In this document: one piece after another, positions 1-64,000 of the stretch | Layout: each line of letters begins with the position of its first letter | Position numbering within the stretch: the first letter of the stretch is position 1 | Assembly (NCBI GenBank): GCA_035712345.1 | Contig: DASTAY010000048.1 | Location: 67,179 to 131,178 of the forward strand | Length of the DNA stretch: 64,000 nt | Direction: 5' to 3' | Source: Solirubrobacterales bacterium | Lineage (GTDB): Bacteria > Actinomycetota > Thermoleophilia > Solirubrobacterales > 70-9 | Made by a program: the position numbers and the translations under genes | The notes under the pieces: model-generated | The model's database searches: none | Seen by the model: the letters and a program-made list of their open reading frames with translations, nothing else | What the model was told of the DNA's origin: nothing

Positions 1-857
1 TGGTCGGCCTGGCGCGGACGATGCGCTCGCTCGCCTCGCCGGTCGAGACCTCGCGGGAAGACCTGGTCGACACCGCCGGCACCGGCGGCGGCCCCTCGAC
101 CTTCAACGTCTCGACCACGGCGGCGCTCGTCGCCGCCGGAGCCGGTTGCGCCGTCGCCAAGCACGGCAACCGCTCCGCCACCAGCCGCTGTGGCTCCGCC
201 GACCTGCTCGAGGCGCTCGGCGTGAACATCGAGCTCGATTCCGCCCAGGTCGGCCGCTGCATCGACGAGATCGGATTCGGCTTCATGTTCGCGCCCCGGC
301 ACCACGCGGCGACGGCCCACGTCGTGCCGGTGCGCAAGGCGCTCGGCGTGCGGACGATCTTCAACTTCCTCGGGCCGCTGACCAACCCGGCCGGAGCCGA
401 GCGCCAGCTGCTCGGCGTCTCCGACCGCCATTACCAGGAGACGATCGCCGAGGCGCTGGTCGGGCTGGGCAGCGTGCGGGCGATGGTGGTCGCCGCCGAG
501 GACGGTGTCGACGAGCTCGCGATCTCGGCCCGCACGCGGGTGATCGAGGTGGTCGAAGGCCGTACCGAGGAGTGGTTCGTCGAGCCGGGCGAGTTCGGCC
601 TGTCCGGGGGCGAGCTGGCGGAGGTCGCAGGGGGAAGCCCGGAGGAGAACGCGGCGGCTTCCCTTGCCGTGCTCGACGGCGGCGACGGTCCGCGGCGTGA
701 CCTCGTCGCACTCAACGCGGGGGCGGCGATATACGTCGGCGGGCGCGCCGAGGACCTCGCCGCCGGGGTGGAGATGGCGATCGAGGCGATCGACAGCGGC
801 GCCGCTCGCGAGCTGCTCGACCGTTTGGTTGCAGCGACCGCCCGGCTGGCCGTCTAG
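1..857 (+). CDS. trpD: anthranilate phosphoribosyltransferase, C-terminal part (5-prime end outside window)
   Basis: The frame is open from the window edge (VGLARTMRSLASPVE...). It has the DTAGTGGGPSTFNVST and KHGNRS motifs typical of TrpD and is followed directly by trpC. Confidence 0.9.
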   Translation, partial: VGLARTMRSLASPVETSREDLVDTAGTGGGPSTFNVSTTAALVAAGAGCAVAKHGNRSATSRCGSADLLEALGVNIELDSAQVGRCIDEIGFGFMFAPRHHAATAHVVPVRKALGVRTIFNFLGPLTNPAGAERQLLGVSDRHYQETIAEALVGLGSVRAMVVAAEDGVDELAISARTRVIEVVEGRTEEWFVEPGEFGLSGGELAEVAGGSPEENAAASLAVLDGGDGPRRDLVALNAGAAIYVGGRAEDLAAGVEMAIEAIDSGAARELLDRLVAATARLAV

Positions 858-871
858 GCTTCCTCTCTCTC

Positions 872-1678
872 GTGGGAATGATCGAGCAGCTGATCGCGGC
901 GGCGCGCGAAGGGGTCGAGCAACGGCGTTCCGAGACGCCCCAGGCGGATCTCGAGTCCAGCCTGCATGGCCGTGGCCACGACCGCCCCTTCAACGAGGCC
1001 CTGGTCCGCCCGGGGCTCTCCGTGATCGCGGAGTTCAAGCGCCGCTCGCCCAGCGCGGGTGAGATCTCCGCCTCGGCGACGGTCGGTGAGCAGGTCGGCG
1101 CCTACGAGCGCGGCGGCGCGGCGGCCCTCTCGGTGCTCACCGACGAGCGCCACTTCGGCGGCTCGCTCGAGGACCTGCGCACGGCGCGCGCCGCCTGCGG
1201 CCTGCCGATCCTGCGCAAGGACTTCGTAGTCGACCCGTACCAGCTGCTCGAGGCTGCGGTCAATGGCGCCGACGCCGTGCTGCTGATCGTCAGGGCGCTC
1301 GATGACGACGAGCTGCGTGAGCTCTACGAGACGGCGCGCGGGCTCGACCTCGACTGCCTGGTCGAGGTCCACGACGCCGGGGAGCTGGAGCGGGCACTGC
1401 AGCTCGACGCCGACGTGATCGGGATAAACAACCGCAACCTCGATGCCGGGTCGGTCGACATCGCCACCACCTACGAGCTGATGCCGGACGTGCCCGCGGG
1501 CAAGACGGTCGTCGCCGAGAGCGGCATCGCCACCCGCGCCGAGTTGGAGGAGCTGGAGCGGGTCGGAGTCGACGCGGTGCTGATCGGCACCGCGCTGATG
1601 AGCTCCGCCGACCCCGAGGCGCTGACCCGCGAGCTGGCCGGCACCGACGACGGGACGCGCGAGCACCTGCTGCCGTAG
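872..1678 (+). CDS. trpC: indole-3-glycerol-phosphate synthase
   Basis: This 268-aa ORF has IAEFKRRSPSAG, VLTDERHFGGS, LRKDFVVDPYQ and INNRNL motifs and sits in trp operon context. Confidence 0.9.
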   Translation: MGMIEQLIAAAREGVEQRRSETPQADLESSLHGRGHDRPFNEALVRPGLSVIAEFKRRSPSAGEISASATVGEQVGAYERGGAAALSVLTDERHFGGSLEDLRTARAACGLPILRKDFVVDPYQLLEAAVNGADAVLLIVRALDDDELRELYETARGLDLDCLVEVHDAGELERALQLDADVIGINNRNLDAGSVDIATTYELMPDVPAGKTVVAESGIATRAELEELERVGVDAVLIGTALMSSADPEALTRELAGTDDGTREHLLP

Positions 1679-1738
1679 CGTGACGCCCTCCGCAGTTTTT
1701 AGAAGAACTTTGAGGAGCCCCGGCATCATCGCCCCACG

Positions 1739-2947
1739 ATGAAGCGAACCTTCAAAAGCCCCTTCGGCTCGGCACTGCTCGGCGGCGTCGTCGTCGCCGC
1801 CTTCGGCTGGGTGGCGATCGCCGCCGGCTGGATCCATTCGGACGGCGACAACCACACGGTCACCGTCGCCGAACCGCTGGCGGCGCCGGTCGACGCCAAG
1901 GAAGGCGACAGCACCAACCTGGTCAACCAGATCTACCGCCGCGACGGCCAGGGGGTCGCTTTCATCTCCTCTGAGCTGAAGCCCGAAGAATCGTCGCTGA
2001 GCCCGTTCGGGGAACCGGAAGGCGGCGGAGGCGGTGTCGCGACCGGCTCGGGCATCCTGATCGACACCGAAGGCCACATCGTCACCAACAACCACGTGGT
2101 CGAAGGCGCCGACAAGGTCGAAGTCAAACTCGGCTCCTCGGACAGGACCTACACCGCGGAAGTGGTCGGGACCGACCCCGCGACCGACGTCGCGCTGCTC
2201 AAGGTCAACGCGCCCGAAGACAGCCTTCACCCGCTGGCCCTGGGGGATTCCTCCAAAGTCGAGGTCGGCGAACCGGTCGTCGCGATCGGCAACCCGTTCG
2301 GCCTCGATCGCACCGTGACCAGCGGCATCGTCTCGGCGATCCAGCGCCAGATCCAGGCGCCCAACGGTTTCTCGATCTCGCACGTGATCCAGACCGATGC
2401 GGCGATCAACCCCGGCAATTCCGGCGGCCCGTTGATCGACGGCGAAGGCAGGGTGATCGGGATCAACTCCCAGATTCAGACTGGCGGGGGAGGCGACGGC
2501 AACGTCGGCATCGGCTTCGCGGTGCCGATCAACACCGCGCGCGAAGTCGTCACCCAGATCGAAGAGCACGGCGAAGTCAAGCACGCCTACCTCGGCATCA
2601 GCGGCGGCAGCATCACGCCCGCCCTGGCCAGCGCCCTGAAGCTGCCCGAGAAGGCGGGTGTGCTGGTCAACGAAGTGGTCAAGGGCGGGCCGGCCGACGA
2701 AGCGGGGATCGAGGGCGGCGACACCTCGGCGACGATCGAAGGAGCCAGCTTCCGCCTCGGTGGCGACGTGATCACAGAAGTGAACGGCAAGAAGATCGAG
2801 GGGATGGAAGAAGTGATCAACGCGGTCAACGCGGCCAAGCCCGGGGAAAAGATGGAACTGACCGTCGATCGGGAAGGGAAGCCGAAGACGATCACGGTGA
2901 CGCTCGGGGTGCGGCCGGCGTCGGCTGAAGAAGTGCAGTCGCGGTAG
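1739..2947 (+). CDS. HtrA/DegP-family trypsin-like serine protease with C-terminal PDZ domain, N-terminal membrane anchor
   Basis: The N-terminus is hydrophobic (LLGGVVVAAFGWVAIAAGW). A catalytic-triad context is present (HIVTNNHVV, TDVALLKV, GNSGGPL), and a PDZ-like region follows (GVLVNEVVKGGPADEAGIEGGD). Confidence 0.85.
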   Translation: MKRTFKSPFGSALLGGVVVAAFGWVAIAAGWIHSDGDNHTVTVAEPLAAPVDAKEGDSTNLVNQIYRRDGQGVAFISSELKPEESSLSPFGEPEGGGGGVATGSGILIDTEGHIVTNNHVVEGADKVEVKLGSSDRTYTAEVVGTDPATDVALLKVNAPEDSLHPLALGDSSKVEVGEPVVAIGNPFGLDRTVTSGIVSAIQRQIQAPNGFSISHVIQTDAAINPGNSGGPLIDGEGRVIGINSQIQTGGGGDGNVGIGFAVPINTAREVVTQIEEHGEVKHAYLGISGGSITPALASALKLPEKAGVLVNEVVKGGPADEAGIEGGDTSATIEGASFRLGGDVITEVNGKKIEGMEEVINAVNAAKPGEKMELTVDREGKPKTITVTLGVRPASAEEVQSR

Positions 2948-2950
2948 CGG

Positions 2951-3088
2951 CGGGCGGGTCCTGTCGGGGTAGGGACAGCCGGCGGAACGCTGGATTTTTC
3001 GCGTGGCGCGGCGGCGCCACTCGTCGAGGGTCAAGCGAAAAATTTGACGCCGCGTCCCGCCGAGTGTCCCTACCCCGCCACCCGCCCG
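2951..3088. repeat. 138-bp imperfect palindromic intergenic element, divergent relative of the 114-bp family
   Basis: Left arm CGGGCGGGT..GGGGTAGGGACA..CGGCGG.ACGC..ATTTTTCG pairs with right arm CGAAAAAT..GCG.CCCGCCG..TGTCCCTACCCC..ACCCGCCCG. A central 7-bp hairpin is GTGGCGC/GCGCCAC (3003-3020). Confidence 0.7.
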
Positions 3089-3137
3089 AGCTGCCGCTTT
3101 TGTAGACAGCTGAAGCCGCTGCCGTAATCTCAGGCTG

Positions 3138-3773
3138 ATGCGAGTCAAGTTCTGCGGAATCACTAATTTGGACGACGCCGCCGAGGCGGTCCGCTTGGGG
3201 GCTTGGGCTATCGGGCTGATCCACTACGCGGAGAGTCCGCGGGCAGTCGAGGGGGCCGAGGCGGCGCGGATCGCGGCTGCTTTCAAGCGCAAGTGCGAGG
3301 TCGTGGGCGTGTTCGTGAATCCCGAGCTGGACGAGGTCGCCAAGGCGGTCGAGGACGCGGGGTTGACGATGGTGCAGCTGAACGGGAACGAGGGGCCGTC
3401 CTTCTGCTCGGAGGTCGCGCGGAAAACCGGGGTCAAGGTGATCAAGGCGGTACACGTGGCGAGCGCCGCCGACGTGCACGCCGCGGAGGCGTTCAGGACC
3501 GACTTCCACCTCTTCGACAAGCGGGGCAAGGGGCTCTGGGGGGGCAGCGGCGAGAGCTTCGACTGGGGCCTGCTCGGGGACCGGCGCTCGGAGGTCCCGG
3601 CGATCGTCGCCGGCGGGCTGCGACCCGACAACGTCGCCGAGGCGATCGCGATCGCCCGTCCTTACGCGGTCGACGTCGCCAGCGGGGTCGAGGCCGAGCC
3701 GGGTCGCAAGGACCATGCCGCGATGACGGCTTTCTTCGAGGCCGCCCAAACGGCTAGCGTTGGCGCTCGATGA
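3138..3773 (+). CDS. trpF: phosphoribosylanthranilate isomerase
   Basis: This 211-aa ORF starts [14 protein letters not shown], typical of TrpF. Its stop overlaps the trpB start. Confidence 0.88.
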
Positions 3774-4948
3774 GCCCGGCGATAGAGGAGAGGTTCGGCC
3801 CCTACGGGGGCCGCTACGTTCCCGAGACGCTGATCCCGGCGCTCGACGAGCTGAGCGAGGCCTGGGGGCAGGCGAGCGGCGACGAGGACTTCCGTGTGCG
3901 TCTCGCCTCGCTGCGCCGCGACTTCGTCGGCCGGCCGACGCCGCTCTACCTGGCCGAACGGCTCTCCGAGAAGGCGGGCCGGAAGGTCTACCTGAAGCGC
4001 GAGGACCTTTGCCATACCGGCGCCCACAAGATCAACAACGCCGTCGGCCAGGTGCTGCTGGCGCAGCGGATGGGCAAGCCGCGGATCATCGCCGAGACCG
4101 GCGCGGGTCAGCACGGCGTCGCGACGGCGACGGCGTGCGCGCTGCTCGGCCTCGAGTGCGTCGTCTACATGGGCACTGAGGACATCCGTCGCCAGGCGCC
4201 CAACGTCGAGCGGATGAAGCTGCTGGGGGCCGAGGTCGCGCCGGTCGACGCCGGCGCGCGCACGCTCAAGGAGGCGGTCAGCGCTGCGATCCGCGATTGG
4301 GTCGCCAACGTCGAGACGACCCACTACGTGATCGGCTCGGCCGTCGGGCCGGCGCCGTTCCCGGCGCTCGTCCGCGACCTGCAGCGGGTGATCGGCGACG
4401 AGGCGCGCGAGCAGGCGCTGGCCGCCGAGGAGGAGTTGCCGGCCCGCGTGATCGCCTGCGTCGGCGGCGGCTCCAACTCGATCGGCATCTTCACGCCGTT
4501 CGTCGCCGACGCGGATGTGGCGCTGGTCGGGGTCGAGGCGGCCGGCGAGGGGCTCGAAAGCGGTCGCCACGGCGCTTCGCTCGGGGCCGGGAGCACCGGG
4601 GTCCTTCACGGTTCGCTGTCGGCGGTGATCGCCGACGAGGAGGGGCAGATCCTCGAGGCGCACTCGGTTTCGGCGGGGCTCGACTACCCGGGTGTGGGTC
4701 CGGAGCACGCCTACCTGCGCGACAGTGGCCGCGCCACCTACACCGCCGTCACCGACGCGGCCGCCCTGGCCGCCTTCGCCGAGCTGGCCCGCCTCGAGGG
4801 GATCATCCCGGCGCTGGAGTCCTCGCACGCGATCGCCTGGCTGCTCGAGAACGGCGGGGGGGGCGGCTACGACGTGTTGTGCCTCTCCGGTAGAGGCGAC
4901 AAGGATTTGGCGGAGGTCGTGGAGTTGGGTGGGGGCATCGGGGGGTGA
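3770..4948 (+). CDS. trpB: tryptophan synthase beta subunit
   Basis: This 392-aa ORF has the PLP-lysine context HTGAHKINN, a GGGSNSIG loop and [13 protein letters not shown] at the N-terminus. Confidence 0.95.
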
Positions 4949-5841
4949 CTCGTCGCAGCAACAGCGGGGAGGCTGCGCCGAGCCACCCCCCGACGCCCTA
5001 CGCGGAAGCGACGACCGCCGAGGAGTCGGCCTCCGTCCCGGGGGGCGAGGGGTCGATCGCAGTCGCCTTCCGCCGAGCTGCCGAGGAGGGCCGGGCGGCG
5101 CTGATGCCGTACATGATGGCCGGGTTTCCCGACCTGGAGACCTCGCTGGCGATAGCCGGAGCCTATGTCGATGCCGGGGCGGACCTGATCGAGCTGGGCG
5201 TGCCGTTCTCGGACCCGCTCGCCGACGGGCCGACGATCCACGCCGCGGCGACGGCGGCGCTGGCGGCCGGCGCCGGCTTCGAGACCGCGCTGGAGATCTG
5301 CGCGTCGGTCTCGGCGCGGGTTCCTGTCGTGCTGATGGTCTACTCGAACATGGTCCTCGCCCATGGTGGGGCCGTCGAGTTCGCTCGCCGCGCCGCCGTC
5401 GCGGGCGCCGCCGGGTCGATCGTGCCCGATTTGCCGCTGGAGGAGGCGGGCGAGATCCGCCAGGCCCTCGCCGGCGCGGGCCTCTCTCTGATCCCTCTGC
5501 TCGCTCCGACCACCCCACCGCAGCGTCGCGCTCGCATATGCCAGGCCGCCCAGGGCTTCGTCTACCTCGTCTCGACGGTCGGTACGACGGGCGAGCGAGA
5601 CGAGCTTCCCGCCGGCCTGGCGGAGCTCGTCAGCGCGACCAAGGCCGATGCCGACGTGCCGGTGGCCGTCGGCTTCGGGATCGGCACGCCCGAGCAGGCG
5701 GGCCGGGTCAGCGAGGTCGCCGACGGGGTGATCGTCGGAAGCCGCCTGGTCCGTGCCGCGGGCGAGGCGGGCTCGGCTCGAGCCGCGACGGAGGCCGTGA
5801 CGACCTTCCTGCGCGACGCCCGCGCCGCGCTCGCCGCATAG
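4945..5841 (+). CDS. trpA: tryptophan synthase alpha subunit (about 40-aa low-complexity N-terminal extension if the ATGA-coupled start is used)
   Basis: The ATG overlaps the trpB stop (ATGA). The sequence has [27 protein letters not shown] and VGFGI motifs. No alternative in-frame ATG or GTG lies closer to the conserved core. Confidence 0.88.
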
Positions 5842-5870
5842 ACCGCGCCTTCTACTAGGATTCCGGCCGC

Positions 5871-6020
5871 ATGGGAATGGTCGTAAGCCTCTTCGCGGCG
5901 CTCGGCGCCACCACCATCGTCTACGCCTGGCTGGGCCAGGGCGGCGGCGTCTCGGGCCTGATCTTCTTCGGCATCCTCTTGATCGGCGCGACGATCAAGG
6001 TCTTCAGGCCCAGTCCCTGA
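5871..6020 (+). CDS. hypothetical 49-aa two-helix membrane peptide (not in the supplied ORF track)
   Basis: My own translation of ATG 5871 to TGA 6018-6020 is MGMVVSLFAALGATTIVYAWLGQGGGVSGLIFFGILLIGATIKVFRPSP. It has two hydrophobic segments and GC-rich third positions and lies 29 nt after trpA. There is no strong SD. Confidence 0.35.
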   Translation: MGMVVSLFAALGATTIVYAWLGQGGGVSGLIFFGILLIGATIKVFRPSP

Positions 6021-6039
6021 GCCGCCGATCGGCGGCGCC

Positions 6040-6855
6040 TCAGGCCCGCGTAGCAACGACCTCTATGTATTCCGGTTCCAGGACGAGCGCCCGGTCGCCG
6101 GCGGCGTTCGCCTCTGCGAGGAACTTCCGCAGGTCGGCCTCCAGCGCCGCTTCTCCGTCCGGGCCGACCCGCTCGAAGGCGACCTTGGTCGGGCCGAAGT
6201 AGGTGCGGAAGAAGTCCAGCCAGTGATCGACCGAGCGGAAGGTCTGACGGGAGCTGCGGCGCTGAACCCGCAGGTCGGAGATGCCGTCGCCGAACAGCTC
6301 GCGCAGGTGGTCCTCGGTTCCCCAGAGCAGCGGCGGCTGCACGCCCGGTGGCGGCGGCGCGTGCTTGGCGACCGTCATGAACATCTGGCCGATGCCGCTG
6401 TCGGGCACCCAGTTGGCCATCCCGATCCGGCCGCCGGGCTTGCAGACGCGCAGCAGCTCCGCCGCGGTCTGCGCCTGGTCCGGGGCGAACATCGCGCCGA
6501 AGATCGACATCACGACGTCGAACTCGGCGTCGCCGAAGGGGAGGCTCTCCGCATCTCCCTCGACGAACTCGATGTCGAGCCGCTCGGCCGCGGCCCGTTC
6601 GCGCCCGCGCTCCAGCAGCGCCGGGACGAAATCGGCGCCGACCACGCCGCCCCAGGACCGGCGCGCGGCGGCGATCGCGCCGTTGCCGCTGCCGCAGGCG
6701 ACGTCCAGCACCCGCTCGTCGGGCACGATGTCGAGTGCCTCTGCGAGCTCCTCGGCGACGATCATGATCAGGCCCGCGACCATCGCGAAGTCGCCATCCG
6801 CCCAGGTCTTCTGCTGGATCCCTTTGACCGCGTTGAGGTCGACCGCCTCGCTCAT
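6040..6855 (-). CDS. class I SAM-dependent methyltransferase
   Basis: This 271-aa ORF has SAM-binding motif I (VLDVACGSGNGA) and an acidic loop (DFVPA..VEGDAESLPF). Confidence 0.8.
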   Translation of the reverse strand: MSEAVDLNAVKGIQQKTWADGDFAMVAGLIMIVAEELAEALDIVPDERVLDVACGSGNGAIAAARRSWGGVVGADFVPALLERGRERAAAERLDIEFVEGDAESLPFGDAEFDVVMSIFGAMFAPDQAQTAAELLRVCKPGGRIGMANWVPDSGIGQMFMTVAKHAPPPPGVQPPLLWGTEDHLRELFGDGISDLRVQRRSSRQTFRSVDHWLDFFRTYFGPTKVAFERVGPDGEAALEADLRKFLAEANAAGDRALVLEPEYIEVVATRA

Positions 6856-6936
6856 CCTCCGCTCCCTTCGTTTCGCCCAAATCTAGCGCGCGTCGCTGCG
6901 GCCGGCCAGCCCCCCGGCGCCCACTAAGCTGAGCCG

Positions 6937-7965
6937 ATGCGGATCGGCGTGCTCACCGGCGGGGGCGATTGCCCGGGGCTCAACGCGGTCATCCGGGCGA
7001 TCGTCCGCAAGGGGGTCGAACACCTCGACCACGAGTTCGTCGGCTACCGCGACGGCTGGCACGGGCCGCTCGAGGGCGACGGCGGGCCGCTCGGAGTGCC
7101 CGAGGTGAGGGGCATCCTGCCGCGGGGCGGCACGATCCTCGGCTCCTCGCGGACGAACCCCTTCAAGCAGGAGGAAGGGGTCGAGCGGATCCTCGCCAAC
7201 ATGGCGGGCGAAGGGGTCGATGGCCTGATCGCGATCGGCGGCGAGGACACGCTCGGCGTCGCCTCGCGACTGCATTCCGAGCACGGCGTGAACGTGATCG
7301 GCGTGCCGAAGACGATCGACAACGACCTCGGCGCCACCGACTACACCTTCGGCTTCGACACCGCGGTCAACATCGCGATGGAGGCGATCGACCGCCTGCA
7401 CACGACCGCCGACAGCCACCACCGCGTGCTGATCGTCGAGGTGATGGGACGGCACGCCGGCTGGATCGCCTTCCACGCCGGGCTCGCCGGCGGGGCCAAC
7501 GTGATCCTCATCCCGGAGCAGCCCTTCGACTTGGAGCAGGTCTGCAAACTGGTCGGGCAGCGGCTGGAGGCCCACTTCGCACCGATTGTCGTCGTCTCCG
7601 AGGGTGCGCAGCCGGTCGGGGGCATCCCGGAGACCGAGGACAAGGGCCTCGACGCCTTCGGCCACGTCCGCCTCGGCGGCATCGCCCACTGGCTCGAGCA
7701 CCAGATCGAGGAGAAGACGGGCAAGGAGACGCGCGCGACGGTTCTCGGCCACATCCAGCGCGGCGGCACCCCGACCGGCTTCGACCGGGTCCTCGCGACG
7801 CGTTTCGGGCTGCATGCGGTCGACGCGGCCGACGCGGGGCGGTGGGGCACGATGACGGCGCTGCGCGGGACCGACATCGAGCTCGTCGAGCTCGGCGAAG
7901 CGGTCGCGCAGCTGAAGACGGTGCCGAAGGAGCTCTACGAAGAGGCCGAGGTCTTCTTTGGCTGA
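6937..7965 (+). CDS. pfkA: 6-phosphofructokinase, actinobacterial PfkA family (ATP versus PPi donor not decidable from sequence alone)
   Basis: It has MRIGVLTGGGDCPGLNAVIRAIV, IGGEDTLGVA, PKTIDNDL and MGRHAGWIA motifs. Confidence 0.9.
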   Translation: MRIGVLTGGGDCPGLNAVIRAIVRKGVEHLDHEFVGYRDGWHGPLEGDGGPLGVPEVRGILPRGGTILGSSRTNPFKQEEGVERILANMAGEGVDGLIAIGGEDTLGVASRLHSEHGVNVIGVPKTIDNDLGATDYTFGFDTAVNIAMEAIDRLHTTADSHHRVLIVEVMGRHAGWIAFHAGLAGGANVILIPEQPFDLEQVCKLVGQRLEAHFAPIVVVSEGAQPVGGIPETEDKGLDAFGHVRLGGIAHWLEHQIEEKTGKETRATVLGHIQRGGTPTGFDRVLATRFGLHAVDAADAGRWGTMTALRGTDIELVELGEAVAQLKTVPKELYEEAEVFFG

Positions 7966-7994
7966 GCTCGAGCGGGGTGGGAGGGGTGAGGGCG

Positions 7995-8068
7995 CCCCCG
8001 CTGCAACCCGCCGCCGGGTGCGCCTTAGGGGCTCGATTCGGGTGCCGGCTCACAAGTTGCCGCGGGGG
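7995..8068. repeat. 74-bp hairpin-ended repeat, copy A
   Basis: The sequence is CCCCCGCTGCAACCCGCCGCCGGGTGCGCCTTAGGGGCTCGATTCGGGTGCCGGCTCACAAGTTGCCGCGGGGG. Its ends are self-complementary, and its reverse complement recurs at 8523-8598 with only a few mismatches. Confidence 0.85.
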
Positions 8069-8098
8069 AACCCTCGCCCCTCTTCACGGGACCGGCGC

Positions 8099-8542
8099 AT
8101 GCCAAAGCTGACGGTGGTCTTCGTGGCGCTTGCGGCTCTAGCTGGGTTGTGCGCCGGCTGCGGGGAAAGCAGTGGGGTGGCCGAGGGGGCGACGGTTACG
8201 GCGTATGTGGCCGGGGCGCTGTGCGCGGAAGCGAAGCAGGAGCTTGCGCGGCATGGGTCGGAAGCTGGAGACGTCCACGTGCGCGCCATATGCCTGCCGA
8301 GGTCCGAACGCGGGGGCGAGCTCCAGCTGGCCACGATCGGGGCGAACGCCAGGCGCGCCACGCAGGATTCGAGCTCGATCGCCTACATCGGCGAACCGAC
8401 GCAAGCTGCCTCTCGCTTCGCGGAAACGATTCTCGAAGAAGCCCGCATTCGCCAGTACGCAGCTATCCCCGGCGCCCGTGCCATGTCGCAGTTGCTTTCG
8501 GCCCTTGAAGCGGGCCGGGTGTCCCCCCGCGGCAACTTGTGA
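8099..8542 (+). CDS. hypothetical small lipoprotein/secreted protein (147 aa)
   Basis: ATG at 8099 gives MPKLTVVFVALAALAGLCAGCGESS, a signal peptide with a lipobox-like LCAGC. Codon usage is visibly less GC3-biased than in neighbours (CTT, GCT, CTA, TTG). The last 6 codons lie inside repeat copy B. Confidence 0.55.
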   Translation: MPKLTVVFVALAALAGLCAGCGESSGVAEGATVTAYVAGALCAEAKQELARHGSEAGDVHVRAICLPRSERGGELQLATIGANARRATQDSSSIAYIGEPTQAASRFAETILEEARIRQYAAIPGARAMSQLLSALEAGRVSPRGNL

Positions 8543-8598
8543 GCCGGTACCCGAACCGAGCCCATAAGGCGCAACCGGCGGCGGGTTGCAGCGGGGGG
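8523..8598. repeat. 76-bp hairpin-ended repeat, copy B (inverted relative to copy A)
   Basis: The reverse complement of 8523-8598 aligns to 7995-8068 over its whole length with about 5 mismatches. It lies between convergent genes. Confidence 0.85.
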
Positions 8599-8618
8599 AT
8601 ACCCGGTTCGCGCAACCG

Positions 8619-9524
8619 CTAGAGCAAATTCTTCATCGCCGCGTCGATGTCGGCAAAGCGAAACTCGTAACCGAGGTCGAGCGCCCTCCGGGGCATGACC
8701 CTTTGGCCGCCCCTGAGCACTTTCCCGAACTCCGAGCCGAATTTGAGGTCGAGGACGAAGCCCGGCACCGGCACCGAGGCGGGCCGTCTCAGGGCGCGGC
8801 CGAGCGCCTGGGCGAGCTCGCGGTTGGTGACCGGGTTGGGGGCGGTCGAGTTGATCGTGCCGCTGACCCGCTCGTTGTCGAGCGCCCAGAGCAGGATCCC
8901 GACCTCGTCGTCGATGTGGACCCACGACATGTACTGGCGCCCGCCGGCGATCGGACCGCCGAGGCCGAGCCTGAAGGGAGGGAGGAGCTCGCCGAGCAGG
9001 CCGCCGCGCGGGTCCAGGACATGCCCGGTGCGGACGATGACGAGGCGCACGCCGAGAGCCTCGACCTCCCGCGCCGCGGCCTCCCAGGCGCGCACGACCT
9101 CGGCGTCGTAGCCCTCACCGGATTCGGCCGACTCGTCGACGATCGCCTCGCCGCGGTCGCCGTAGAAGCCGATCGCCGAGCCGTTGACGAGGACCCTCGG
9201 CTTGCGCTCCAGCCCGGCGATCGCCGCGACCAGGTTGTGCGTGCCGGTGCGGCGGCTCTCCATGATCCGCCGCTTGGCGTCCTCGCTCCAGCGCTGGTTG
9301 ATCTTCTCGCCCTCGAGGTTGACGACGCCGTCGACGTTCTCGAAGGCCGCCGCTGGCGGACGTTCGAGGGTCGGCTCCCAGGCATGCCAGATGACGCCCG
9401 GGTTTGTGCCGCGGGCGCGTTGTGGGTCGCGCGAGAGGCCGATGACGCTGTCGCCGCGGGCGAGCAGCGCGTCGCAGAGCGCCGAGCCGATGAAGCCGCT
9501 CGCTCCGCTGACTAGGACGCGCAC
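8619..9524 (-). CDS. TIGR01777/YfcH-family NAD-dependent epimerase-like protein (SDR with C-terminal DUF1731)
   Basis: GTG at 9524, 4 nt after the upstream stop, gives VRVLVSGASGFIGSAL (Rossmann GxxGxxG). The C-terminus YEFRFADIDAAMKNLL is typical of the family. The longer track ORF would overlap the malic enzyme gene. Confidence 0.8.
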   Translation of the reverse strand: MRVLVSGASGFIGSALCDALLARGDSVIGLSRDPQRARGTNPGVIWHAWEPTLERPPAAAFENVDGVVNLEGEKINQRWSEDAKRRIMESRRTGTHNLVAAIAGLERKPRVLVNGSAIGFYGDRGEAIVDESAESGEGYDAEVVRAWEAAAREVEALGVRLVIVRTGHVLDPRGGLLGELLPPFRLGLGGPIAGGRQYMSWVHIDDEVGILLWALDNERVSGTINSTAPNPVTNRELAQALGRALRRPASVPVPGFVLDLKFGSEFGKVLRGGQRVMPRRALDLGYEFRFADIDAAMKNLL

Positions 9525-9528
9525 CGGA

Positions 9529-10986
9529 TCAGCCCACCTCGACGGTGGAGAAGGTGCCGGTCTCCTCGCTGAAGCGCGCGAGGCCCTCGCGCTTGGCCTC
9601 CTCGACGACGGCCTTTGCGACAAGGGGGGCGACTTCGCGGTTGAAGACGCTGGGGATGATGTAGTCCTCGGAGAGGTCCTCCTCGGTGACCGCGATCGCG
9701 ATGCCCTTGGCGGCGGCGAGCTTCATCTCCTCGGTGATGTTGGGCGAGCCGGCGTCGAGCGCGCCGCGGAAGATGCCGGGGAAGCAGAGCACGTTGTTGA
9801 TCTGGTTCGGGTAATCGGAGCGTCCCGTCGCCATGATCCGCACGTAGGGGGCGGCGTCCTCGGGCATCACCTCGGGGGTCGGGTTGGCCATCGCGAAGAC
9901 GATCGCGTCATCATTCATCTTGCTCAGCGCCTCCGCCGAGATGATCCCCGGCCCGGACAGGCCGACGAAGAGGTCCATCCCCTCGATCACGTCGGCGGGC
10001 TGCCCGCTGAGCTTCTCCGGGTTGGAGTTCTCCGCGTACCAGCGCTTGATCCCGCTCATCTCGCCGGATTGGTAATCCTCGCGCTCGGTCGAGAGGGCGC
10101 CCTGGCGGTCGCAGCCGACGACGTGGGTCACCCCGGAGGCGAGCATCATCTTGGTCACCGCCACGCCCGCGGCGCCGAGGCCGACGACGAGCACGCGCAG
10201 CTGCTCGATCGGCTTGCCGACGATCTTCAGCGCGTTGAACAGCGCCGCCATCGTGACCACGGCCGTGCCGTGCTGGTCGTCGTGGAATACGGGAATGTCG
10301 AGCGTCTTCTTCAGCCGCTCCTCGATCTCGAAGCAGCGCGGGGCGGAGATGTCCTCGAGGTTGATGCCGCCGAAGGTCGGGGCGATCAATTCGACGGCCT
10401 TGATGATCTCCTCGGTGTCCTGGGTGTCGAGGCAGATCGGGAAGGCGTCGACTTCGGCGAACTCCTTGAACAGCATCGCCTTGCCCTCCATAACCGGCAT
10501 CGCCGCCTCCGGGCCGATGTTGCCGAGGCCGAGGACGGCGCTGCCGTCTGAGACGACGGCGACGGTGTTCTTCTTGATCGTGTACTCGAAGGCCTTGGCG
10601 CGGTCGGCGTGGATGTCCTCGCAGACGCGGGCGACGCCCGGCGTGTAGGCCATCGAGAGGTCGTCGCGCGTCTTCAGCGGGTACTTGTTCTCGACCGAGA
10701 TCTTGCCGCCGCGGTGCATCTGCATCGTGCGGTCGACGTAGTCGAGCACCTTGGCGCCCCGGGTCGAGCCGATCGCCCGCAGGATCTGCTCCCAGTGGGG
10801 CCGGTCCTGGGCGTCGATCGTGAACTCGCGCACCCGCTTGCCCTCGCCGCCCGCGCCGGGCACCAGGTCGACGCCCTGCAGCTGCCCGCCCGCCTCGGCG
10901 ATCGACGCAGTCAGCTTGCCCAGGGGCTCCTGCCGGGCATCGAGCTCGACCCGGATCGTGACGCTGTATTGCGCGCTGACGGCCAT
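9529..10986 (-). CDS. NAD(P)-dependent malic enzyme with N-terminal ACT-like domain
   Basis: This 485-aa ORF has malic enzyme motifs (LSMAYTPGVARVC, VVSDGSAVLGLGNIG, VGLGAAGVA, FANPTPEV-like MANPTPEV). These are preceded by an ~75-aa ACT-like segment. Confidence 0.88.
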   Translation of the reverse strand: MAVSAQYSVTIRVELDARQEPLGKLTASIAEAGGQLQGVDLVPGAGGEGKRVREFTIDAQDRPHWEQILRAIGSTRGAKVLDYVDRTMQMHRGGKISVENKYPLKTRDDLSMAYTPGVARVCEDIHADRAKAFEYTIKKNTVAVVSDGSAVLGLGNIGPEAAMPVMEGKAMLFKEFAEVDAFPICLDTQDTEEIIKAVELIAPTFGGINLEDISAPRCFEIEERLKKTLDIPVFHDDQHGTAVVTMAALFNALKIVGKPIEQLRVLVVGLGAAGVAVTKMMLASGVTHVVGCDRQGALSTEREDYQSGEMSGIKRWYAENSNPEKLSGQPADVIEGMDLFVGLSGPGIISAEALSKMNDDAIVFAMANPTPEVMPEDAAPYVRIMATGRSDYPNQINNVLCFPGIFRGALDAGSPNITEEMKLAAAKGIAIAVTEEDLSEDYIIPSVFNREVAPLVAKAVVEEAKREGLARFSEETGTFSTVEVG

Positions 10987-11212
10987 GAGCGGCTATCGAA
11001 TCAGATTCGTCGCCCGGGCCCGTCCGCCGTCTTCGGGTACGCTCGCGGTGTGCGGGTATTCCCGGTCCCCCAGCAGGGGGAAAATCGCGGCCCTATCGGC
11101 GATCGCCGCTTTGGGCTGTCCTTTCTAGTTCCTCTTCGGAGAGCGCACGCGCGGCGAAGCAAGTCGGGCTGACAAGGGGAGAATCGATGTTCCCTGGCTC
11201 CTTAGTCGCAAT

Positions 11213-12193
11213 ATGTGCGACCAACGCGCCATTCCGGATGCAGCGATCGCTGTGGTGGCCGCTCGGCAGCATGGCGTGGTGTCGGTTGAGCAGCTGCGCG
11301 CAGTGGGGCTGGACAAGCACCGCGTGAGGCACCGCGTCCGCGTGGGAAGGCTGCACCACGTTCACCGCGGGGTTTACGCGGTCGGTCATCCGGCACGGTC
11401 GAGCAAGGCTGTGTGGATGGCTGCCGTGATCGCATGCGGCAGGGCGGCCGGTGCAGCTCACGAAGGCGTGCTGGACGGAAGCACATTGGCGGACTGTCGA
11501 GATGAGGATGCCCATGACCTCGATCTCCCGAGCATGCCCGTCCTCGACTACTGGGGGGCCGCGCTGAGTCATCGCAGCGCCGCGCAGTTGTGGGAGTTGC
11601 TTCCGCTTTCGGAGGGCCCGGCCGACATCTCCGTTCCCGGCGATCGGGGACGACGAAGACGCCGTGGCATTCGCCTGCACCGCAGCCTTGCTCTCCTGCC
11701 AGCCTCGGTGACGCTTCGAGACGGCATCGCCGTCACGACCCCGGCGAAGACGATCGCGGACCTCAGGCGGGTGTCGAGGGGCGCGGGCCGGTTGATCTCG
11801 CCATGGGAGCTGAGGCGGGCTGTCCGGCAGGCGAACGTGCTGGGCCTGCCGATCGACGAGGTCGACCGGCGCGACCGGACCCGCAGCGACCTGGAGCGGG
11901 ACTTCCTGAATCTGTGTCGCCGGCGGGGACTCCCTGCGCCCGAGGTCAACGTGCGCGTCGGGCGGCACCTCGTCGACTTCCTCTGGCGAGACCGCAAGCT
12001 CGTCGTCGAAACCGACGGGTACGCCGCTCACCGAGGGCTCGCCGCGTTCGAGGATGACCGGGGTCGCGACCTAGATCTGCGCGCGCGGGGCTTCGAAGTG
12101 ATCCACCTGGCCGGAAAGCAGCTGGACGAGGAGCCGCAATTGGTCGCGGAGGTCGTCGGCGCTGCCCTTAGAGTTGGCGCCGATGTCCCCTGA
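11213..12193 (+). CDS. DUF559 (Vsr-like endonuclease fold) protein with AbiEi_4-like N-terminal HTH domain
   Basis: The N-terminus is QHGVVSVEQLRAVGL..HRGVYAVGH. The C-terminus is VDFLWRDRKLVVETDGYAAH..DRGRDLDLRARGFEVIHL, characteristic of actinobacterial DUF559 paralogs. The 3-prime end overlaps the polA start by 11 nt. Confidence 0.75.
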   Translation: MCDQRAIPDAAIAVVAARQHGVVSVEQLRAVGLDKHRVRHRVRVGRLHHVHRGVYAVGHPARSSKAVWMAAVIACGRAAGAAHEGVLDGSTLADCRDEDAHDLDLPSMPVLDYWGAALSHRSAAQLWELLPLSEGPADISVPGDRGRRRRRGIRLHRSLALLPASVTLRDGIAVTTPAKTIADLRRVSRGAGRLISPWELRRAVRQANVLGLPIDEVDRRDRTRSDLERDFLNLCRRRGLPAPEVNVRVGRHLVDFLWRDRKLVVETDGYAAHRGLAAFEDDRGRDLDLRARGFEVIHLAGKQLDEEPQLVAEVVGAALRVGADVP

Positions 12194-14816
12194 CTCCTCC
12201 GCCAAGCCCGAGCTCTTCTTGATCGACGGCAACTCGCTCGCCTACCGGGCGTTCTTCGCCCTGCCGGAGTCGATCGGGACCAGCGACGGGCGGCCGACGA
12301 ACGCGATCTACGGGCTCGCCTCGATGCTGGTCAAGATCATCGACGAGCACCATCCGGCCGGCGTGGTCGTCGCCTGGGACGCGGGCATGTCCGGACGCGA
12401 GGTCACCTACGACCTCTACAAGGCGCAGCGCAAACCGCGCCCAGACCTGCTGCGCGAGCAGTGGCCGCACCTGATGCCGCTGGTCGAGGCGTTCGGCTAC
12501 ACCAACGTCAAGGTCGAGGGCTATGAGGCCGACGACGTGATCGCCTCGCTCAGTCGCCAGGCCCGCGAAGAGGGGATCGACGTGATGGTCGTGACCGGCG
12601 ACCGCGACGCCTACCAGCTCGTCGGTCCCGGCGTGCGGGTGATGAGCACCTCGCGCGGGATCACCGAGACCAAGATCTACGACGAGGCGGCGGTGGAGGA
12701 GCGCTACGGCGTGCCGCCGGAGCTGATCACCGACCTGATGGGGCTGCGCGGCGACACCTCCGACAACATCCCCGGGGTGCCCGGGATCGGCGAGAAGACC
12801 GCCACCCAGCTGCTGCAGCGATTCGGCACGCTGGAGCGGGTCCTGGCCAGCGTCGACGAGATCTCCGGCGCCAAGCGCAAGCAGAACCTGGTCGAGCACG
12901 CCGAGGACGCGCGCATGTCCAAGCAGCTGGCGACGCTGCAGTACGAGATCGACACCGGCGTCGACCTGGCCGGGGCGATGGACTCGGAGCCCGATCGAGG
13001 CGCCTTGCGCGATTTCATGCGGGAGTTCGAGCTGCGGGCGGTGTTGGAGCGGCTCGAAGAAGCGCTGCCCGAAGGCGAGGCCGTGCCCGGTCGCAGCGTC
13101 GAGCAGGAGCTGGCGGTCGAGGTCGAGGAGGGGACCCCGGACGATCTCGGCGACGGCCCGGTCGCGCTCGGGATCGCCGCCGAGCGCTGGGCCGCGACGC
13201 AGGACGAGCGCACGATCGCGGGCAACTCGACCCTCGACGAGCTCGCCGTCGCGCTGGCCGGCCGCCCGCTCGCCGCCCACGACATCAAGTCGCTCGGCGG
13301 CGGCCGCCACGGCCTGCTCGCCGCCGCGGCGCGAGAGGGGATCGAGCTGACCCTCGACCACGACACGCTGCTTGCCGCCTATCTGCTCGAGCCGCAGCGG
13401 CGCACCTACGAGCTGACCGAGCTCGCCGCCGACGCCGGCATCGGCCTCGCCGAGGGCGCAACCGCCGAGAGTGACGAGGAGGACGGCCAGATGGCGTTGG
13501 GAGAGGAGGTCGAGGCCGGGCTCGACGCCCCCGAGGAAGCGCGCCTGGTCGCTGCTCTCGCCGACAACCAGCGACCCCGTCTCGAGCAGCTCGAGCTGAC
13601 CTCGCTCCTGCGCGAGGTCGAGCTGCCGCTGGTCCACGTCCTCGGGGCGATGGAGCGCGAGGGGCTGAAGCTCGATGCCGAGCGCCTGGCCGAGGTCGGC
13701 GCCGGCTTCGGCGAGCGGATCGCGACCCTGGAGAAGGAGATCTTCGAGCTGGCCGAGGAGGAGTTCACGATCGGCTCGCCGCAGCAGGTCGGCCGCATCC
13801 TCTTCGAGAAGCTCGGCCTGACGAAGAAGAGGCGCGGCAAGACGGGCTTCTCGACCGACGCCCGCGTGCTCGCCCAGATCCGCGACGAGCACCCGATCGT
13901 CGAGAAGATCGAGAGCTGGCGCGAGCTGACCAAGCTGAAGAACACCTACCTCGACTCGCTGCCCGACCTGATCGACCCGGACACCGGGCGCGTCCACACG
14001 ACCTTCAACCAGGCTTCGACCACGACCGGGCGCCTCTCCAGCACCAACCCCAACCTGCAGAACATCCCGATCCGCACCGAGATCGGCCGCCCGGTGCGCG
14101 CCTGCTTCGTCGCCGAGCTCGGCGCCCGCCTGCTCTCCGCCGACTACAGCCAGGTCGAGCTGCGCGTGCTCGCCCACGTCGCCGAGGAGGAGGTGCTGAA
14201 GGAGATCTTCCGGGCCGGCGAAGACGTCCACGCCGCAACCGCGGCCGAGGTCTTCGAGATCTCACGTGAGGACGTCGACGTCGGCCAGCGCTCTAAGGCG
14301 AAGATGGTGAACTTCGGCATCGTCTACGGCCTCACCGGCTTCGGCCTCTCCGACCGGCTCAACATCCCGCGCAAGGAGGGCGAGGAATTCGTCGCTCGCT
14401 ACCTGGAGCGGTTCCCGGCGGTGCGCGCCTTTCGCGAGCAGGTGGTCGAGCGCGCGCAGGAGGAGGGCTACGTGCGCACCCTGCTCGGCCGGCGCCGCCC
14501 GATCCCCGAGCTGCGCTCCGGCAATCCCAACACGCGCCGTCTCGGCGAGCGCCTCGCCGTCAACACGGTGATTCAGGGGACGGCGGCCGACATCATCAAG
14601 CTGGCGATGGTGCGCTGCCAGAACGCGCTCGCCGAGCGCGAGGCGAAGACCCGGCTGGTGCTGCAGATCCACGACGAGCTCCTCTTCGAGGGCCCGCCGG
14701 AGGAGATGGACGACGCGACCGGGCTGGTGCGGCGCGAGATGTGCGCCGCCTACCAGCTCGATCCGCCGTTGGAGGTGGACATCGGCGTGGGCCCGGACTG
14801 GCTCGACGCCAAGTAG
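12183..14816 (+). CDS. polA: DNA polymerase I
   Basis: ATG at 12183 gives MSPDSSAKPELFLIDGNSLAYRAFFALPE (5-prime nuclease domain). The polymerase motifs DYSQVELRVLAH, RSKAKMVNFGIVYG and QIHDELLFE are present. Confidence 0.95.
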   Translation: MSPDSSAKPELFLIDGNSLAYRAFFALPESIGTSDGRPTNAIYGLASMLVKIIDEHHPAGVVVAWDAGMSGREVTYDLYKAQRKPRPDLLREQWPHLMPLVEAFGYTNVKVEGYEADDVIASLSRQAREEGIDVMVVTGDRDAYQLVGPGVRVMSTSRGITETKIYDEAAVEERYGVPPELITDLMGLRGDTSDNIPGVPGIGEKTATQLLQRFGTLERVLASVDEISGAKRKQNLVEHAEDARMSKQLATLQYEIDTGVDLAGAMDSEPDRGALRDFMREFELRAVLERLEEALPEGEAVPGRSVEQELAVEVEEGTPDDLGDGPVALGIAAERWAATQDERTIAGNSTLDELAVALAGRPLAAHDIKSLGGGRHGLLAAAAREGIELTLDHDTLLAAYLLEPQRRTYELTELAADAGIGLAEGATAESDEEDGQMALGEEVEAGLDAPEEARLVAALADNQRPRLEQLELTSLLREVELPLVHVLGAMEREGLKLDAERLAEVGAGFGERIATLEKEIFELAEEEFTIGSPQQVGRILFEKLGLTKKRRGKTGFSTDARVLAQIRDEHPIVEKIESWRELTKLKNTYLDSLPDLIDPDTGRVHTTFNQASTTTGRLSSTNPNLQNIPIRTEIGRPVRACFVAELGARLLSADYSQVELRVLAHVAEEEVLKEIFRAGEDVHAATAAEVFEISREDVDVGQRSKAKMVNFGIVYGLTGFGLSDRLNIPRKEGEEFVARYLERFPAVRAFREQVVERAQEEGYVRTLLGRRRPIPELRSGNPNTRRLGERLAVNTVIQGTAADIIKLAMVRCQNALAEREAKTRLVLQIHDELLFEGPPEEMDDATGLVRREMCAAYQLDPPLEVDIGVGPDWLDAK

Positions 14817-14838
14817 CCCGCCTCGCCGCTCTCCCTCC

Positions 14839-15420
14839 CTAGCCGGCGGTTTCTTCTTCGCTCTTCGGCAGCGCGACGATCGACCAGATCGCCTTGCCGT
14901 CGACCAGGACGAGGTCGGCGAACCTGACCGTCTTGCCGGCAGTCAGGTCGCCGGTACCGCAGCTCTCGCCGTGCCCGTCCCCGCGCCCCGGGCCCTCGCT
15001 GCGACCGGGGGCGGTCCCGTCGTGCCCGGGCGGGTCGTCGCCGTTGGCATGGTTGTCGTCGCCGGGCTCTTCTTCGCCCTGGCGATGGTTGTCCTCGCCT
15101 TCGCCGTCGTCACCGCCGCCTCCCGGTCCCCGGTCGGACGTAGTGGCCGCGTGGCGCAGGCCGTCCCGGCCTCGATGGCGTCCGTTGTCGCAGTGGATGT
15201 GCGTGCGAGGCGTGACCAGGCCGCTGACGCTGCCGCCTTCGGCCAGTTCGATCGTGAGGACGCCGCTTTCGGGGTCGAAGGACTGGATCGTGCCGGCGTC
15301 GGCCAGGCTGTCGTGGCCGTGGTGCGCCGAGGCGATTCCGGGCAGCGCTACGAGCGCCAGGGCCGCGGCAACTGCGACCAGCACTCCCGCGAGCCGGGTT
15401 CGATTGCCGTGCGGATTCAT
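14839..15420 (-). CDS. secreted His/Asp/Gly-rich hypothetical protein (193 aa)
   Basis: ATG at 15420 is preceded by AGGAGG with a 7-nt spacer. The signal peptide is LAGVLVAVAAALALVALPGIASA followed by HHGHD. The central linker is acidic and His-rich. The gene lies immediately downstream of the sigma factor gene. Confidence 0.65.
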   Translation of the reverse strand: MNPHGNRTRLAGVLVAVAAALALVALPGIASAHHGHDSLADAGTIQSFDPESGVLTIELAEGGSVSGLVTPRTHIHCDNGRHRGRDGLRHAATTSDRGPGGGGDDGEGEDNHRQGEEEPGDDNHANGDDPPGHDGTAPGRSEGPGRGDGHGESCGTGDLTAGKTVRFADLVLVDGKAIWSIVALPKSEEETAG

Positions 15421-15491
15421 CTTTGTTCCTCCTGGTTGAGTGGATTCGAGCGAAGACGCTTCGACCGGAGAACCCCGGCGGGGGACGAAGA

Positions 15492-16943
15492 TCACGGCGA
15501 TTCGTACTCCTGTCCACCGTCGCGGGAGCCGTCGTAAGAGGAATCGCCGCCGGAACCCGAGCCGCCGGAATCGCCCGAGCCGCCCTTTTCTTCCGAGCTC
15601 GCTTCGGCGGGTGGGGGAGAAGCGACGCTGTCCGGGCTCTCTCCCGAGCTCGAACCTCCGCCTCCCGGGCCGCTGTTTCCGCCTGAGCCGCTGCTCGATT
15701 CGTCCCCCCCGCCCGAGCCGCCGCGCCCGGAGCTGCCGCTTTCGGAGGAGAGAAGGTCGTCGCCAGGGCCGCCGTCTCCGTGGCCACTGTGAGATTCATT
15801 TCCTTCGACGTGGTCGCTGCCACCGCTGTGCCCCGAGTCCGAGCCTCCCCGGCCGCTGCGGCCGGAGGATTCATCGCCGTCGAAGTCGTCCCTCGAGCTT
15901 TGCCCGCCGTGCCGCTCGCCGTGGCGCCGCCCCGGACCGGACGACGAGCCGGGTCCCCCACCGGAGCCCTGGAGGCGCTCGCCGACCTGCACCGCCGTTC
16001 CCCTCCCCGTCGTACCCGAGGCCCCGCCGGAGCCCTGGCCGCTGCCCGCTCCATGCCGTCTTTGGCCGGGGCGCCGGGGACCGCTCGTAAGGACCGCGTC
16101 GGCGAGTCTGGTCGAGGCCGTCGGGCCCCGACCGGGCGCTGCGCTCGTGACGGCGGTCGCCCCATGCGATCCAGCGGGGTTGTCCTTGCGGTGGTCGTGG
16201 ACGGCGACCCCCGCGCCGACCGAACCGGCGAGGAGGGCTGCAAGGACGCCGACCTTGATCGCACCGCCCGCTCCCGCGCCGCCGGCGGATGCCCCTGCCG
16301 CCGCAATCGCGCCGCCGGTCCCGGCGGCTTCGCCGCCGTGGTCGGCCAGCAGCCGGAGGAGGGGAAGCGGCAGCAGCATCCCGGCGCCGTCGCGCAGCGC
16401 CTGTCGCGCCCGGTAGATCGCCTGGCGGGCGCCGCCGCCGGTCAGGCCGAGGGCCGCGGCGATCTCCTCGTGGCCCAGCCCCTCCAGCTCGCGCATCACG
16501 ATCGCGGCCCGCTGCGGCTCGGGCAGGGCCTGCAGGCGCCGCATCAGGTCGGCGAGCTCCTCGCGCTGCTCGAGCTCGTCGACGGGGTTTCTGCCCCCCG
16601 CCAGCGCCTCCGCGAGGAGCTCCGGCGACGGCGGGCTGTCACGCAGGTCGTTGAGCGCGGTGTTGCGGACGATCCTGAACAGCCACGGCCGCAGGTCGAT
16701 CTCGGCCTCGTCGCGCAGCAGCGCCGGCAGGGCCTTGGCGAAGGCATCCTGGAGCACGTCCTCGGAGCGGCCGCCGACGATCGAAGCCGCGTAGCGGCCC
16801 AGCGGACGGCCGTAGCGGCGGACGATCTCCTCGAAGGCGGTCTCGTACCCTTCGCGCACGAGCCTCACCAATCGCCGGTCCGGCTGCGCACGCAGCGCCG
16901 GAGCGAGAAAGAGGCGGGACGCGAGTCCCTCTGCTGGTGGCAT
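15492..16943 (-). CDS. ECF-type sigma-70 family factor fused to a C-terminal transmembrane segment and ~250-aa Gly/Ser/Asp-rich low-complexity region
   Basis: Region 2 (DVLQDAFAKAL..RPWLFRIVRNTALNDLR) and region 4 (LPEPQRAAIVMRELEGLGHEEIAAALGLTGGGARQAIYRARQAL) are recognisable. They are followed by the hydrophobic IKVGVLAALLAGSVGAGVAV and a long disordered tail in the same uninterrupted frame. Confidence 0.7.
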   Translation of the reverse strand: MPPAEGLASRLFLAPALRAQPDRRLVRLVREGYETAFEEIVRRYGRPLGRYAASIVGGRSEDVLQDAFAKALPALLRDEAEIDLRPWLFRIVRNTALNDLRDSPPSPELLAEALAGGRNPVDELEQREELADLMRRLQALPEPQRAAIVMRELEGLGHEEIAAALGLTGGGARQAIYRARQALRDGAGMLLPLPLLRLLADHGGEAAGTGGAIAAAGASAGGAGAGGAIKVGVLAALLAGSVGAGVAVHDHRKDNPAGSHGATAVTSAAPGRGPTASTRLADAVLTSGPRRPGQRRHGAGSGQGSGGASGTTGRGTAVQVGERLQGSGGGPGSSSGPGRRHGERHGGQSSRDDFDGDESSGRSGRGGSDSGHSGGSDHVEGNESHSGHGDGGPGDDLLSSESGSSGRGGSGGGDESSSGSGGNSGPGGGGSSSGESPDSVASPPPAEASSEEKGGSGDSGGSGSGGDSSYDGSRDGGQEYESP

Positions 16944-17028
16944 CTGCGGCTCGATCCTCCCGGGTTACTGATATGACAGCGCGCAGGTTCACCTACGCCG
17001 GACCTTCGTTCGATGCAACACGCCAGCC

Positions 17029-17499
17029 ATGCCAAGATCACGCTCGAGCCGGGCCCCCTTCGTGGATAAGGGCCTGGCCGTCGTCCTCACCGCCCTCGCC
17101 GGCGGCCTGATCGCGCTGCAGGCGCCGATCAACGCCGGGCTGGGGAAATCGACCGGCAGCCTGCCCGCGGCGCTCGTCTCCTTCGGCGTCGGCACGATCG
17201 CGCTCGCCGCGATCGTCGTACTCAGCGGCAAGGCGGGGGGCCTGGACTCGACCTTCGACGTCAGCTGGTACTACCTGCTCGGCGGCCTGCTCGGCGCCGT
17301 CTACGTCACCAACGCGCTGATCGCGGTCTCCGTAGTCGGCGCCGGTGGGGTGGCCGCGGCGACGATCGCCGGCCAGCTGACCGCCTCGGTGGCGATCGAC
17401 CGGCTAGGCCTGTTCGGCCTCGACCAGGTCCCACTCAGCCCCGAGCGGGTGATCGGCGTCGTCCTGCTGATGGCGGGCACCGTTCTCGTCGTCCGCTGA
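17029..17499 (+). CDS. DMT-superfamily small membrane transporter (DUF606/YdcZ-like)
   Basis: This 156-aa protein is very hydrophobic with 4-5 predicted helices. QAPINAGLGK is typical of DUF606. Confidence 0.6.
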   Translation: MPRSRSSRAPFVDKGLAVVLTALAGGLIALQAPINAGLGKSTGSLPAALVSFGVGTIALAAIVVLSGKAGGLDSTFDVSWYYLLGGLLGAVYVTNALIAVSVVGAGGVAAATIAGQLTASVAIDRLGLFGLDQVPLSPERVIGVVLLMAGTVLVVR

Positions 17500-18591
17500 G
17501 GGCGGCGGCGCGATCCGCAGGTAGTGCTCGAAGGACCAGTCGACGAGGCGCTTCGAGCCCAGCAGCCGGATCATCGGGCCCAGCAGCCGCGGTGGGATCC
17601 GCGGCACCAGCTTCTGCACGCGCAGCATCCAGCGGAACTTCCACTCGTGCGAGTCGTGGTAGGCGGCGTAGCGGGCGGCGGCGCGCTCGCGGTCCTGGCT
17701 CCCCTCGTAGACGCCGCGCAGCTCGCGTCCCAGGGCGAGGCCGAAGTAGATCGCGGTCCTGATCCCCTCCGCCGTCAGCGGCAGGCAATGGCCCGCCGAG
17801 TCGCCGGCGAAGAAGACGCCGCCCTCGGTCGCCCGGCGCAGCTTGTGCGGGATCCAGTTCCCCTGGTAGCGAACCCGGTCCCGTCCCAGGTCCTCGGCCA
17901 GCAGCTCGGTCGTCTCGCGCACGTGGAAGCGCGGGTCGAAGGAGCCGACGCCGATCCGCAGCTCGTCCCGGGCGGGGAACGACCAGCCGTAGCCGGCCGG
18001 CACATAGCGCCGGTCGATCCAGACCTCGAGGTCCTCGCTGCTGCCGCCGGGATGCACCTCGAGGCCGCGCGAGAGCGGCGCGTCGGGGGGCTGGAAGCCG
18101 TCCCCCGAGGCCAGCACCCGGCGCCAGCCGAGCGCGTCGACGACGAGCGGCGCCGAGAGCAAGCCGCGGTCGGTCTCGACCGCGATCGACCCCTCGCCGT
18201 TGGCCGGCGCGGCCCGCCCATTCACCTTCGCCGTCTCGAAGCGCGCGTCGCACTGCGCCCAGAGCAGTTGGCAGAGCTCGCGGTAGTCGAAGGTGGAGAA
18301 GGTCCAGGGAAGCCGGTAGCGCCTGCTGCCGTGGGGCGTGTGGATCAGCAGCGAGTCGAAGCGCTGGCGCTCGGCGCCGATTAGCCCGGTGCTCCTCAGC
18401 CACTCGGTCGGGATGCCGCAGGCCGAGGTCTGCCGCTCGCCGATCTCGTAGCGGTCGACGACGAGGACGTCGGCGCCGCTGCCGGCCAGCTCGCGGGCGA
18501 CCGAGAGGCCGGCGAAGCTGGCGCCGCAGATCAGCACGTCGTGCGCTCCTGAAAGGGGAACCCGTTCGTCGCCGCGTTTGGTCGCGCGCAC
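17404..18591 (-). CDS. FAD-dependent oxidoreductase, geranylgeranyl-reductase family (start uncertain: GTG 18591 or 18597)
   Basis: It has the dinucleotide-binding motif DVLICGASFAGLSVARELAGSGADVLVVD and later FFAGDSAGHCLPLTAEGI. The track ORF start at 18816 would run into the rpsA region. Confidence 0.7.
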   Translation of the reverse strand: MRATKRGDERVPLSGAHDVLICGASFAGLSVARELAGSGADVLVVDRYEIGERQTSACGIPTEWLRSTGLIGAERQRFDSLLIHTPHGSRRYRLPWTFSTFDYRELCQLLWAQCDARFETAKVNGRAAPANGEGSIAVETDRGLLSAPLVVDALGWRRVLASGDGFQPPDAPLSRGLEVHPGGSSEDLEVWIDRRYVPAGYGWSFPARDELRIGVGSFDPRFHVRETTELLAEDLGRDRVRYQGNWIPHKLRRATEGGVFFAGDSAGHCLPLTAEGIRTAIYFGLALGRELRGVYEGSQDRERAAARYAAYHDSHEWKFRWMLRVQKLVPRIPPRLLGPMIRLLGSKRLVDWSFEHYLRIAPPPSADDENGARHQQDDADHPLGAEWDLVEAEQA

Positions 18592-18715
18592 CGGCACGAC
18601 GTGCAGGGTATCTCCCGCCGCTCCCGGACGCGGGGCATCATTGGTGCCGCCTCCTCCGCTTCGCGTCCGGGGGCGGCTGAGGAAGCGGCGGCTGTTTCTG
18701 CCATTATTCGCCGCT

Positions 18716-20308
18716 GTGTCCGTGACCGATACGACCATCACCCCTGCTGCGAACGGTTCCCCCGTGGAGGGATCCGGCGGCCTGCTCGTCGAAGTCGACG
18801 GCAAAGTCGTTCCCAACTACGCGGCGACGATGGTCTCCTTCGACGAGGGCGACGTCGTCAAGGGCAAGGTCGTCCGCATCGACAAGGACGAGGTCCTCGT
18901 CGACATCGGCTACAAGTCCGAGGGCGTCATCCCCTCGACCGAGCTCTCGATCCGCAAGTCGGTCGACCCGGCCGACGAGGTCGGGCTGGGCGAGGAGGTC
19001 GACGCGCTGGTCCTCACCAAAGAGGACGCGGAGGGACGCCTCGTCCTCTCCAAGAAACGCGCCCGCTTCGAGAAGGCCTGGCGCCGCATCGAGGCCGCTG
19101 CCGAGTCCGGCGAACCGGTCGAAGGCAACGTGATCGAGGTCGTCAAGGGCGGTCTCATCCTCGACCTCGGGGTGCGCGGCTTCCTGCCCGCCTCGCTGGT
19201 CGACATCCGCCGCGTCCACAACCTCGACGAGTTCCTCGGCCAGACGCTCGAGTGCAAAGTGATCGAGCTCAACCGCAGCCGCAACAACGTCGTGCTCTCG
19301 CGTCGCGCCGTGCTCGAGGAAGAGCGCAAGGAGGTCCGCGAGCAGATCCTCGGCCGGCTCGAGCCGGGCCAGGTCGTCGAGGGCAAGATCTCCAACATCG
19401 TCGACTTCGGCGCCTTCGTCGACCTCGACGGGATCGACGGCCTGATCCACATCTCCGAGCTCTCCTGGAGCCACGTCAACCATCCTTCCGAGGTCGTCTC
19501 GATCGGCGACACGGTGCGGATCAAAGTGCTCGACATCGACCGCGACCGCCAGCGCATCTCGCTCGGCCTCAAGCAGACCCAGGAGGACCCGTGGCAGCGG
19601 GTGATCAGCACCCACCGCTCCGGCGACGTGCTCGAGGGCACGGTCACCAAGGTCGTCGCCTTCGGCGCCTTCGTCGAGATCCTGCCCGGGGTCGAGGGCC
19701 TGGTCCACATCTCCGAGCTCGCCGACCACCACGTCGAGAGCCCGAGCGAGGTCGTGGAGCCGAACTCGACGCTGAACGTGAAGATCCTCGAGATCGACGA
19801 GGAGCGGCGGCGGCTCTCGCTCAGCATCAAGCGGGTCGAGGGGCAGAACATGCCGATGGGGGATCTCGGCGAGCAGATCGCCTCGGCCGCGGAGGACACG
19901 CAGGACGAGACGTCTCAGCCCGCGGGTCCTGTCGAGGACACGCCTGAGGGGTCTCAGCCAGCGGGTCCTGTCGCCGCAGGGGACCCACCGCCTCCTGCGG
20001 TAGCTGAAGCTTCCTCGGAGGCGGTCCCCCCTGCGACGCCACCCGCTGGAGAGACCGTTGAGGCTGACGCTGAGGAGCCCGAAGCCGAGGTCGAGGAGCC
20101 TGTTGCCGAGGTTCCCGCTGCGGAAGCTGTCGAGGAGCCTGTTGCGGAGGCGCCTGCTGAGGAGTCCGGGGACCCCGGGGAGGCTCATGAGGGGGAAGCG
20201 GCTGAGGATCGGCCGGATGCGCCGGATTCGGTCGACGAGGCCGCGGGCGAGGAAGAGTCCCAGTCCGATTCCGAGCCCGAGCAGGACGGCGAGTCAGAGC
20301 AGGACTGA
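18716..20308 (+). CDS. rpsA: 30S ribosomal protein S1 with ~155-aa acidic Pro/Ala/Glu-rich C-terminal tail (start approximate)
   Basis: Four S1 repeats are present (GDVVKGKVVRIDKDEVLVDIGYKSEGVIP, GNVIEVVKGGLILDLG, GQVVEGKISNIVDFGAFVDL, GDVLEGTVTKVVAFGAFVEI). GTG at 18716 or 18722 leaves a normal-length N-terminus. Confidence 0.9.
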   Translation: MSVTDTTITPAANGSPVEGSGGLLVEVDGKVVPNYAATMVSFDEGDVVKGKVVRIDKDEVLVDIGYKSEGVIPSTELSIRKSVDPADEVGLGEEVDALVLTKEDAEGRLVLSKKRARFEKAWRRIEAAAESGEPVEGNVIEVVKGGLILDLGVRGFLPASLVDIRRVHNLDEFLGQTLECKVIELNRSRNNVVLSRRAVLEEERKEVREQILGRLEPGQVVEGKISNIVDFGAFVDLDGIDGLIHISELSWSHVNHPSEVVSIGDTVRIKVLDIDRDRQRISLGLKQTQEDPWQRVISTHRSGDVLEGTVTKVVAFGAFVEILPGVEGLVHISELADHHVESPSEVVEPNSTLNVKILEIDEERRRLSLSIKRVEGQNMPMGDLGEQIASAAEDTQDETSQPAGPVEDTPEGSQPAGPVAAGDPPPPAVAEASSEAVPPATPPAGETVEADAEEPEAEVEEPVAEVPAAEAVEEPVAEAPAEESGDPGEAHEGEAAEDRPDAPDSVDEAAGEEESQSDSEPEQDGESEQD

Positions 20309-20317
20309 GCGGGGGTC

Positions 20318-20902
20318 GTGAGCCGACCGCTCACCATTGGGCTCACCGGCGGGATCGCGGCTGGGAAGTCCGAGGCGCTTGCGGCGTTCGAGCGGCTTGG
20401 GGCGCAGACGATCTCCAGCGACGCGGTCGTGCATGAGCTGCTCGAGGGCGAGCCGCTGCTGCCGCGCCTGGTCGAGCGCTGGGGGGAGGAGGTGGCGCCC
20501 GGGGGCGAGGTGGACCGCAACCGGATCGGCTCGATCGTCTTCGCCGACGCGGAGGAGCTGAAGTGGCTCGAGGGCCAGATCCACCCGCTCGTGGGGGAGC
20601 GGATCGGCGGCTGGATTGCGTCTGTTCCCGACGGCGCAGAGGTGGCCGTGGTCGAGGTTCCGCTGCTGTTCGAGTCGGGCATGGAGGGGGTCTTCGACAC
20701 GACCGTCGCGGTCGTCGTCTCCGACGGGGTGCGCCGCGAGCGGGCCGCCAGTCGCGGGCACGCGCTCGTCGAGGAGCGCGAGGCGCGCCAGCTGAGCCAG
20801 GCGGAGAAGGCCAGCCGGGCCGAGCACGTGGTCGAGAACGACGGCAGCGTCGAGGATCTCGAGCGGGAGCTGTCCGCCCTCATCGAGAAGCTCCGTGGAT
20901 GA
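20318..20902 (+). CDS. coaE: dephospho-CoA kinase
   Basis: It has the P-loop IGLTGGIAAGKSEA, is 194 aa long and shows the conserved rpsA-coaE linkage. Confidence 0.85.
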   Translation: MSRPLTIGLTGGIAAGKSEALAAFERLGAQTISSDAVVHELLEGEPLLPRLVERWGEEVAPGGEVDRNRIGSIVFADAEELKWLEGQIHPLVGERIGGWIASVPDGAEVAVVEVPLLFESGMEGVFDTTVAVVVSDGVRRERAASRGHALVEEREARQLSQAEKASRAEHVVENDGSVEDLERELSALIEKLRG

Positions 20903-21483
20903 GACGGAAGGCGAGGTGGCGGCGACGCCTGCTCGTCGGTGGGGCGGCTGTCGCCGGGGCGGTCCTCGTGGCGCTGGCGCTGGGCCTGCCGGCCAAGTTC
21001 GAGGACGCGATCCAGGAGCTGACGCTGCCGCTGCGCCACGAGGACATCATCCGTCAGCAGTCGCGGGAAAAGCACGTCGACGCCGCGCTGATCGCGGCGG
21101 TCATCTACTCCGAGTCGAAGTTCGAAGACCGGACCTCGGACGCCGGCGCGCGGGGGCTGATGCAGATCACGCCCGAGGCGGCGAGCGAAATCGAGCGCCT
21201 CTCCGGCGGCACGACCTTTCAGCTCGGCGACCTCTCGGACCCTGAAATAAACATCCGCTATGGCACCTTTCTCCTGCATGAACTGCTCGACCGCTACGAA
21301 GGCGACGTGGTCGCGGCCCTGGCCGCCTACAACGCCGGCCCGGCGAACGCCGACCGCTGGGGCGGGAGCGGCCTGACCGTGGCGAGCATCCCCTTCCCCG
21401 AAACGCGCGCCTACGTCGAAGGCGTCCTCGACAAGCAGCGCGCCTATCGCGAGAAGTACCCGACGGAGCTCGGTTACCGGTGA
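20899..21483 (+). CDS. membrane-anchored lytic transglycosylase (SLT domain)
   Basis: The ATG overlaps the coaE stop (ATGA). The product has an N-terminal anchor, IAAVIYSESKF with the catalytic Glu-Ser, GLMQITPEAA and AYNAGPAN. Confidence 0.8.
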   Translation: MRRKARWRRRLLVGGAAVAGAVLVALALGLPAKFEDAIQELTLPLRHEDIIRQQSREKHVDAALIAAVIYSESKFEDRTSDAGARGLMQITPEAASEIERLSGGTTFQLGDLSDPEINIRYGTFLLHELLDRYEGDVVAALAAYNAGPANADRWGGSGLTVASIPFPETRAYVEGVLDKQRAYREKYPTELGYR

Positions 21484-22850
21484 GCGCCGCGCCACGGCCC
21501 AGGAGGACGGCGCTCGCCGTCGCCGTCGGCCTCATCCTGGCCGACTCCTCGATCGTCGTCCTGGCTCTGCCGCAGATCTACCGCGACCTCGACACGAGCG
21601 TCGCCGGCGTCACCTGGGTGCTGGTCTCGTTCAACCTGGTGATGGCCCTCGCCGCGGTTCCGGCGGCTCACCTGGCACGCCGGATGGGGCCCGGGCGCGC
21701 CGCTGCGATCGGCCTCGCCGTCTTCGCCGGCGCGGGGATCGCCTGCGGCCTCTCCGAGCATCTCAGCACCCTGGTCGCGGCCCGCTGCGTGCAGGCGCTG
21801 GGCGGCGCCCTGGCGGTCACCGCGGTGCTGGAGCTCCTGCCCGCAACGGTCGGCAGCGAGCGTCGCGCGGTCGCCGTCTGGGCCACGGCAGGGGCGACCG
21901 GCGCCGCTCTCGGCCCGGCCGTCGGCGGCCTGCTGACCGAGCTCGTCTCCTGGCAGTCGATCTTCCTGCTCCAGGCGCCGGTCGCGATCGCCGCCGGGAT
22001 CCCGGTGCTCGCCGTCGCCCGCCACGAGGCCTCGACCGCGATCGTCTCCGCCGAGCTGCGCCGCACCGGTCGGCCGCACCTGCTCGCCAACCTCGCCCTG
22101 GCGATGGTCTCGGCGGCGATCGCCGCGGCGCTCTTCCTGCTCGTCCTGCTGCTGATCGAAGGCTGGCGGCTGAGCCCGATCGGGGCCGCGATCGTCGTCT
22201 CCGTGATGCCCCTGGCGGCGCTGCTCGGCGCTCGCATCGGTCCCGCCCTCGGCAGCGAGAGGGCGCGCGCGGCCGCCGGCTCGATCCTGATCGCGGGGGG
22301 GCTCGGCGGGTTGGCCCTGCTGCCCAAGGCAACCGTGGCGCTGACCCTGCCGCCGCAGGTGCTCGTCGGCGTCGGCCTCGCCCTCGTCCTCTCGGCGCTT
22401 ACCGAGACGGCGCTGATGGGCAGGGCTCCGCAGGCGATCCACGGTGGTTGGACGATCTCCGCCCGCCACGCCGGGGTGGCGATCGGCCTGATCGTGTTGA
22501 CGCCGGTCTTCACCCATGACATCGCCCAGCAGCGCCACGACGCAATCGACGCCGGCACCGCGGTGGTGCTGGATGCGAGGGTGAACCCGCTGCTGAAGCT
22601 GGAACTCGCGCAGAAGATCGCCGACCGGCTCGAAGGCGAGCGGGGGAAGGTGCCGACGATCGGGCCGGCCTTCGAACCGCTGCCGAGCGATCCCGGCGAC
22701 CGGGCCGACGTGATCGGCCTGCGCGAAGAACTGCAGGACCAGCTCGACCGCGCGGCGACCCACGCCTTCAGCCCGTCCTTCGGCCTCGGCGCTCTGCTCG
22801 GCCTGCTGGCCCTCGTCCCGATCGGGCTGTCGCGGAGGGTCGACCTGTGA
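21480..22850 (+). CDS. MFS transporter
   Basis: This 456-aa polytopic hydrophobic protein has MFS-like loop motifs. Its start is coupled to the upstream stop (GTGA). Confidence 0.7.
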   Translation: MSAAPRPRRTALAVAVGLILADSSIVVLALPQIYRDLDTSVAGVTWVLVSFNLVMALAAVPAAHLARRMGPGRAAAIGLAVFAGAGIACGLSEHLSTLVAARCVQALGGALAVTAVLELLPATVGSERRAVAVWATAGATGAALGPAVGGLLTELVSWQSIFLLQAPVAIAAGIPVLAVARHEASTAIVSAELRRTGRPHLLANLALAMVSAAIAAALFLLVLLLIEGWRLSPIGAAIVVSVMPLAALLGARIGPALGSERARAAAGSILIAGGLGGLALLPKATVALTLPPQVLVGVGLALVLSALTETALMGRAPQAIHGGWTISARHAGVAIGLIVLTPVFTHDIAQQRHDAIDAGTAVVLDARVNPLLKLELAQKIADRLEGERGKVPTIGPAFEPLPSDPGDRADVIGLREELQDQLDRAATHAFSPSFGLGALLGLLALVPIGLSRRVDL

Positions 22851-23371
22851 GCGGGCGCGACAGGGGCGGCCTCCTGATCGCCGTCGCGACGATTGCATCG
22901 CTTGCGCTCGTCTTCGCCTACCTGGCGGCGGGGGGAGCCTCCTATGAGCCGGCCAAGGTGCAGGATCCCTGCAAGCCGCGGCCCTGGCGCAACCCCGAAG
23001 GCCTCGAGCAGATCGCCGAACAGTTCTCGCTCTCGGCGCTCGACGGCGCCGCCTGCAAGCTCGGCGTCAGCCGCGAGACCCTGGCGCGGGCCCTGGCGAC
23101 GCCGGCCGCGCGCGAACGCTTCATCCAGCGCTACGGCCTCGACGACGCGGAACTCGCGAGGGCGGTCCGCGCCGGCCTGCTGCGCGCCGTCGACGACGCC
23201 GAACGCGCCGGCGCCCTCAGCCCCCTCCTGGCCGCGCCGCTGCGCGTGACCCTGCGGAACATCCCGCTCGACCAGGCGATCGAACTGATCCAAAACGCCC
23301 GCTCCCTGCTCGACAACCTGCAGAACTTCCTAGGCCCCGCCGGCGGCCTCATAGAACAATTCTTACCCTGA
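22847..23371 (+). CDS. hypothetical membrane-anchored protein (174 aa)
   Basis: GTG overlaps the MFS stop. There is a single N-terminal helix (LLIAVATIASLALVFAYLAA) and GC3-rich codons. I recognise no family. Confidence 0.5.
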   Translation: MSGRDRGGLLIAVATIASLALVFAYLAAGGASYEPAKVQDPCKPRPWRNPEGLEQIAEQFSLSALDGAACKLGVSRETLARALATPAARERFIQRYGLDDAELARAVRAGLLRAVDDAERAGALSPLLAAPLRVTLRNIPLDQAIELIQNARSLLDNLQNFLGPAGGLIEQFLP

Positions 23372-23445
23372 TCCCTTCGGCTTTTCGGGCCAGCGGAACC
23401 TCTGGCGTCGAGGGGAGTGGATTGCCTGCACATAAAGCACGCTTG

Positions 23446-23559
23446 GGCGCAATCCCGGTAGGGGTGAAACGTCTTGTACTTTTTCGTCGACTGCGTCGGG
23501 CGTCAGCCGCAGCCCAAGCCTTCGAAAAAGTTAAGTGAAACCCCTGCCGGGATTGCGCC
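23446..23559 (+). repeat. 114-bp palindromic intergenic element, copy 1
   Basis: The outer stem is GGCGCAATCCCGGTAGGGG / CCCCTGCCGGGATTGCGCC (19 bp, one T:G). The conserved blocks are GAAACGTCTTGTACTTTTTCGTCGA and CGAAAAAGTTAAGTG. It lies between convergent genes. Confidence 0.9.
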
Positions 23560-23567
23560 GGAACGCC

Positions 23568-23816
23568 CTATTTTTTGAAGACGAACTTCTGTGACTTGAC
23601 GTTCCAGGAGATCCCGGTGCACAGTTCTTCGGGCGTCACGCCAAGGGCGCTCGAGAGCTTGATGATCGTGCCGAGCCGCGGCTCGCGACCGCCGCGCTCG
23701 AGGAGCGAGATCTCGGTGCGGTGCAGGTCGCAGCGGAAGCCCAGCTCCTCCTGGGAGACCTCGGCTTTGAGTCGCGCTTTGCGCAGGCTGGTGGCGAATC
23801 GGTCGCGTGGTTTCAT
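23568..23816 (-). CDS. XRE-family helix-turn-helix transcriptional regulator (82 aa)
   Basis: LRKARLKAEVSQEELGFRCDLHRTEISLLERGGREPRLGTIIKLSSALGV is a canonical HTH_3/XRE domain. The 3-prime end is noticeably AT-rich. Confidence 0.8.
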   Translation of the reverse strand: MKPRDRFATSLRKARLKAEVSQEELGFRCDLHRTEISLLERGGREPRLGTIIKLSSALGVTPEELCTGISWNVKSQKFVFKK

Positions 23817-23889
23817 CGGCGGAATTCTCTGTGTTTGACGACAGCGGTACTACAGACGGTCGTATACAACCGGAACTCTCGCGTTTATC

Positions 23890-24267
23890 CTACTTCGCGC
23901 AGGCGCGAGTCGCCCGCCAGACCCAGAGCATCGCCAGCGGCTGCAGCGGCAGCCGGGCCCAGAGGGCCCAGCGCGGCAGGCGCTTCAGGTCCAGGCCGCG
24001 GACCTGCTCCGGGTTGACCGCCATGTGCACGTTGGCGGGGAAGACGGCCACCAGCAGTGCCAGCAGCCACCAACGGGCGAAGGAGCGCGTGCGGACGGGC
24101 AGGACGGCCGCGCCGCCGGCGATCTCGGCGATGCCGCTGACGATCACGGCCTCGCGGTGGCGCGGCAGCGAGGGCGGCATCATCGCCTCGTAGGCGCGGG
24201 GGATGACGAAGTGCATCGCCCCGGCGAAGGCGAAGAAGGCCGCGAGCGCTTTCTGCGAGCGGTTCAT
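23890..24267 (-). CDS. DoxX-like small integral membrane protein (125 aa)
   Basis: ATG at 24267 gives [31 protein letters not shown], typical of the DoxX-like family. The longer track ORF is antisense to uvrB. Confidence 0.6.
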
Positions 24268-24280
24268 CGCGGGCAGGCTA

Positions 24281-24327
24281 GCGTGTGGCGACTTACCTCC
24301 CTTCAATGGGGGGGTAAGTCGCCACGC
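24281..24327. promoter_or_regulatory. strong stem-loop / inverted repeat in the divergent doxX-like/uvrB intergenic region
   Basis: GTGGCGACTTACC (24285-24297) is perfectly complementary to GGTAAGTCGCCAC (24313-24325). Flanking TCCC/GGGG pairs extend the stem. It ends 13 nt before the uvrB GTG. Confidence 0.5.
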
Positions 24328-24339
24328 TATGGTCATCCG

Positions 24340-26337
24340 GTGCCCGAGTTCGAGCTCAACCCCGCCTACACGCCGACCGCCGACCAGCCGAAGGCGATCG
24401 CCGGGTTGGCCGAGGGGTTGGAGCAGGGGGAGCGCTTCCAGACGCTGCTCGGGGCGACGGGGACCGGCAAGACCTTCACGATGGCGGCGACGATCGCGGC
24501 GGTGCAGCGGCCCAGCCTCGTCATCGCCCACAACAAGACCCTGGCGGCGCAGCTCTGCAACGAGTTCCGCGAGTTCTTCCCGGACAACGCAGTCGAGTAC
24601 TTCGTCTCCTATTACGACTACTACCAGCCCGAGGCCTACGTCCCGGCCCAGGACCTCTACATCGAGAAGGACTCCTCGATCAACGATGAGATCGACCGCC
24701 TGCGGCACGCCGCCACGGCCGCCCTCTTCGCCCGCCGCGACGTGATCATCGTCGCCTCGGTCTCCTGCATCTACGGGATCGGCTCTCCGCAGGTCTACAA
24801 CGAAAAAATGCAGCTGTTCAAGGTCGGCGAGTCGATCGACCGCGACGAGGTGCTGCGCAAGCTGGTCAAGATGCAGTACCAGCGCAATGACTCGGTCCTC
24901 GGCCGCGGCGCCTTCCGGGTGCGCGGCGAGGTGCTGGAGATCATGCCGTCATACGCCGAGTCGGCGTACCGGATCGCCCTCTTCGGCGAGGAGATCGAGT
25001 CGATCCAGCACTTCGACCCGCTCACCGGGGAGATCCTCGACACGATCGACCACGTCTCGGTCTGGCCGGCCTCCCACTACGTCACCAAGGACGAGACCCT
25101 GGAGCGCGCCGTGGAGGAAATCCGCCACGAACTGAACTCGCGCACCGCCGAGCTCGAGGAGGAAGGCAAGCAGCTGGAGGCCCACCGGCTGCGCCAGCGC
25201 ACCGCCTACGACATCGAGATGCTCAAGGAGCTCGGCTTCACCTCCGGGATAGAGAACTACTCCCGCATCCTCGACGGCCGCCCGCCCGGCAGCCCGCCGC
25301 ACACGCTGATCGACTACTTCCCGGACGACTTCGTCGTCTTCGTCGACGAGTCCCACCAGACGATCCCGCAGATCGGCGGCATGTACGAGGGCGATCGCTC
25401 GCGCAAGCAGACGCTGATCGACTACGGCTTCCGCCTGCCCTCGGCGATCGACAACCGGCCGCTCAAGTTCGACGAGTTCCTCGACCGCGTCGACCAGCTG
25501 GTCATGGTCTCGGCGACGCCGGGGCCGTTCGAGCGGGCCGAGTCCTCGCGCACGGTCGAGCAGATCGTGCGACCGACGGGGATCGTCGACCCGGCGATCG
25601 AGCTGCGCGAGACGAAGAACCAGATCGACGACCTGATGAACGAGATCAAAGCCAGCGCCGACGCCGGCGACCGCGTCCTCGTCACCACCCTGACCAAGAA
25701 GATGGCCGAGGACCTGACCAACTACCTGCTCGAGTACGGGATCAAGGTGCGCTACCTGCACTCGGAGATCGACACGCTGGAACGGATCCAGATCATCCGC
25801 GAGCTGCGCCTCGGCGAGTACGACGTGCTGGTCGGCGTCAACCTGCTGCGCGAGGGGCTCGACCTGCCCGAGGTCTCGCTGGTGGCGATCCTCGACGCCG
25901 ACAAGGAGGGCTTCCTGCGCGGCGAGACGAGCCTCGTGCAGACGATCGGCCGCGCCGCGCGCAACGTCAACGGGCGGGTGCTGATGTATGCGGACCGGGA
26001 GACCGACGCGATGCGCGCCGCGATGCGCGAGACCGATCGCCGCCGGGCGATCCAGCTCGCTTACAACGAGGAGCACGGGATCACGCCGGAGACCGTGCGC
26101 AAGGGCATCTCCGAGATGGCCGAGTTCCTGGCGATGGAGGACCGGGCGCCGAAACGCCGCCGGCGCAGGTCGGGCGGCGACTTCGCCAGTCCCGAGGAGC
26201 TCGAGCGCACGATCGTCACGCTCGAGGAGGAGATGCTCGCCGCCGCCGACGATCTCCGCTTCGAGGAGGCCGCCCGCATCCGCGACGAGCTAAAGGAGCT
26301 GCGCCGCGATTTGGACGGCATGACTGCGGGCGCCTGA
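24340..26337 (+). CDS. uvrB: excinuclease ABC subunit B
   Basis: GTG at 24340 gives [20 protein letters not shown]. The Walker A motif is [12 protein letters not shown]. The product also has a DESH box, helicase motifs and the C-terminal UVR motif ([17 protein letters not shown]). Confidence 0.95.
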
Positions 26338-26434
26338 CCGGCGCATCTCGGCGTCCTCGCTCGGTCATGTGCAGAGCACACTCCCTCGCTCGTCCTTGAC
26401 CTGCTTGGTCAGGACACCCGCAGTCAGACCGTCC

Positions 26435-26812
26435 TCACCCGAGTAACTTCGCTGCCTTGGCGCTGTCGGTGAAGAACTCTCCCCGCACGGTCTTGCCGTC
26501 GCGGAACTGGAGCAGGTGGACGAACGGGGCTTCGAAGCTCCCCTTGTCGTTGCCCGCCTTCTGCGTGCCACGCACCACGACCCACTCGCCGGCGTCGATG
26601 AACTCCTCCGGCTCGACGCTGAACGAGGTCCAGTAGTTGGGGATCTGGGCGAAGTTGCCCATGATCGCGTCGCGTCCCCTCACCTCGCCTCCGAGCGGCA
26701 GCTCGTCCGAGGTCACCCAGACCGCGTCCTCGGCGAAGTCGTCCTGCAGGGCGGCCAGGTCGCCCCGGCCGAAGGCCTCGTAGGCGGACCGGGCGTTGTC
26801 GACGTTCGACAT
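26435..26812 (-). CDS. SnoaL-like / NTF2-fold protein (125 aa)
   Basis: The family pattern is AYEAFGRGDLAALQDDFAEDAVW...FRDGKTVRGEFFTD. Confidence 0.65.
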   Translation of the reverse strand: MSNVDNARSAYEAFGRGDLAALQDDFAEDAVWVTSDELPLGGEVRGRDAIMGNFAQIPNYWTSFSVEPEEFIDAGEWVVVRGTQKAGNDKGSFEAPFVHLLQFRDGKTVRGEFFTDSAKAAKLLG

Positions 26813-26909
26813 CTCTTCCTCCTTGTTGGTCGAAAGCCCCGCCCACCGAGACCCTACGCTCGATGTTCCGGACGCGCATCCGGGAATCGCCGCAATCTAA
26901 GCTCCCGGC

Positions 26910-27647
26910 ATGTCGATCGACGTGACCGAGGCGACCTTCGGCGAGGAGGTGATCGAGCGCTCGCGCCGGCTGCCCGTGGTGGTCGACTTCTGGGCCGAGT
27001 GGTGTGGGCCCTGCCGCACGCTGACCCCGGCGCTCGAGGCGGCGGAGAAGGCGCGTGACGGCAAGGTGGTCCTGGCCAAGGTCGACGTCGACTCCAACCA
27101 GGGCCTGGCGGCGCGCTACCGGGTTCAGGGCATCCCCGCGGTGAAGGCGTTCCGGGACGGCCGGGTCGCGAGCGAGTTCGTCGGCGCCGTGCCGAGGGCG
27201 AGGGTGGAGGAGCTGTTCGACTCGCTCGTCCCTTCGCGGGCCGACGCGCTGCTCGCCAAAGGCGACGAGCTCTCGCTGCGCGAGGCGGCCGAACTCGAGC
27301 CGCGCCGCGCCGACATCGCGGTCGCGTTGGCGAAGGCGCGGCTCGAGCGGGGAGCCGAAGAGGAGGCGCTGGATGCGGTCGAGCCCTTCGAGGGCGATTT
27401 CGGCGCCGCGGGCATCGCCGCCAGGGTCAGGCTGGGCCGGCAGGGCGTCGGCGGCGAGGCCTTTGCCACGCTCGACCGCGGCCACCGCGAGGCGGCCCTG
27501 GATGCCCTGCTGGAGGAGATGGCCGGCGCGGATGAGGAGACCCGCGAGGATCTCCGCCGCGCCATCGTCGGCGTCCTCGACGAGCTCGACCCCGCCGATC
27601 CCACCGCGCGCGAGTACCGCAAGCGCCTCGCCGCGGTCCTCTACTGA
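26910..27647 (+). CDS. thioredoxin-domain protein with TPR-like C-terminal domain (YbbN/CnoX-like)
   Basis: The N-terminal thioredoxin fold has VVDFWAEWCGPCRTL and GIPAVKAF. It is followed by an ~130-aa helical repeat region. Confidence 0.8.
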   Translation: MSIDVTEATFGEEVIERSRRLPVVVDFWAEWCGPCRTLTPALEAAEKARDGKVVLAKVDVDSNQGLAARYRVQGIPAVKAFRDGRVASEFVGAVPRARVEELFDSLVPSRADALLAKGDELSLREAAELEPRRADIAVALAKARLERGAEEEALDAVEPFEGDFGAAGIAARVRLGRQGVGGEAFATLDRGHREAALDALLEEMAGADEETREDLRRAIVGVLDELDPADPTAREYRKRLAAVLY

Positions 27648-27808
27648 GTCAAAGCGGCACTGGGCGCCGTATTCGCGCGCACTGCCGCTTGGGTGCTCGG
27701 CTATGATGAAGACAAATGCATTCGGTGGGCGGTCGATGGAAGCTACTGCGGGGCCGGCATTGCCCTGGTCCTCTACCTGATCGTCAATTTCTTGGAAGCG
27801 GGTATCTC

Positions 27809-28030
27809 ATGAAGAGATTTGCGTGGTTGATCTCCCTATTCATGGCTTTGGCAGGGGCAGTGGCGATCGTCGTGGTCTCCGAGTCGCATTCGTGGGATAG
27901 CTCTGCGACGACTTGGGCTTTGGCGGCGGTTCTCGCAGTCCCCACCCTCGTCGACTTCGCCATGGTTCGCTTGAGAAGACGGTCCGTCCGCCGCCGCGAG
28001 AGCGGCGGGACGGCGCATCCGGCCAAGTAG
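27809..28030 (+). CDS. hypothetical 73-aa two-helix membrane protein in a lower-GC islet
   Basis: The ATG at 27809 gives MKRFAWLISLFMALAGAVAIVVVSE...ALAAVLAVPTLVDFAMV followed by a basic tail. The local GC is clearly lower than the surroundings. Confidence 0.35.
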   Translation: MKRFAWLISLFMALAGAVAIVVVSESHSWDSSATTWALAAVLAVPTLVDFAMVRLRRRSVRRRESGGTAHPAK

Positions 28031-28075
28031 ATAAGCCGGACAGGACCCGGCCGACGCGAGGGCGAATATGGCGGG

Positions 28076-29443
28076 ATGAGCTCGCCGCCGCCGCGCAAGG
28101 CACGACCGCCGCTGCCGCGGGGGCCGTTTCTCGTCGTCGGGCTCGCCCGGTCGGGCTGCGCCGCCGCGCGGCTGCTGGCCGAGCGCGGGGGGGAGGTGAC
28201 GGGGGTCGATTCCGGCAATCCCGCCGGCGCGGCAGGGCTTGTGGGGCATGGTGTCGAAGTTGCCCTGGATACGGATGGACTGGCTCAGCTCGATGGCATG
28301 CGGACCGTCGTCAAGAGCCCGGGCGTGCCCCGGGAGGCGCCGGTGATCGCTGCGGCGCTGGCGCGCGGGCTCGACGTCCTGGGCGAGCTCGAGCTGGCCT
28401 GGCGGGCCATCCCCAATCGCTTCCTCGCCGTGACCGGCACCAACGGCAAGACGACCACCGTCGAGATGCTCGGTCACGTCTACCGGAGCGCCGGGGAGCC
28501 GGTCGCCGTCGCCGGCAACGTCGGCACGCCGCTCGCCTCGCTTGCCGGCGAGCTCGAGCCCGGCGCGACCGTCGTCTGCGAGGCCTCCAGCTTCCAGCTC
28601 GAGGACACGTCCCACTTCGCGCCGGAGTGCGGCGTCTTCCTCAACCTCGCGCCTGACCATCTCGATCGCCATCGCGACCTCGAGGCCTATCTGGCGGCGA
28701 AGCTGCGGATCTTCGCCAACCAGGGCAACGACGACGTCGCCGTCTACAACGCCGACGACCCGGCCCTCGCGGGCACGGACCTCGGCGGCTGCGCGCGCCG
28801 CATCGCCTTCTGCCGGGGCGCCGCCCCGGAGTGCGAGGTGGCGCTGGCCGGGGGCACGATCTTCTACGACGGCGAGCCACTGCTGGCCGCCACGGAGCTG
28901 GGAGTCGCCGGCGAGCACAACGTCGCCAACGCGATGGCGGCGGCGACCGCCGCGCTGGCGATGGGGCTCGACCGCGATGCCGTGCGCGAGGGCCTGCGGA
29001 CCTTCGCCGGCGTCCCGCATCGCCTCGAGCAGGTCGCCGAGCTCGACGGCGTGCGCTACGTCAACGACTCCAAGGCGACCAACGTCGCCTCGGCATTCGT
29101 CGGGATCTCGACCTTCGACGGAGGCATCCACGCGATCCTCGGCGGCAGCGAGAAGGGCGAAGCGTTCGGCCAGCTGGTCGAGCCGGTGAGCGAGCGCTGC
29201 GCCGCCTGCTACCTGATCGGCGCCACTGCGGATCGTCTCGCGACCGAGCTCGCACCGGTCCTCGCCGCCGGCGTCGAGCTGCATCGCTGCGCCGATCTCG
29301 AGGACGCGGTGCGTCGTGCCCGCGCCGCCGCGCGTCCGGGCGAGGTCGTCCTGCTCTCGCCGGCCTGCGCCAGCTTCGATGCCTTCGAGAGCTTCGAGCG
29401 GCGCGGTGAGCGCTTCCGTGAGATCGTCGGAGCACTTGCGTGA
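28076..29443 (+). CDS. murD: UDP-N-acetylmuramoyl-L-alanine--D-glutamate ligase
   Basis: It has a Mur ligase P-loop (AVTGTNGKTTT) and the N-terminal VVGLARSG, and is followed by ftsW. Confidence 0.92.
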   Translation: MSSPPPRKARPPLPRGPFLVVGLARSGCAAARLLAERGGEVTGVDSGNPAGAAGLVGHGVEVALDTDGLAQLDGMRTVVKSPGVPREAPVIAAALARGLDVLGELELAWRAIPNRFLAVTGTNGKTTTVEMLGHVYRSAGEPVAVAGNVGTPLASLAGELEPGATVVCEASSFQLEDTSHFAPECGVFLNLAPDHLDRHRDLEAYLAAKLRIFANQGNDDVAVYNADDPALAGTDLGGCARRIAFCRGAAPECEVALAGGTIFYDGEPLLAATELGVAGEHNVANAMAAATAALAMGLDRDAVREGLRTFAGVPHRLEQVAELDGVRYVNDSKATNVASAFVGISTFDGGIHAILGGSEKGEAFGQLVEPVSERCAACYLIGATADRLATELAPVLAAGVELHRCADLEDAVRRARAAARPGEVVLLSPACASFDAFESFERRGERFREIVGALA

Positions 29444-30774
29444 GCGCGCTCTCGCTGCCCTGGCCGAGGCCGAAGCGGAAGGCCGGGAAGTCGGCGGCCA
29501 AGGCGAAGGCGAAACGGCGCGCCGCGAAGCTGCCCGCCGAGTACAACCTGCTGCTCACCGCGACCCTCTGCCTGCTCGCCTTCGGCGCGGTGATGGTCTT
29601 CTCGGCCAGCTCGACCACCCGCATCCTCAACGACGGCGGCCTCTCCGACAGCGCCTTCTACCTGAAGCGCACGCTGCTCTTCGGCGCCGTCGGCCTGGCG
29701 ATCATGCACGTGACCGCCCGCCACGGCCTGGAGACGATCCGCCGCCTCACCCCGGCGATCCTCGGCATCTCGATGTTCCTGCTCTTCGCGGTGCTCTTCG
29801 GCGGCACCTCGGTAAACGGCTCGAGCCGTTGGATCGGTCCCAGCTTCATCCAGCTGCAGCCCTCCGAGATCGCCAAGGTGGCGCTGATCCTCTACGGGGC
29901 CGACCTGCTCGCCCGCAAGCCGAAGCGGGCGCGCACGCTCGAGGGGCTGATGCCCTTCCTGCTGGTGGTCGGCGCCGCAACCCTGTTGATCGTGGTCGAG
30001 CCCGACATGGGCACCGCGATGGTCATCGCCTTCGCCGTCACCGCCACCCTGATCGCCGCCGGGATGCGCATTCGCGACCTCGCCCTGATCGCCGCGGGGC
30101 TCGCCGTCTTCGGGTTGCTGCTGACGGTGATCGAGCCCTACCGGATGGCCCGCCTGACCGGCTTCCTCAACCCGGGCGCCGACGCGGGCGGCGCCGGCTT
30201 CCAGGCGGCGCAGGCGAAGATCGCGCTCGGCTCGGGCGGCATCTTCGGGGTCGGCATCGGCAACGGGGTGCAGAAGGCCTTCTACCTGCCCGAGGCGCAC
30301 ACCGACATGATCTCGGCGGTGATCGGCGAGGAGCTCGGCCTGGTCGGCATCCTCGGCGTCGTCGGGCTCTTCGGCCTCTTCGGCTATGCCGGCCTGCAGG
30401 TCGCCAAGAAAGCCAAGGACAACTACGGCAAGCTGCTCGTAGCCGGGCTCACCTCGCTCGTCCTCGTGCAGGCGACGATCAACCTCTTCGCCGTGATGGG
30501 GCTGGCGCCGCTGACCGGGGTGCCGCTGCCGTTCGTCTCCTACGGCAACAGCAGCCTGATGGCGACGCTGTTCGCCGTCGGGCTGATCCTCAACGTCGCG
30601 CGCGGGGGGACCGCCCGCGCTGGCAAACTGCGCGTCGTCGAGGGCGGGCGCAAGCCCGCACGTGGAAGGAGCCGATCGAGCAGTGCCAGAAGCCGTAAGA
30701 GTGGTGGTGGCAGCCGGGGGAACGGCGGGTCACGTCGTACCGGCCATGGCGGTCGCAGACGAGCTTCGGGCTAG
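29440..30774 (+). CDS. ftsW: SEDS-family peptidoglycan glycosyltransferase FtsW with Arg/Gly/Ser-rich C-terminal tail
   Basis: This polytopic protein has QPSEIAK, PDMGTA, LPEAHTDMI and PLPFVSYGNSS motifs and sits in dcw context. Confidence 0.9.
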   Translation: MSALSLPWPRPKRKAGKSAAKAKAKRRAAKLPAEYNLLLTATLCLLAFGAVMVFSASSTTRILNDGGLSDSAFYLKRTLLFGAVGLAIMHVTARHGLETIRRLTPAILGISMFLLFAVLFGGTSVNGSSRWIGPSFIQLQPSEIAKVALILYGADLLARKPKRARTLEGLMPFLLVVGAATLLIVVEPDMGTAMVIAFAVTATLIAAGMRIRDLALIAAGLAVFGLLLTVIEPYRMARLTGFLNPGADAGGAGFQAAQAKIALGSGGIFGVGIGNGVQKAFYLPEAHTDMISAVIGEELGLVGILGVVGLFGLFGYAGLQVAKKAKDNYGKLLVAGLTSLVLVQATINLFAVMGLAPLTGVPLPFVSYGNSSLMATLFAVGLILNVARGGTARAGKLRVVEGGRKPARGRSRSSSARSRKSGGGSRGNGGSRRTGHGGRRRASG

Positions 30775-31774
30775 CGGCGCCGAGGTCTCCTTCCTCGGTA
30801 CGCGCGAGCGGATCGAGGCCGACCTGGTTCCCTCCGCCGGCTATGAGATCGACTTCGTCAAGGTGCGGGGGATTGATCGTGGCAGCCGCGTGCGGGCAGC
30901 CAGGGCGGGGGTCGAGGCGGTCGCTGCGGTGGGAACGGCGTCCCGGGTCCTCTGGCGCCGCCGGCCCGACGTGGTGATGGGCGGCGGCGGCTTCGTCGCC
31001 GGCCCGGCCGGCCTGGCCGCCGCGCTTGCCCGCGTCCCGCTCGTCCTGACCGAGGCCGACAGCCACCTCGGGCTCGCCAACCGGTTGCTCGCGCGCCAGG
31101 CCAAGCGCGTCTGCCTCGCCTTCCCGATCGCCGGGCGGGACGGCAAGCGGTACCTGCTCACGGGACGGCCGGTGCCCGAGGCGGTGCTCGCCGCGGATCG
31201 CGAGTCCGCCCGGGAGCGCTTCGGCATCGCCCCCGGCGCCCGCTGCCTGCTCGTGATGGGAGGCAGCCAGGGCGCCCGCTCGATCAACGAGTGCGCCGTC
31301 GCCGCGCTGGCCGAGCGAGGCGGGCGCGACTTCGACGTCATCCACCTCGCCGGCAGCCGGGACTTCGATGCCCTGAACGAGCGCCTCGCCGCGGCGCCTC
31401 ACAACCGGCGGTACGTTCTGCTGGCCTACGAGCCCGATCTCGGCGACTGCCTGGCGGCCTGCGACCTGGTGCTGGGTCGCTCGGGCGGCTCGATCTTCGA
31501 GCTGACCGCGGCCGGGCGGCCGGCGATCCTGGTGCCGTACCCACACGCCGCCGCCGGCCATCAGGAGAGCAACGCGGCCTGGATGGCCGAGGCGGGCGCC
31601 GCCACGGTGATCGCCGATGCGGAGCTCGAGGCGGGCCGGCTCTCGACCGAGGTCGCGGCGCTCCTCGCCGATGAGGAGCGTCTCACCTCGATGTCGGCGG
31701 CCTCGGCGAGCCTGGCCAAGCCCGACGCGGCCAGGCGGATCGCGGCCGAGGTCCTGGGGGCGGTGCGATCTTGA
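30662..31774 (+). CDS. murG: UDP-N-acetylglucosamine--N-acetylmuramyl-(pentapeptide) pyrophosphoryl-undecaprenol GlcNAc transferase (likely true start GTG 30683)
   Basis: It has AAGGTAGHVVPAMAVADEL, EADLVP and GGSQGA motifs. Either start overlaps the ftsW 3-prime end by about 90-110 nt. Confidence 0.9.
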   Translation: MEGADRAVPEAVRVVVAAGGTAGHVVPAMAVADELRASGAEVSFLGTRERIEADLVPSAGYEIDFVKVRGIDRGSRVRAARAGVEAVAAVGTASRVLWRRRPDVVMGGGGFVAGPAGLAAALARVPLVLTEADSHLGLANRLLARQAKRVCLAFPIAGRDGKRYLLTGRPVPEAVLAADRESARERFGIAPGARCLLVMGGSQGARSINECAVAALAERGGRDFDVIHLAGSRDFDALNERLAAAPHNRRYVLLAYEPDLGDCLAACDLVLGRSGGSIFELTAAGRPAILVPYPHAAAGHQESNAAWMAEAGAATVIADAELEAGRLSTEVAALLADEERLTSMSAASASLAKPDAARRIAAEVLGAVRS

Positions 31775-33030
31775 GCGGGTGGTCCGAGCGGCGGCTGCAC
31801 TTCATCGGCATCGGCGGGGCGGGGATGAGCGGCCTGGCGCTGGTCTGCGCCGAGCTCGGCGCGACCGTGACCGGCAGCGACCGCAGCGACTCCTCTTATA
31901 TGGAGCGCCTGCGCGCCGCCGGGCTCGAGCCGGCCATCGGCCACGATGCCGACAACCTGCCGGCCGGCGCGGAGGTGGTCGTCTCGACCGCGATCGCCGC
32001 CGAGAACCCGGAGCTGGCCCTGGCGCGTGAGCGGGGCCTCACGGTCCGCCGTCGCGGCGAGCTGCTGGCCGAGCTCTGCGCCGAGAAGCGCCTGATCGCG
32101 ATCGCCGGCACGCACGGCAAGACGACGACGACCGCGATGCTCGTCTGGGCGCTGCGCGAGCTCGGCGCCGACCCGGCCTTCTTCGTCGGAGGCGAGGTGC
32201 CCGGACTGGGGCCGGGCGGCGGCGCCGCGAACGCCGGCTGGGGCGGGGGGGAGTGGGTGGTCGCCGAGGCCGACGAGAGCGATGCCAGCTTCCTCGACCT
32301 CGCGCCCCAGATCGCCGTCGTCACCAACATCGAGATGGACCACCACTCGCGCTGGGGCTCGATCGCCGAGCTGCGCGCGGCCTTCGACCGCTTTGCCGAA
32401 GGCGCGAGGTTGGCCGAGTTCGACCTCGAGTCGCCCGGTCCGGACGATCTTCGCCTCGCCGTGCCAGGCCGCCACAACGTGCTCAATGCGCGCGCCGCCC
32501 TGGCGGCGGCCGAGCTCGCCGGCTTCGACTCCGACGCCGTCGCCGCGGGGCTCGCCGGCTTTCCCGGCGTCCATCGCAGGCTCGAGCTGAAGGGGGAACG
32601 CGGCGGGGCGCGCATCTACGACGACTACGCCCATCACCCGACCGAGGTGCGGGCGGCGCTGGGAGCGTTGCGCGAATCCCGGCCCTCGCGGCTGGTCGCG
32701 GCCTTCCAGCCCCACCTCTACTCGCGCACCAAGGTCTTCGCCGAGCAGTTCGGCGCGGCGCTCGCGCTGGCCGACGAAGCAGTCGTCCTCGACGTCTACC
32801 CCGCGCGCGAGGAGCCGATCGGCGAGCTGGCCGGGGTCAGCGGCCTGGACGTCGCTCGCGCCGCGGCCGACCGGATGGCCGGGAGGCCGGTGATCTGGGC
32901 GCCGGAGTTGGAGCAGGCTCAGGCGGCGCTCGGAGCGCGCCTTGGCCCCGGGGTGGTTGCGGTGACGATCGGCGCCGGCGACGTGCTGCGGATCGGCGAG
33001 ATGCTGCTTGCGGAAGGGGCGCCGGCATGA
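31771..33030 (+). CDS. murC: UDP-N-acetylmuramate--L-alanine ligase
   Basis: It has HFIGIGGAGMSGLA and IAGTHGKTTTTAM motifs. Its start is coupled to the murG stop. Confidence 0.92.
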   Translation: MSGWSERRLHFIGIGGAGMSGLALVCAELGATVTGSDRSDSSYMERLRAAGLEPAIGHDADNLPAGAEVVVSTAIAAENPELALARERGLTVRRRGELLAELCAEKRLIAIAGTHGKTTTTAMLVWALRELGADPAFFVGGEVPGLGPGGGAANAGWGGGEWVVAEADESDASFLDLAPQIAVVTNIEMDHHSRWGSIAELRAAFDRFAEGARLAEFDLESPGPDDLRLAVPGRHNVLNARAALAAAELAGFDSDAVAAGLAGFPGVHRRLELKGERGGARIYDDYAHHPTEVRAALGALRESRPSRLVAAFQPHLYSRTKVFAEQFGAALALADEAVVLDVYPAREEPIGELAGVSGLDVARAAADRMAGRPVIWAPELEQAQAALGARLGPGVVAVTIGAGDVLRIGEMLLAEGAPA

Positions 33031-33941
33031 ACGATCCGCCCGCCGGGGTCGAGCGCGACTTCTCCCTTGGCCGCCTGACCACCGTTCGCGCCGGGGGCGC
33101 CGCCGACTGGTTCGCCCGTCCGGCAGGGGTCGACCAGCTGGTCGCGCTGTTGGCCTGGGCGGAGACCGAGGGGATCCCTGTCGGCATCGTCGGCTCGGGC
33201 TCGAACCTGCTCGTCGCCGACGACGGCTTCCACGGCCTGGTGCTGAAGCTCGATGGCGACCTGGCCTCTGTTGCGCTGCAGGGCGAGCGGTTTCTCTGCG
33301 GCGGCGGCGCCCGGCTTCCCTCGGCCGCGGCCAAAGCCGCCGGTTGGGGGCTGGTGGGCCTCGAGTTCGGCGTCAACATCCCCGGCACGGTCGGCGGTGC
33401 GGTGAAGATGAACGCCAACGCCTACGGCGGCGAGCTCGCCAGGGTGATCGAGTGGGTCGAGGTCGCCACCCGGGCGGGAACCGAGCGGCGCCCGCCGGAG
33501 CAGCTCGGCTTTGCGTACCGCAGCTCCAGCCTGGGGGAGGGCGAGGTGGTCGCCCGCGTCTCCTTCTGGCTGCAGCGAGGCGACCCCGGGACGATCAAGG
33601 CGACGATGTCCGCTATGCGAGAGAAACGCCACCGGGCGCAGCCGTCCGGCATCAAGACCTTCGGCTCCACCTTCAAGAACCCGGAGGACGTGCGCGCCGA
33701 GGGGCGCACCGCGGGGCAGCTGCTCGAGGCGGCCGGCTGCCAGGGCCTGCGGGTCGGCGGCGCTCGCTTCTCGCCGACGCACGCGAACTTCGTCGAGAAC
33801 ACCGGCGAGGCGACGACGGCCGACGTGCTGGCGCTGATGGCCGCCGGCCGCCGACGCGTCCACGAGCGCTTCGGTGTCGCGCTCGAGCCGGAGGTGCAGC
33901 TGCTCGGCGAGGTGCGCTGGCCGGAGGACTGGGAGCTGTGA
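33027..33941 (+). CDS. murB: UDP-N-acetylenolpyruvoylglucosamine reductase
   Basis: ATG at 33027 overlaps the murC stop (ATGA). The product has the FAD-binding LTTVRAGGAADWF..GSGSNLLV and GSTFKNP. The 562-aa track ORF is an artefactual upstream extension. Confidence 0.9.
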   Translation: MNDPPAGVERDFSLGRLTTVRAGGAADWFARPAGVDQLVALLAWAETEGIPVGIVGSGSNLLVADDGFHGLVLKLDGDLASVALQGERFLCGGGARLPSAAAKAAGWGLVGLEFGVNIPGTVGGAVKMNANAYGGELARVIEWVEVATRAGTERRPPEQLGFAYRSSSLGEGEVVARVSFWLQRGDPGTIKATMSAMREKRHRAQPSGIKTFGSTFKNPEDVRAEGRTAGQLLEAAGCQGLRVGGARFSPTHANFVENTGEATTADVLALMAAGRRRVHERFGVALEPEVQLLGEVRWPEDWEL

Positions 33942-34468
33942 GGCGCCTGCGGTTTCTCTGGGTGCTTGTCGCGGTGATCGTGGCCGGGGCAGTGTGGCAA
34001 TTGCTGTTCAACGGAAAGACCGTCGGGCCGACCGTGATCGTGCCACGCGCAACGGCGACGATCGGCTCCGGCGCGGACGCGGTCGCCGTCGGCCCCGGTG
34101 GCCAGCTGCTCGGCTGGTTGCCCGTCTCAGAGGACGCTCAGCTGCCGGCGCTGCCGCTCACCGCGCCACCCAGGAACGGTCGCCTGGCGGGCCCCGTCCT
34201 CCAGCAGGCAAAGGTGCTGGGCGCGGCGCCCGCGGGCCTGCGCCCCTACCTGGAGAGCAGCTACGACGGCGAAAGCGGTGTGGACGTGAGGCTGCGCTCG
34301 GGGATCGAACTGCGCTTCGGCGACGCGTCGCAGGTGCGGGCGAAGTGGAAGGCCGCGGCGGCGGTGCTGGCCGACCCATCGGTCACCTCACTCGATTATG
34401 TAGACCTGCATGCGCCGGGGCGCCCCGCCGTAGGCGGCTCTGGGCATACGCTTCCGCCCGTCGAATGA
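33938..34468 (+). CDS. ftsQ: short FtsQ/DivIB-like cell division protein (176 aa)
   Basis: GTG at 33938 overlaps the murB stop. The N-terminal membrane anchor is LRFLWVLVAVIVAGAVWQLLF. The position between murB and ftsZ fits FtsQ, but the domain itself is short and only weakly recognisable. Confidence 0.55.
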   Translation: MRRLRFLWVLVAVIVAGAVWQLLFNGKTVGPTVIVPRATATIGSGADAVAVGPGGQLLGWLPVSEDAQLPALPLTAPPRNGRLAGPVLQQAKVLGAAPAGLRPYLESSYDGESGVDVRLRSGIELRFGDASQVRAKWKAAAAVLADPSVTSLDYVDLHAPGRPAVGGSGHTLPPVE

Positions 34469-34548
34469 ACCCTCGACCGCAGGGTTAGACTGAGGGGAAC
34501 CTCAAGTAAGCATCGAGACTTGGCGCTTGCAGGATGCTGCCCGGCGGT

Positions 34549-34577
34549 TTGACAGGCCCCCGAAAATGCCCTACGTT
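34549..34577 (+). promoter_or_regulatory. candidate housekeeping-sigma promoter upstream of ftsZ
   Basis: TTGACA (34549-34554) is followed by a 17-nt spacer and TACGTT (34572-34577). It lies in the 255-bp lower-GC ftsQ-ftsZ spacer. Confidence 0.3.
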
Positions 34578-34723
34578 GAGCGCAATTTCCGTGCTTCAGG
34601 AGTAGGCTTGAACCCTTAAGCCTTGCTGAAGCGTCGGACGGAACAAAGGCTCAACTCAAATCCAGTCCTGGCGGATTGGGCAGATACCAGCCCCGGCGGG
34701 GCTGGGTTTGGAGAAATCGGGAG

Positions 34724-35806
34724 ATGGAATCCACTTACCTGGCTGTGATCAAGGTCGTCGGCGCCGGCGGCGGGGGCACCAATGCCGTCAGCCGGATGGT
34801 CGACGCGGGGATTCGCGGCGTCGAGTTCGTCGCGGTCAACACCGACGCGCAGGCGCTGCAGGCGTGCGACGCCGACATCAAGCTCTCGATCGGCCAGGAG
34901 CTGACCCGCGGCCTCGGTGCCGGCGGCAACCCCGAGGTCGGGGCAGGCGCCGCCGCGGAGAGTCGCGACGAGATCAAGGAGGCGCTGAAGGGCGCCGACA
35001 TGGTCTTCGTCACCGCGGGCGAGGGTGGCGGCACCGGCACCGGCTCGGCGCCGGTGATCGCCGAGATCGCCAAGGAAGAGATCGGCGCGCTGACCGTCGG
35101 CGCCGTGACCAAGCCGTTCGAGTTCGAGGGCAAACGACGGATGCAGCAGGCGCTCGAGGGCATCGAGAAGCTGCGCAACAACGTCGACACCCTGATCATC
35201 GTCCCCAACGAGAAGCTGCTGCAGGCGGTCGAGCGGCGCACCAGCGTGCTCGAGGCGTTTCGCCAGGCGGACGACATCCTGCGCCAGGGCGTGCAGGGCA
35301 TCACCGACCTGATCACGATCCCAGGCCTGATCAACCTCGACTTCGCCGACGTGCGCACGATCATGCGCGACGCCGGCTCCGCCCTGATGGGCGTCGGCGC
35401 CGCCTCGGGCGAGTCGCGCGCCGTCGACGCCGCCAAGGCGGCCGTCACCTCGCCCTTGATCGAGGAGTCGATCAAGGGCGCGACCGGGATGCTGCTCAAC
35501 ATCACCGGCCCCGAGGACCTCGGCCTCTTCGAGGTCAACGAGGCGGCCCAGCTGGTCCAGGCCGAAGCCGACGACAACGCCAACATCATCTTCGGCTCGG
35601 TCGTCGACCAGTCGATGCGCGACGAGGTCCGCGTCACGGTGATCGCCACCGGCTTCGAGGGCTTCGAGCTGCTCGCCCGCTCGCCGCAGCGTGTCCGCCG
35701 TCGCTACGAGAGCCGCGGGCCGCGGATCTCGGCCGAGGACACCGACATCCGCAAACTGCGGGTCTCAGACGACGACATCGACGTTCCCGGGTTCCTCAAG
35801 GAATAG
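34724..35806 (+). CDS. ftsZ: cell division GTPase FtsZ
   Basis: The ATG at 34724 is preceded by GGGAG. The sequence has [14 protein letters not shown], the tubulin signature [11 protein letters not shown], and the C-terminal [10 protein letters not shown] peptide. Confidence 0.95.
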
Positions 35807-35827
35807 ATCTAGATCCGTTAAGGGCGG

Positions 35828-35932
35828 GGAGCGTCGGGCGGCCCTCTCCCGGAGGCCGTCGCGCAGCTGGGTTGGCCGTGTGGCTTCGGAGCGGGGCACA
35901 TGAGCCTCCGGGAGAGGGCCGCCCGACGCTCC
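35828..35932. repeat. 29-bp perfect inverted repeat with 47-nt spacer (putative bidirectional terminator or REP-like element)
   Basis: I checked base by base that GGAGCGTCGGGCGGCCCTCTCCCGGAGGC (35828-35856) is the exact reverse complement of 35904-35932. It lies between convergent ftsZ and the GNAT gene. Confidence 0.85.
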
Positions 35933-35940
35933 TTCGTCGC

Positions 35941-36411
35941 TCAGAGGTCTAGCTCGTAGTAGAGCATGCGCGGGCCGTCGGGGGCGCCTTCGCGGTTGGT
36001 CAAGCCGCAGCTTTCGTATAGGGCTCTTGCTTCAATGTCTTCTTCGCCGGTGGTCAGCTCGAAGTGGTTGGCGCCCGCGGCGCGGGCCGCTTCGATTGCG
36101 GTGGTGAGCAGCGCTCGGCCGATGCCGCGGCCGCGCTGGCCGGGAACTACGTAGAGCTCTTCCAGGTAGACGTCTTCAGCGCTTGACCAGAGCGAGGGGC
36201 GGATACGGAACAGGGCGATTCCGATCGCCGGCTCATCGCCCGCCAGGAGCACGACTATCGACTCCGTGGCAAGCAGCTCGCGGATGCGCTCGGCGAGGAC
36301 TGGGATGGGCGGCGTCGGGTCGTCGTATTCGGTGTTGAAGTCGTGCAGGAGGCGGGCGATGTCGGTGGCGTCCTCGACGCCGGCCCGGCGGATCTGGCTG
36401 TGCTCGTCCAC
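35941..36411 (-). CDS. GNAT-family N-acetyltransferase (start GTG 36411 or 36417)
   Basis: It has acetyl-CoA binding motif A (VVPGQRGRGIGRALL). AGGAG lies 5 nt upstream of the GTG at 36411. Confidence 0.75.
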   Translation of the reverse strand: MDEHSQIRRAGVEDATDIARLLHDFNTEYDDPTPPIPVLAERIRELLATESIVVLLAGDEPAIGIALFRIRPSLWSSAEDVYLEELYVVPGQRGRGIGRALLTTAIEAARAAGANHFELTTGEEDIEARALYESCGLTNREGAPDGPRMLYYELDL

Positions 36412-36460
36412 GCTCACTCCTGGGTGAGAGCTTGGCAGGGCTCTCCAATACGCTGCGGCC

Positions 36461-37558
36461 GTGAGCGACGCCGGTCTCCGCCGCACCCCCCTCTACGAAC
36501 GCCACGCCGAGCTCGGCGCCAAGCTGGTGCCGTTCGCCGGCTGGGAGATGCCCGTGCAGTACGAGGGGGTGCGCGAGGAGCACATGGCGGTGCGGACGCA
36601 TGCCGGGATGTTCGACGTCTCCCACATGGGCGAGGTCGAGGTCGAGGGCCCAGGGGCGCTCGCCTTCCTCCAGCGGGCCCTCTCCAACGACGTCGCCGCG
36701 ATATCGATCGGCGGCGCCCAGTACTCCTGTCTCTGCAACGAGCAGGGCGGCGTCCTCGACGACCTCTTCGCCTATCGGCTGGGGGGCGACCGCTATCTGC
36801 TCGTCACCAACTCGGCCAACCACGCCGCCGACCTCGCCTGGCTCGGTCGCTGGAGCCGCGGCTTCGACGTCGCGGTGCGCGACGTCGCCGACCGCTACGC
36901 GATGCTCGCCGTGCAGGGCCCGCACGCGCGGGCGATCGCCGGCGCCACGCTGGCGATCGGGCTGCCGGCGCGGATGCGCATCGCGGCGGAGCGGATCGGC
37001 AGGCGTCCGGCGCTGGTCTGCGGGACCGGCTACACCGGCGAGGACGGGGTCGAGCTCCTGATCGACCCCGAGGTCGTGCCGGCGATCTGGGCCGAGCTGC
37101 TCGACGCGGGGGTCGTCCCCTGCGGGCTCGGCGCCCGCGACACGCTGCGCCTGGAGGCCTGCTTCCACCTGCACGGCAACGACCTCAGCCCCGATCGCAA
37201 CCCGATCGAGGCCGGGCTCGGCTGGTGCTGTCGGGAGGCGACCGGGTTCATCGGCGCCGAGGCCGTCGCCCGGGCGCGAGCCGAGGGCACCGCCGAGCGC
37301 CTGGCGCCGTTCAAGATCGAGGGCGCGGGAATCCCCCGCCAGGGCAACCCGGTTCTGGCCGACGGGGAGCGGGCCGGCGTCGTGACCAGCGGCAGCTTCT
37401 CGCCCTCGCTGGAGATCGGCATCGGCATGGCCTATGTGCGTACCGAGCTCGCCGAGCCAGGCACGGAGGTCGAGATCGACGTGCGAGGCAAGCGCCGCGC
37501 CGCCCGTATAGCGTCCAAGCCCCTCTACGAGAGCCCCTCGTCCCGGAAGGAGAACTGA
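36461..37558 (+). CDS. gcvT: glycine cleavage system aminomethyltransferase (T protein)
   Basis: It has LRRTPLYERH..GAKLVPFAGWEMPVQY..FDVSHMGE motifs. Confidence 0.93.
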   Translation: MSDAGLRRTPLYERHAELGAKLVPFAGWEMPVQYEGVREEHMAVRTHAGMFDVSHMGEVEVEGPGALAFLQRALSNDVAAISIGGAQYSCLCNEQGGVLDDLFAYRLGGDRYLLVTNSANHAADLAWLGRWSRGFDVAVRDVADRYAMLAVQGPHARAIAGATLAIGLPARMRIAAERIGRRPALVCGTGYTGEDGVELLIDPEVVPAIWAELLDAGVVPCGLGARDTLRLEACFHLHGNDLSPDRNPIEAGLGWCCREATGFIGAEAVARARAEGTAERLAPFKIEGAGIPRQGNPVLADGERAGVVTSGSFSPSLEIGIGMAYVRTELAEPGTEVEIDVRGKRRAARIASKPLYESPSSRKEN

Positions 37559-37560
37559 GC

Positions 37561-37953
37561 TTGGCCGACGCGAGCTACCCCGACGACCTGCTGTACCACG
37601 ACCAGCACGACTGGGCGCGCCTGGAGGGGGACGAGCACGCCGTCTTCGGGGTCACCTGGTACGCCCAGGACAGCCTCGGGGAGGTCGTCTTCTACGACCC
37701 GCCCGAGGCAGGGGCGACCGTCGACAAAGACGCCTCGTATGCCGAGGTCGAGTCGGTCAAGGCGGTCTCCGACGTGATCGCGCCGCTCTCCGGCGAGATC
37801 GTCGCGGTCAACGACTCCCTCGCCGACGCGCCCGAGAAGATCAACGAGGACCCCTACGGAGAGGGTTGGCTGGTCAAGGTGAAGTTGACCGCGCCGGCCG
37901 AGGCGGACGCGTTGCTCAGCGCCGAGGAATATCGCAAATTGCTCGATGGCTAG
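37561..37953 (+). CDS. gcvH: glycine cleavage system H protein (TTG start)
   Basis: TTG at 37561 lies 2 nt after the gcvT stop, with GGAGAA upstream. The lipoyl-lysine motif is EVESVKAVSDVIAPLSGEI. Confidence 0.88.
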   Translation: MADASYPDDLLYHDQHDWARLEGDEHAVFGVTWYAQDSLGEVVFYDPPEAGATVDKDASYAEVESVKAVSDVIAPLSGEIVAVNDSLADAPEKINEDPYGEGWLVKVKLTAPAEADALLSAEEYRKLLDG

Positions 37954-37992
37954 CGCGCCGCCCGCGCCTCCCGCTTCCGTAGCCTTGACGGC

Positions 37993-39396
<1,404 letters not shown>

Positions 39397-39398
39397 CC

Positions 39399-40913
39399 GT
39401 GCTCGCGGAGACCCCGATGCAGCGCGAACGCGCCGAAACGATCTTCGAGAAATCAAAGCCCGGGCGCCGCGCCGCGGTCCTGCCCGAGGCCGAAGTCCCG
39501 GAGCCGACCCTGGAGGAGTTGATCCCGGCGAAGCTGCTGCGCTCCGAGCCGCCGCGCCTGCCGGAGATCGCCGAGCCCGAGATCGTCCGCCACTACAACC
39601 GCCTCTCGCGGCGCAACTTCGATCTCGACTCCGGCTTCTACCCGCTCGGCTCCTGCACGATGAAGCACAACCCGCGCCTCAACGAGCGCATCGCGGCGCT
39701 GCCGGGCCACGCCCGGCTGCACCCCGCCCAGGACCCGAAACGCGCCCAGGGGGCGCTGGAGCTGATGTGGCTGCTGCAGCGCTCGCTGGCCGAGATCTGC
39801 GGCCTGCCGCACGTCAGCCTGCAGCCCTCGGCCGGCTCGCACGGCGAGCTCGGCGGCCTGTTGCTGACGCGTGCCTTCCACGCCGACCGCGGCGAAGCGC
39901 GCCACAAGGTGCTCGCGCCCGACACCTCGCACGGCACCAACCCCGCTTCGGTGACGATGGCCGGCTACGAGATCGTCAAGGTCGCCACCGACGAGCGCGG
40001 CGGGGTCGAGATGGACGACCTGCGGGCCAAGGTCGACGACGACGTCGCCTGCCTGATGCTGACCAACCCCAACACGCTCGGCCTCTTCGACGAGAACATC
40101 GCCGAGATCGCCGGCCTGATCCATCAGGTGGGGGGGACGCTCTACTACGACGGCGCCAACCTCAACGCGGTGATGGGCCAGTCGCGCCCCGGCGACATGG
40201 GCTTCGACATCGTCCACGTCAACCTGCACAAGTCGTTCAGCCAGCCGCACGGTGGCGGCGGGCCGGGGGCGGGACCGATCGCGGTGTCGGACCGGATCGA
40301 GCCCTTCCTGCCCCGCCCCCAGGTCGTGCGCCGCGAGAGCGGCAACGGCAGCGGGCCGCACTTCGACCTCGACCACGAGCGCCCGAAGTCGATCGGCCGC
40401 CTGCGCGGCTTCCAGGGCAACTTCGGCGTCTTCGTCCGCTCCTACGCCTACATCCTCAGCCTCGGCGCCGACGGCCTCGCCGAGGCGTCGGAGACGGCCG
40501 TGCTGAACGCCAACTACCTGAAGGCGCGCCTCGCCGGGGGCCGCGCCGGCACGCACCTGCCGATCGCGTTCGATCGGCACTGCATGCACGAGTTCGTCCT
40601 CTCCGGCAAGCCGATGAAGAAGGAGCTCGGCGTCGCCACCCTCGACCTCGCCAAGCGCCTGCTCGACTTCGGCTTCCACCCGCCGACCGTCTACTTCCCG
40701 CTCCTGGTCGAGGAGGCGCTGATGGTCGAGCCGACCGAGACCGAGACCAAGGAGAGCCTCGACGCCTTCGCCGAGGCGATCGAGCAGATCCTCGCCGAGG
40801 CCGAGGCGGACCCCGAGAAGGCCAAGAGCGCTCCCTACACGACCCCAGTGCGCCGCCTCGACGAGGTCAAGGCGACCCGCAGGCCGGTCGTGCGCCAGTC
40901 GCTGGGCGGCTAG
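39399..40913 (+). CDS. gcvPB: glycine dehydrogenase (decarboxylating) subunit 2
   Basis: This 504-aa ORF has the PLP lysine context NLHKSFSQPHGGGGPGAGP. Confidence 0.92.
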   Translation: MLAETPMQRERAETIFEKSKPGRRAAVLPEAEVPEPTLEELIPAKLLRSEPPRLPEIAEPEIVRHYNRLSRRNFDLDSGFYPLGSCTMKHNPRLNERIAALPGHARLHPAQDPKRAQGALELMWLLQRSLAEICGLPHVSLQPSAGSHGELGGLLLTRAFHADRGEARHKVLAPDTSHGTNPASVTMAGYEIVKVATDERGGVEMDDLRAKVDDDVACLMLTNPNTLGLFDENIAEIAGLIHQVGGTLYYDGANLNAVMGQSRPGDMGFDIVHVNLHKSFSQPHGGGGPGAGPIAVSDRIEPFLPRPQVVRRESGNGSGPHFDLDHERPKSIGRLRGFQGNFGVFVRSYAYILSLGADGLAEASETAVLNANYLKARLAGGRAGTHLPIAFDRHCMHEFVLSGKPMKKELGVATLDLAKRLLDFGFHPPTVYFPLLVEEALMVEPTETETKESLDAFAEAIEQILAEAEADPEKAKSAPYTTPVRRLDEVKATRRPVVRQSLGG

Positions 40914-41854
40914 CCGAGGCCCTCGGCAAAGCCGGTCCGCCAGCTCGGGTAACGCGGCTGCCAGTCGAGCTCCCGCTTTGCCTTGGCGTTCGAGGCGCCG
41001 CGTATCTCGGTCATCATCACGACCGCCGCCTCACCCGCGAGGAGGCGGCCGAGCCAGCGCGGGACCCGCCGCGGAGGCTTGGCGCCGACCGCGGCCGCAA
41101 ACGCCGGCAGCCACTCCGAGACCGGGGCGGGGTCGTCGTCGACGACGTTGTAGACACCGGGTGAGCCCTTGGTGACCGCAGCGGCGGTCGCCGTCGCGGC
41201 GTCCTCGATGTGGACGAAGGACCACACGCCCTGGCCGTCGCCGACCACCGGGAACTTCCGCTTGCGCACCGCCTCGATCTGCTCGCCGCCGGGCCTGCCG
41301 GCCGAGGTGTATGGGCCGTAGAAGCCCCCATAGCGCAGGACCAGCCCCTCGATCCCCTCGGCGCCCGTCACCGTCCTCTCCAGACGTTCGATCGCCTCCA
41401 GGCTGCGGCGGAACTGCTCGGGCGGATCGGGGTCGAGCGGGTCCTCCTCGCTCTTGACCGGGCCGCCCGTGCGCGCATAGGGCCAGCTCGCGTAGCTCTG
41501 GGCGACGAAGCGCCTTGCGCCCACCGCGCGCGCCGCGGCGAGCAGGTTGTCGGTGCCCTCGGTGCGCAGCCGGTTGGTCATCGCGAAGTCGCGATCGAAG
41601 TGCCGCGGCTCGAGATTGCCGGGGATCGAGGTCAGCTCGTGCAGGATGACCTCCGGCTCGGCCGCGGTGACCGCGCGGGCGACCGCGTCGGGGTCGAGCG
41701 CGTCGGCGGCGACGTGGCGGGCGCCGAGGCTCCGGACCAGGTCATGCTTGGACTCCGACCTGGTCATTCCGACGACCTCGTGACCGTCGGCGACCAGGCG
41801 CGGGATCAGGTGCCTGCCCATCGCACCGCCGGCGCCCGCGAGGAAGACCTGCAT
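40910..41854 (-). CDS. NAD-dependent epimerase/dehydratase family protein
   Basis: It has the N-terminal Rossmann motif MQVFLAGAGGAMGRHLIPRL and is 314 aa long. Confidence 0.75.
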   Translation of the reverse strand: MQVFLAGAGGAMGRHLIPRLVADGHEVVGMTRSESKHDLVRSLGARHVAADALDPDAVARAVTAAEPEVILHELTSIPGNLEPRHFDRDFAMTNRLRTEGTDNLLAAARAVGARRFVAQSYASWPYARTGGPVKSEEDPLDPDPPEQFRRSLEAIERLERTVTGAEGIEGLVLRYGGFYGPYTSAGRPGGEQIEAVRKRKFPVVGDGQGVWSFVHIEDAATATAAAVTKGSPGVYNVVDDDPAPVSEWLPAFAAAVGAKPPRRVPRWLGRLLAGEAAVVMMTEIRGASNAKAKRELDWQPRYPSWRTGFAEGLG

Positions 41855-41879
41855 GGATGCACCGTAGCGCTGTCGTGCT

Positions 41880-42794
41880 TCAGAGCTCGGGCAGGTCTTG
41901 CTCCAGCTCGAGCACCGGGGCGAAGAGGTCGCCGTGCTCCTCGATCCGCTCGAGCACCTGGCCGGCTTCGAAGGCGAGCCGGGAGCCGTCGCCGCTGTCG
42001 GCGGTCGCCTCGACCTCCTCCCAGGTAATCGGGGTCGAGGCGGTCGGGCGTTCGCGCGCGCGCAGCGAGTAGACGGCGATCGTCGTCTTGCGTTGGTGGT
42101 TCTGCGACCAGTCGACGAAGACCTTGCCCTCGCGTTCGACCTTCTTCATCTTCGAGACGACCTCGTCCGGGGTCTGCTTCTCGAGCAGCTGGGCGATCGC
42201 TTTGGCGAACGGTTTGGTCTGCTCGTAGGAGGCTTTCCCGTTGAGCGGGACGTAGACCTGCAGGCCCTTGGAGCCGGAGGTCTTGGCGAAGCTCTCGACG
42301 TCGAAGTGGGCGAAGAGCTCACGCAGGCGCAGGCCGACCCGGCAGCAGTCGACGACGTCCGCCGGCGGGCCGGGGTCGAGGTCGAAGGCGAGCACGGTCG
42401 GCCGCTTCGGCGCCCGCGAGAGCGAGAGCGAGGGATGCAGCTCGATCGCCGCCAGCTGCGCCATCCAGATCAACGTCGGCAGGCTGTCGCAGACGCAGAA
42501 GTCGATCTTGCCCGCGTGGGGCCCGGCTTCGACCCGGGCGGTCTTCACCCATTTCGGCCGGTGCTTGGGGCAGCGCTTCTCGAAGAAGGCGGCGTCGAGG
42601 TCCTCGACGCCTTCGGGGAAGCGGCGCAGGGTCACGGCGCGGCCGTTGAGATGGGGCACGATCGTCTCGGCCACCTTGGCGTAGTAGTCGACCATCTCGC
42701 CCTTGGTGAAGCCGGTCTGCGGATAGAGCACCTTGTCGAGGTTGGTGAGCTTCAGCTCACGGCCGTCGACCTCGACCTGGCGGCTGCCGGCCAT
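41880..42794 (-). CDS. stand-alone LigD polymerase/primase (PolDom) domain protein for NHEJ
   Basis: It has LKLTNLDKVLYP, FFEKRCP, FDLDP and SGSKGLQVYVPL motifs of the AEP-type LigD polymerase domain. Its start lies 3 nt after the ku stop. No ligase or nuclease domain is in this ORF. Confidence 0.85.
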   Translation of the reverse strand: MAGSRQVEVDGRELKLTNLDKVLYPQTGFTKGEMVDYYAKVAETIVPHLNGRAVTLRRFPEGVEDLDAAFFEKRCPKHRPKWVKTARVEAGPHAGKIDFCVCDSLPTLIWMAQLAAIELHPSLSLSRAPKRPTVLAFDLDPGPPADVVDCCRVGLRLRELFAHFDVESFAKTSGSKGLQVYVPLNGKASYEQTKPFAKAIAQLLEKQTPDEVVSKMKKVEREGKVFVDWSQNHQRKTTIAVYSLRARERPTASTPITWEEVEATADSGDGSRLAFEAGQVLERIEEHGDLFAPVLELEQDLPEL

Positions 42795-42797
42795 CGC

Positions 42798-43697
42798 TTA
42801 TTTCGAGGCTTTGGCTTTTTTGCCGGCGGAGCGTTTCTTCGGCGCGGCCTTGCCCTTTTTCTTGCTCGAGGCTCGCGCGTTGGCCTTGGCAGGTTTCGCC
42901 CCGCCCTTCTGCTCCTTGACCGCGGCGATGCTCTCCTCCAGCGCGCTCATCAGGTCGGGGGCGGCGGTCGCCTTGGGCTCCTCGGTCTCGGGCGCACTGA
43001 GCACGTCCTCGCCCTCGGCCTTGCGTTCGATCAGCGAGAGGAGCTGCTCGCGGTACTCGTCGCGGTAGGCGCCGGGATCGAACTCGGTGGTCAGCGACTC
43101 GATCAGCTGCTCGGCCATCTCGACCTCTTTCTTCGCCACCTTCTGCTCCCCCTGGGGAAGCTCCTCCTCGAGCTCGGACGGGGACACGACCTCGTCGGCG
43201 AAGCGCATCGTGGTCAGCGTCAACACGCCGTCGCCCGGGCGCAGCGCCGCGAGGTGCTCCTTGTTGCGGAAGACGAAGCGGGCGATCGCCACCTTGCCCG
43301 ACTCCTGCATGGCCTTGGCCAGCAGCGAGTAGGCTTTCTCGGCGCCCTCCGCCGGGCCCAGGTAATAGGGGCTGTCGAAGTAGATCGGGTCGATCTGGTC
43401 GAGGTCGACGAAGTCCTGCACCTCGATCGCACGGGTCTTCTCGGGCGCCAGCGCCGATATCTCGTCCTTGCTCAGCGGCACGTAGCGGTCGGGGGTGATC
43501 TCGAAGGCCTTGACGATCTCGCCATAGGGAACCTCCTCGTCGGTTCCCTCGGCGACCCGCCGGTGTTTGATCCGCGCGCCGTCGGACTCGCGGATCTCAC
43601 GCAGCGAGATGCCGCGGCGCGCAACCGCGCTGTAGAGCTTCACGGGCACGTTGAGCAGCCCGAAGCTGATCGTTCCGCTCCAAATCGCTCTCGCCAT
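42798..43697 (-). CDS. ku: Ku protein with Lys-rich C-terminal tail
   Basis: ATG at 43697 gives MARAIWSGTISFGLLNVPVKLYSA (canonical bacterial Ku N-terminus). The C-terminus is KKKGKAAPKKRSAGKKAKASK. The 535-aa track ORF is an artefactual extension. Confidence 0.92.
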   Translation of the reverse strand: MARAIWSGTISFGLLNVPVKLYSAVARRGISLREIRESDGARIKHRRVAEGTDEEVPYGEIVKAFEITPDRYVPLSKDEISALAPEKTRAIEVQDFVDLDQIDPIYFDSPYYLGPAEGAEKAYSLLAKAMQESGKVAIARFVFRNKEHLAALRPGDGVLTLTTMRFADEVVSPSELEEELPQGEQKVAKKEVEMAEQLIESLTTEFDPGAYRDEYREQLLSLIERKAEGEDVLSAPETEEPKATAAPDLMSALEESIAAVKEQKGGAKPAKANARASSKKKGKAAPKKRSAGKKAKASK

Positions 43698-43844
43698 CAG
43701 CGCATCACCTACCCGGATTCTGGCAGCAGGGCACCGATCGTTGCCACGGACCGGCGGCGCGAGAGCCTTCTTGCGTCCCACTTGGCGACTAGCCCCCTGA
43801 AGGGGGCGGTAACTCGCCCACGGATGGTGAGGGATCATCCCCCG

Positions 43845-44501
43845 ATGCTGTTCGAGCTTCGCGAAGTCAGCCTCGCCCGCGGCGGTCGCCGCGTGCTCGA
43901 CTCGGTCGGCGCCGAGATCGAGACCGGCGCGACGGCGATCGTCGGCCCCTCGGGCAGCGGCAAGTCGACCCTGCTGCGCCTGCTCAACCGCCTTGCCGAT
44001 CCCGATAGGGGGGCGATCTCCTATCGCGAGCGGCCGCTCGTCGAGTACGACCCGCTGGTGTTGCGGCACGAGGTCTCGCTGGTGCCGCAACTGCCCACCC
44101 TGCTGGACGGGACGGTCGGGTCGAACCTGCGCTACGCGGCCGGCCTGGCAGGCAAGGATCTCGATGCGAGCCGCTGCCTCGGCCTCGCCGGCCTCGACCC
44201 CGCCTTCGCCGAACGCGACGTGACGAAGCTCTCGGTCGGCGAGCAGCAGCGGGTGATGCTCGCGCGAGCGCTGGCCCAGGAGCCGGACGTGCTGCTGCTC
44301 GACGAGCCGACCTCGGCGCTCGACCACGCCGCCCGCGACGCGGTCGAGGCGACGCTGCTGCGACTGCGCCGCGAGCTCGACATCTCGTTGATCGTCGTCA
44401 GTCACGACCCCGAGCAGGCGCGCCGACTCGCCGAGCGCGCGGTGCGGCTGGAAGCGGGTCGAGTCGTCGCTTGCGGTCCCCTCGAGGAGGCGCTCGCGTG
44501 A
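43845..44501 (+). CDS. ABC transporter ATP-binding protein (FetA/YbbL-like)
   Basis: It has Walker A (GPSGSGKSTL), the signature LSVGEQQR and Walker B (LLLDEPTSALD). The alternative ATG at 43824 is also in frame. Confidence 0.85.
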   Translation: MLFELREVSLARGGRRVLDSVGAEIETGATAIVGPSGSGKSTLLRLLNRLADPDRGAISYRERPLVEYDPLVLRHEVSLVPQLPTLLDGTVGSNLRYAAGLAGKDLDASRCLGLAGLDPAFAERDVTKLSVGEQQRVMLARALAQEPDVLLLDEPTSALDHAARDAVEATLLRLRRELDISLIVVSHDPEQARRLAERAVRLEAGRVVACGPLEEALA

Positions 44502-45268
44502 GCACCTCGATCCACGTCTCGCTCGGCCAGGTCGCCGCCGCGCTGGCGCTGGTCGCGCTCGCCGCGGCGATCTCCTTCTGGCGGCGCACCGACCTCGAGC
44601 GCGACATCGGGATCGCCACGGTCCGCTCGCTCGTCCAGCTGACCGCGATCGGCTACGCGATCAAGCTGATCTTCGACGCCGACACGATCTGGCTCGTCGT
44701 CGCGCTGCTCTCGGTGATGATCCTCTTCGGCGCGCTCACCGCGCGCAGTCGCGCGAAGAAGGTCCCCGGCGCCTTCTGGCCGCTGCTGATCGGGCTGGCG
44801 ATCGCCGCCACCTCGACCCTCGGGCTGGTCGTCGCGCTCGGCATCTTCGAAGCGACGCCGCGCTATCTGGTCCCGGTCGGAGGGATGATGATCGGCAACG
44901 CGATGACCGCCTCGGCGGTGGCGCTCAACCGCCTCGGCGACGAGGTGAGCGAGTCCCGCGCCGCGATCGAGGCGACGCTGGCGCTTGGCGCGACCGCCCG
45001 CGAAGCGGCGGCTCCCTTCGTCCGCCGCGCCCTGCGCTCCGGCACGATCGCCCTGGTCGACTCGACCAAGACCACCGGCCTGATCTTCTTCCCGGGCACG
45101 ATGGTCGGCATGCTGCTTGCCGGCGCCGAACCGACCGACGCGGTCCGCCTGCAGCTGATCCTCCTCTACGCCCTGCTCGGCAGCACCGCGATCGCCGCGC
45201 TCGTCGCCACCGGCCTCGCCTATCGCAACTTCTTCACTCCGGCCCAGCAGTTGCGCGAGTTGGACTGA
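44498..45268 (+). CDS. UPF0014/FetB-like ABC transporter permease
   Basis: GTG overlaps the ATPase stop (GTGA). The product is polytopic with IATVRSLVQLTAIGY and MMIGNAMTA, typical of the YbbM/FetB family. Confidence 0.75.
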   Translation: MSTSIHVSLGQVAAALALVALAAAISFWRRTDLERDIGIATVRSLVQLTAIGYAIKLIFDADTIWLVVALLSVMILFGALTARSRAKKVPGAFWPLLIGLAIAATSTLGLVVALGIFEATPRYLVPVGGMMIGNAMTASAVALNRLGDEVSESRAAIEATLALGATAREAAAPFVRRALRSGTIALVDSTKTTGLIFFPGTMVGMLLAGAEPTDAVRLQLILLYALLGSTAIAALVATGLAYRNFFTPAQQLRELD

Positions 45269-45291
45269 GGGCCTCTCCTTACACTGGGCGG

Positions 45292-46920
45292 GTGTCCCGC
45301 CAGCAGCGCCTGACGCTGATCGCGACGATCCTCGGCTCGACGGTCGTCTTCCTCGACTCGACCGTCGTCAACGTGGCGCTGCCGGCCATCGCCGATGGGT
45401 TGGACGCCGGCCTGGCCGGCCAGCAATGGGTGGTCGAGGCCTACATGCTGACCCTCGTCTCGCTGCTGCTCGTCGGCGGCTCGCTCGGCGACCAGTTCGG
45501 GCGGCGGCGGATGTTCGTCGCCGGCCTGATCGCCTTCGGCGCGACCTCGATCCTCTGCGCGGTCTCGCCCTCGGTCGAGTTCCTGATCGGTGCCCGCGCG
45601 CTGCAGGGAATCGCCGGGGCGCTGCTGGTCCCGGGCTCGCTGGCGATCGTCGCCGCCACCTTCGAGGGGGCCGAGCGCGGCAGGGCGGTCGGCACCTGGA
45701 CGGCCTGGACGGGGATCGCGACCGTGCTCGGCCCGGCCGGCGGCGGGGCGCTGGTCAGCGCGCTCTCCTGGCGCGCGATCTTCTGGGTCAACATCCCGTT
45801 GATCGCGATCACGGTGGCGCTCTGCCTGCACTCGGTGCGCGAGTCGCGCGATCCGGATGCCTTCCACGGCATCGACTGGCTCGGCATCGCGCTGTCGGCC
45901 GCCGGACTCGCCGGCCCGGTATTCGCCCTGGTCGAGCAGCCGACCCGCGGCTGGGGGGATCCGGTCGTCTGGGTCTCGATGCTCGTGGGGATCATCTGCT
46001 TCTCCCTCTTCGTCGTCTGGGAGGCGCGCGCCCGCCACCCGATGCTCGAGCTGTCGCTGTTCAAGGTGCGCAACTTTCGCGTCGCCAACCTGACCACGCT
46101 CGCCGCCTACGCCGGCCTGATCGGTGGCCTCTTCTTCGTCGGCCTCTTCCTCCAGCAGGTCGGGGGCTACACGCCGCTGGAGGCGGGCCTGGCGACGACG
46201 CCGGTCTCCTTGATCCTCTTCTTCCTCTCGCCCCGCTGGGGCAAGCTCGCCTCCGGCACCGGCCCGCGGTTGCCGATGAGCCTGGGCCCGATCGTCGGTG
46301 GGGTCGGCCTGATCCTGTTGATGCGCGTCGGCTCGGACCCGAGCTACGTCGCCGACGTCCTGCCGGCGATCCTCGTCTTCGGCCTCGGCCTGTCCGCGAC
46401 GGTGGCGCCGCTCACCGCGACCGTGCTCGACTCGGTCGAGGAACGCCACGTCGGCATCGCCTCCGGCGTCAACAACGGCGTCTCGCGCGTCGCCGGCCTG
46501 CTCGCGATCGCCGTGCTCGGCGCGGTGATCTCGGCCAGCTTCGGCTCGAGCATCGACGGCAACCTCGGCGACGCGCCGCTCAGCCGGGCGGCCGACAGCG
46601 CCGTCGGCGAAGCCAAGGAACAGCCGCTGGGAGTGCCAGGGAGCGACGGCATGTCGAGTGACGAAGCGGCGCGGGTGCGCTCGGCGGCCGCCGACGCCTC
46701 GACCTCGGCCTTCCATCTCGGCGTCCTCATCGCCGGCCTGCTGATGATCGCCGGCGGCGCCTTCGCCGGCTTCGGCATCGAGAACCCGAAGCGCCCCGCC
46801 GAAGCGATCCCGAGCCGCGGCTCCGCCCAGGCCGGCGAGTGCGGCCACGGCCCTGACGCCGACTGCAGCGACCGAAAACAGCTTCCCCCAGCCGACTCGG
46901 CGGAGCCCGAACCTGCTTGA
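45292..46920 (+). CDS. MFS transporter, DHA2 (14-TMS, EmrB/QacA-like) family
   Basis: This 542-aa ORF has LDSTVVNVALPAI and GGSLGDQFGRRRMF motifs. Confidence 0.8.
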   Translation: MSRQQRLTLIATILGSTVVFLDSTVVNVALPAIADGLDAGLAGQQWVVEAYMLTLVSLLLVGGSLGDQFGRRRMFVAGLIAFGATSILCAVSPSVEFLIGARALQGIAGALLVPGSLAIVAATFEGAERGRAVGTWTAWTGIATVLGPAGGGALVSALSWRAIFWVNIPLIAITVALCLHSVRESRDPDAFHGIDWLGIALSAAGLAGPVFALVEQPTRGWGDPVVWVSMLVGIICFSLFVVWEARARHPMLELSLFKVRNFRVANLTTLAAYAGLIGGLFFVGLFLQQVGGYTPLEAGLATTPVSLILFFLSPRWGKLASGTGPRLPMSLGPIVGGVGLILLMRVGSDPSYVADVLPAILVFGLGLSATVAPLTATVLDSVEERHVGIASGVNNGVSRVAGLLAIAVLGAVISASFGSSIDGNLGDAPLSRAADSAVGEAKEQPLGVPGSDGMSSDEAARVRSAAADASTSAFHLGVLIAGLLMIAGGAFAGFGIENPKRPAEAIPSRGSAQAGECGHGPDADCSDRKQLPPADSAEPEPA

Positions 46921-46956
46921 CGGGTGGTGACTCGGCGGAGTCCGATCCGCGTGACA

Positions 46957-47070
46957 GGTCAGTTCCGGCAGGGGGCGAAACGTCTTGTACTTTTTCGTCG
47001 AACGCATGGGGCGCCAGCACAACCCCGATCCACCGAAAAAGTTAAGTGAAGCCCCCTGCTGGAACTGACC
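46957..47070 (+). repeat. 114-bp palindromic intergenic element, copy 2
   Basis: It has the same invariant blocks as copy 1. The outer stem is GGTCAGTTCCGGCAGGGGG / CCCCCTGCTGGAACTGACC, which differs from copy 1 at many positions with matching changes in both arms. Confidence 0.9.
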
Positions 47071-47099
47071 CTCGCCGCGCTCGAATAGTCTCCGCCCCC

Positions 47100-48095
47100 G
47101 TGTCCGCCCCCGTCATCTTCTCCGGCATCCAGCCGACCGGCCGCAAGCACCTCGGCAACTACATCGGCGCGATCCGCCAGTACGTCGAGGGCCAGGAGCG
47201 CGGCGACCCGGCGATCTTCTGCATCGTCGACCTGCATGCGCTCTCAGTCGCCTACGATCCGGCCGAGCTGCGCGAGCGCGTCTACGACACGACCGCGATC
47301 CTGCTCGCCGCCGGGCTCGATCCCGAGCGCTGCATCCTCTTCCGCCAGTCCGACGTGCGCGAGCACACCGAGCTGACCTGGCTGCTCTCGGCGGTCACCT
47401 CGCACGGCGACCTCAACCGCATGCACCAGTTCAAGGAAAAGTCGGGCAGGCAGCGCGAGCTGGCGGCGGCGGCGCTCTTCTTCTACCCGGTGCTGATGGC
47501 CGCCGACGTTCTCGCGTACAGGGCCACGGAGGTGCCGGTCGGGGACGACCAGAAGCAGCACGTCGAGCTGATGCGCGAGATCGCCCGCCGCTTCAACGAG
47601 CGCTTCGGCGAGACGCTGGTCGTGCCCGAGCACCGCATCCCCGCGGTCGGCGCGCGGGTGATGGACCTGCAGGAGCCCGAGAGCAAGATGTCGACCACGG
47701 GGGGGACCGAGGCCGGCACCGTCCTCGTCCTCGACGAGCCCGACGCGATTCGCAAGAAGCTCGGCAGCGCGGTCACCGACTCGGGCCGAGAGATCGTCCG
47801 CCGAGCGGACAAGCCGGGCGTGACCAATCTGATCGACGTCCTCGCGGTCGCTCGCGGGGCGGACCCCACGGCGATCGAGGCCGAGTTCGAGGGCGCCGGC
47901 TATGGCGACTTCAAGGCCGCCGTGGCCGACGGCGTGGTCGAGATGCTGGCCCCGGTGCGGGAGCGCTACGCCCAGTTGCGTCCCGACCAGGCGGCGCTCG
48001 AGGCCGCGCTGGCGGGCGGCGCCGAGAAGGCGCGCGCGGTCGCGGCGCCGATCCTGGCGGAGGTCAGGGACCGCATGGGCATCGGTCCCGGATAA
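47100..48095 (+). CDS. trpS: tryptophan--tRNA ligase (start re-assigned to GTG 47100)
   Basis: VSAPVIFSGIQPTGRKHLGNYIGA carries the HIGH-type motif, and KMSTT is the KMSKS motif. The track start at 47046 lies inside the repeat element. Confidence 0.9.
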   Translation: MSAPVIFSGIQPTGRKHLGNYIGAIRQYVEGQERGDPAIFCIVDLHALSVAYDPAELRERVYDTTAILLAAGLDPERCILFRQSDVREHTELTWLLSAVTSHGDLNRMHQFKEKSGRQRELAAAALFFYPVLMAADVLAYRATEVPVGDDQKQHVELMREIARRFNERFGETLVVPEHRIPAVGARVMDLQEPESKMSTTGGTEAGTVLVLDEPDAIRKKLGSAVTDSGREIVRRADKPGVTNLIDVLAVARGADPTAIEAEFEGAGYGDFKAAVADGVVEMLAPVRERYAQLRPDQAALEAALAGGAEKARAVAAPILAEVRDRMGIGPG

Positions 48096-48154
48096 GGCGA
48101 CGGTCGCTCCGCTCCGCGTCCGCTGCCGTCGCCGTCTCGCTCTAATCTCCGGCA

Positions 48155-48889
48155 ATGACCGTCGCGGACCTGGACCTCGAGCTCGACGTCTTCGCCGGGC
48201 CGTTCGACCTGCTGATCGCCGTCCTGCTGCGCGAGGAGGTCGACCTGCTCGAGGTCGAGCTCGGCGAGGTCGTCGTCGCTTACGTCGAGCACCTCGAGCG
48301 CGAAGGAGAGCTGGAGCTCGAGGTCGCGACCGAGTTCCTCGTCCTGATCGCCTCGCTGCTCGAGCTGAAGTCGCGGCTGCTGCTCCCCGGCGCCGACCCC
48401 GAGCTGGAGGAGATGGGGCCGGAGGAGGCGGTCGAGGAGCTGCTCGCCCGGCTGCTCGAGTACCGCCGCTACCGGGGTGCGTCGGGGGCGCTGCGCGAGC
48501 GCTTCGACGCTGCCCGCGGCTACCTCTACCGGGCCGCGCCGCTGCCGGCGAGCCTGCGCCGGATCGCGGTCGAGGCCGCCGTCGCCGCTTATGACCCCGA
48601 GCGGCTCGGCGCCGCGCTCGGCGACCTGCTGGTCGTTCCGCCCCCGGTCGACGTCAGCCACATCCGTCCGACCGTCTCCCTGGAGCGCCGCCTGCGCGCC
48701 CTGCGCGACGCGCTCTCCGGCCGGGCCAGCATCGACTTCGACGAGCAGTTCGGCGGTGAGGACCGGCTGACCCAGGCGGTGACCCTGTTCGCCCTGCTCG
48801 AGCTGTACCGCAAGGGCGAGGTGACCTGGAGGCAGAGCGAGCCGCTCGGGCCGATCGAGATCCTTCCCCAGGAGGCCCGAACGGCGTGA
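48155..48889 (+). CDS. scpA: segregation and condensation protein A
   Basis: It has the DVFAGPFDLLIAVLLREEVDLLEV N-terminus and is followed by a coupled scpB. Confidence 0.85.
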   Translation: MTVADLDLELDVFAGPFDLLIAVLLREEVDLLEVELGEVVVAYVEHLEREGELELEVATEFLVLIASLLELKSRLLLPGADPELEEMGPEEAVEELLARLLEYRRYRGASGALRERFDAARGYLYRAAPLPASLRRIAVEAAVAAYDPERLGAALGDLLVVPPPVDVSHIRPTVSLERRLRALRDALSGRASIDFDEQFGGEDRLTQAVTLFALLELYRKGEVTWRQSEPLGPIEILPQEARTA

Positions 48890-49455
48890 GCGACCTGAGC
48901 CGCACGATCGAGGCGCTGCTCTTCCTCTCGCCGCAACCGGTGGCGCTCGCCGACCTGGTCGAGGCCACCGAGGCGACCGAGGGCCAGGTCGCCGAGGCGA
49001 TCGACCTGCTGCGCGAGGACCTCGGCGGGGGCAGGCGCGGCGTGGTCCTGCGCGAGGTCTCGGGCGGGTTCGCGCTCGCCAGCGACCCGGCGAGCGAGGA
49101 AGCGGCGCGGCGCCTGCTGGCCAAGCCGCGCACGCCGCCGCTGACCCAGGCACAGGCCGAGACGCTGGCGATCGTCGCCTACCTGCAGCCTGTCTCGCGG
49201 CCCGAGGTGGCGCGGATCCGCGGCGTCTCCTCGGAGTCGGCGGTGCAGACGCTGGCCGAGCGCGGGCTGATCGAGGAGTCGGGCCGCTCGCAGTTCGGCG
49301 CCGCGCTGTTCAAGACGACCGAGCTCTTCGAACGGCTCTTCGGCCTCGGCGGGCTCGACCAGCTGCCCGATCCGGCCCAGTTCGACCCGAGTCCCGAGGA
49401 CGAGCGCGAGCTGCGCGAGCGGCTGCTCAAGGCCGGGGAGCAACGGGCCGAGTGA
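48886..49455 (+). CDS. scpB: segregation and condensation protein B
   Basis: It has IEALLFLSPQPV and LTQAQAETLAIVAYLQPVSRPEVARIRGV motifs. Confidence 0.85.
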   Translation: MSDLSRTIEALLFLSPQPVALADLVEATEATEGQVAEAIDLLREDLGGGRRGVVLREVSGGFALASDPASEEAARRLLAKPRTPPLTQAQAETLAIVAYLQPVSRPEVARIRGVSSESAVQTLAERGLIEESGRSQFGAALFKTTELFERLFGLGGLDQLPDPAQFDPSPEDERELRERLLKAGEQRAE

Positions 49456-49461
49456 GCATGG

Positions 49462-49572
49462 GGGCAATCCCGGTGGGGGTTCCACTTAACTTTTTCGGTG
49501 GTTTGGATTCAGCTGTCGCCCGCGGCTCTCGACGAAAAAGTACAAGACGTTTCACCCCCACCGGGATTGCCC
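49462..49572 (-). repeat. 111-bp palindromic intergenic element, copy 3 (reverse orientation)
   Basis: It contains the reverse complements of both invariant blocks (CACTTAACTTTTTCG and TCGACGAAAAAGTACAAGACGTTTC). It has a perfect 18-bp outer stem GGGCAATCCCGGTGGGGG / CCCCCACCGGGATTGCCC. Confidence 0.9.
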
Positions 49573-49576
49573 TCTA

Positions 49577-50275
49577 GTGCGGCTGGCGAAGTTCCTCGCT
49601 CACGGAGGGGTCGCTTCGCGGCGCAGGGCTGAGCTGATCGTCGGCTCGGGTCGGGTCACTGTCGACGGGGAGGTCGTGAGGGATCCGGCGCGGGATGTGG
49701 GGGAGGGGGACGACGTCCGGGTCGATGGAAGCCCGGTCGGCGCCGAGGCGCGGGAGGTCTGGGCGGTCAACAAGCCCGCCGGCGTCGTGTCGACCGCGCG
49801 CGAGCCTGGCGCGCGGTCGGCGGTGGTGGAGCTGGTCGACTCGCCGGCTCGGCTGTATCCGGTCGGGCGGCTCGACGCCGATTCGACCGGGTTGCTGCTG
49901 CTGACCAACGACGGCGAGCTGGCCAACCGGCTGACGCACCCGCGCTACGAAGTGGCGAAGGCCTACCGGGTCGAGCTGCGGCGGCCGCCGAGCGGGGCAG
50001 ACCTGCGGCGCCTGGCGGACGGGGTGGAGCTGGACGACGGGCCGACGGCGCCCGCCGGGGTGCGACGTCTTGGCGAGCGCGAGGTCGAGATCGTCCTGCG
50101 GGAGGGACGCAATCGCCAGATCCGTCGCATGGCCGAGTCGATCGGCAACCGGGTGCTCGCCCTGCGCCGCGTCCGCTTCGGCCCGATCGGGCTGGGCGAT
50201 CTCGCCGAGGGCCGGGCGCGCCGCCTCTCGACCGCCGAGGTCGAGCAGTTGCGGGGGGCCGCGGCTAGGAGGTGA
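49577..50275 (+). CDS. rluB: 23S rRNA pseudouridine synthase, RsuA/RluB family
   Basis: It has an S4 domain (MRLAKFLAHGGVASRRRAE) and the catalytic motif GRLDADSTGLLLLTNDG. Confidence 0.88.
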   Translation: MRLAKFLAHGGVASRRRAELIVGSGRVTVDGEVVRDPARDVGEGDDVRVDGSPVGAEAREVWAVNKPAGVVSTAREPGARSAVVELVDSPARLYPVGRLDADSTGLLLLTNDGELANRLTHPRYEVAKAYRVELRRPPSGADLRRLADGVELDDGPTAPAGVRRLGEREVEIVLREGRNRQIRRMAESIGNRVLALRRVRFGPIGLGDLAEGRARRLSTAEVEQLRGAAARR

Positions 50276-50675
50276 CCTGAACGACGACCGTCCGCTCGCG
50301 CGGCCTGTCGTCGAAATCGAGCAGGACGAGCTGTTGCCAGGTGCCCAGCGCCAGGCGCCCGCCCAGGACCGGGACCGTCTCCGACGGCCCGACCAGGGTC
50401 GCCCGCTGATGGGCGTGTGAGTTGGAGTCGTGGTTGAGCCGGTTGTGCTCGTAGTCCCCCCGTGCCGGGATCAGCCGCTCCACCAGCTCGCGCAGGTCGT
50501 GAATCCCACCCGGCTCGAACTCCATCGTCGAGATCGCCGCCGTGGACCCCCGCACGAACGCCAGCACCTGGCCGTCGCCGATCCCGGCCTCCTCGACGAC
50601 TCGCTGCACCTCGTCGGTGATGTCGACCACATCGGTGTCAGCTTGAGTTGAGAGTTGCAGCTCTGCGGTGTGCAT
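50265..50675 (-). CDS. YjbQ/UPF0047 family protein (secondary thiamine-phosphate synthase-like)
   Basis: This 136-aa ORF has HTTAAL-like STAAISTMEFEPG and NSHAH motifs characteristic of the YjbQ family. Confidence 0.75.
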   Translation of the reverse strand: MHTAELQLSTQADTDVVDITDEVQRVVEEAGIGDGQVLAFVRGSTAAISTMEFEPGGIHDLRELVERLIPARGDYEHNRLNHDSNSHAHQRATLVGPSETVPVLGGRLALGTWQQLVLLDFDDRPRERTVVVQVTS

Positions 50676-50731
50676 CGCTGTTTGACGCTAGCCAATCCCG
50701 CCGCGCCATGTGGGTTTGGGAAGATGCCCCT

Positions 50732-51115
50732 ATGAGTGCGAACGGGAACCAGAGGCTGTTCGCTGTGCGGGGCGCGGTGCAGGCCGAGGCCAACGAAGCC
50801 GCGGCGATCGCCACCGCGACCACCGAGTTGATGCGGGAGCTGCTCGAGCGCAATGCGCTCGAGCCCGAGGCGATGGTCAGCTGCCTGTTCACGACGACCG
50901 ACGACCTCGACGCGGAGTTCCCCGCTGCCGCCGCACGCGAGCTGGGGCTCGCCACGGTGCCGCTGCTCTGCTGCCGCGAGATTCCCGTCCCCGGCTCGAT
51001 GCCGCGGGTGATCCGGGCGATGGTCCACTACTACGCCCCCGCCGGGCACACGACAACGCACGCCTATCTTGGGGCGACGCAGCAGCTGCGCTCCGATCTC
51101 CACGCCGCCCAGTAG
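50732..51115 (+). CDS. aroH: AroH-type monofunctional chorismate mutase (alternative ATG 50708)
   Basis: LFAVRGAVQAEANEAAAI..VSCLFTTTDDLDAEFPAAAARELG..VPLLCCREIPVPGSMPRVIRAM aligns by eye with Bacillus AroH (IRGIRGATT...). Confidence 0.8.
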   Translation: MSANGNQRLFAVRGAVQAEANEAAAIATATTELMRELLERNALEPEAMVSCLFTTTDDLDAEFPAAAARELGLATVPLLCCREIPVPGSMPRVIRAMVHYYAPAGHTTTHAYLGATQQLRSDLHAAQ

Positions 51116-51139
51116 CCGGCCAGTCGGCACAATGGGCGC

Positions 51140-52234
51140 ATGACCGTCACCTTCGCCGAGAAGCTGGCCCGCATCCCGGGTTACCAGGCCGGCGTGCCGA
51201 CCGGGCAGGCGCCTGAGGCGATCGCCTCGGGTGGGATAGCCCAGCTCGCCTCCAACGAGTCGCCCTTCGGCCCGCACCCCCAGGTGGTCGAGGCGATCCG
51301 CGCGGCGGCCGTCGCGATGAATCGCTATCCCGACCCCGACGCGACCCTGCTGCGCCGCCGCATCGCCGAGCGATACGAGACCGAGCCCGGAAGGGTCGCC
51401 GTCGGCAACGGCTCCTGCGAGATCCTCCTCGCCGCGGCCGAGGCGCTCTGCGAGCCGGGCGCCGAGCTCGTCTACGCCTGGCCCTCGTTCTCGATCTACC
51501 CGTACCTGGCGGCGCTCACCAATGCGCGCGAGATTCGCGTGCCGCTTGCCGCAGGCGAAGCCCACGACCTCGACGCGATGGCGGCCGAGGTCACCGCCGC
51601 GACCCAGCTGGTCATCGTCTGCAACCCGAACAACCCCACGGGCACCTATCTGCCGGCCGCGCAGATCGCCGCCTTCTGCGAGCGCCTGCCCGACCACGTC
51701 ACGATCGTCCTCGACGAGGCTTACGTCGAGCTGCAGACGGTCGACGACCCCGACACCACCATCGACCTGCTCGCCGAGTTCCCCAACCTGGTCGTGCTGC
51801 GCACCTTCAGCAAGGTCTACGGCCTGGCCGGGCTACGGGCCGGCTTCGCCCTTGGCTCGGCCAAGTTCCGCGCCGCGGTCGACGCCGTGCGCCAGCCGTT
51901 CAGCGTCAACGCGCTCGCTCAGGCGGCGGCGGCCGAGGCGGTCCTGCACCAGGAGGACGTCGAGCAGCGGGTGGAGCGCACCCTGGTCGAGCGCATCCGG
52001 GTCGAGGAGGGCCTGCACGAGCTCGGCCTCGCCACGGCCGAGACCCAGACCAACTTCTCCTGGATCGACCTCGGCGACGCCGACGAGAAGGCGGTTGTCG
52101 CCGGCCTCGCCGAGCACTCGATCGCCGTCCGTCCGGGCACGCCCCTGGGCGACCCCGGCCACATCCGTGTCAGCTACGGCACCACGGCGGAGAACGACCG
52201 CTTCCTTGCCGCGCTCGGCGCTCTGCTCGACTAA
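51140..52234 (+). CDS. hisC: histidinol-phosphate/aromatic aminotransferase
   Basis: It is a class II aminotransferase with NPNNPTG and the PLP-lysine context RTFSKVYGLAGLRAG. It sits in an aromatic gene cluster. Confidence 0.85.
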   Translation: MTVTFAEKLARIPGYQAGVPTGQAPEAIASGGIAQLASNESPFGPHPQVVEAIRAAAVAMNRYPDPDATLLRRRIAERYETEPGRVAVGNGSCEILLAAAEALCEPGAELVYAWPSFSIYPYLAALTNAREIRVPLAAGEAHDLDAMAAEVTAATQLVIVCNPNNPTGTYLPAAQIAAFCERLPDHVTIVLDEAYVELQTVDDPDTTIDLLAEFPNLVVLRTFSKVYGLAGLRAGFALGSAKFRAAVDAVRQPFSVNALAQAAAAEAVLHQEDVEQRVERTLVERIRVEEGLHELGLATAETQTNFSWIDLGDADEKAVVAGLAEHSIAVRPGTPLGDPGHIRVSYGTTAENDRFLAALGALLD

Positions 52235-52293
52235 TCCCGTTTCGCCTGCTACAAAGTCTGGCAGTGAAGCGAACAGGCGACACCGCGAGCAGC

Positions 52294-52356
52294 ATGTGCG
52301 CACGGCGCGCTGCGGTTGCCCCTGTCCGCATCTCCTATTTCTGGCGATTTAGCTAG
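52294..52356 (+). CDS. candidate aromatic amino-acid leader peptide (20 aa, MCARRAAVAPVRISYFWRFS)
   Basis: I translated this codon by codon: ATG 52294 ... ATC TCC TAT TTC TGG CGA TTT AGC TAG (stop at 52354-52356). Tyr-Phe-Trp are consecutive and a second Phe follows. The AT-rich codons used (TAT, TTT, CGA) are otherwise rare here. It lies about 150 nt upstream of the DAHP synthase gene. No clear SD is visible. Confidence 0.5.
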   Translation: MCARRAAVAPVRISYFWRFS

Positions 52357-52505
52357 GCGTCCGGCCTCGCGGCTTCGTGCCGCCCACATAGAGCGTCTGG
52401 CCGGGCGCCGGTCCCCGTGGTTCGCGCGTTTCGCGATGCCTGCGCTCGCGTGGCGAAGCCCGCACGGAAAGTAGAGTCCCGAAAGTGGAGAAAGGCAGCG
52501 AAGAG
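52357..52505 (+). promoter_or_regulatory. candidate attenuator/leader RNA between the mini-ORF and aroG
   Basis: Several GC-rich stems are mutually exclusive. 52356-52366 pairs with 52399-52409 (11 bp, one G:U). 52371-52381 can instead pair with 52452-60 (7+2 bp). I saw no U-tract terminator. Confidence 0.35.
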
Positions 52506-53585
52506 ATGATCATCGGAATGCGGGAGGAGGCGCGGGACCGGGTTCGCGACCAGCGGATTGAGCGCGTGGTCGAGCTGGTTCCGCCGCAGGCGCTGCTCGG
52601 CGACCTGCCGCTCGGCGCAGAGCGCGAGCGAGTCGTGGTGAGCGGCCGCGAGGACGTCGAGAAGGTGCTCGAGATGAGCGACGATCGGCTGCTCGTCGTG
52701 GTCGGCCCGTGCAGCGTGCACGACGCCGAGGCGGCGCTGGAGTACGCCGGGCGCCTGGCCGGGCTGGCGGGCGAGCTCGAAGACGACCTGCTGGTCGCGA
52801 TGCGCGTCTACTTCGAGAAGCCACGGACGACGACCGGCTGGAAGGGGCTGATCAACGATCCCTACCTGGACGGCTCCTGCGACGTCAACGCCGGCCTGCG
52901 CATGGCCCGCACCCTGCTGCTGCAGGTGCTCGACCTCGGCCTGCCGATCGGCTGCGAGTTCCTCGACCCGATCACGCCGCAGTACATCTCCGACACCGTC
53001 GCCTGGGGCGCGATCGGCGCCCGCACGACCGAGAGCCAGACGCATCGCCAGCTCGGCTCCGGCCTCTCGATGCCGATCGGGTTCAAGAACCGCACTGACG
53101 GCAACGTCCAGGTCGCGGTCGATGCGGTTCGCGCCGCCGCCGCCTCGCACGCCTTCGCCGGGATCGACGACGCGGGCAGGCCGGCGATCCTGCACACGGC
53201 GGGCAACCCGGACGGCCACGTGATCCTGCGTGGCGGTCGCGGAAGGCCCAACTGCGATCCCGAGGGGGTCGCCGCTGCCCTGACGATGCTGTCCGGCGCC
53301 GGCCTCGCCGAGCGCCTGGTGATCGACGCCTCGCACGACAACAGCGCCAAGGACCCCGATAAGCAGATGGCGGCGACGGCGGCGATCGGCGACCAGGTCG
53401 CCGCCGGCAACGGCGCGATCGTCGGCGTGATGCTGGAGTCGTTCCTGGTCGAGGGCCGTCAGGACCTCGGCGACGGGGGGGCGCTCACCTACGGTCAGTC
53501 GATAACCGACCCCTGCATCGACTGGGACCACACCGTGACCGCGCTGGAGGGCCTGGCGGCGGCCGTGCGGACACGGCGCGGGTGA
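52506..53585 (+). CDS. aroG: 3-deoxy-7-phosphoheptulonate (DAHP) synthase, class I-alpha (AroF/G/H type; start could be GTG 52485, ATG 52506 or ATG 52518)
   Basis: It is close by eye to E. coli AroG: DDRLLVVVGPCSVHD, RVYFEKPRTTTGWKGLINDP, WGAIGARTTESQTHR, GFKNRTDG and ILRGG. Confidence 0.92.
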   Translation: MIIGMREEARDRVRDQRIERVVELVPPQALLGDLPLGAERERVVVSGREDVEKVLEMSDDRLLVVVGPCSVHDAEAALEYAGRLAGLAGELEDDLLVAMRVYFEKPRTTTGWKGLINDPYLDGSCDVNAGLRMARTLLLQVLDLGLPIGCEFLDPITPQYISDTVAWGAIGARTTESQTHRQLGSGLSMPIGFKNRTDGNVQVAVDAVRAAAASHAFAGIDDAGRPAILHTAGNPDGHVILRGGRGRPNCDPEGVAAALTMLSGAGLAERLVIDASHDNSAKDPDKQMAATAAIGDQVAAGNGAIVGVMLESFLVEGRQDLGDGGALTYGQSITDPCIDWDHTVTALEGLAAAVRTRRG

Positions 53586-54667
53586 TGAGGACGGCCGTCC
53601 TCGGGGTGGGTTTGATCGGGGGCTCGATCGGGCTCGCCGCGAAGGAGCGGCTGGGATCGGAGGTCGTCGGCTGGGGGCCGCGGCGGCCGACCCTCGAGCG
53701 GGCGCTGGCGCTCGGCGCCCTCGACCGTGCGGCCGACTCGATCGCCGAGGCATGCGCAAGTGCCGAGGTCGTCTTCTGCGCCGGCCCGGTGGCGGCGCTG
53801 CCCGAGCTGGCCCGCGCCGCGCTGGAGGCGAGCGGCCCTGAGACCGTGGTCAGCGACGCCGGCTCGACCAAGCGCGGGATCGTCGCCGCGCTGGGCGAGG
53901 ACGAGCGCTTCGTCGGCGGGCACCCGCTGGCCGGGGCCGAGACCGCCGGGGTCGAGAACGCCCGCGCCGACCTCTTCGAGGGAGCCCGCTGGTACCTGAC
54001 CCCCACCGAGCGCACCGGCGGCATTCTTTACGACCGCCTGCAGCGCGCGATCGCCGGGCTCGGCGCGCGCCCCCAGGCGATCGACGCCACAGCGCACGAC
54101 CGCCTGATGGCGACCGTCAGCCACCTTCCCCACGTGCTCGCCGACGTGCTCGCGTCCCAGGCCGCCGCGGAGCTGACACGCGACTCCGAGCGGATGCCCG
54201 AGGTCGGCCCGAGCTTTCGCGACGCGACCCGCGTCGCCGGGTCGAATCCAGGGATCTGGGGCGACATCTTCGCCGCCAACCGCGATGCGGTGCTCGCCGC
54301 GATCGACGACTCGATCGCCCGCCTGCGCGAGGCGCGCGAGCTGATCGGCTCGGGGGAGGTCGGCGCGGTCGAGTCCTGGCACGCCGCGGCGGGCGCCGAT
54401 CGCCGTCGCCTGCTCGAGGTCGAGCGCCGCGGCGAGGCCCTGCGCGAGCTGCGCGTCGTCGTCGCCAACCGCCCCGGCACGGTCGCCGAGCTGGCGCTGG
54501 CGCTGGGCGAGGCGGGCGTCAACATCGAGGACATGGCGCTGCACCCGGCGGCGGACATGAGGTCCGGGGCGATCTCACTCTGGGTCGGCGGCGACGAGCA
54601 GGCCGAGCGGGCCGCGAGCCTGATCCAGGGGCTGGGCCACAGCGCAACCGTGCTGGCCGAGGAGTAG
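53582..54667 (+). CDS. tyrA: prephenate dehydrogenase with C-terminal ACT domain
   Basis: It has VLGVGLIGGSIGLA (Rossmann), GGHPLAG and HDRLMATVSHLPH motifs and an ACT-like C-terminus. Its start overlaps the aroG stop. Confidence 0.88.
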   Translation: MMRTAVLGVGLIGGSIGLAAKERLGSEVVGWGPRRPTLERALALGALDRAADSIAEACASAEVVFCAGPVAALPELARAALEASGPETVVSDAGSTKRGIVAALGEDERFVGGHPLAGAETAGVENARADLFEGARWYLTPTERTGGILYDRLQRAIAGLGARPQAIDATAHDRLMATVSHLPHVLADVLASQAAAELTRDSERMPEVGPSFRDATRVAGSNPGIWGDIFAANRDAVLAAIDDSIARLREARELIGSGEVGAVESWHAAAGADRRRLLEVERRGEALRELRVVVANRPGTVAELALALGEAGVNIEDMALHPAADMRSGAISLWVGGDEQAERAASLIQGLGHSATVLAEE

Positions 54668-54671
54668 CCCG

Positions 54672-55982
54672 GTGGCCACCCGCTTCGACCCGTCCGGGCC
54701 GCTGCACGGCAGCCTGCGCTCCCCACCCGACAAGTCGGTCTCCCACCGGGCGGCGCTGATCGCGGCGATGGGGGAGGGGGACACGACGATCGAGGGCTAC
54801 CTGGACGCGGCCGACACCCGCTCGACCCTCGCGGCCGTCGAGGCGCTTGGGGCGCAGGTGAGCGGAGTGGGACCTGCGGCGATCGAGCCGCGGCTGCGGG
54901 TGCGCGGCGTTGGCCTGCGCGGCGCCGCGGCGGCCGCGCTCGACGTCGGCAACGCCGGCACCCTGCTGCGCCTCCTGCCGGGTTGGCTGGCGGGGCAGGA
55001 GACCGGGTCGTGGACGCTCGACGGCGACGATTCGATCCGGCGCCGCCCGGTCGACCGGATCGCGTCGCCGTTGCGCTCGATGGGAGCGCGGATCGAGGCT
55101 CGCGAGGGCCTGCCGCCGCTGCGAATCGACGGCGCCCCGCTGGCCGGGATCGAGTACGAGCTGCCGGTCGCCAGCGCCCAGGTGAAGTCCTGCCTGCTCT
55201 TCGCCGGGCTGCTCGCCGAAGGGGAGACGCGGATAATCGAGCCGCTGCCGAGTCGCGACCACAGCGAGCGGATGCTGGCGGCGGCCGGGGCGGAGATCGA
55301 GCGCGGCGACGGGCTCGTCTCGGTTCGCCCCGCGGCGCTGCTCGAGCCGGGCGCGATAGTCGTTCCCGCCGACTTCTCCTCGGCGGCCTTCTTCGTCGTC
55401 GCGGCGCTGCTCGTGCCCGGCAGCGAGGTCAACCTCGTCGGCGTCGGCCTCAACCCGACCCGAACCGGCCTGCTCTCGATCCTCGCGCGGATGGGCGCCC
55501 GGATCGAGGTCGAGCCCGAGGGCGAGCGCGGCGGCGAGCCGAGCGGCCGGTTGCGCGTTCGCGCCTCCGAGCTGCAGGGCGCCGAGGTCGGCGGCGGGGA
55601 GATCCCGCTGGCGATAGACGAGCTCCCCCTGGTCGCGCTCGCCGCCTGCTTCGCCGAGGGCGAGACGACGATTCGCGACGCGGCCGAGCTGCGGCGCAAG
55701 GAGAGCGACCGGATCGAGACCGTGGCCGCCGCGCTCACGGCGCTAGGTGCCGAAGTGGAGACGAGCGAGGACGGCATGCGGATCGTCGGCGCCGGCGGCC
55801 TGCGCGGCGGCTCGATCGACTCCCACGGCGACCACCGGATCGCGATGCTCGGCGCGATCGCCGGCGTCGCCTCGCGCGACGGCGTCGAGGTCGCCGGCAT
55901 GGATGCCGCCGCCGTCAGCTACCCCGGCTTCGAGGCCGACCTCGCCTCACTTGCCGGTCCCGGGCGCCTTTTGGGTGCGTAG
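54672..55982 (+). CDS. aroA: 3-phosphoshikimate 1-carboxyvinyltransferase (EPSP synthase)
   Basis: It has PPDKSVSHRAALIAA, GNAGTLLRLL, LRRKESDRI and DHRIAM motifs. Confidence 0.93.
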   Translation: MATRFDPSGPLHGSLRSPPDKSVSHRAALIAAMGEGDTTIEGYLDAADTRSTLAAVEALGAQVSGVGPAAIEPRLRVRGVGLRGAAAAALDVGNAGTLLRLLPGWLAGQETGSWTLDGDDSIRRRPVDRIASPLRSMGARIEAREGLPPLRIDGAPLAGIEYELPVASAQVKSCLLFAGLLAEGETRIIEPLPSRDHSERMLAAAGAEIERGDGLVSVRPAALLEPGAIVVPADFSSAAFFVVAALLVPGSEVNLVGVGLNPTRTGLLSILARMGARIEVEPEGERGGEPSGRLRVRASELQGAEVGGGEIPLAIDELPLVALAACFAEGETTIRDAAELRRKESDRIETVAAALTALGAEVETSEDGMRIVGAGGLRGGSIDSHGDHRIAMLGAIAGVASRDGVEVAGMDAAAVSYPGFEADLASLAGPGRLLGA

Positions 55983-56016
55983 CACCCCAAACGCGCCCGC
56001 GACTACGCTGCCCGCC

Positions 56017-56655
56017 ATGGTCATCGCGATCGACGGTCCCGCCGGGGCCGGCAAGTCCACCGTCGCCCGCGCGGTCGCCGCCGCGCTCGACTTCACCTAC
56101 CTCGACTCGGGAGCGATGTACCGCTGCGTGGCCCTGGCGGGGATCGAGCGCGATGCCGACCTCGACGACCCCGAGGCGATGGGCGAGCTGGCCGGCGCGC
56201 TGCGGATCGAGCTCGAGGGCGAGCGGGTCGGCCTCGACGGGCGCGACGTGAGCACGGCGATCCGCGCGGCGGACGTGACCGCTGCCGCCTCGCGGGCCTC
56301 CGTCCACCCGGCCGTGCGCGAGGCGATGGTCGCCCAGCAGCGTCGCTTGATCGAGTCCGGTGGCTACGTCGCCGAGGGTCGCGACATCGGCACCGTGGTC
56401 AGCCCGGACGCCCCCCTCAAGGTCTTCCTCACGGCATCGGCGCGGGAGCGCGCGCGACGTCGAGCCGCCCAGACCGGCGAGGACGAGGCGACCGTGCTCG
56501 CCGCCCAGAGCGAGCGCGACGAGCGCGACGAGAGCCGCGCGCACAGCGCCCTGCGGGCGGCCGAGGACGCGGTGGAGCTCGACACCACCGGCATGGCGCT
56601 GGACGAGGTCGTCCAGCGCGTCGTCGCCCTGGCTCGCGAGCGGGGCCTCGCATGA
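56017..56655 (+). CDS. cmk: cytidylate kinase
   Basis: ATG at 56017 gives [21 protein letters not shown]. The product also has YLDSGAMYR and shows the aroA-cmk linkage. Confidence 0.9.
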
Positions 56656-56713
56656 GGCGAGTGGTCACTTTGCCACCGAATACGGGGGTCAACTGTCCAC
56701 CGGGAGACCCGTC

Positions 56714-58024
56714 GTGAGCCGCCAGATCGTCGCCATCGTCGGCTTCCCCAACGTCGGCAAGAGCACCCTGGTCAACCGCCTGGCCGGCGGGCGCGAGGCC
56801 GTCACCCACGCACAGCCCGGCGTCACCCGCGACCGCAAGCGCGTTCCCTGCGAATGGAACGGACGCGCCTTCGAGCTGCTCGACACGGGCGGGATCGACC
56901 TCGCCGACGAGAGCGAGCTGGCCGCCGACGTGCAGCGCCAGGCGCGGATCGGGATCGCCGAGGCGGACGCGATCCTGCTCGTCGTCGACGGCCGCGCCGG
57001 CCTGCGCGCCGGCGACGCCGAGCTGGCCCGGACCCTGCGCGCCGCCGACGTCCCCGTCCTCGTCGTCGTCAACAAAGCCGACCGCCCCGGCGACGAGCAC
57101 ATCAGCGCCGAGTTCCACAAGCTCGGTTTGGGCGACCCGATCGCGGTCTCGGCGACGCACGGCCTCGGCACCGGAGACCTGCTCGACCGCGTGGTCGAGA
57201 CCTTGGGCGAGCGCACGGCGCCGGCCACCGGTGAGCAGCCGGTCCACGTCGCCGTGATCGGCAGGCCCAACGCCGGCAAGTCCTCGCTGGTGAACGCCTT
57301 CCTCGGCAGCGAGCGGGTGATCGTCTCCGAACGCGCCGGCACCACGCGCGACACGATCGACACCGAGCTCGAAGTGGACGGCCGCGCCGTCCTGCTGGTC
57401 GACACGGCCGGGCTGCGGCGCCGTTCGAAGGTCGCCGGCACGGTCGACTACTACGCCCAGCTGCGCTCCGAGCTCGCGGTCGAGCGCGCCGACGTGGCGA
57501 TCGTCGTCTGCGACGCCGCCGACGGGGTCACGGCCGAGGACCTGCGCATCGCCGAGCTGGCGATGCGGGCCGGCTGCGCGACGCTGCTGGTGCTCAACAA
57601 GTGGGACATCGGCCAGACCGATGTCGACGATGCTCGCGCCCGGGTCGCGCGCAAGCTGCGCCTGCGGCCCGAGGTTGTGACCTGCTCGGCGCTGCGCGGC
57701 CGCAACGTCTCGCGGCTGCTGCCCAAGGCGCTCGAGCTGGCCGACCGCTCGGCCTCGCGGATCCCGACGCCGGAGCTGAACCGCTTCGTCGCCGACGTGG
57801 TCGCGGCCACGCCGCCGCCCTCGCGCCGCGGCCGTCGCCTGCGGCTCTACTACGCCGCGCAGATCGGCGAGGCACCGCCGCGAATCGCGATCCAGGTCAA
57901 CGATCGCCGCCTGATCGTGCGCGACTGGGCCTACCACCTGGAGAACCGCATGCGCGAGACCTACGGCCTCGAGGGCATCCCCCTGATAATCGACTTCGTC
58001 CCCCACACGGGCCGCCGACGCTGA
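56714..58024 (+). CDS. der: ribosome-associated GTPase Der/EngA
   Basis: It has two tandem GTPase domains ([14 protein letters not shown] and [14 protein letters not shown]; NKAD and NKWD) plus a KH-like C-terminus. Confidence 0.92.
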
Positions 58025-58047
58025 GCCGCCCCCGGTACGCTTCCGCC

Positions 58048-59297
<1,250 letters not shown>

Positions 59298-59301
<4 letters not shown>

Positions 59302-59801
59302 GCCGGGGGCTGGGCCTCGCCCAGCCCGTGGGGCCCCGGCGCCGAAGCGCCGGTGGCTTGGTCGACCCGGTGCACGACTTCCGCCGGGTCGGCGACGCCG
59401 ACGAAGACGAAGTTGTAGTCGTCGGTCGCGGCGGTGTCGAAGTCGACGTCGCCGATCTGCATCACCCGTTGGTAGATCGACTGGCGGTAGTTGACGTTCT
59501 GCACGCGCTCCAGCCGCGTCTCCTGGACCTCGCGCGAGACGATGCCGCGCTTGATGTTGAGGCGGCGGTCGGTGATCGTGTAGGTGGTCGACACGCGCTT
59601 GACGAAGCCGATCAGGACGGTCAGCGCGATCACGACGAGGACGATCAGGAAGACCGTGCCGCCGCCGGCGCCGAAGAGCTTGGCGATGGCGCCGAGGACC
59701 GCGGCGATCAGGACCCCTTTGATGTAGAAGCCGAGGATCGCCCGCCACGAGGGGTGGCCCTGGAAGATCACCTGCTCGCCGGGACTGAGATTCAGGGCCA
59801 T
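59298..59801 (-). CDS. bacterial PH-domain (bPH_2/YdbS-YdbT-like, DUF304) membrane protein
   Basis: Two N-terminal helices are followed by [32 protein letters not shown], typical of bPH_2. Confidence 0.7.
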
Positions 59802-59916
59802 CGCCGGGCAGGATATCCCGGCCGTCCGCCTCTCTCCATAACTTCAGTCGCGTGAGTGCAGAGCGAGCAAACGTCCATATCTGATTCTTCGTGCAGCGAG
59901 CGAAGCGCGAACCGTT

Positions 59917-62106
59917 ATGCAACCCATCGCCAAGGTCGAGCCGCTGACCACCGCCCGCGCGCTGCGCGGCCCCTTCGACTACCGCCTGCCGGCGGAGATG
60001 GCCGACCTCGAGGTCGGCAGCGTCGTCCGGGTGCCGTTCGGCCACCGCCGTGCGCTTGGGGTGGTGGTCGAGCTCGCCGAGAGCTCCGAGCTGCCCCCGG
60101 AGCGCCTCGCAGAGCCGCTCGAGGCGCTCGAGGCCGGGGTCCCGGCCGAGCTCGTCCGGCTCGGCCTGTGGCTCGCCGCCGAGTACTGCTCGACCCCCTC
60201 GCGCGGGTTGCAGCTGGTGCTGCCGCCCGGCACCGGCGTCGGCGGGCAGCGGGTGCGCTCACGGACCGAGCTGCGGGCGGAGATCTCGGCCGCCGGCAGC
60301 GAGGCCCTGGCGGGCGGCGGCCGCCTCGGCGCGAAGCAGCGCGCCGTCCTCGAGGCGCTCGGCGAAGGCGAGATGTCGGCCCCCGAGCTGGCGACGGCGG
60401 TCGGCGCCGACCGCCAGGTCCTCGCTCGCCTCGAGCAGCGCGGGCTGATCGCCACCCGCCGTTCCCCGTTGAGTCGCCGGCCCAGCGGAGGGGCGGCGAG
60501 CGCGGCGGCGCCCCCTCGCCTGCTCGCCGAGCAGCAGCGGGCGGCAGCCGAGATCGTCGCCGCGCTCGACGGCGAAGCGGGGCGCCCGCGCAAGCTCCTG
60601 CTCCACGGCGTCACCGGCTCCGGCAAGACCGAGGTCTACCTGGCGGCGGTCGAGGCCGCCCTCGCCCGCGGCCGCGGCGCGATCGTGCTCGTGCCCGAGA
60701 TCGGCCTGACCCCCCAGGCGGTCGCGCGCTTCCGCGCCCGCCTCGGCGACCGCTTCGCCGTCCTGCACTCGGCCCTCTCGCCCGGCGAGCGCTACGACGA
60801 GTGGCGCCGCCTGCGCAGCGGCGAGGCGAGCGTCTGCGTCGGGCCGCGCTCCGCCGTCTTCGCGCCGGTCCGCGACCTCGGCCTGATCGTGATCGACGAG
60901 GAGCACGACCCCTCCTACAAGCAGGAGGGCGACCCCTGCTACGACGCCCGCACCGTCGCCCGCCGCCGCGCCGGGGACTGCGACGCGGTGCTCGTCGCCG
61001 GCACGGCCACCCCGCGGCCCGAGGCGTGGGTCGAGCTGCCCCGCCTGGAGCTGCCCAAGCGTGTCGACGGCCGCGGCATGCCGCCGGTCGAGGTGCTCGA
61101 CATGCGCGAAGCCGACCCGCGCTCCGGGCCGCTGCACCCCGCCACCTGGAACGCGCTCGGGGCCGTGCGCGAGGAAGGGGCGAAGGCGATCGTGATGGTC
61201 AACCGCCGCGGCTTCGCCCCGTGGCTCACCTGTCGCTCCTGCGGGCGTCACTGGGGCTGCCCCAATTGCGACGTCTCGCTGATCGTGCACCGGCACGCAG
61301 GACGGATCGTCTGTCACCACTGCGCCCATTCCGAGCCCCTGCCCGGGTCCTGCCCCGACTGCGGCTCGACCACGCTCTCGCGGGCCGGCACGGGCACCGA
61401 GCAGCTCGAGGCGCTGCTGGCCGAGCGCCTTGCGCCGATGCCGGTCTTCCGCCTCGACACCGACACCGCCTCCGGTCGTGGCGCCCACGCCCGCATCCTC
61501 GCCGGCTTCGGCGAGGCCGAGAGCGCGGTCCTCGTCGGCACCCAGATGGTCGCCAAGGGGCACGACTTCCCCGAGGTGACGCTGAGCGCGATCGTCGACG
61601 CCGACGCGACCCTGCGCTTCCCCGACTTCCGCGCCGCCGAGCGCACCTTCGCGATGGTCGCCCAGCTCGCCGGGCGCAGCGGCCGCGGCGAGGCCGGGGG
61701 GGAGGTGATCGTCCAGACCCTCGCCCCCGAGGCGCCCAGCATCGCCCACGCATCGCGCCACGACTCCGCGACCTTCCTGACGGAGGAGATCGAGCGGCGA
61801 CGGGAGCTCCGCTACCCGCCCTTCTCCCACCTCGTGCGCATCGTTCTCAAGGCGGAGGACGAGGGCCGCGTCGATCGGACCGCGGCGAAGCTGGCCGAAG
61901 CTCTCGCGGGCGCCCTGCCGAGCGACACCGACCTGCTGGGCCCGGCGCCGATGTTCCGCGTCCGCGGCAGGTACCGCCGTCGCCTGCTCACCAAGGCCAG
62001 CGACCGCGACCGCACCGTCGCCGCGATCCGCGCCGCCGTCGAGCGGCTCGCCGCCGACCGCGCGCTCGCGGACGTCGCGATCGGGGTCGACGTCGACCCC
62101 CAGTAG
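59917..62106 (+). CDS. priA: primosomal replication restart helicase PriA
   Basis: It has Walker A (LLHGVTGSGKTEVY), a DEEH box (VIDEEHD) and a Cys-rich zinc region (CRSCGRHWGCPNCDVSL..CHHCAH..CPDCGS). Confidence 0.93.
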   Translation: MQPIAKVEPLTTARALRGPFDYRLPAEMADLEVGSVVRVPFGHRRALGVVVELAESSELPPERLAEPLEALEAGVPAELVRLGLWLAAEYCSTPSRGLQLVLPPGTGVGGQRVRSRTELRAEISAAGSEALAGGGRLGAKQRAVLEALGEGEMSAPELATAVGADRQVLARLEQRGLIATRRSPLSRRPSGGAASAAAPPRLLAEQQRAAAEIVAALDGEAGRPRKLLLHGVTGSGKTEVYLAAVEAALARGRGAIVLVPEIGLTPQAVARFRARLGDRFAVLHSALSPGERYDEWRRLRSGEASVCVGPRSAVFAPVRDLGLIVIDEEHDPSYKQEGDPCYDARTVARRRAGDCDAVLVAGTATPRPEAWVELPRLELPKRVDGRGMPPVEVLDMREADPRSGPLHPATWNALGAVREEGAKAIVMVNRRGFAPWLTCRSCGRHWGCPNCDVSLIVHRHAGRIVCHHCAHSEPLPGSCPDCGSTTLSRAGTGTEQLEALLAERLAPMPVFRLDTDTASGRGAHARILAGFGEAESAVLVGTQMVAKGHDFPEVTLSAIVDADATLRFPDFRAAERTFAMVAQLAGRSGRGEAGGEVIVQTLAPEAPSIAHASRHDSATFLTEEIERRRELRYPPFSHLVRIVLKAEDEGRVDRTAAKLAEALAGALPSDTDLLGPAPMFRVRGRYRRRLLTKASDRDRTVAAIRAAVERLAADRALADVAIGVDVDPQ

Positions 62107-62134
62107 CGGCGGGTCGATCCATACAATCGGCACG

Positions 62135-62776
62135 ATGAGCGACGAAGGGGTCGTCAAGGACGAGACCGAGCGCGAGCGGCTCGAAGCGGAGCTGCTCGAG
62201 CGACGCGAAGCGGCGCTTGCCCACGTGGTCAAGTTCGGCGACCCGGTGCTGAAGAGCAGGGCCTCGCCGGTGACCGAATTCGGCCTCGAGCTGCGCGCCG
62301 AGGTCGAGCGCATGGTCGCGATCATGCGCGACGGGATGGGGGTCGGCCTCGCCGCCACCCAGCTCGGCGTGCTGCGCCGCGTGCTGGTCTTCCAGGCGGG
62401 CCCGGACAGCGAGCCGACCGGCCTGGTCAACCCCGAGATCGCGTGGCTCTCCGACGAGGTCGTCCTCGCCGAGGAGGGTTGCCTCAGCCTGCCGCGGGTG
62501 GCGATGGACGTCGAGCGGCCGTTGCACGCCCGTATCGGCGGCCGCGACGTCGAAGGCGAGCGGATCGAGATCGAGGCCTCCGGGCTCGAGGCGCGCGTGC
62601 TCCAACACGAGATCGACCACCTCGACGGAGTCCTGATCCTCGACCGGGCGCCGCGCGAGCAGCGCAAGGCGGCGCTCCGCGCGCTGCGCGAAGGCGGCAG
62701 CTACGCGCCGCCATCCGAAGACCACGAGCCGGGCGAGGGCGAGGAGCATCACCGCGAGCCCCACACCGACGCGTGA
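62135..62776 (+). CDS. def: peptide deformylase (with ~30-aa N-terminal and acidic/His-rich C-terminal extensions)
   Basis: It has GVGLAATQLG, EGCLSLP and QHEIDHLDG motifs. Confidence 0.9.
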   Translation: MSDEGVVKDETERERLEAELLERREAALAHVVKFGDPVLKSRASPVTEFGLELRAEVERMVAIMRDGMGVGLAATQLGVLRRVLVFQAGPDSEPTGLVNPEIAWLSDEVVLAEEGCLSLPRVAMDVERPLHARIGGRDVEGERIEIEASGLEARVLQHEIDHLDGVLILDRAPREQRKAALRALREGGSYAPPSEDHEPGEGEEHHREPHTDA

Positions 62777-63678
62777 GGACCGTCTACCTCGGCACCTCGG
62801 AGTTCGCCGCGACGGTGCTGCGCCGCCTCGCCGAGTCCCCCCACCGCCCACCGCTGGTCGTGACGCCGCCCGACCGGGCGAAGGGCCGGGGCCGGCAGAG
62901 CGGCCCGCCGCCCGTCGCCGCGGCCGCGGCCGAGCTCGGGATCGAGCTGTTGCAGGCCGAGAACGTCAACGAGGACTCTGCCTTGGAGCGCATCCGCGCG
63001 GCCGGCCCCGAGGCCGTCGCCGTCTGCGCCTTCGGGCAGCTGATCCGCGAGCCGCTGCTCTCGGAATGGCCGATGCTGAACGTGCATCCCTCGCTGCTGC
63101 CGCGCTGGCGCGGCGCGGCGCCGATCGAGCGGGCGATCATGGCCGGCGACGGGCGCACCGGGGTGAGCTTGATGCAGGTCACCGCCGGCCTCGACTCGGG
63201 GCCGGTGGCGCTTCGGGAGGAGATCCGGATCGGCCCGGAGGACGACTTCGAGGGCCTCTCCGGGACGCTGGCGGGCCTGGGTGGCGATCTGTTGGTCGAG
63301 GCGCTCGACCTGCTCGAGCGCGGAGAGCTCAGCTTCGACGAGCAGGATGACGAGCAGGCGACCTACGCGGAGAAGATCGAGGCCGCCGAGCGGCGCCTGG
63401 ACCCCGGCCGTCCGGCGGCCGAGCTGGCCCGCACCGTGCGAGCCCTGACGCCCCACGTCGGCGCCTATCTCGAGCTGGGCGAGGACAATCGCCTCGGCGT
63501 GCGACGGGCGCGGGCGGTCGACGTCAACGTCAAGCAGGGCGAGATGAAGGCCGAGTGGGGGGCACTGCTGCTCGGCTGCGGCCGCGGCGCCCTGCGGCTC
63601 GAGGTCGTGCAGCCGCCGGGGGGCAAGCCGATGGCGGCCGATGCCTACCTGCGCGGTCACCCGGTGCCCGTACTTTGA
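62773..63678 (+). CDS. fmt: methionyl-tRNA formyltransferase
   Basis: GTG at 62773 overlaps the def stop (GTGA). The product has VRTVYLGTSEFA, NVHPSLLPRWRGAAPI and shows the def-fmt linkage. Confidence 0.9.
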   Translation: MRTVYLGTSEFAATVLRRLAESPHRPPLVVTPPDRAKGRGRQSGPPPVAAAAAELGIELLQAENVNEDSALERIRAAGPEAVAVCAFGQLIREPLLSEWPMLNVHPSLLPRWRGAAPIERAIMAGDGRTGVSLMQVTAGLDSGPVALREEIRIGPEDDFEGLSGTLAGLGGDLLVEALDLLERGELSFDEQDDEQATYAEKIEAAERRLDPGRPAAELARTVRALTPHVGAYLELGEDNRLGVRRARAVDVNVKQGEMKAEWGALLLGCGRGALRLEVVQPPGGKPMAADAYLRGHPVPVL

Positions 63679-64000
63679 TCTCCCCGGCCCGGACGCTTGC
63701 CTTCGAGACGATCCGGGCGACCTTCGAGCGCGAGGCCCACAGCGAGCGCTTCTTCCGCGAAGCAGCCGACCGCGAGGGGCTCGGTGGCCGCGAGCGCGCC
63801 CAGGCCCAGCGCCTCGCCTACGGCGCCGTCCAGCGCCGCGGCACCGCCGATGCGGCAATCGAGCGCCTGGCCGAGCGCTCGATCCGGCTGCTCGACCCGC
63901 CGGTGCTCGCCGCGCTGCGCCTCGGCCTCTACGAGCTGCTCTTCGCCGACGGCACGCCGGACCACGCCGCCGTCGACCAGTCCGTCGAGCTGGTCAAGGT
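63675..64000 (+). CDS. rsmB: 16S rRNA (cytosine-C5) methyltransferase RsmB/Sun, N-terminal NusB-like part (3-prime end outside window)
   Basis: My own translation from TTG 63675, which overlaps the fmt stop, is LISPARTLAFETIRATFE...RLAYGAVQRRGTADAAIE...LRLGLYELLF..HAAVDQSVELVK. The frame stays open to the window end. It shows the fmt-rsmB linkage. Confidence 0.65.
   Translation, partial: MISPARTLAFETIRATFEREAHSERFFREAADREGLGGRERAQAQRLAYGAVQRRGTADAAIERLAERSIRLLDPPVLAALRLGLYELLFADGTPDHAAVDQSVELVK

Follow-up and report, generated by a model that had tools for sequence, protein, structure and literature searches.

An aromatic-codon leader ORF with a stop-abutting hairpin, conserved upstream of DAHP synthase genes in Solirubrobacterales, is a likely attenuator without the usual terminator

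Enterobacterial attenuators such as trpL and pheL carry their regulatory codons toward the 3′ end of a short ORF and use RNA structure to report where the ribosome sits; they combine a Shine–Dalgarno (SD)-led ORF with four RNA segments (forming mutually exclusive 2:3 and 3:4 hairpins) and a U-tract terminator. In E. coli, the trpL peptide ends GWWRTS-stop, and RNA structure begins right after the stop codon. TnaC and SpeFL arrest ribosomes at their stop codons. In Corynebacterium glutamicum, the Phe-Tyr-Phe leader aroR, located upstream of the DAHP synthase gene aroF, has been documented experimentally (Neshat et al. 2014; PMC11802643, PMC4046766). These sources report that stalling at the aromatic codons raises operon expression and that aroR responds to Phe and not to Tyr; they mention no Trp residue for it. 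A further point of reference comes from mycobacteria, where the leaderless polycysteine sORF Ms5788A acts as an attenuator (Canestrari et al., bioRxiv 10.1101/834739): Some 90 nt of sORF precede roughly 100–150 untranslated nucleotides, the regulatory codons at its 3′ end are predicted to pair with the downstream SD, there is no terminator, and regulation is exerted on translation.

Here we describe a leader in a Solirubrobacterales genome that, with a probability of roughly 0.7, is an aromatic-sensing leader peptide acting as a ribosome-mediated attenuator of a DAHP synthase operon (aroG, tyrA, aroA). Like aroR, it is a short ORF with clustered aromatic codons directly before a type I DAHP synthase gene of an actinobacterium; set against the published description of aroR, it differs in encoding Tyr, Phe, and Trp, in ending three codons after Trp, and in having no identifiable terminator. 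It shares with trpL and pheL the regulatory codons near the end of the ORF, but none of their three further features (four segments with exclusive hairpins, a U-tract terminator, an SD-led ORF) was found here. The resemblance to Ms5788A lies in a probably leaderless sORF of similar length with a comparable untranslated stretch after it, in 3′-end regulatory codons that may pair with the downstream SD, and, again, in no terminator, and in the window this suggests translational attenuation of the kind found in mycobacterial leaderless Cys sORFs, although the modeled pairing is not universal: It occurs here in the window and in many, not all, relatives. Ms5788A also differs in sensing Cys, in its unrelated sequence, and in having no counterpart to the conserved hairpin that abuts the stop codon here. 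Leaders of this kind are already known, and the present one differs in lacking the usual terminator; it is also a candidate second case of leaderless sORF attenuation, beyond cysteine. No pairing of the names Solirubrobacterales or Thermoleophilia with a leader peptide, attenuator, or uORF appeared among the best-ranked matches of a literature search.

The window (the whole 64,000-nt stretch of DNA analyzed, on whose forward strand all features below lie) carries the leader in the spacer between an aminotransferase gene, with its stop codon at 52232–52234, and aroG, whose start codon is the ATG at 52506 (not 52507). A preliminary description of this DNA, made from the sequence alone, had given this hisC–aroG spacer as 270 bp; the spacer is present, and its measured length is 271 nt. 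The regulated gene aroG (52506–53585) encodes a type I-alpha DAHP synthase (Pfam DAHP_synth_1, 1.4e-78) and is preceded by a putative SD region, GGAGAAAGG, at 52487–52495. Its stop codon overlaps the start (53582) of a prephenate dehydrogenase gene (Pfam PDH_N/PDH_C), followed by an EPSP synthase gene at 54672 (Pfam EPSP_synthase). AroG homologues were 78–92% identical, and the few carrying a source name are labeled Solirubrobacterales, a large soil group of Actinomycetota; the loci of this order used here all come from uncultured genomes and metagenome contigs. Generic searches returned little: Rfam 15 gave zero matches at the gathering score in the whole window, just two chance lncRNA matches between 52150 and 52600 at E values up to 10, and none in nine related loci, and scans for consensus promoters and terminators around the locus found nothing. 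The window contains no tRNA and thus gives no hint of a T-box-like or tRNA-linked mechanism.

As the preliminary description stated, the ATG at 52294 and the TAG at 52354–52356 delimit an ORF encoding MCARRAAVAPVRISYFWRFS. The frame is open farther upstream, to a GTG at 52264, giving a leader ORF of 30 codons plus TAG (52264–52356; MKRTGDTASSMCARRAAVAPVRISYFWRFS). We consider this GTG most likely to be the true start, and the ATG at 52294 to be an internal Met, because the N-terminus MKRxxDTxS is common to relatives that lack the internal ATG; the mini-ORF is real, and it is the start assigned to it in that description that most likely needs correction. Across 57 Solirubrobacterales loci, ORFs of 21–39 codons retain a start in this frame and end at the same stop, the peptide beyond its aromatic tail is poorly conserved, and the N-terminal parts vary between clades.

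The GTG lies 8 nt past an extended −10-like box, TGCTACAAA (52247–52255), which presumably acts as the leader promoter, and it has no SD. A TGnTAnnnn box occurs within 30 nt of the chosen leader start in 44 of 53 loci (TACAAA in 23, TACAAC in 10), with the consensus TGnTAcAAn in most, and the gap from box to start codon is 7–10 nt in 32 of those 44, a distance to be read with the proviso that the start codons were partly picked using the box. The TACAAA hexamer does not carry the usual final T. SD-like words were present at 8/53 leader starts vs 52/53 DAHP synthase starts. Because SD-like words are rare before the leader and a −10-like box sits 7–10 nt from its start, the ORF is probably leaderless and transcribed from a promoter of its own. 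The preliminary description saw no clear SD or promoter; its view of the SD stands, a putative promoter can now be named, and its suggestion that the mini-ORF may be read from the hisC transcript gives way to a probable transcript start of its own.

The aromatic codons TAT TTC TGG CGA TTT (Tyr Phe Trp Arg Phe; 52336–52350) form the putative sensor. Aligned from the stop codon, the in-frame aromatic fraction in 58 leaders is 1.00 at codon −2, 0.90 at −4, and about 0.5 at −5 to −7, then 0.2–0.3 at −8 to −11 and at most 0.14 farther upstream, reaching about 0.02 by −16, whereas in the other reading frames it never exceeds 0.19. The preliminary description had found these codons conspicuously AT-rich for the genome, and counts in six neighboring genes show that such codons are rare (TAT 4 vs TAC 22; TTT 2 vs TTC 32; CGA 5 of 173 Arg codons); TAT makes up 47/95 and TTT 12/56 in the leaders, compared with 4/26 and 2/34 in the window genes. 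The comparison among relatives that it had proposed shows the ORF and its Tyr/Phe/Trp cluster kept in frame while other codons drift, and this conservation strongly supports its central reading, an aromatic-codon leader of the aroR kind controlling the DAHP synthase gene; the claim thereby survives one refutation that the description had set for it, non-conservation in relatives. We regard the aromatic sensor as well supported; the output step is one that we infer.

The sensor runs into an invariant block, TGGCGATTTAGCTAGGCG (52342–52359), comprising W R F S, the stop, and the base of a hairpin that we call P1. Within it, CGA TTT NNC TAG is invariant in 19/19 leaders found via AroG homology alone, with variable adjacent codons; metagenome matches were not counted here because they had been selected by that motif. 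P1 spans 52356–52409, its 11-nt arms (52356–52366 and 52399–52409) being 91% complementary, as the preliminary description had noted, with an inner stem pairing 52369–52373 with 52379–52383. In every locus the first base of the 5′ arm is the final G of the TAG, and from the known ribosome footprint a terminating ribosome would have to open the base of P1. Over 58 loci, pairing is kept in 91% of cells, and both sides have changed (C:G to U:A) in 6 of the 11 pairs, a level of covariation reached by 0/500 shuffles. In the proposed fold check, the folding energy of the whole spacer is unremarkable (z = −0.74) and on neither strand better than that of shuffles, and P1 alone reaches −32.3 kcal/mol (z = −2.9). 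The P1-like pattern is unique in the window, with no second copy. RNAalifold also proposed a 4-bp mini-hairpin, UGGC/GCUA, but natural variants of the last codon (AGC to ACC, ATC, or CTC) break it. No RNA partner for the invariant GCGAUUUNNCUA was found in the stretch from P1 to the ATG (mean z = +0.28); a pairing with the RNA copy of a second −10-like box appears in the window fold and is not family-wide.

The evidence that this arrangement is more than chance is comparative. The same set of features (short ORF, in-frame Tyr/Phe/Trp cluster, invariant TGG CGA TTT NNC TAG, and covarying P1 at the stop) precedes the first DAHP synthase gene in the 57 genome and metagenome loci, which span 63–92% AroG identity. 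The window contains a single copy of the motif GCGATTTNNCTAGGCG, which is present in 14/18 Solirubrobacterales DAHP synthase loci found by AroG homology, in 4/4 further unbiased loci, and in 0/62 other fetched loci. Approximately 43 high-GC metagenome matches, a set chosen by the motif itself, all show an aromatic-rich ORF ending W-R-F-x-TAG and then a hairpin. In 52/52 loci with enough DNA, the first downstream gene encodes a DAHP synthase, of type I-alpha or I-beta, and the element lies on the same strand directly upstream of it whatever its type. Since the loci are phylogenetically related, p-values computed over them overstate independence. On these sequence comparisons the leader is real and widely conserved, and it most likely raises DAHP synthase, the first enzyme of aromatic amino-acid synthesis, when Tyr, Phe, or Trp is scarce. 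For Solirubrobacterales, it would be a well-delimited cis-regulator, open to testing, of the first step into the shikimate pathway, one whose leader ORF annotation pipelines miss and which metabolic engineers would want to remove.

Leader homology extends to seven other actinobacterial genera. DAHP synthase genes of Mycobacterium, Micromonospora, Rhodococcus, Streptosporangiales, and others likewise lie downstream of a Y-(F)-W-(R)-F core with the rare codons TAT and TTT and of a hairpin resembling P1; the 12 related leaders comprise three each from Micromonospora and Streptosporangiales, two from Mycobacterium, and one each from Catellatospora, Rhodococcus, Amycolatopsis, and Paractinoplanes. 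The window sequence TAT TTC TGG CGA TTT AGC TAG GCG TCC GGC C aligns codon-for-codon with TAT TTC TGG TTT AGC AGG CCG GCC of Rhodococcus, and its core likewise with TAT TGG CGC TTT ATC GTG GCT CCG GGT of Mycobacterium. In the other actinobacterial leaders, too, the start codon falls 6–7 nt past a TAnnnT box and the GC-rich 5′ arm of the hairpin begins 6–8 nt after TTT (GGCUCCGGGU in other Actinobacteria, GGCGUCCGGCC in the window). However, their ORFs run through that arm (..APGG..) and stop inside the loop, and in 8/12 of these relatives outside the order a canonical hairpin and U-tract terminator follows the leader at once. In Solirubrobacterales, TAG stands two codons after Phe, the ribosome would never enter the hairpin, and the terminator is missing. 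Judged by sequence, the Solirubrobacterales branch is distinct in its stop at the hairpin base, its 2/53 loci with hairpin and U-tract, and the absence of a conserved alternative pairing. Because the core is shared across Actinobacteria, mostly with terminators, we assign the leader to the Corynebacterium aroR–aroF kind. Aromatic leaders that share a Tyr-Trp-(Arg)-Phe core and rare codons, and that have no Rfam match, thus lie ahead of type I DAHP synthase genes across the Actinobacteria, and their terminator-bearing and terminator-less branches form a natural experiment in how an attenuator can alter its output and retain its sensor.

For the attenuator itself we infer a leaderless start, a promoter, and stalling, as follows. 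A short mRNA would begin at or a few bases from GTG 52264 and be translated without an SD, reaching in the last third of the 30-codon ORF the Tyr, Phe, and Trp codons, some of them rare (TAT, TTT). A shortage of charged aromatic tRNAs would stall the ribosome on these codons; with an ample supply, it would reach the TAG, opening the base of P1, and then depart. The output step could be either translational masking or premature termination. Masking in the window is our tentative preference, at somewhat less than even odds, and it rests on a predicted helix between the pyrimidine-rich aromatic tract (52331–52354; UCUCC..UUUC.GG.GAUUU.GCU) and 52470–52491, a segment that takes in TAGAGT (52472–52477) and the five 5′-most bases of the aroG SD. 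Once vacated, the tract would close this helix as a three-way junction around P1 and a second hairpin, P2, turning aroG translation off with polarity on tyrA and aroA, and a ribosome stalled on the tract would keep the helix open so that aroG is translated.

The helix appears in both the minimum free energy and the centroid structures of 52328–52495 (−77.7 kcal/mol, z = −2.3), where the expected number of tract bases paired with the peri-SD region is 20.7 out of 30, compared with 9.9 after shuffling. The best anti-SD 14-mer falls within the tract in 30/53 loci, vs 24% expected, and pairing of the tract with the peri-SD region exceeds shuffles in 38/57 loci (p = 0.0015, a value that overstates the independence of related loci). 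The helix is missing in a whole clade of five loci, simple duplex energies give a weak signal (mean z = −0.61), and equilibrium folding with a masked ribosome changes SD accessibility little (0.44 with the ribosome at the stop, 0.47–0.49 when stalled). Base composition could also by itself make Phe, Tyr, and Ser codons complementary to a purine-rich SD. Masking of translation leaves unexplained why P1 and CGA TTT NNC TAG are the best conserved elements.

Several other readings must be weighed against this one. That the ORF is a functionless chance occurrence in a GC-rich spacer would fit the unexceptional whole-spacer folding energy (z = −0.74) and the absent Rfam match, but the frame-specific conservation in 57 loci at 63–92% AroG identity, the P1 covariation, and the exclusive association with DAHP synthase genes already refute it on comparative grounds. 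The model of the preliminary description was a classical attenuator in which ribosome position selects between 52356–52366:52399–52409 and a mutually exclusive pairing of 52371–52381 with 52452–52460. Both complementarities are present in the window, and the geometry resembles that of E. coli trpL, with the stop just before segment 2. The second, however, amounts to 7 bp (GGCUUCG at 52371–52377 with CGAAGCC at 52454–52460), is not among repeats of at least 8 nt, and is not conserved even in relatives at 84–91% AroG identity. Over 53 loci, neither the P1 3′ arm downstream (mean z = +0.12) nor the 5′ arm upstream (mean z = −0.29) has a partner better than shuffled ones, and no terminator follows: The remark that a U-tract terminator is absent before aroG was borne out, with no intrinsic terminator detected between 50000 and 54000. 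Mutually exclusive folds are accordingly not supported in these loci, and this model is already disfavored and very improbable. It is also improbable, if rather less so, that the ORF and P1 form a separate small transcription unit, specifying either a small peptide or a stable sRNA that ends at P1, with aroG read from a proximal promoter at TAGAGT 52472–52477 and the linkage reflecting a trans or indirect role. Many loci carry that second TAnnnT box and a conserved TTCCAG, including one that has lost the leader; P1 is highly stable and comes immediately after the stop; and, as described for Sinorhizobium trpL, attenuator-derived RNAs and leader peptides can act in trans (PMC6614838, PMC7298713). 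Yet the peptide is poorly conserved outside its aromatic tail, P1 has no U-tract, and the element always lies on the same strand directly upstream of the first DAHP synthase gene of any type.

The most serious competitor keeps the same sensor and sets read-through into aroG at the level of transcription: RNA synthesis would end early in the P1–aroG interval, through Rho or at a hairpin lacking a U-tract (P2 or P1), with ribosome position deciding P1 closure. This would be the family's ancestral mode in non-canonical form, and we hold it to be less probable than not and slightly less probable than masking. Homologous leaders in Mycobacterium, Micromonospora, Catellatospora, Paractinoplanes, and Streptosporangiaceae carry a perfect hairpin and U-tract directly 3′ of the P1 homologue, and at that same site the window and its clade have P2 (52415–52467; −22.2 kcal/mol, z = −0.3; no U-tract). 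We rejected P2 as a conserved element, its energy being no better than shuffles and its occurrence lineage-specific. The universal element is P1 and not the tract:SD helix, and since canonical terminators are not enriched across the window (21 vs about 15 expected), a missing U-tract is uninformative for this organism. Premature termination in M. tuberculosis is reported to be mostly Rho-linked and tied to translated uORFs (bioRxiv 10.1101/2022.06.01.494293). Against termination stand the rarity of a hairpin with T-rich tail (2/53 Solirubrobacterales loci), the want of a conserved alternative partner for either P1 arm, the many loci with just 42–49 nt between P1 and the ATG, where a second hairpin cannot fit, and the lack of any C-rich, G-poor stretch obvious by reading. 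Quite doubtful, in turn, is the idea that W-R-F-x-stop, with CGA TTT and TAG fixed, arrests translation in a way that depends on the nascent peptide or on the codons and so holds the ribosome on the P1 base, possibly sensing free aromatic amino acids besides tRNA charging. The 19/19 invariance among variable neighbors, unexplained by any RNA partner and not by the broken mini-hairpin, speaks for it, as does the retention of W-R-F or W-F across the phylum. Slow decoding of rare codons alone could account for the same conservation, Arg is missing in Rhodococcus, Amycolatopsis, and Paractinoplanes, and outside the order the ORF extends beyond the block, so stop-codon arrest could not be the ancestral role. 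A fuller form of this idea, scarcely more probable, is that UGG CGA UUU NNC UAG parks the terminating ribosome on P1, perhaps sensing free aromatics as TnaC senses Trp, and that P1 open or closed is the whole switch, with neither terminator nor alternative hairpin; the Solirubrobacterales branch would then have remade an ancestral terminator-based attenuator, shifting the stop codon to the foot of P1 and freezing the block at the nucleotide level.

The aromatic-sensing attenuator that we favor may also coexist with a second route to aroG expression. TAGAGT at 52472–52477, shortly before the aroG SD, is another −10-like box of the TAnnnT form and a putative aroG-proximal promoter. In many loci, across all DAHP synthase types, GTAnnnT followed by TTCCAG lies 22–32 nt before the ATG, and locus L005, from which the leader has been lost, still carries this motif; the second box may thus yield aroG transcripts independent of the leader.

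The short ORF lies within a co-oriented aromatic gene cluster: genes for chorismate mutase (50648-51115) and a class I/II aminotransferase (51140-52234; labelled hisC in the preliminary description) are followed by a 271-nt spacer and by aroG, encoding a type I-alpha DAHP synthase (ATG 52506 to 53585). The prephenate dehydrogenase gene (53582-54667) overlaps the aroG stop with its start (GTGA, 53582-53585), and aroA, for EPSP synthase (54672-55982), begins 4 nt after it; control by the leader is thus expected to extend to three or more genes of the aromatic pathway, via translational coupling or polarity. AroG homologues show 78-92% identity, and the few with a source name are labelled Solirubrobacterales. 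We conclude that the leader is a true regulatory element, conserved and belonging to a known kind, as a variant that we did not find described in the literature searched, and we place at roughly 0.7 the probability that it attenuates the DAHP synthase operon through ribosomes that sense the supply of aromatic amino acids.

Translation of the window gives the mini-ORF, with its Tyr-Phe-Trp-Arg-Phe-Ser-TAG ending, exactly as originally reported, but its extent needs revision: the frame is open 5' of the proposed ATG at 52294, and the mechanical ORF runs for 30 codons from GTG 52264 to TAG 52356. Relatives without the internal ATG have the same (V/M)KRxxDTxS N-terminus. In most loci a TGnTAcAAn box (52247-55 in the window) lies 7-10 nt 5' of an in-frame ATG or GTG, and SD-like words precede only 8/53 leader starts, as against 52/53 DAHP synthase starts. 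The fixed spacing of the box and the rarity of SD words would remove a weakness conceded earlier, that the mini-ORF had neither SD nor promoter. A leaderless transcript of its own probably begins with the leader ORF; such transcripts are common in Actinobacteria (PMC4633059; bioRxiv 10.1101/834739).

A scan by AroG alignment, with one genome per species, yielded 18 Solirubrobacterales-type loci and 62 from other phyla or orders. Of the 18, 14 have the exact block GCGATTTNNCTAGGCG 5' of their first DAHP synthase gene, L016 carries a near match, and the other three lack a leader; the block is found in none of the 62. All four further loci reached via AroG homologues alone, and hence unbiased for the motif, also carry it. 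Scanning metagenomes for GCGATTTNNCTAGGCG recovered approximately 43 high-GC contigs, each with an ORF having an aromatic-rich tail and W-R-F-(S/T/I/L/N)-TAG, then a hairpin; the other matches were low-GC chance matches. Wherever enough downstream sequence was available (52/52 loci), the next gene encodes a DAHP synthase, be it the window's I-alpha type, a second I-alpha paralogue, or a I-beta type with an N-terminal regulatory domain. Judging from these gene orders, the element follows the enzymatic step rather than a single gene lineage.

Natural loss variants occur upstream of the DAHP synthase match: L005 retains only GTGCTAC..TCCTAG remnants of box and stop, neither L008 nor L015 has a leader, and the L016 ORF ends in a degenerate A-G-R-R-F-T-stop, lacking Tyr and Trp. 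Elsewhere, a single leader precedes an I-beta and an I-alpha gene in tandem, both intact (L006, L013), and in L012 the I-beta gene is shortened at its N-terminus. At L017 (3527-4060) a short ORF comes after the leader and resembles a collapsed type I-beta gene, with the C-terminal tail joined to the N-terminal regulatory domain, MMIVMKETATPGEIEAVVTKIERAGALAGKTLAGRKATDA; an intact I-alpha gene follows it.

Counting codons back from the stop in 58 leaders, the in-frame fraction of Phe, Trp or Tyr is 1.00 at -2, 0.90 at -4, 0.50-0.57 at -5 to -7, 0.21-0.33 at -8 to -11, 0.07-0.14 at -12 to -15, and approximately 0.02 at -16 and beyond; the two other frames never exceed 0.19. Tails vary freely (YFW, YW, YWW, YFYFW, YWSW, WFTPYW, YAYAYAW, and others) and the N-terminal two thirds also drift, so that the aromatic cluster is conserved while other codons change, the pattern that the preliminary description had proposed to look for. 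Its remark on unusual codons likewise holds: TAT makes up 47/95 Tyr codons in leaders vs 4/26 in window genes, TTT 12/56 vs 2/34, and CGA, at 5/173 Arg codons among the window genes, is invariant in the leader.

At the leader stop codon stands a hairpin, P1, which pairs 52356-66 with 52399-409, as first suggested, and has an inner stem. In all loci its first base is the G of TAG; it has an energy of -32.3 kcal/mol (z = -2.9) and is paired in 91% of cells across 58 loci; 6/11 pairs have changed on both sides (e.g., C:G to U:A at two positions), a covariation matched by no shuffle. The alternative pairing originally put forward is a 7-bp match that close relatives do not retain, and we found no conserved alternative partner for either P1 arm, nor a partner for the invariant block. 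Taken whole, the spacer does not fold more stably than its shuffles (z = -0.74), and the mini-ORF region matched no Rfam family, even at E up to 10.

Aromatic-rich short ORFs also lie upstream of many DAHP synthase genes among the other loci fetched. Aligned by anchoring on TTT, the actinobacterial leaders have a homologous core: TAT TTC TGG CGA TTT AGC TAG GCG TCC GGC C in the window, TAT TTC TGG TTT AGC AGG CCG GCC in Rhodococcus, TAT TGG CGC TTT ATC GTG GCT CCG GGT GG in Mycobacterium, TAT CGA TGG TTT AGG CAG CCG GCT in Micromonospora, and TAT TGG CGC TTT ACG nnn GCT CYG GGT GG in Streptosporangiales and Catellatospora. Outside the window's order a TAnnnT box precedes the leader start by 6-7 nt, and the GC-rich sequence 3' of TTT forms the 5' arm of a long P1-equivalent hairpin. 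In 8 of 12 examined, a perfect hairpin with a U-tract follows directly (the exceptions being Rhodococcus, Amycolatopsis, Trebonia, and one Streptosporangiaceae locus), whereas the window's order has a stop codon at the hairpin foot and has lost the terminator. By its published description, the documented member of the kind is Corynebacterium aroR, which precedes aroF and contains Phe-Tyr-Phe (PMC11802643, PMC4046766).

The sensor step is well supported by analogy and anatomy: when charged tRNAs are short, ribosomes would stall at the Tyr/Phe/Trp codons, and any aromatic codon in the A site would halt the ribosome short of P1, while decoding the last sense codon and the stop would require the base of P1 to open. 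For the output step, the aromatic codon tract (52331-54) is predicted to pair with 52470-91, including the GGAGA of the aroG SD, in a helix that would close a three-way junction around P1 and a lineage-specific hairpin without U-tract, P2 (52415-52467). This junction appears in both the MFE and centroid folds (-77.7 kcal/mol, z = -2.3), and the expected number of tract bases paired with the region around the SD is 20.7 of 30, vs 9.9 after shuffling. The predicted arrangement has the design demonstrated by experiment in a mycobacterial leaderless Cys sORF, Ms5788A (bioRxiv 10.1101/834739).

Family-wide modelling supports the helix only partially. The best anti-SD 14-mer falls within the tract in 30/53 loci vs 24% expected, and tract pairing around the SD exceeds shuffles in 38/57 loci (p = 0.0015); it is wholly absent in one clade, and modelled SD accessibility is almost unchanged. 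We therefore regard translational masking as a tentative proposal for the output in the window. Premature termination, Rho-dependent or non-canonical, is only slightly less probable, and is a serious rival since P1 is universal, which the tract:SD helix is not, and homologues outside the order terminate transcription. A hairpin with a T-rich tail precedes the ATG in only 2/53 loci; canonical terminators are enriched nowhere in the window, so their absence from the spacer says little about whether transcription stops there. The antitermination logic of the terminator-bearing homologues is not obvious either: in the 260 nt upstream of five DAHP synthase starts (L029, L022, L039, L051, L019), simple folding with masked ribosomes always keeps the terminator hairpin, and by reading, a near-copy of the P1 5' arm recurs downstream of the terminator in L022, L051, and L039, and a stretch like the 3' arm in L029 instead.

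A GTAnnnT box (TAnnnT at 52472-77), then TTCCAG, is conserved in many loci 22-32 nt before the DAHP synthase ATG. This second TAnnnT box, just 5' of the SD, is independent of the leader and present in a relative that has lost it; the box probably serves as another promoter, for basal aroG expression, and may supply leader-independent aroG transcripts.

Proteobacterial type I DAHP synthase loci also have short upstream ORFs packed with Phe/Tyr/Trp (e.g., MSAKFYFYFFWHLRPLADREG and M.FARFYF.F.FSYSSP), unrelated in sequence to the actinobacterial core. They occur in the Burkholderia group (L031, L041, L043, L044, L045, L049), in loci named Paucimonas, Keguizhuia, Bifidobacterium (MAG), Rugamonas, and Massilia (L027, L047, L059, L036, L053), and in L028, L065, L068, and L076; an Rfam scan of two, L031 and L047, gave no match.

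The window also contains three copies of an approximately 110-nt repeat (~23461-23575 and ~46951-47065 on the plus strand, ~49455-49565 on the minus strand), whose core (CTTTTTCG ... CGAAAAAG) is AT-rich within a 71% GC genome and whose inverted arms are long (GCAATCCCGGTGGGGGT ... ACCCCC-CCGGGATTGC). It matched no Rfam family and no tRNA, and may represent a MITE/REP-like element, a terminator working in both directions, or a structured small RNA.
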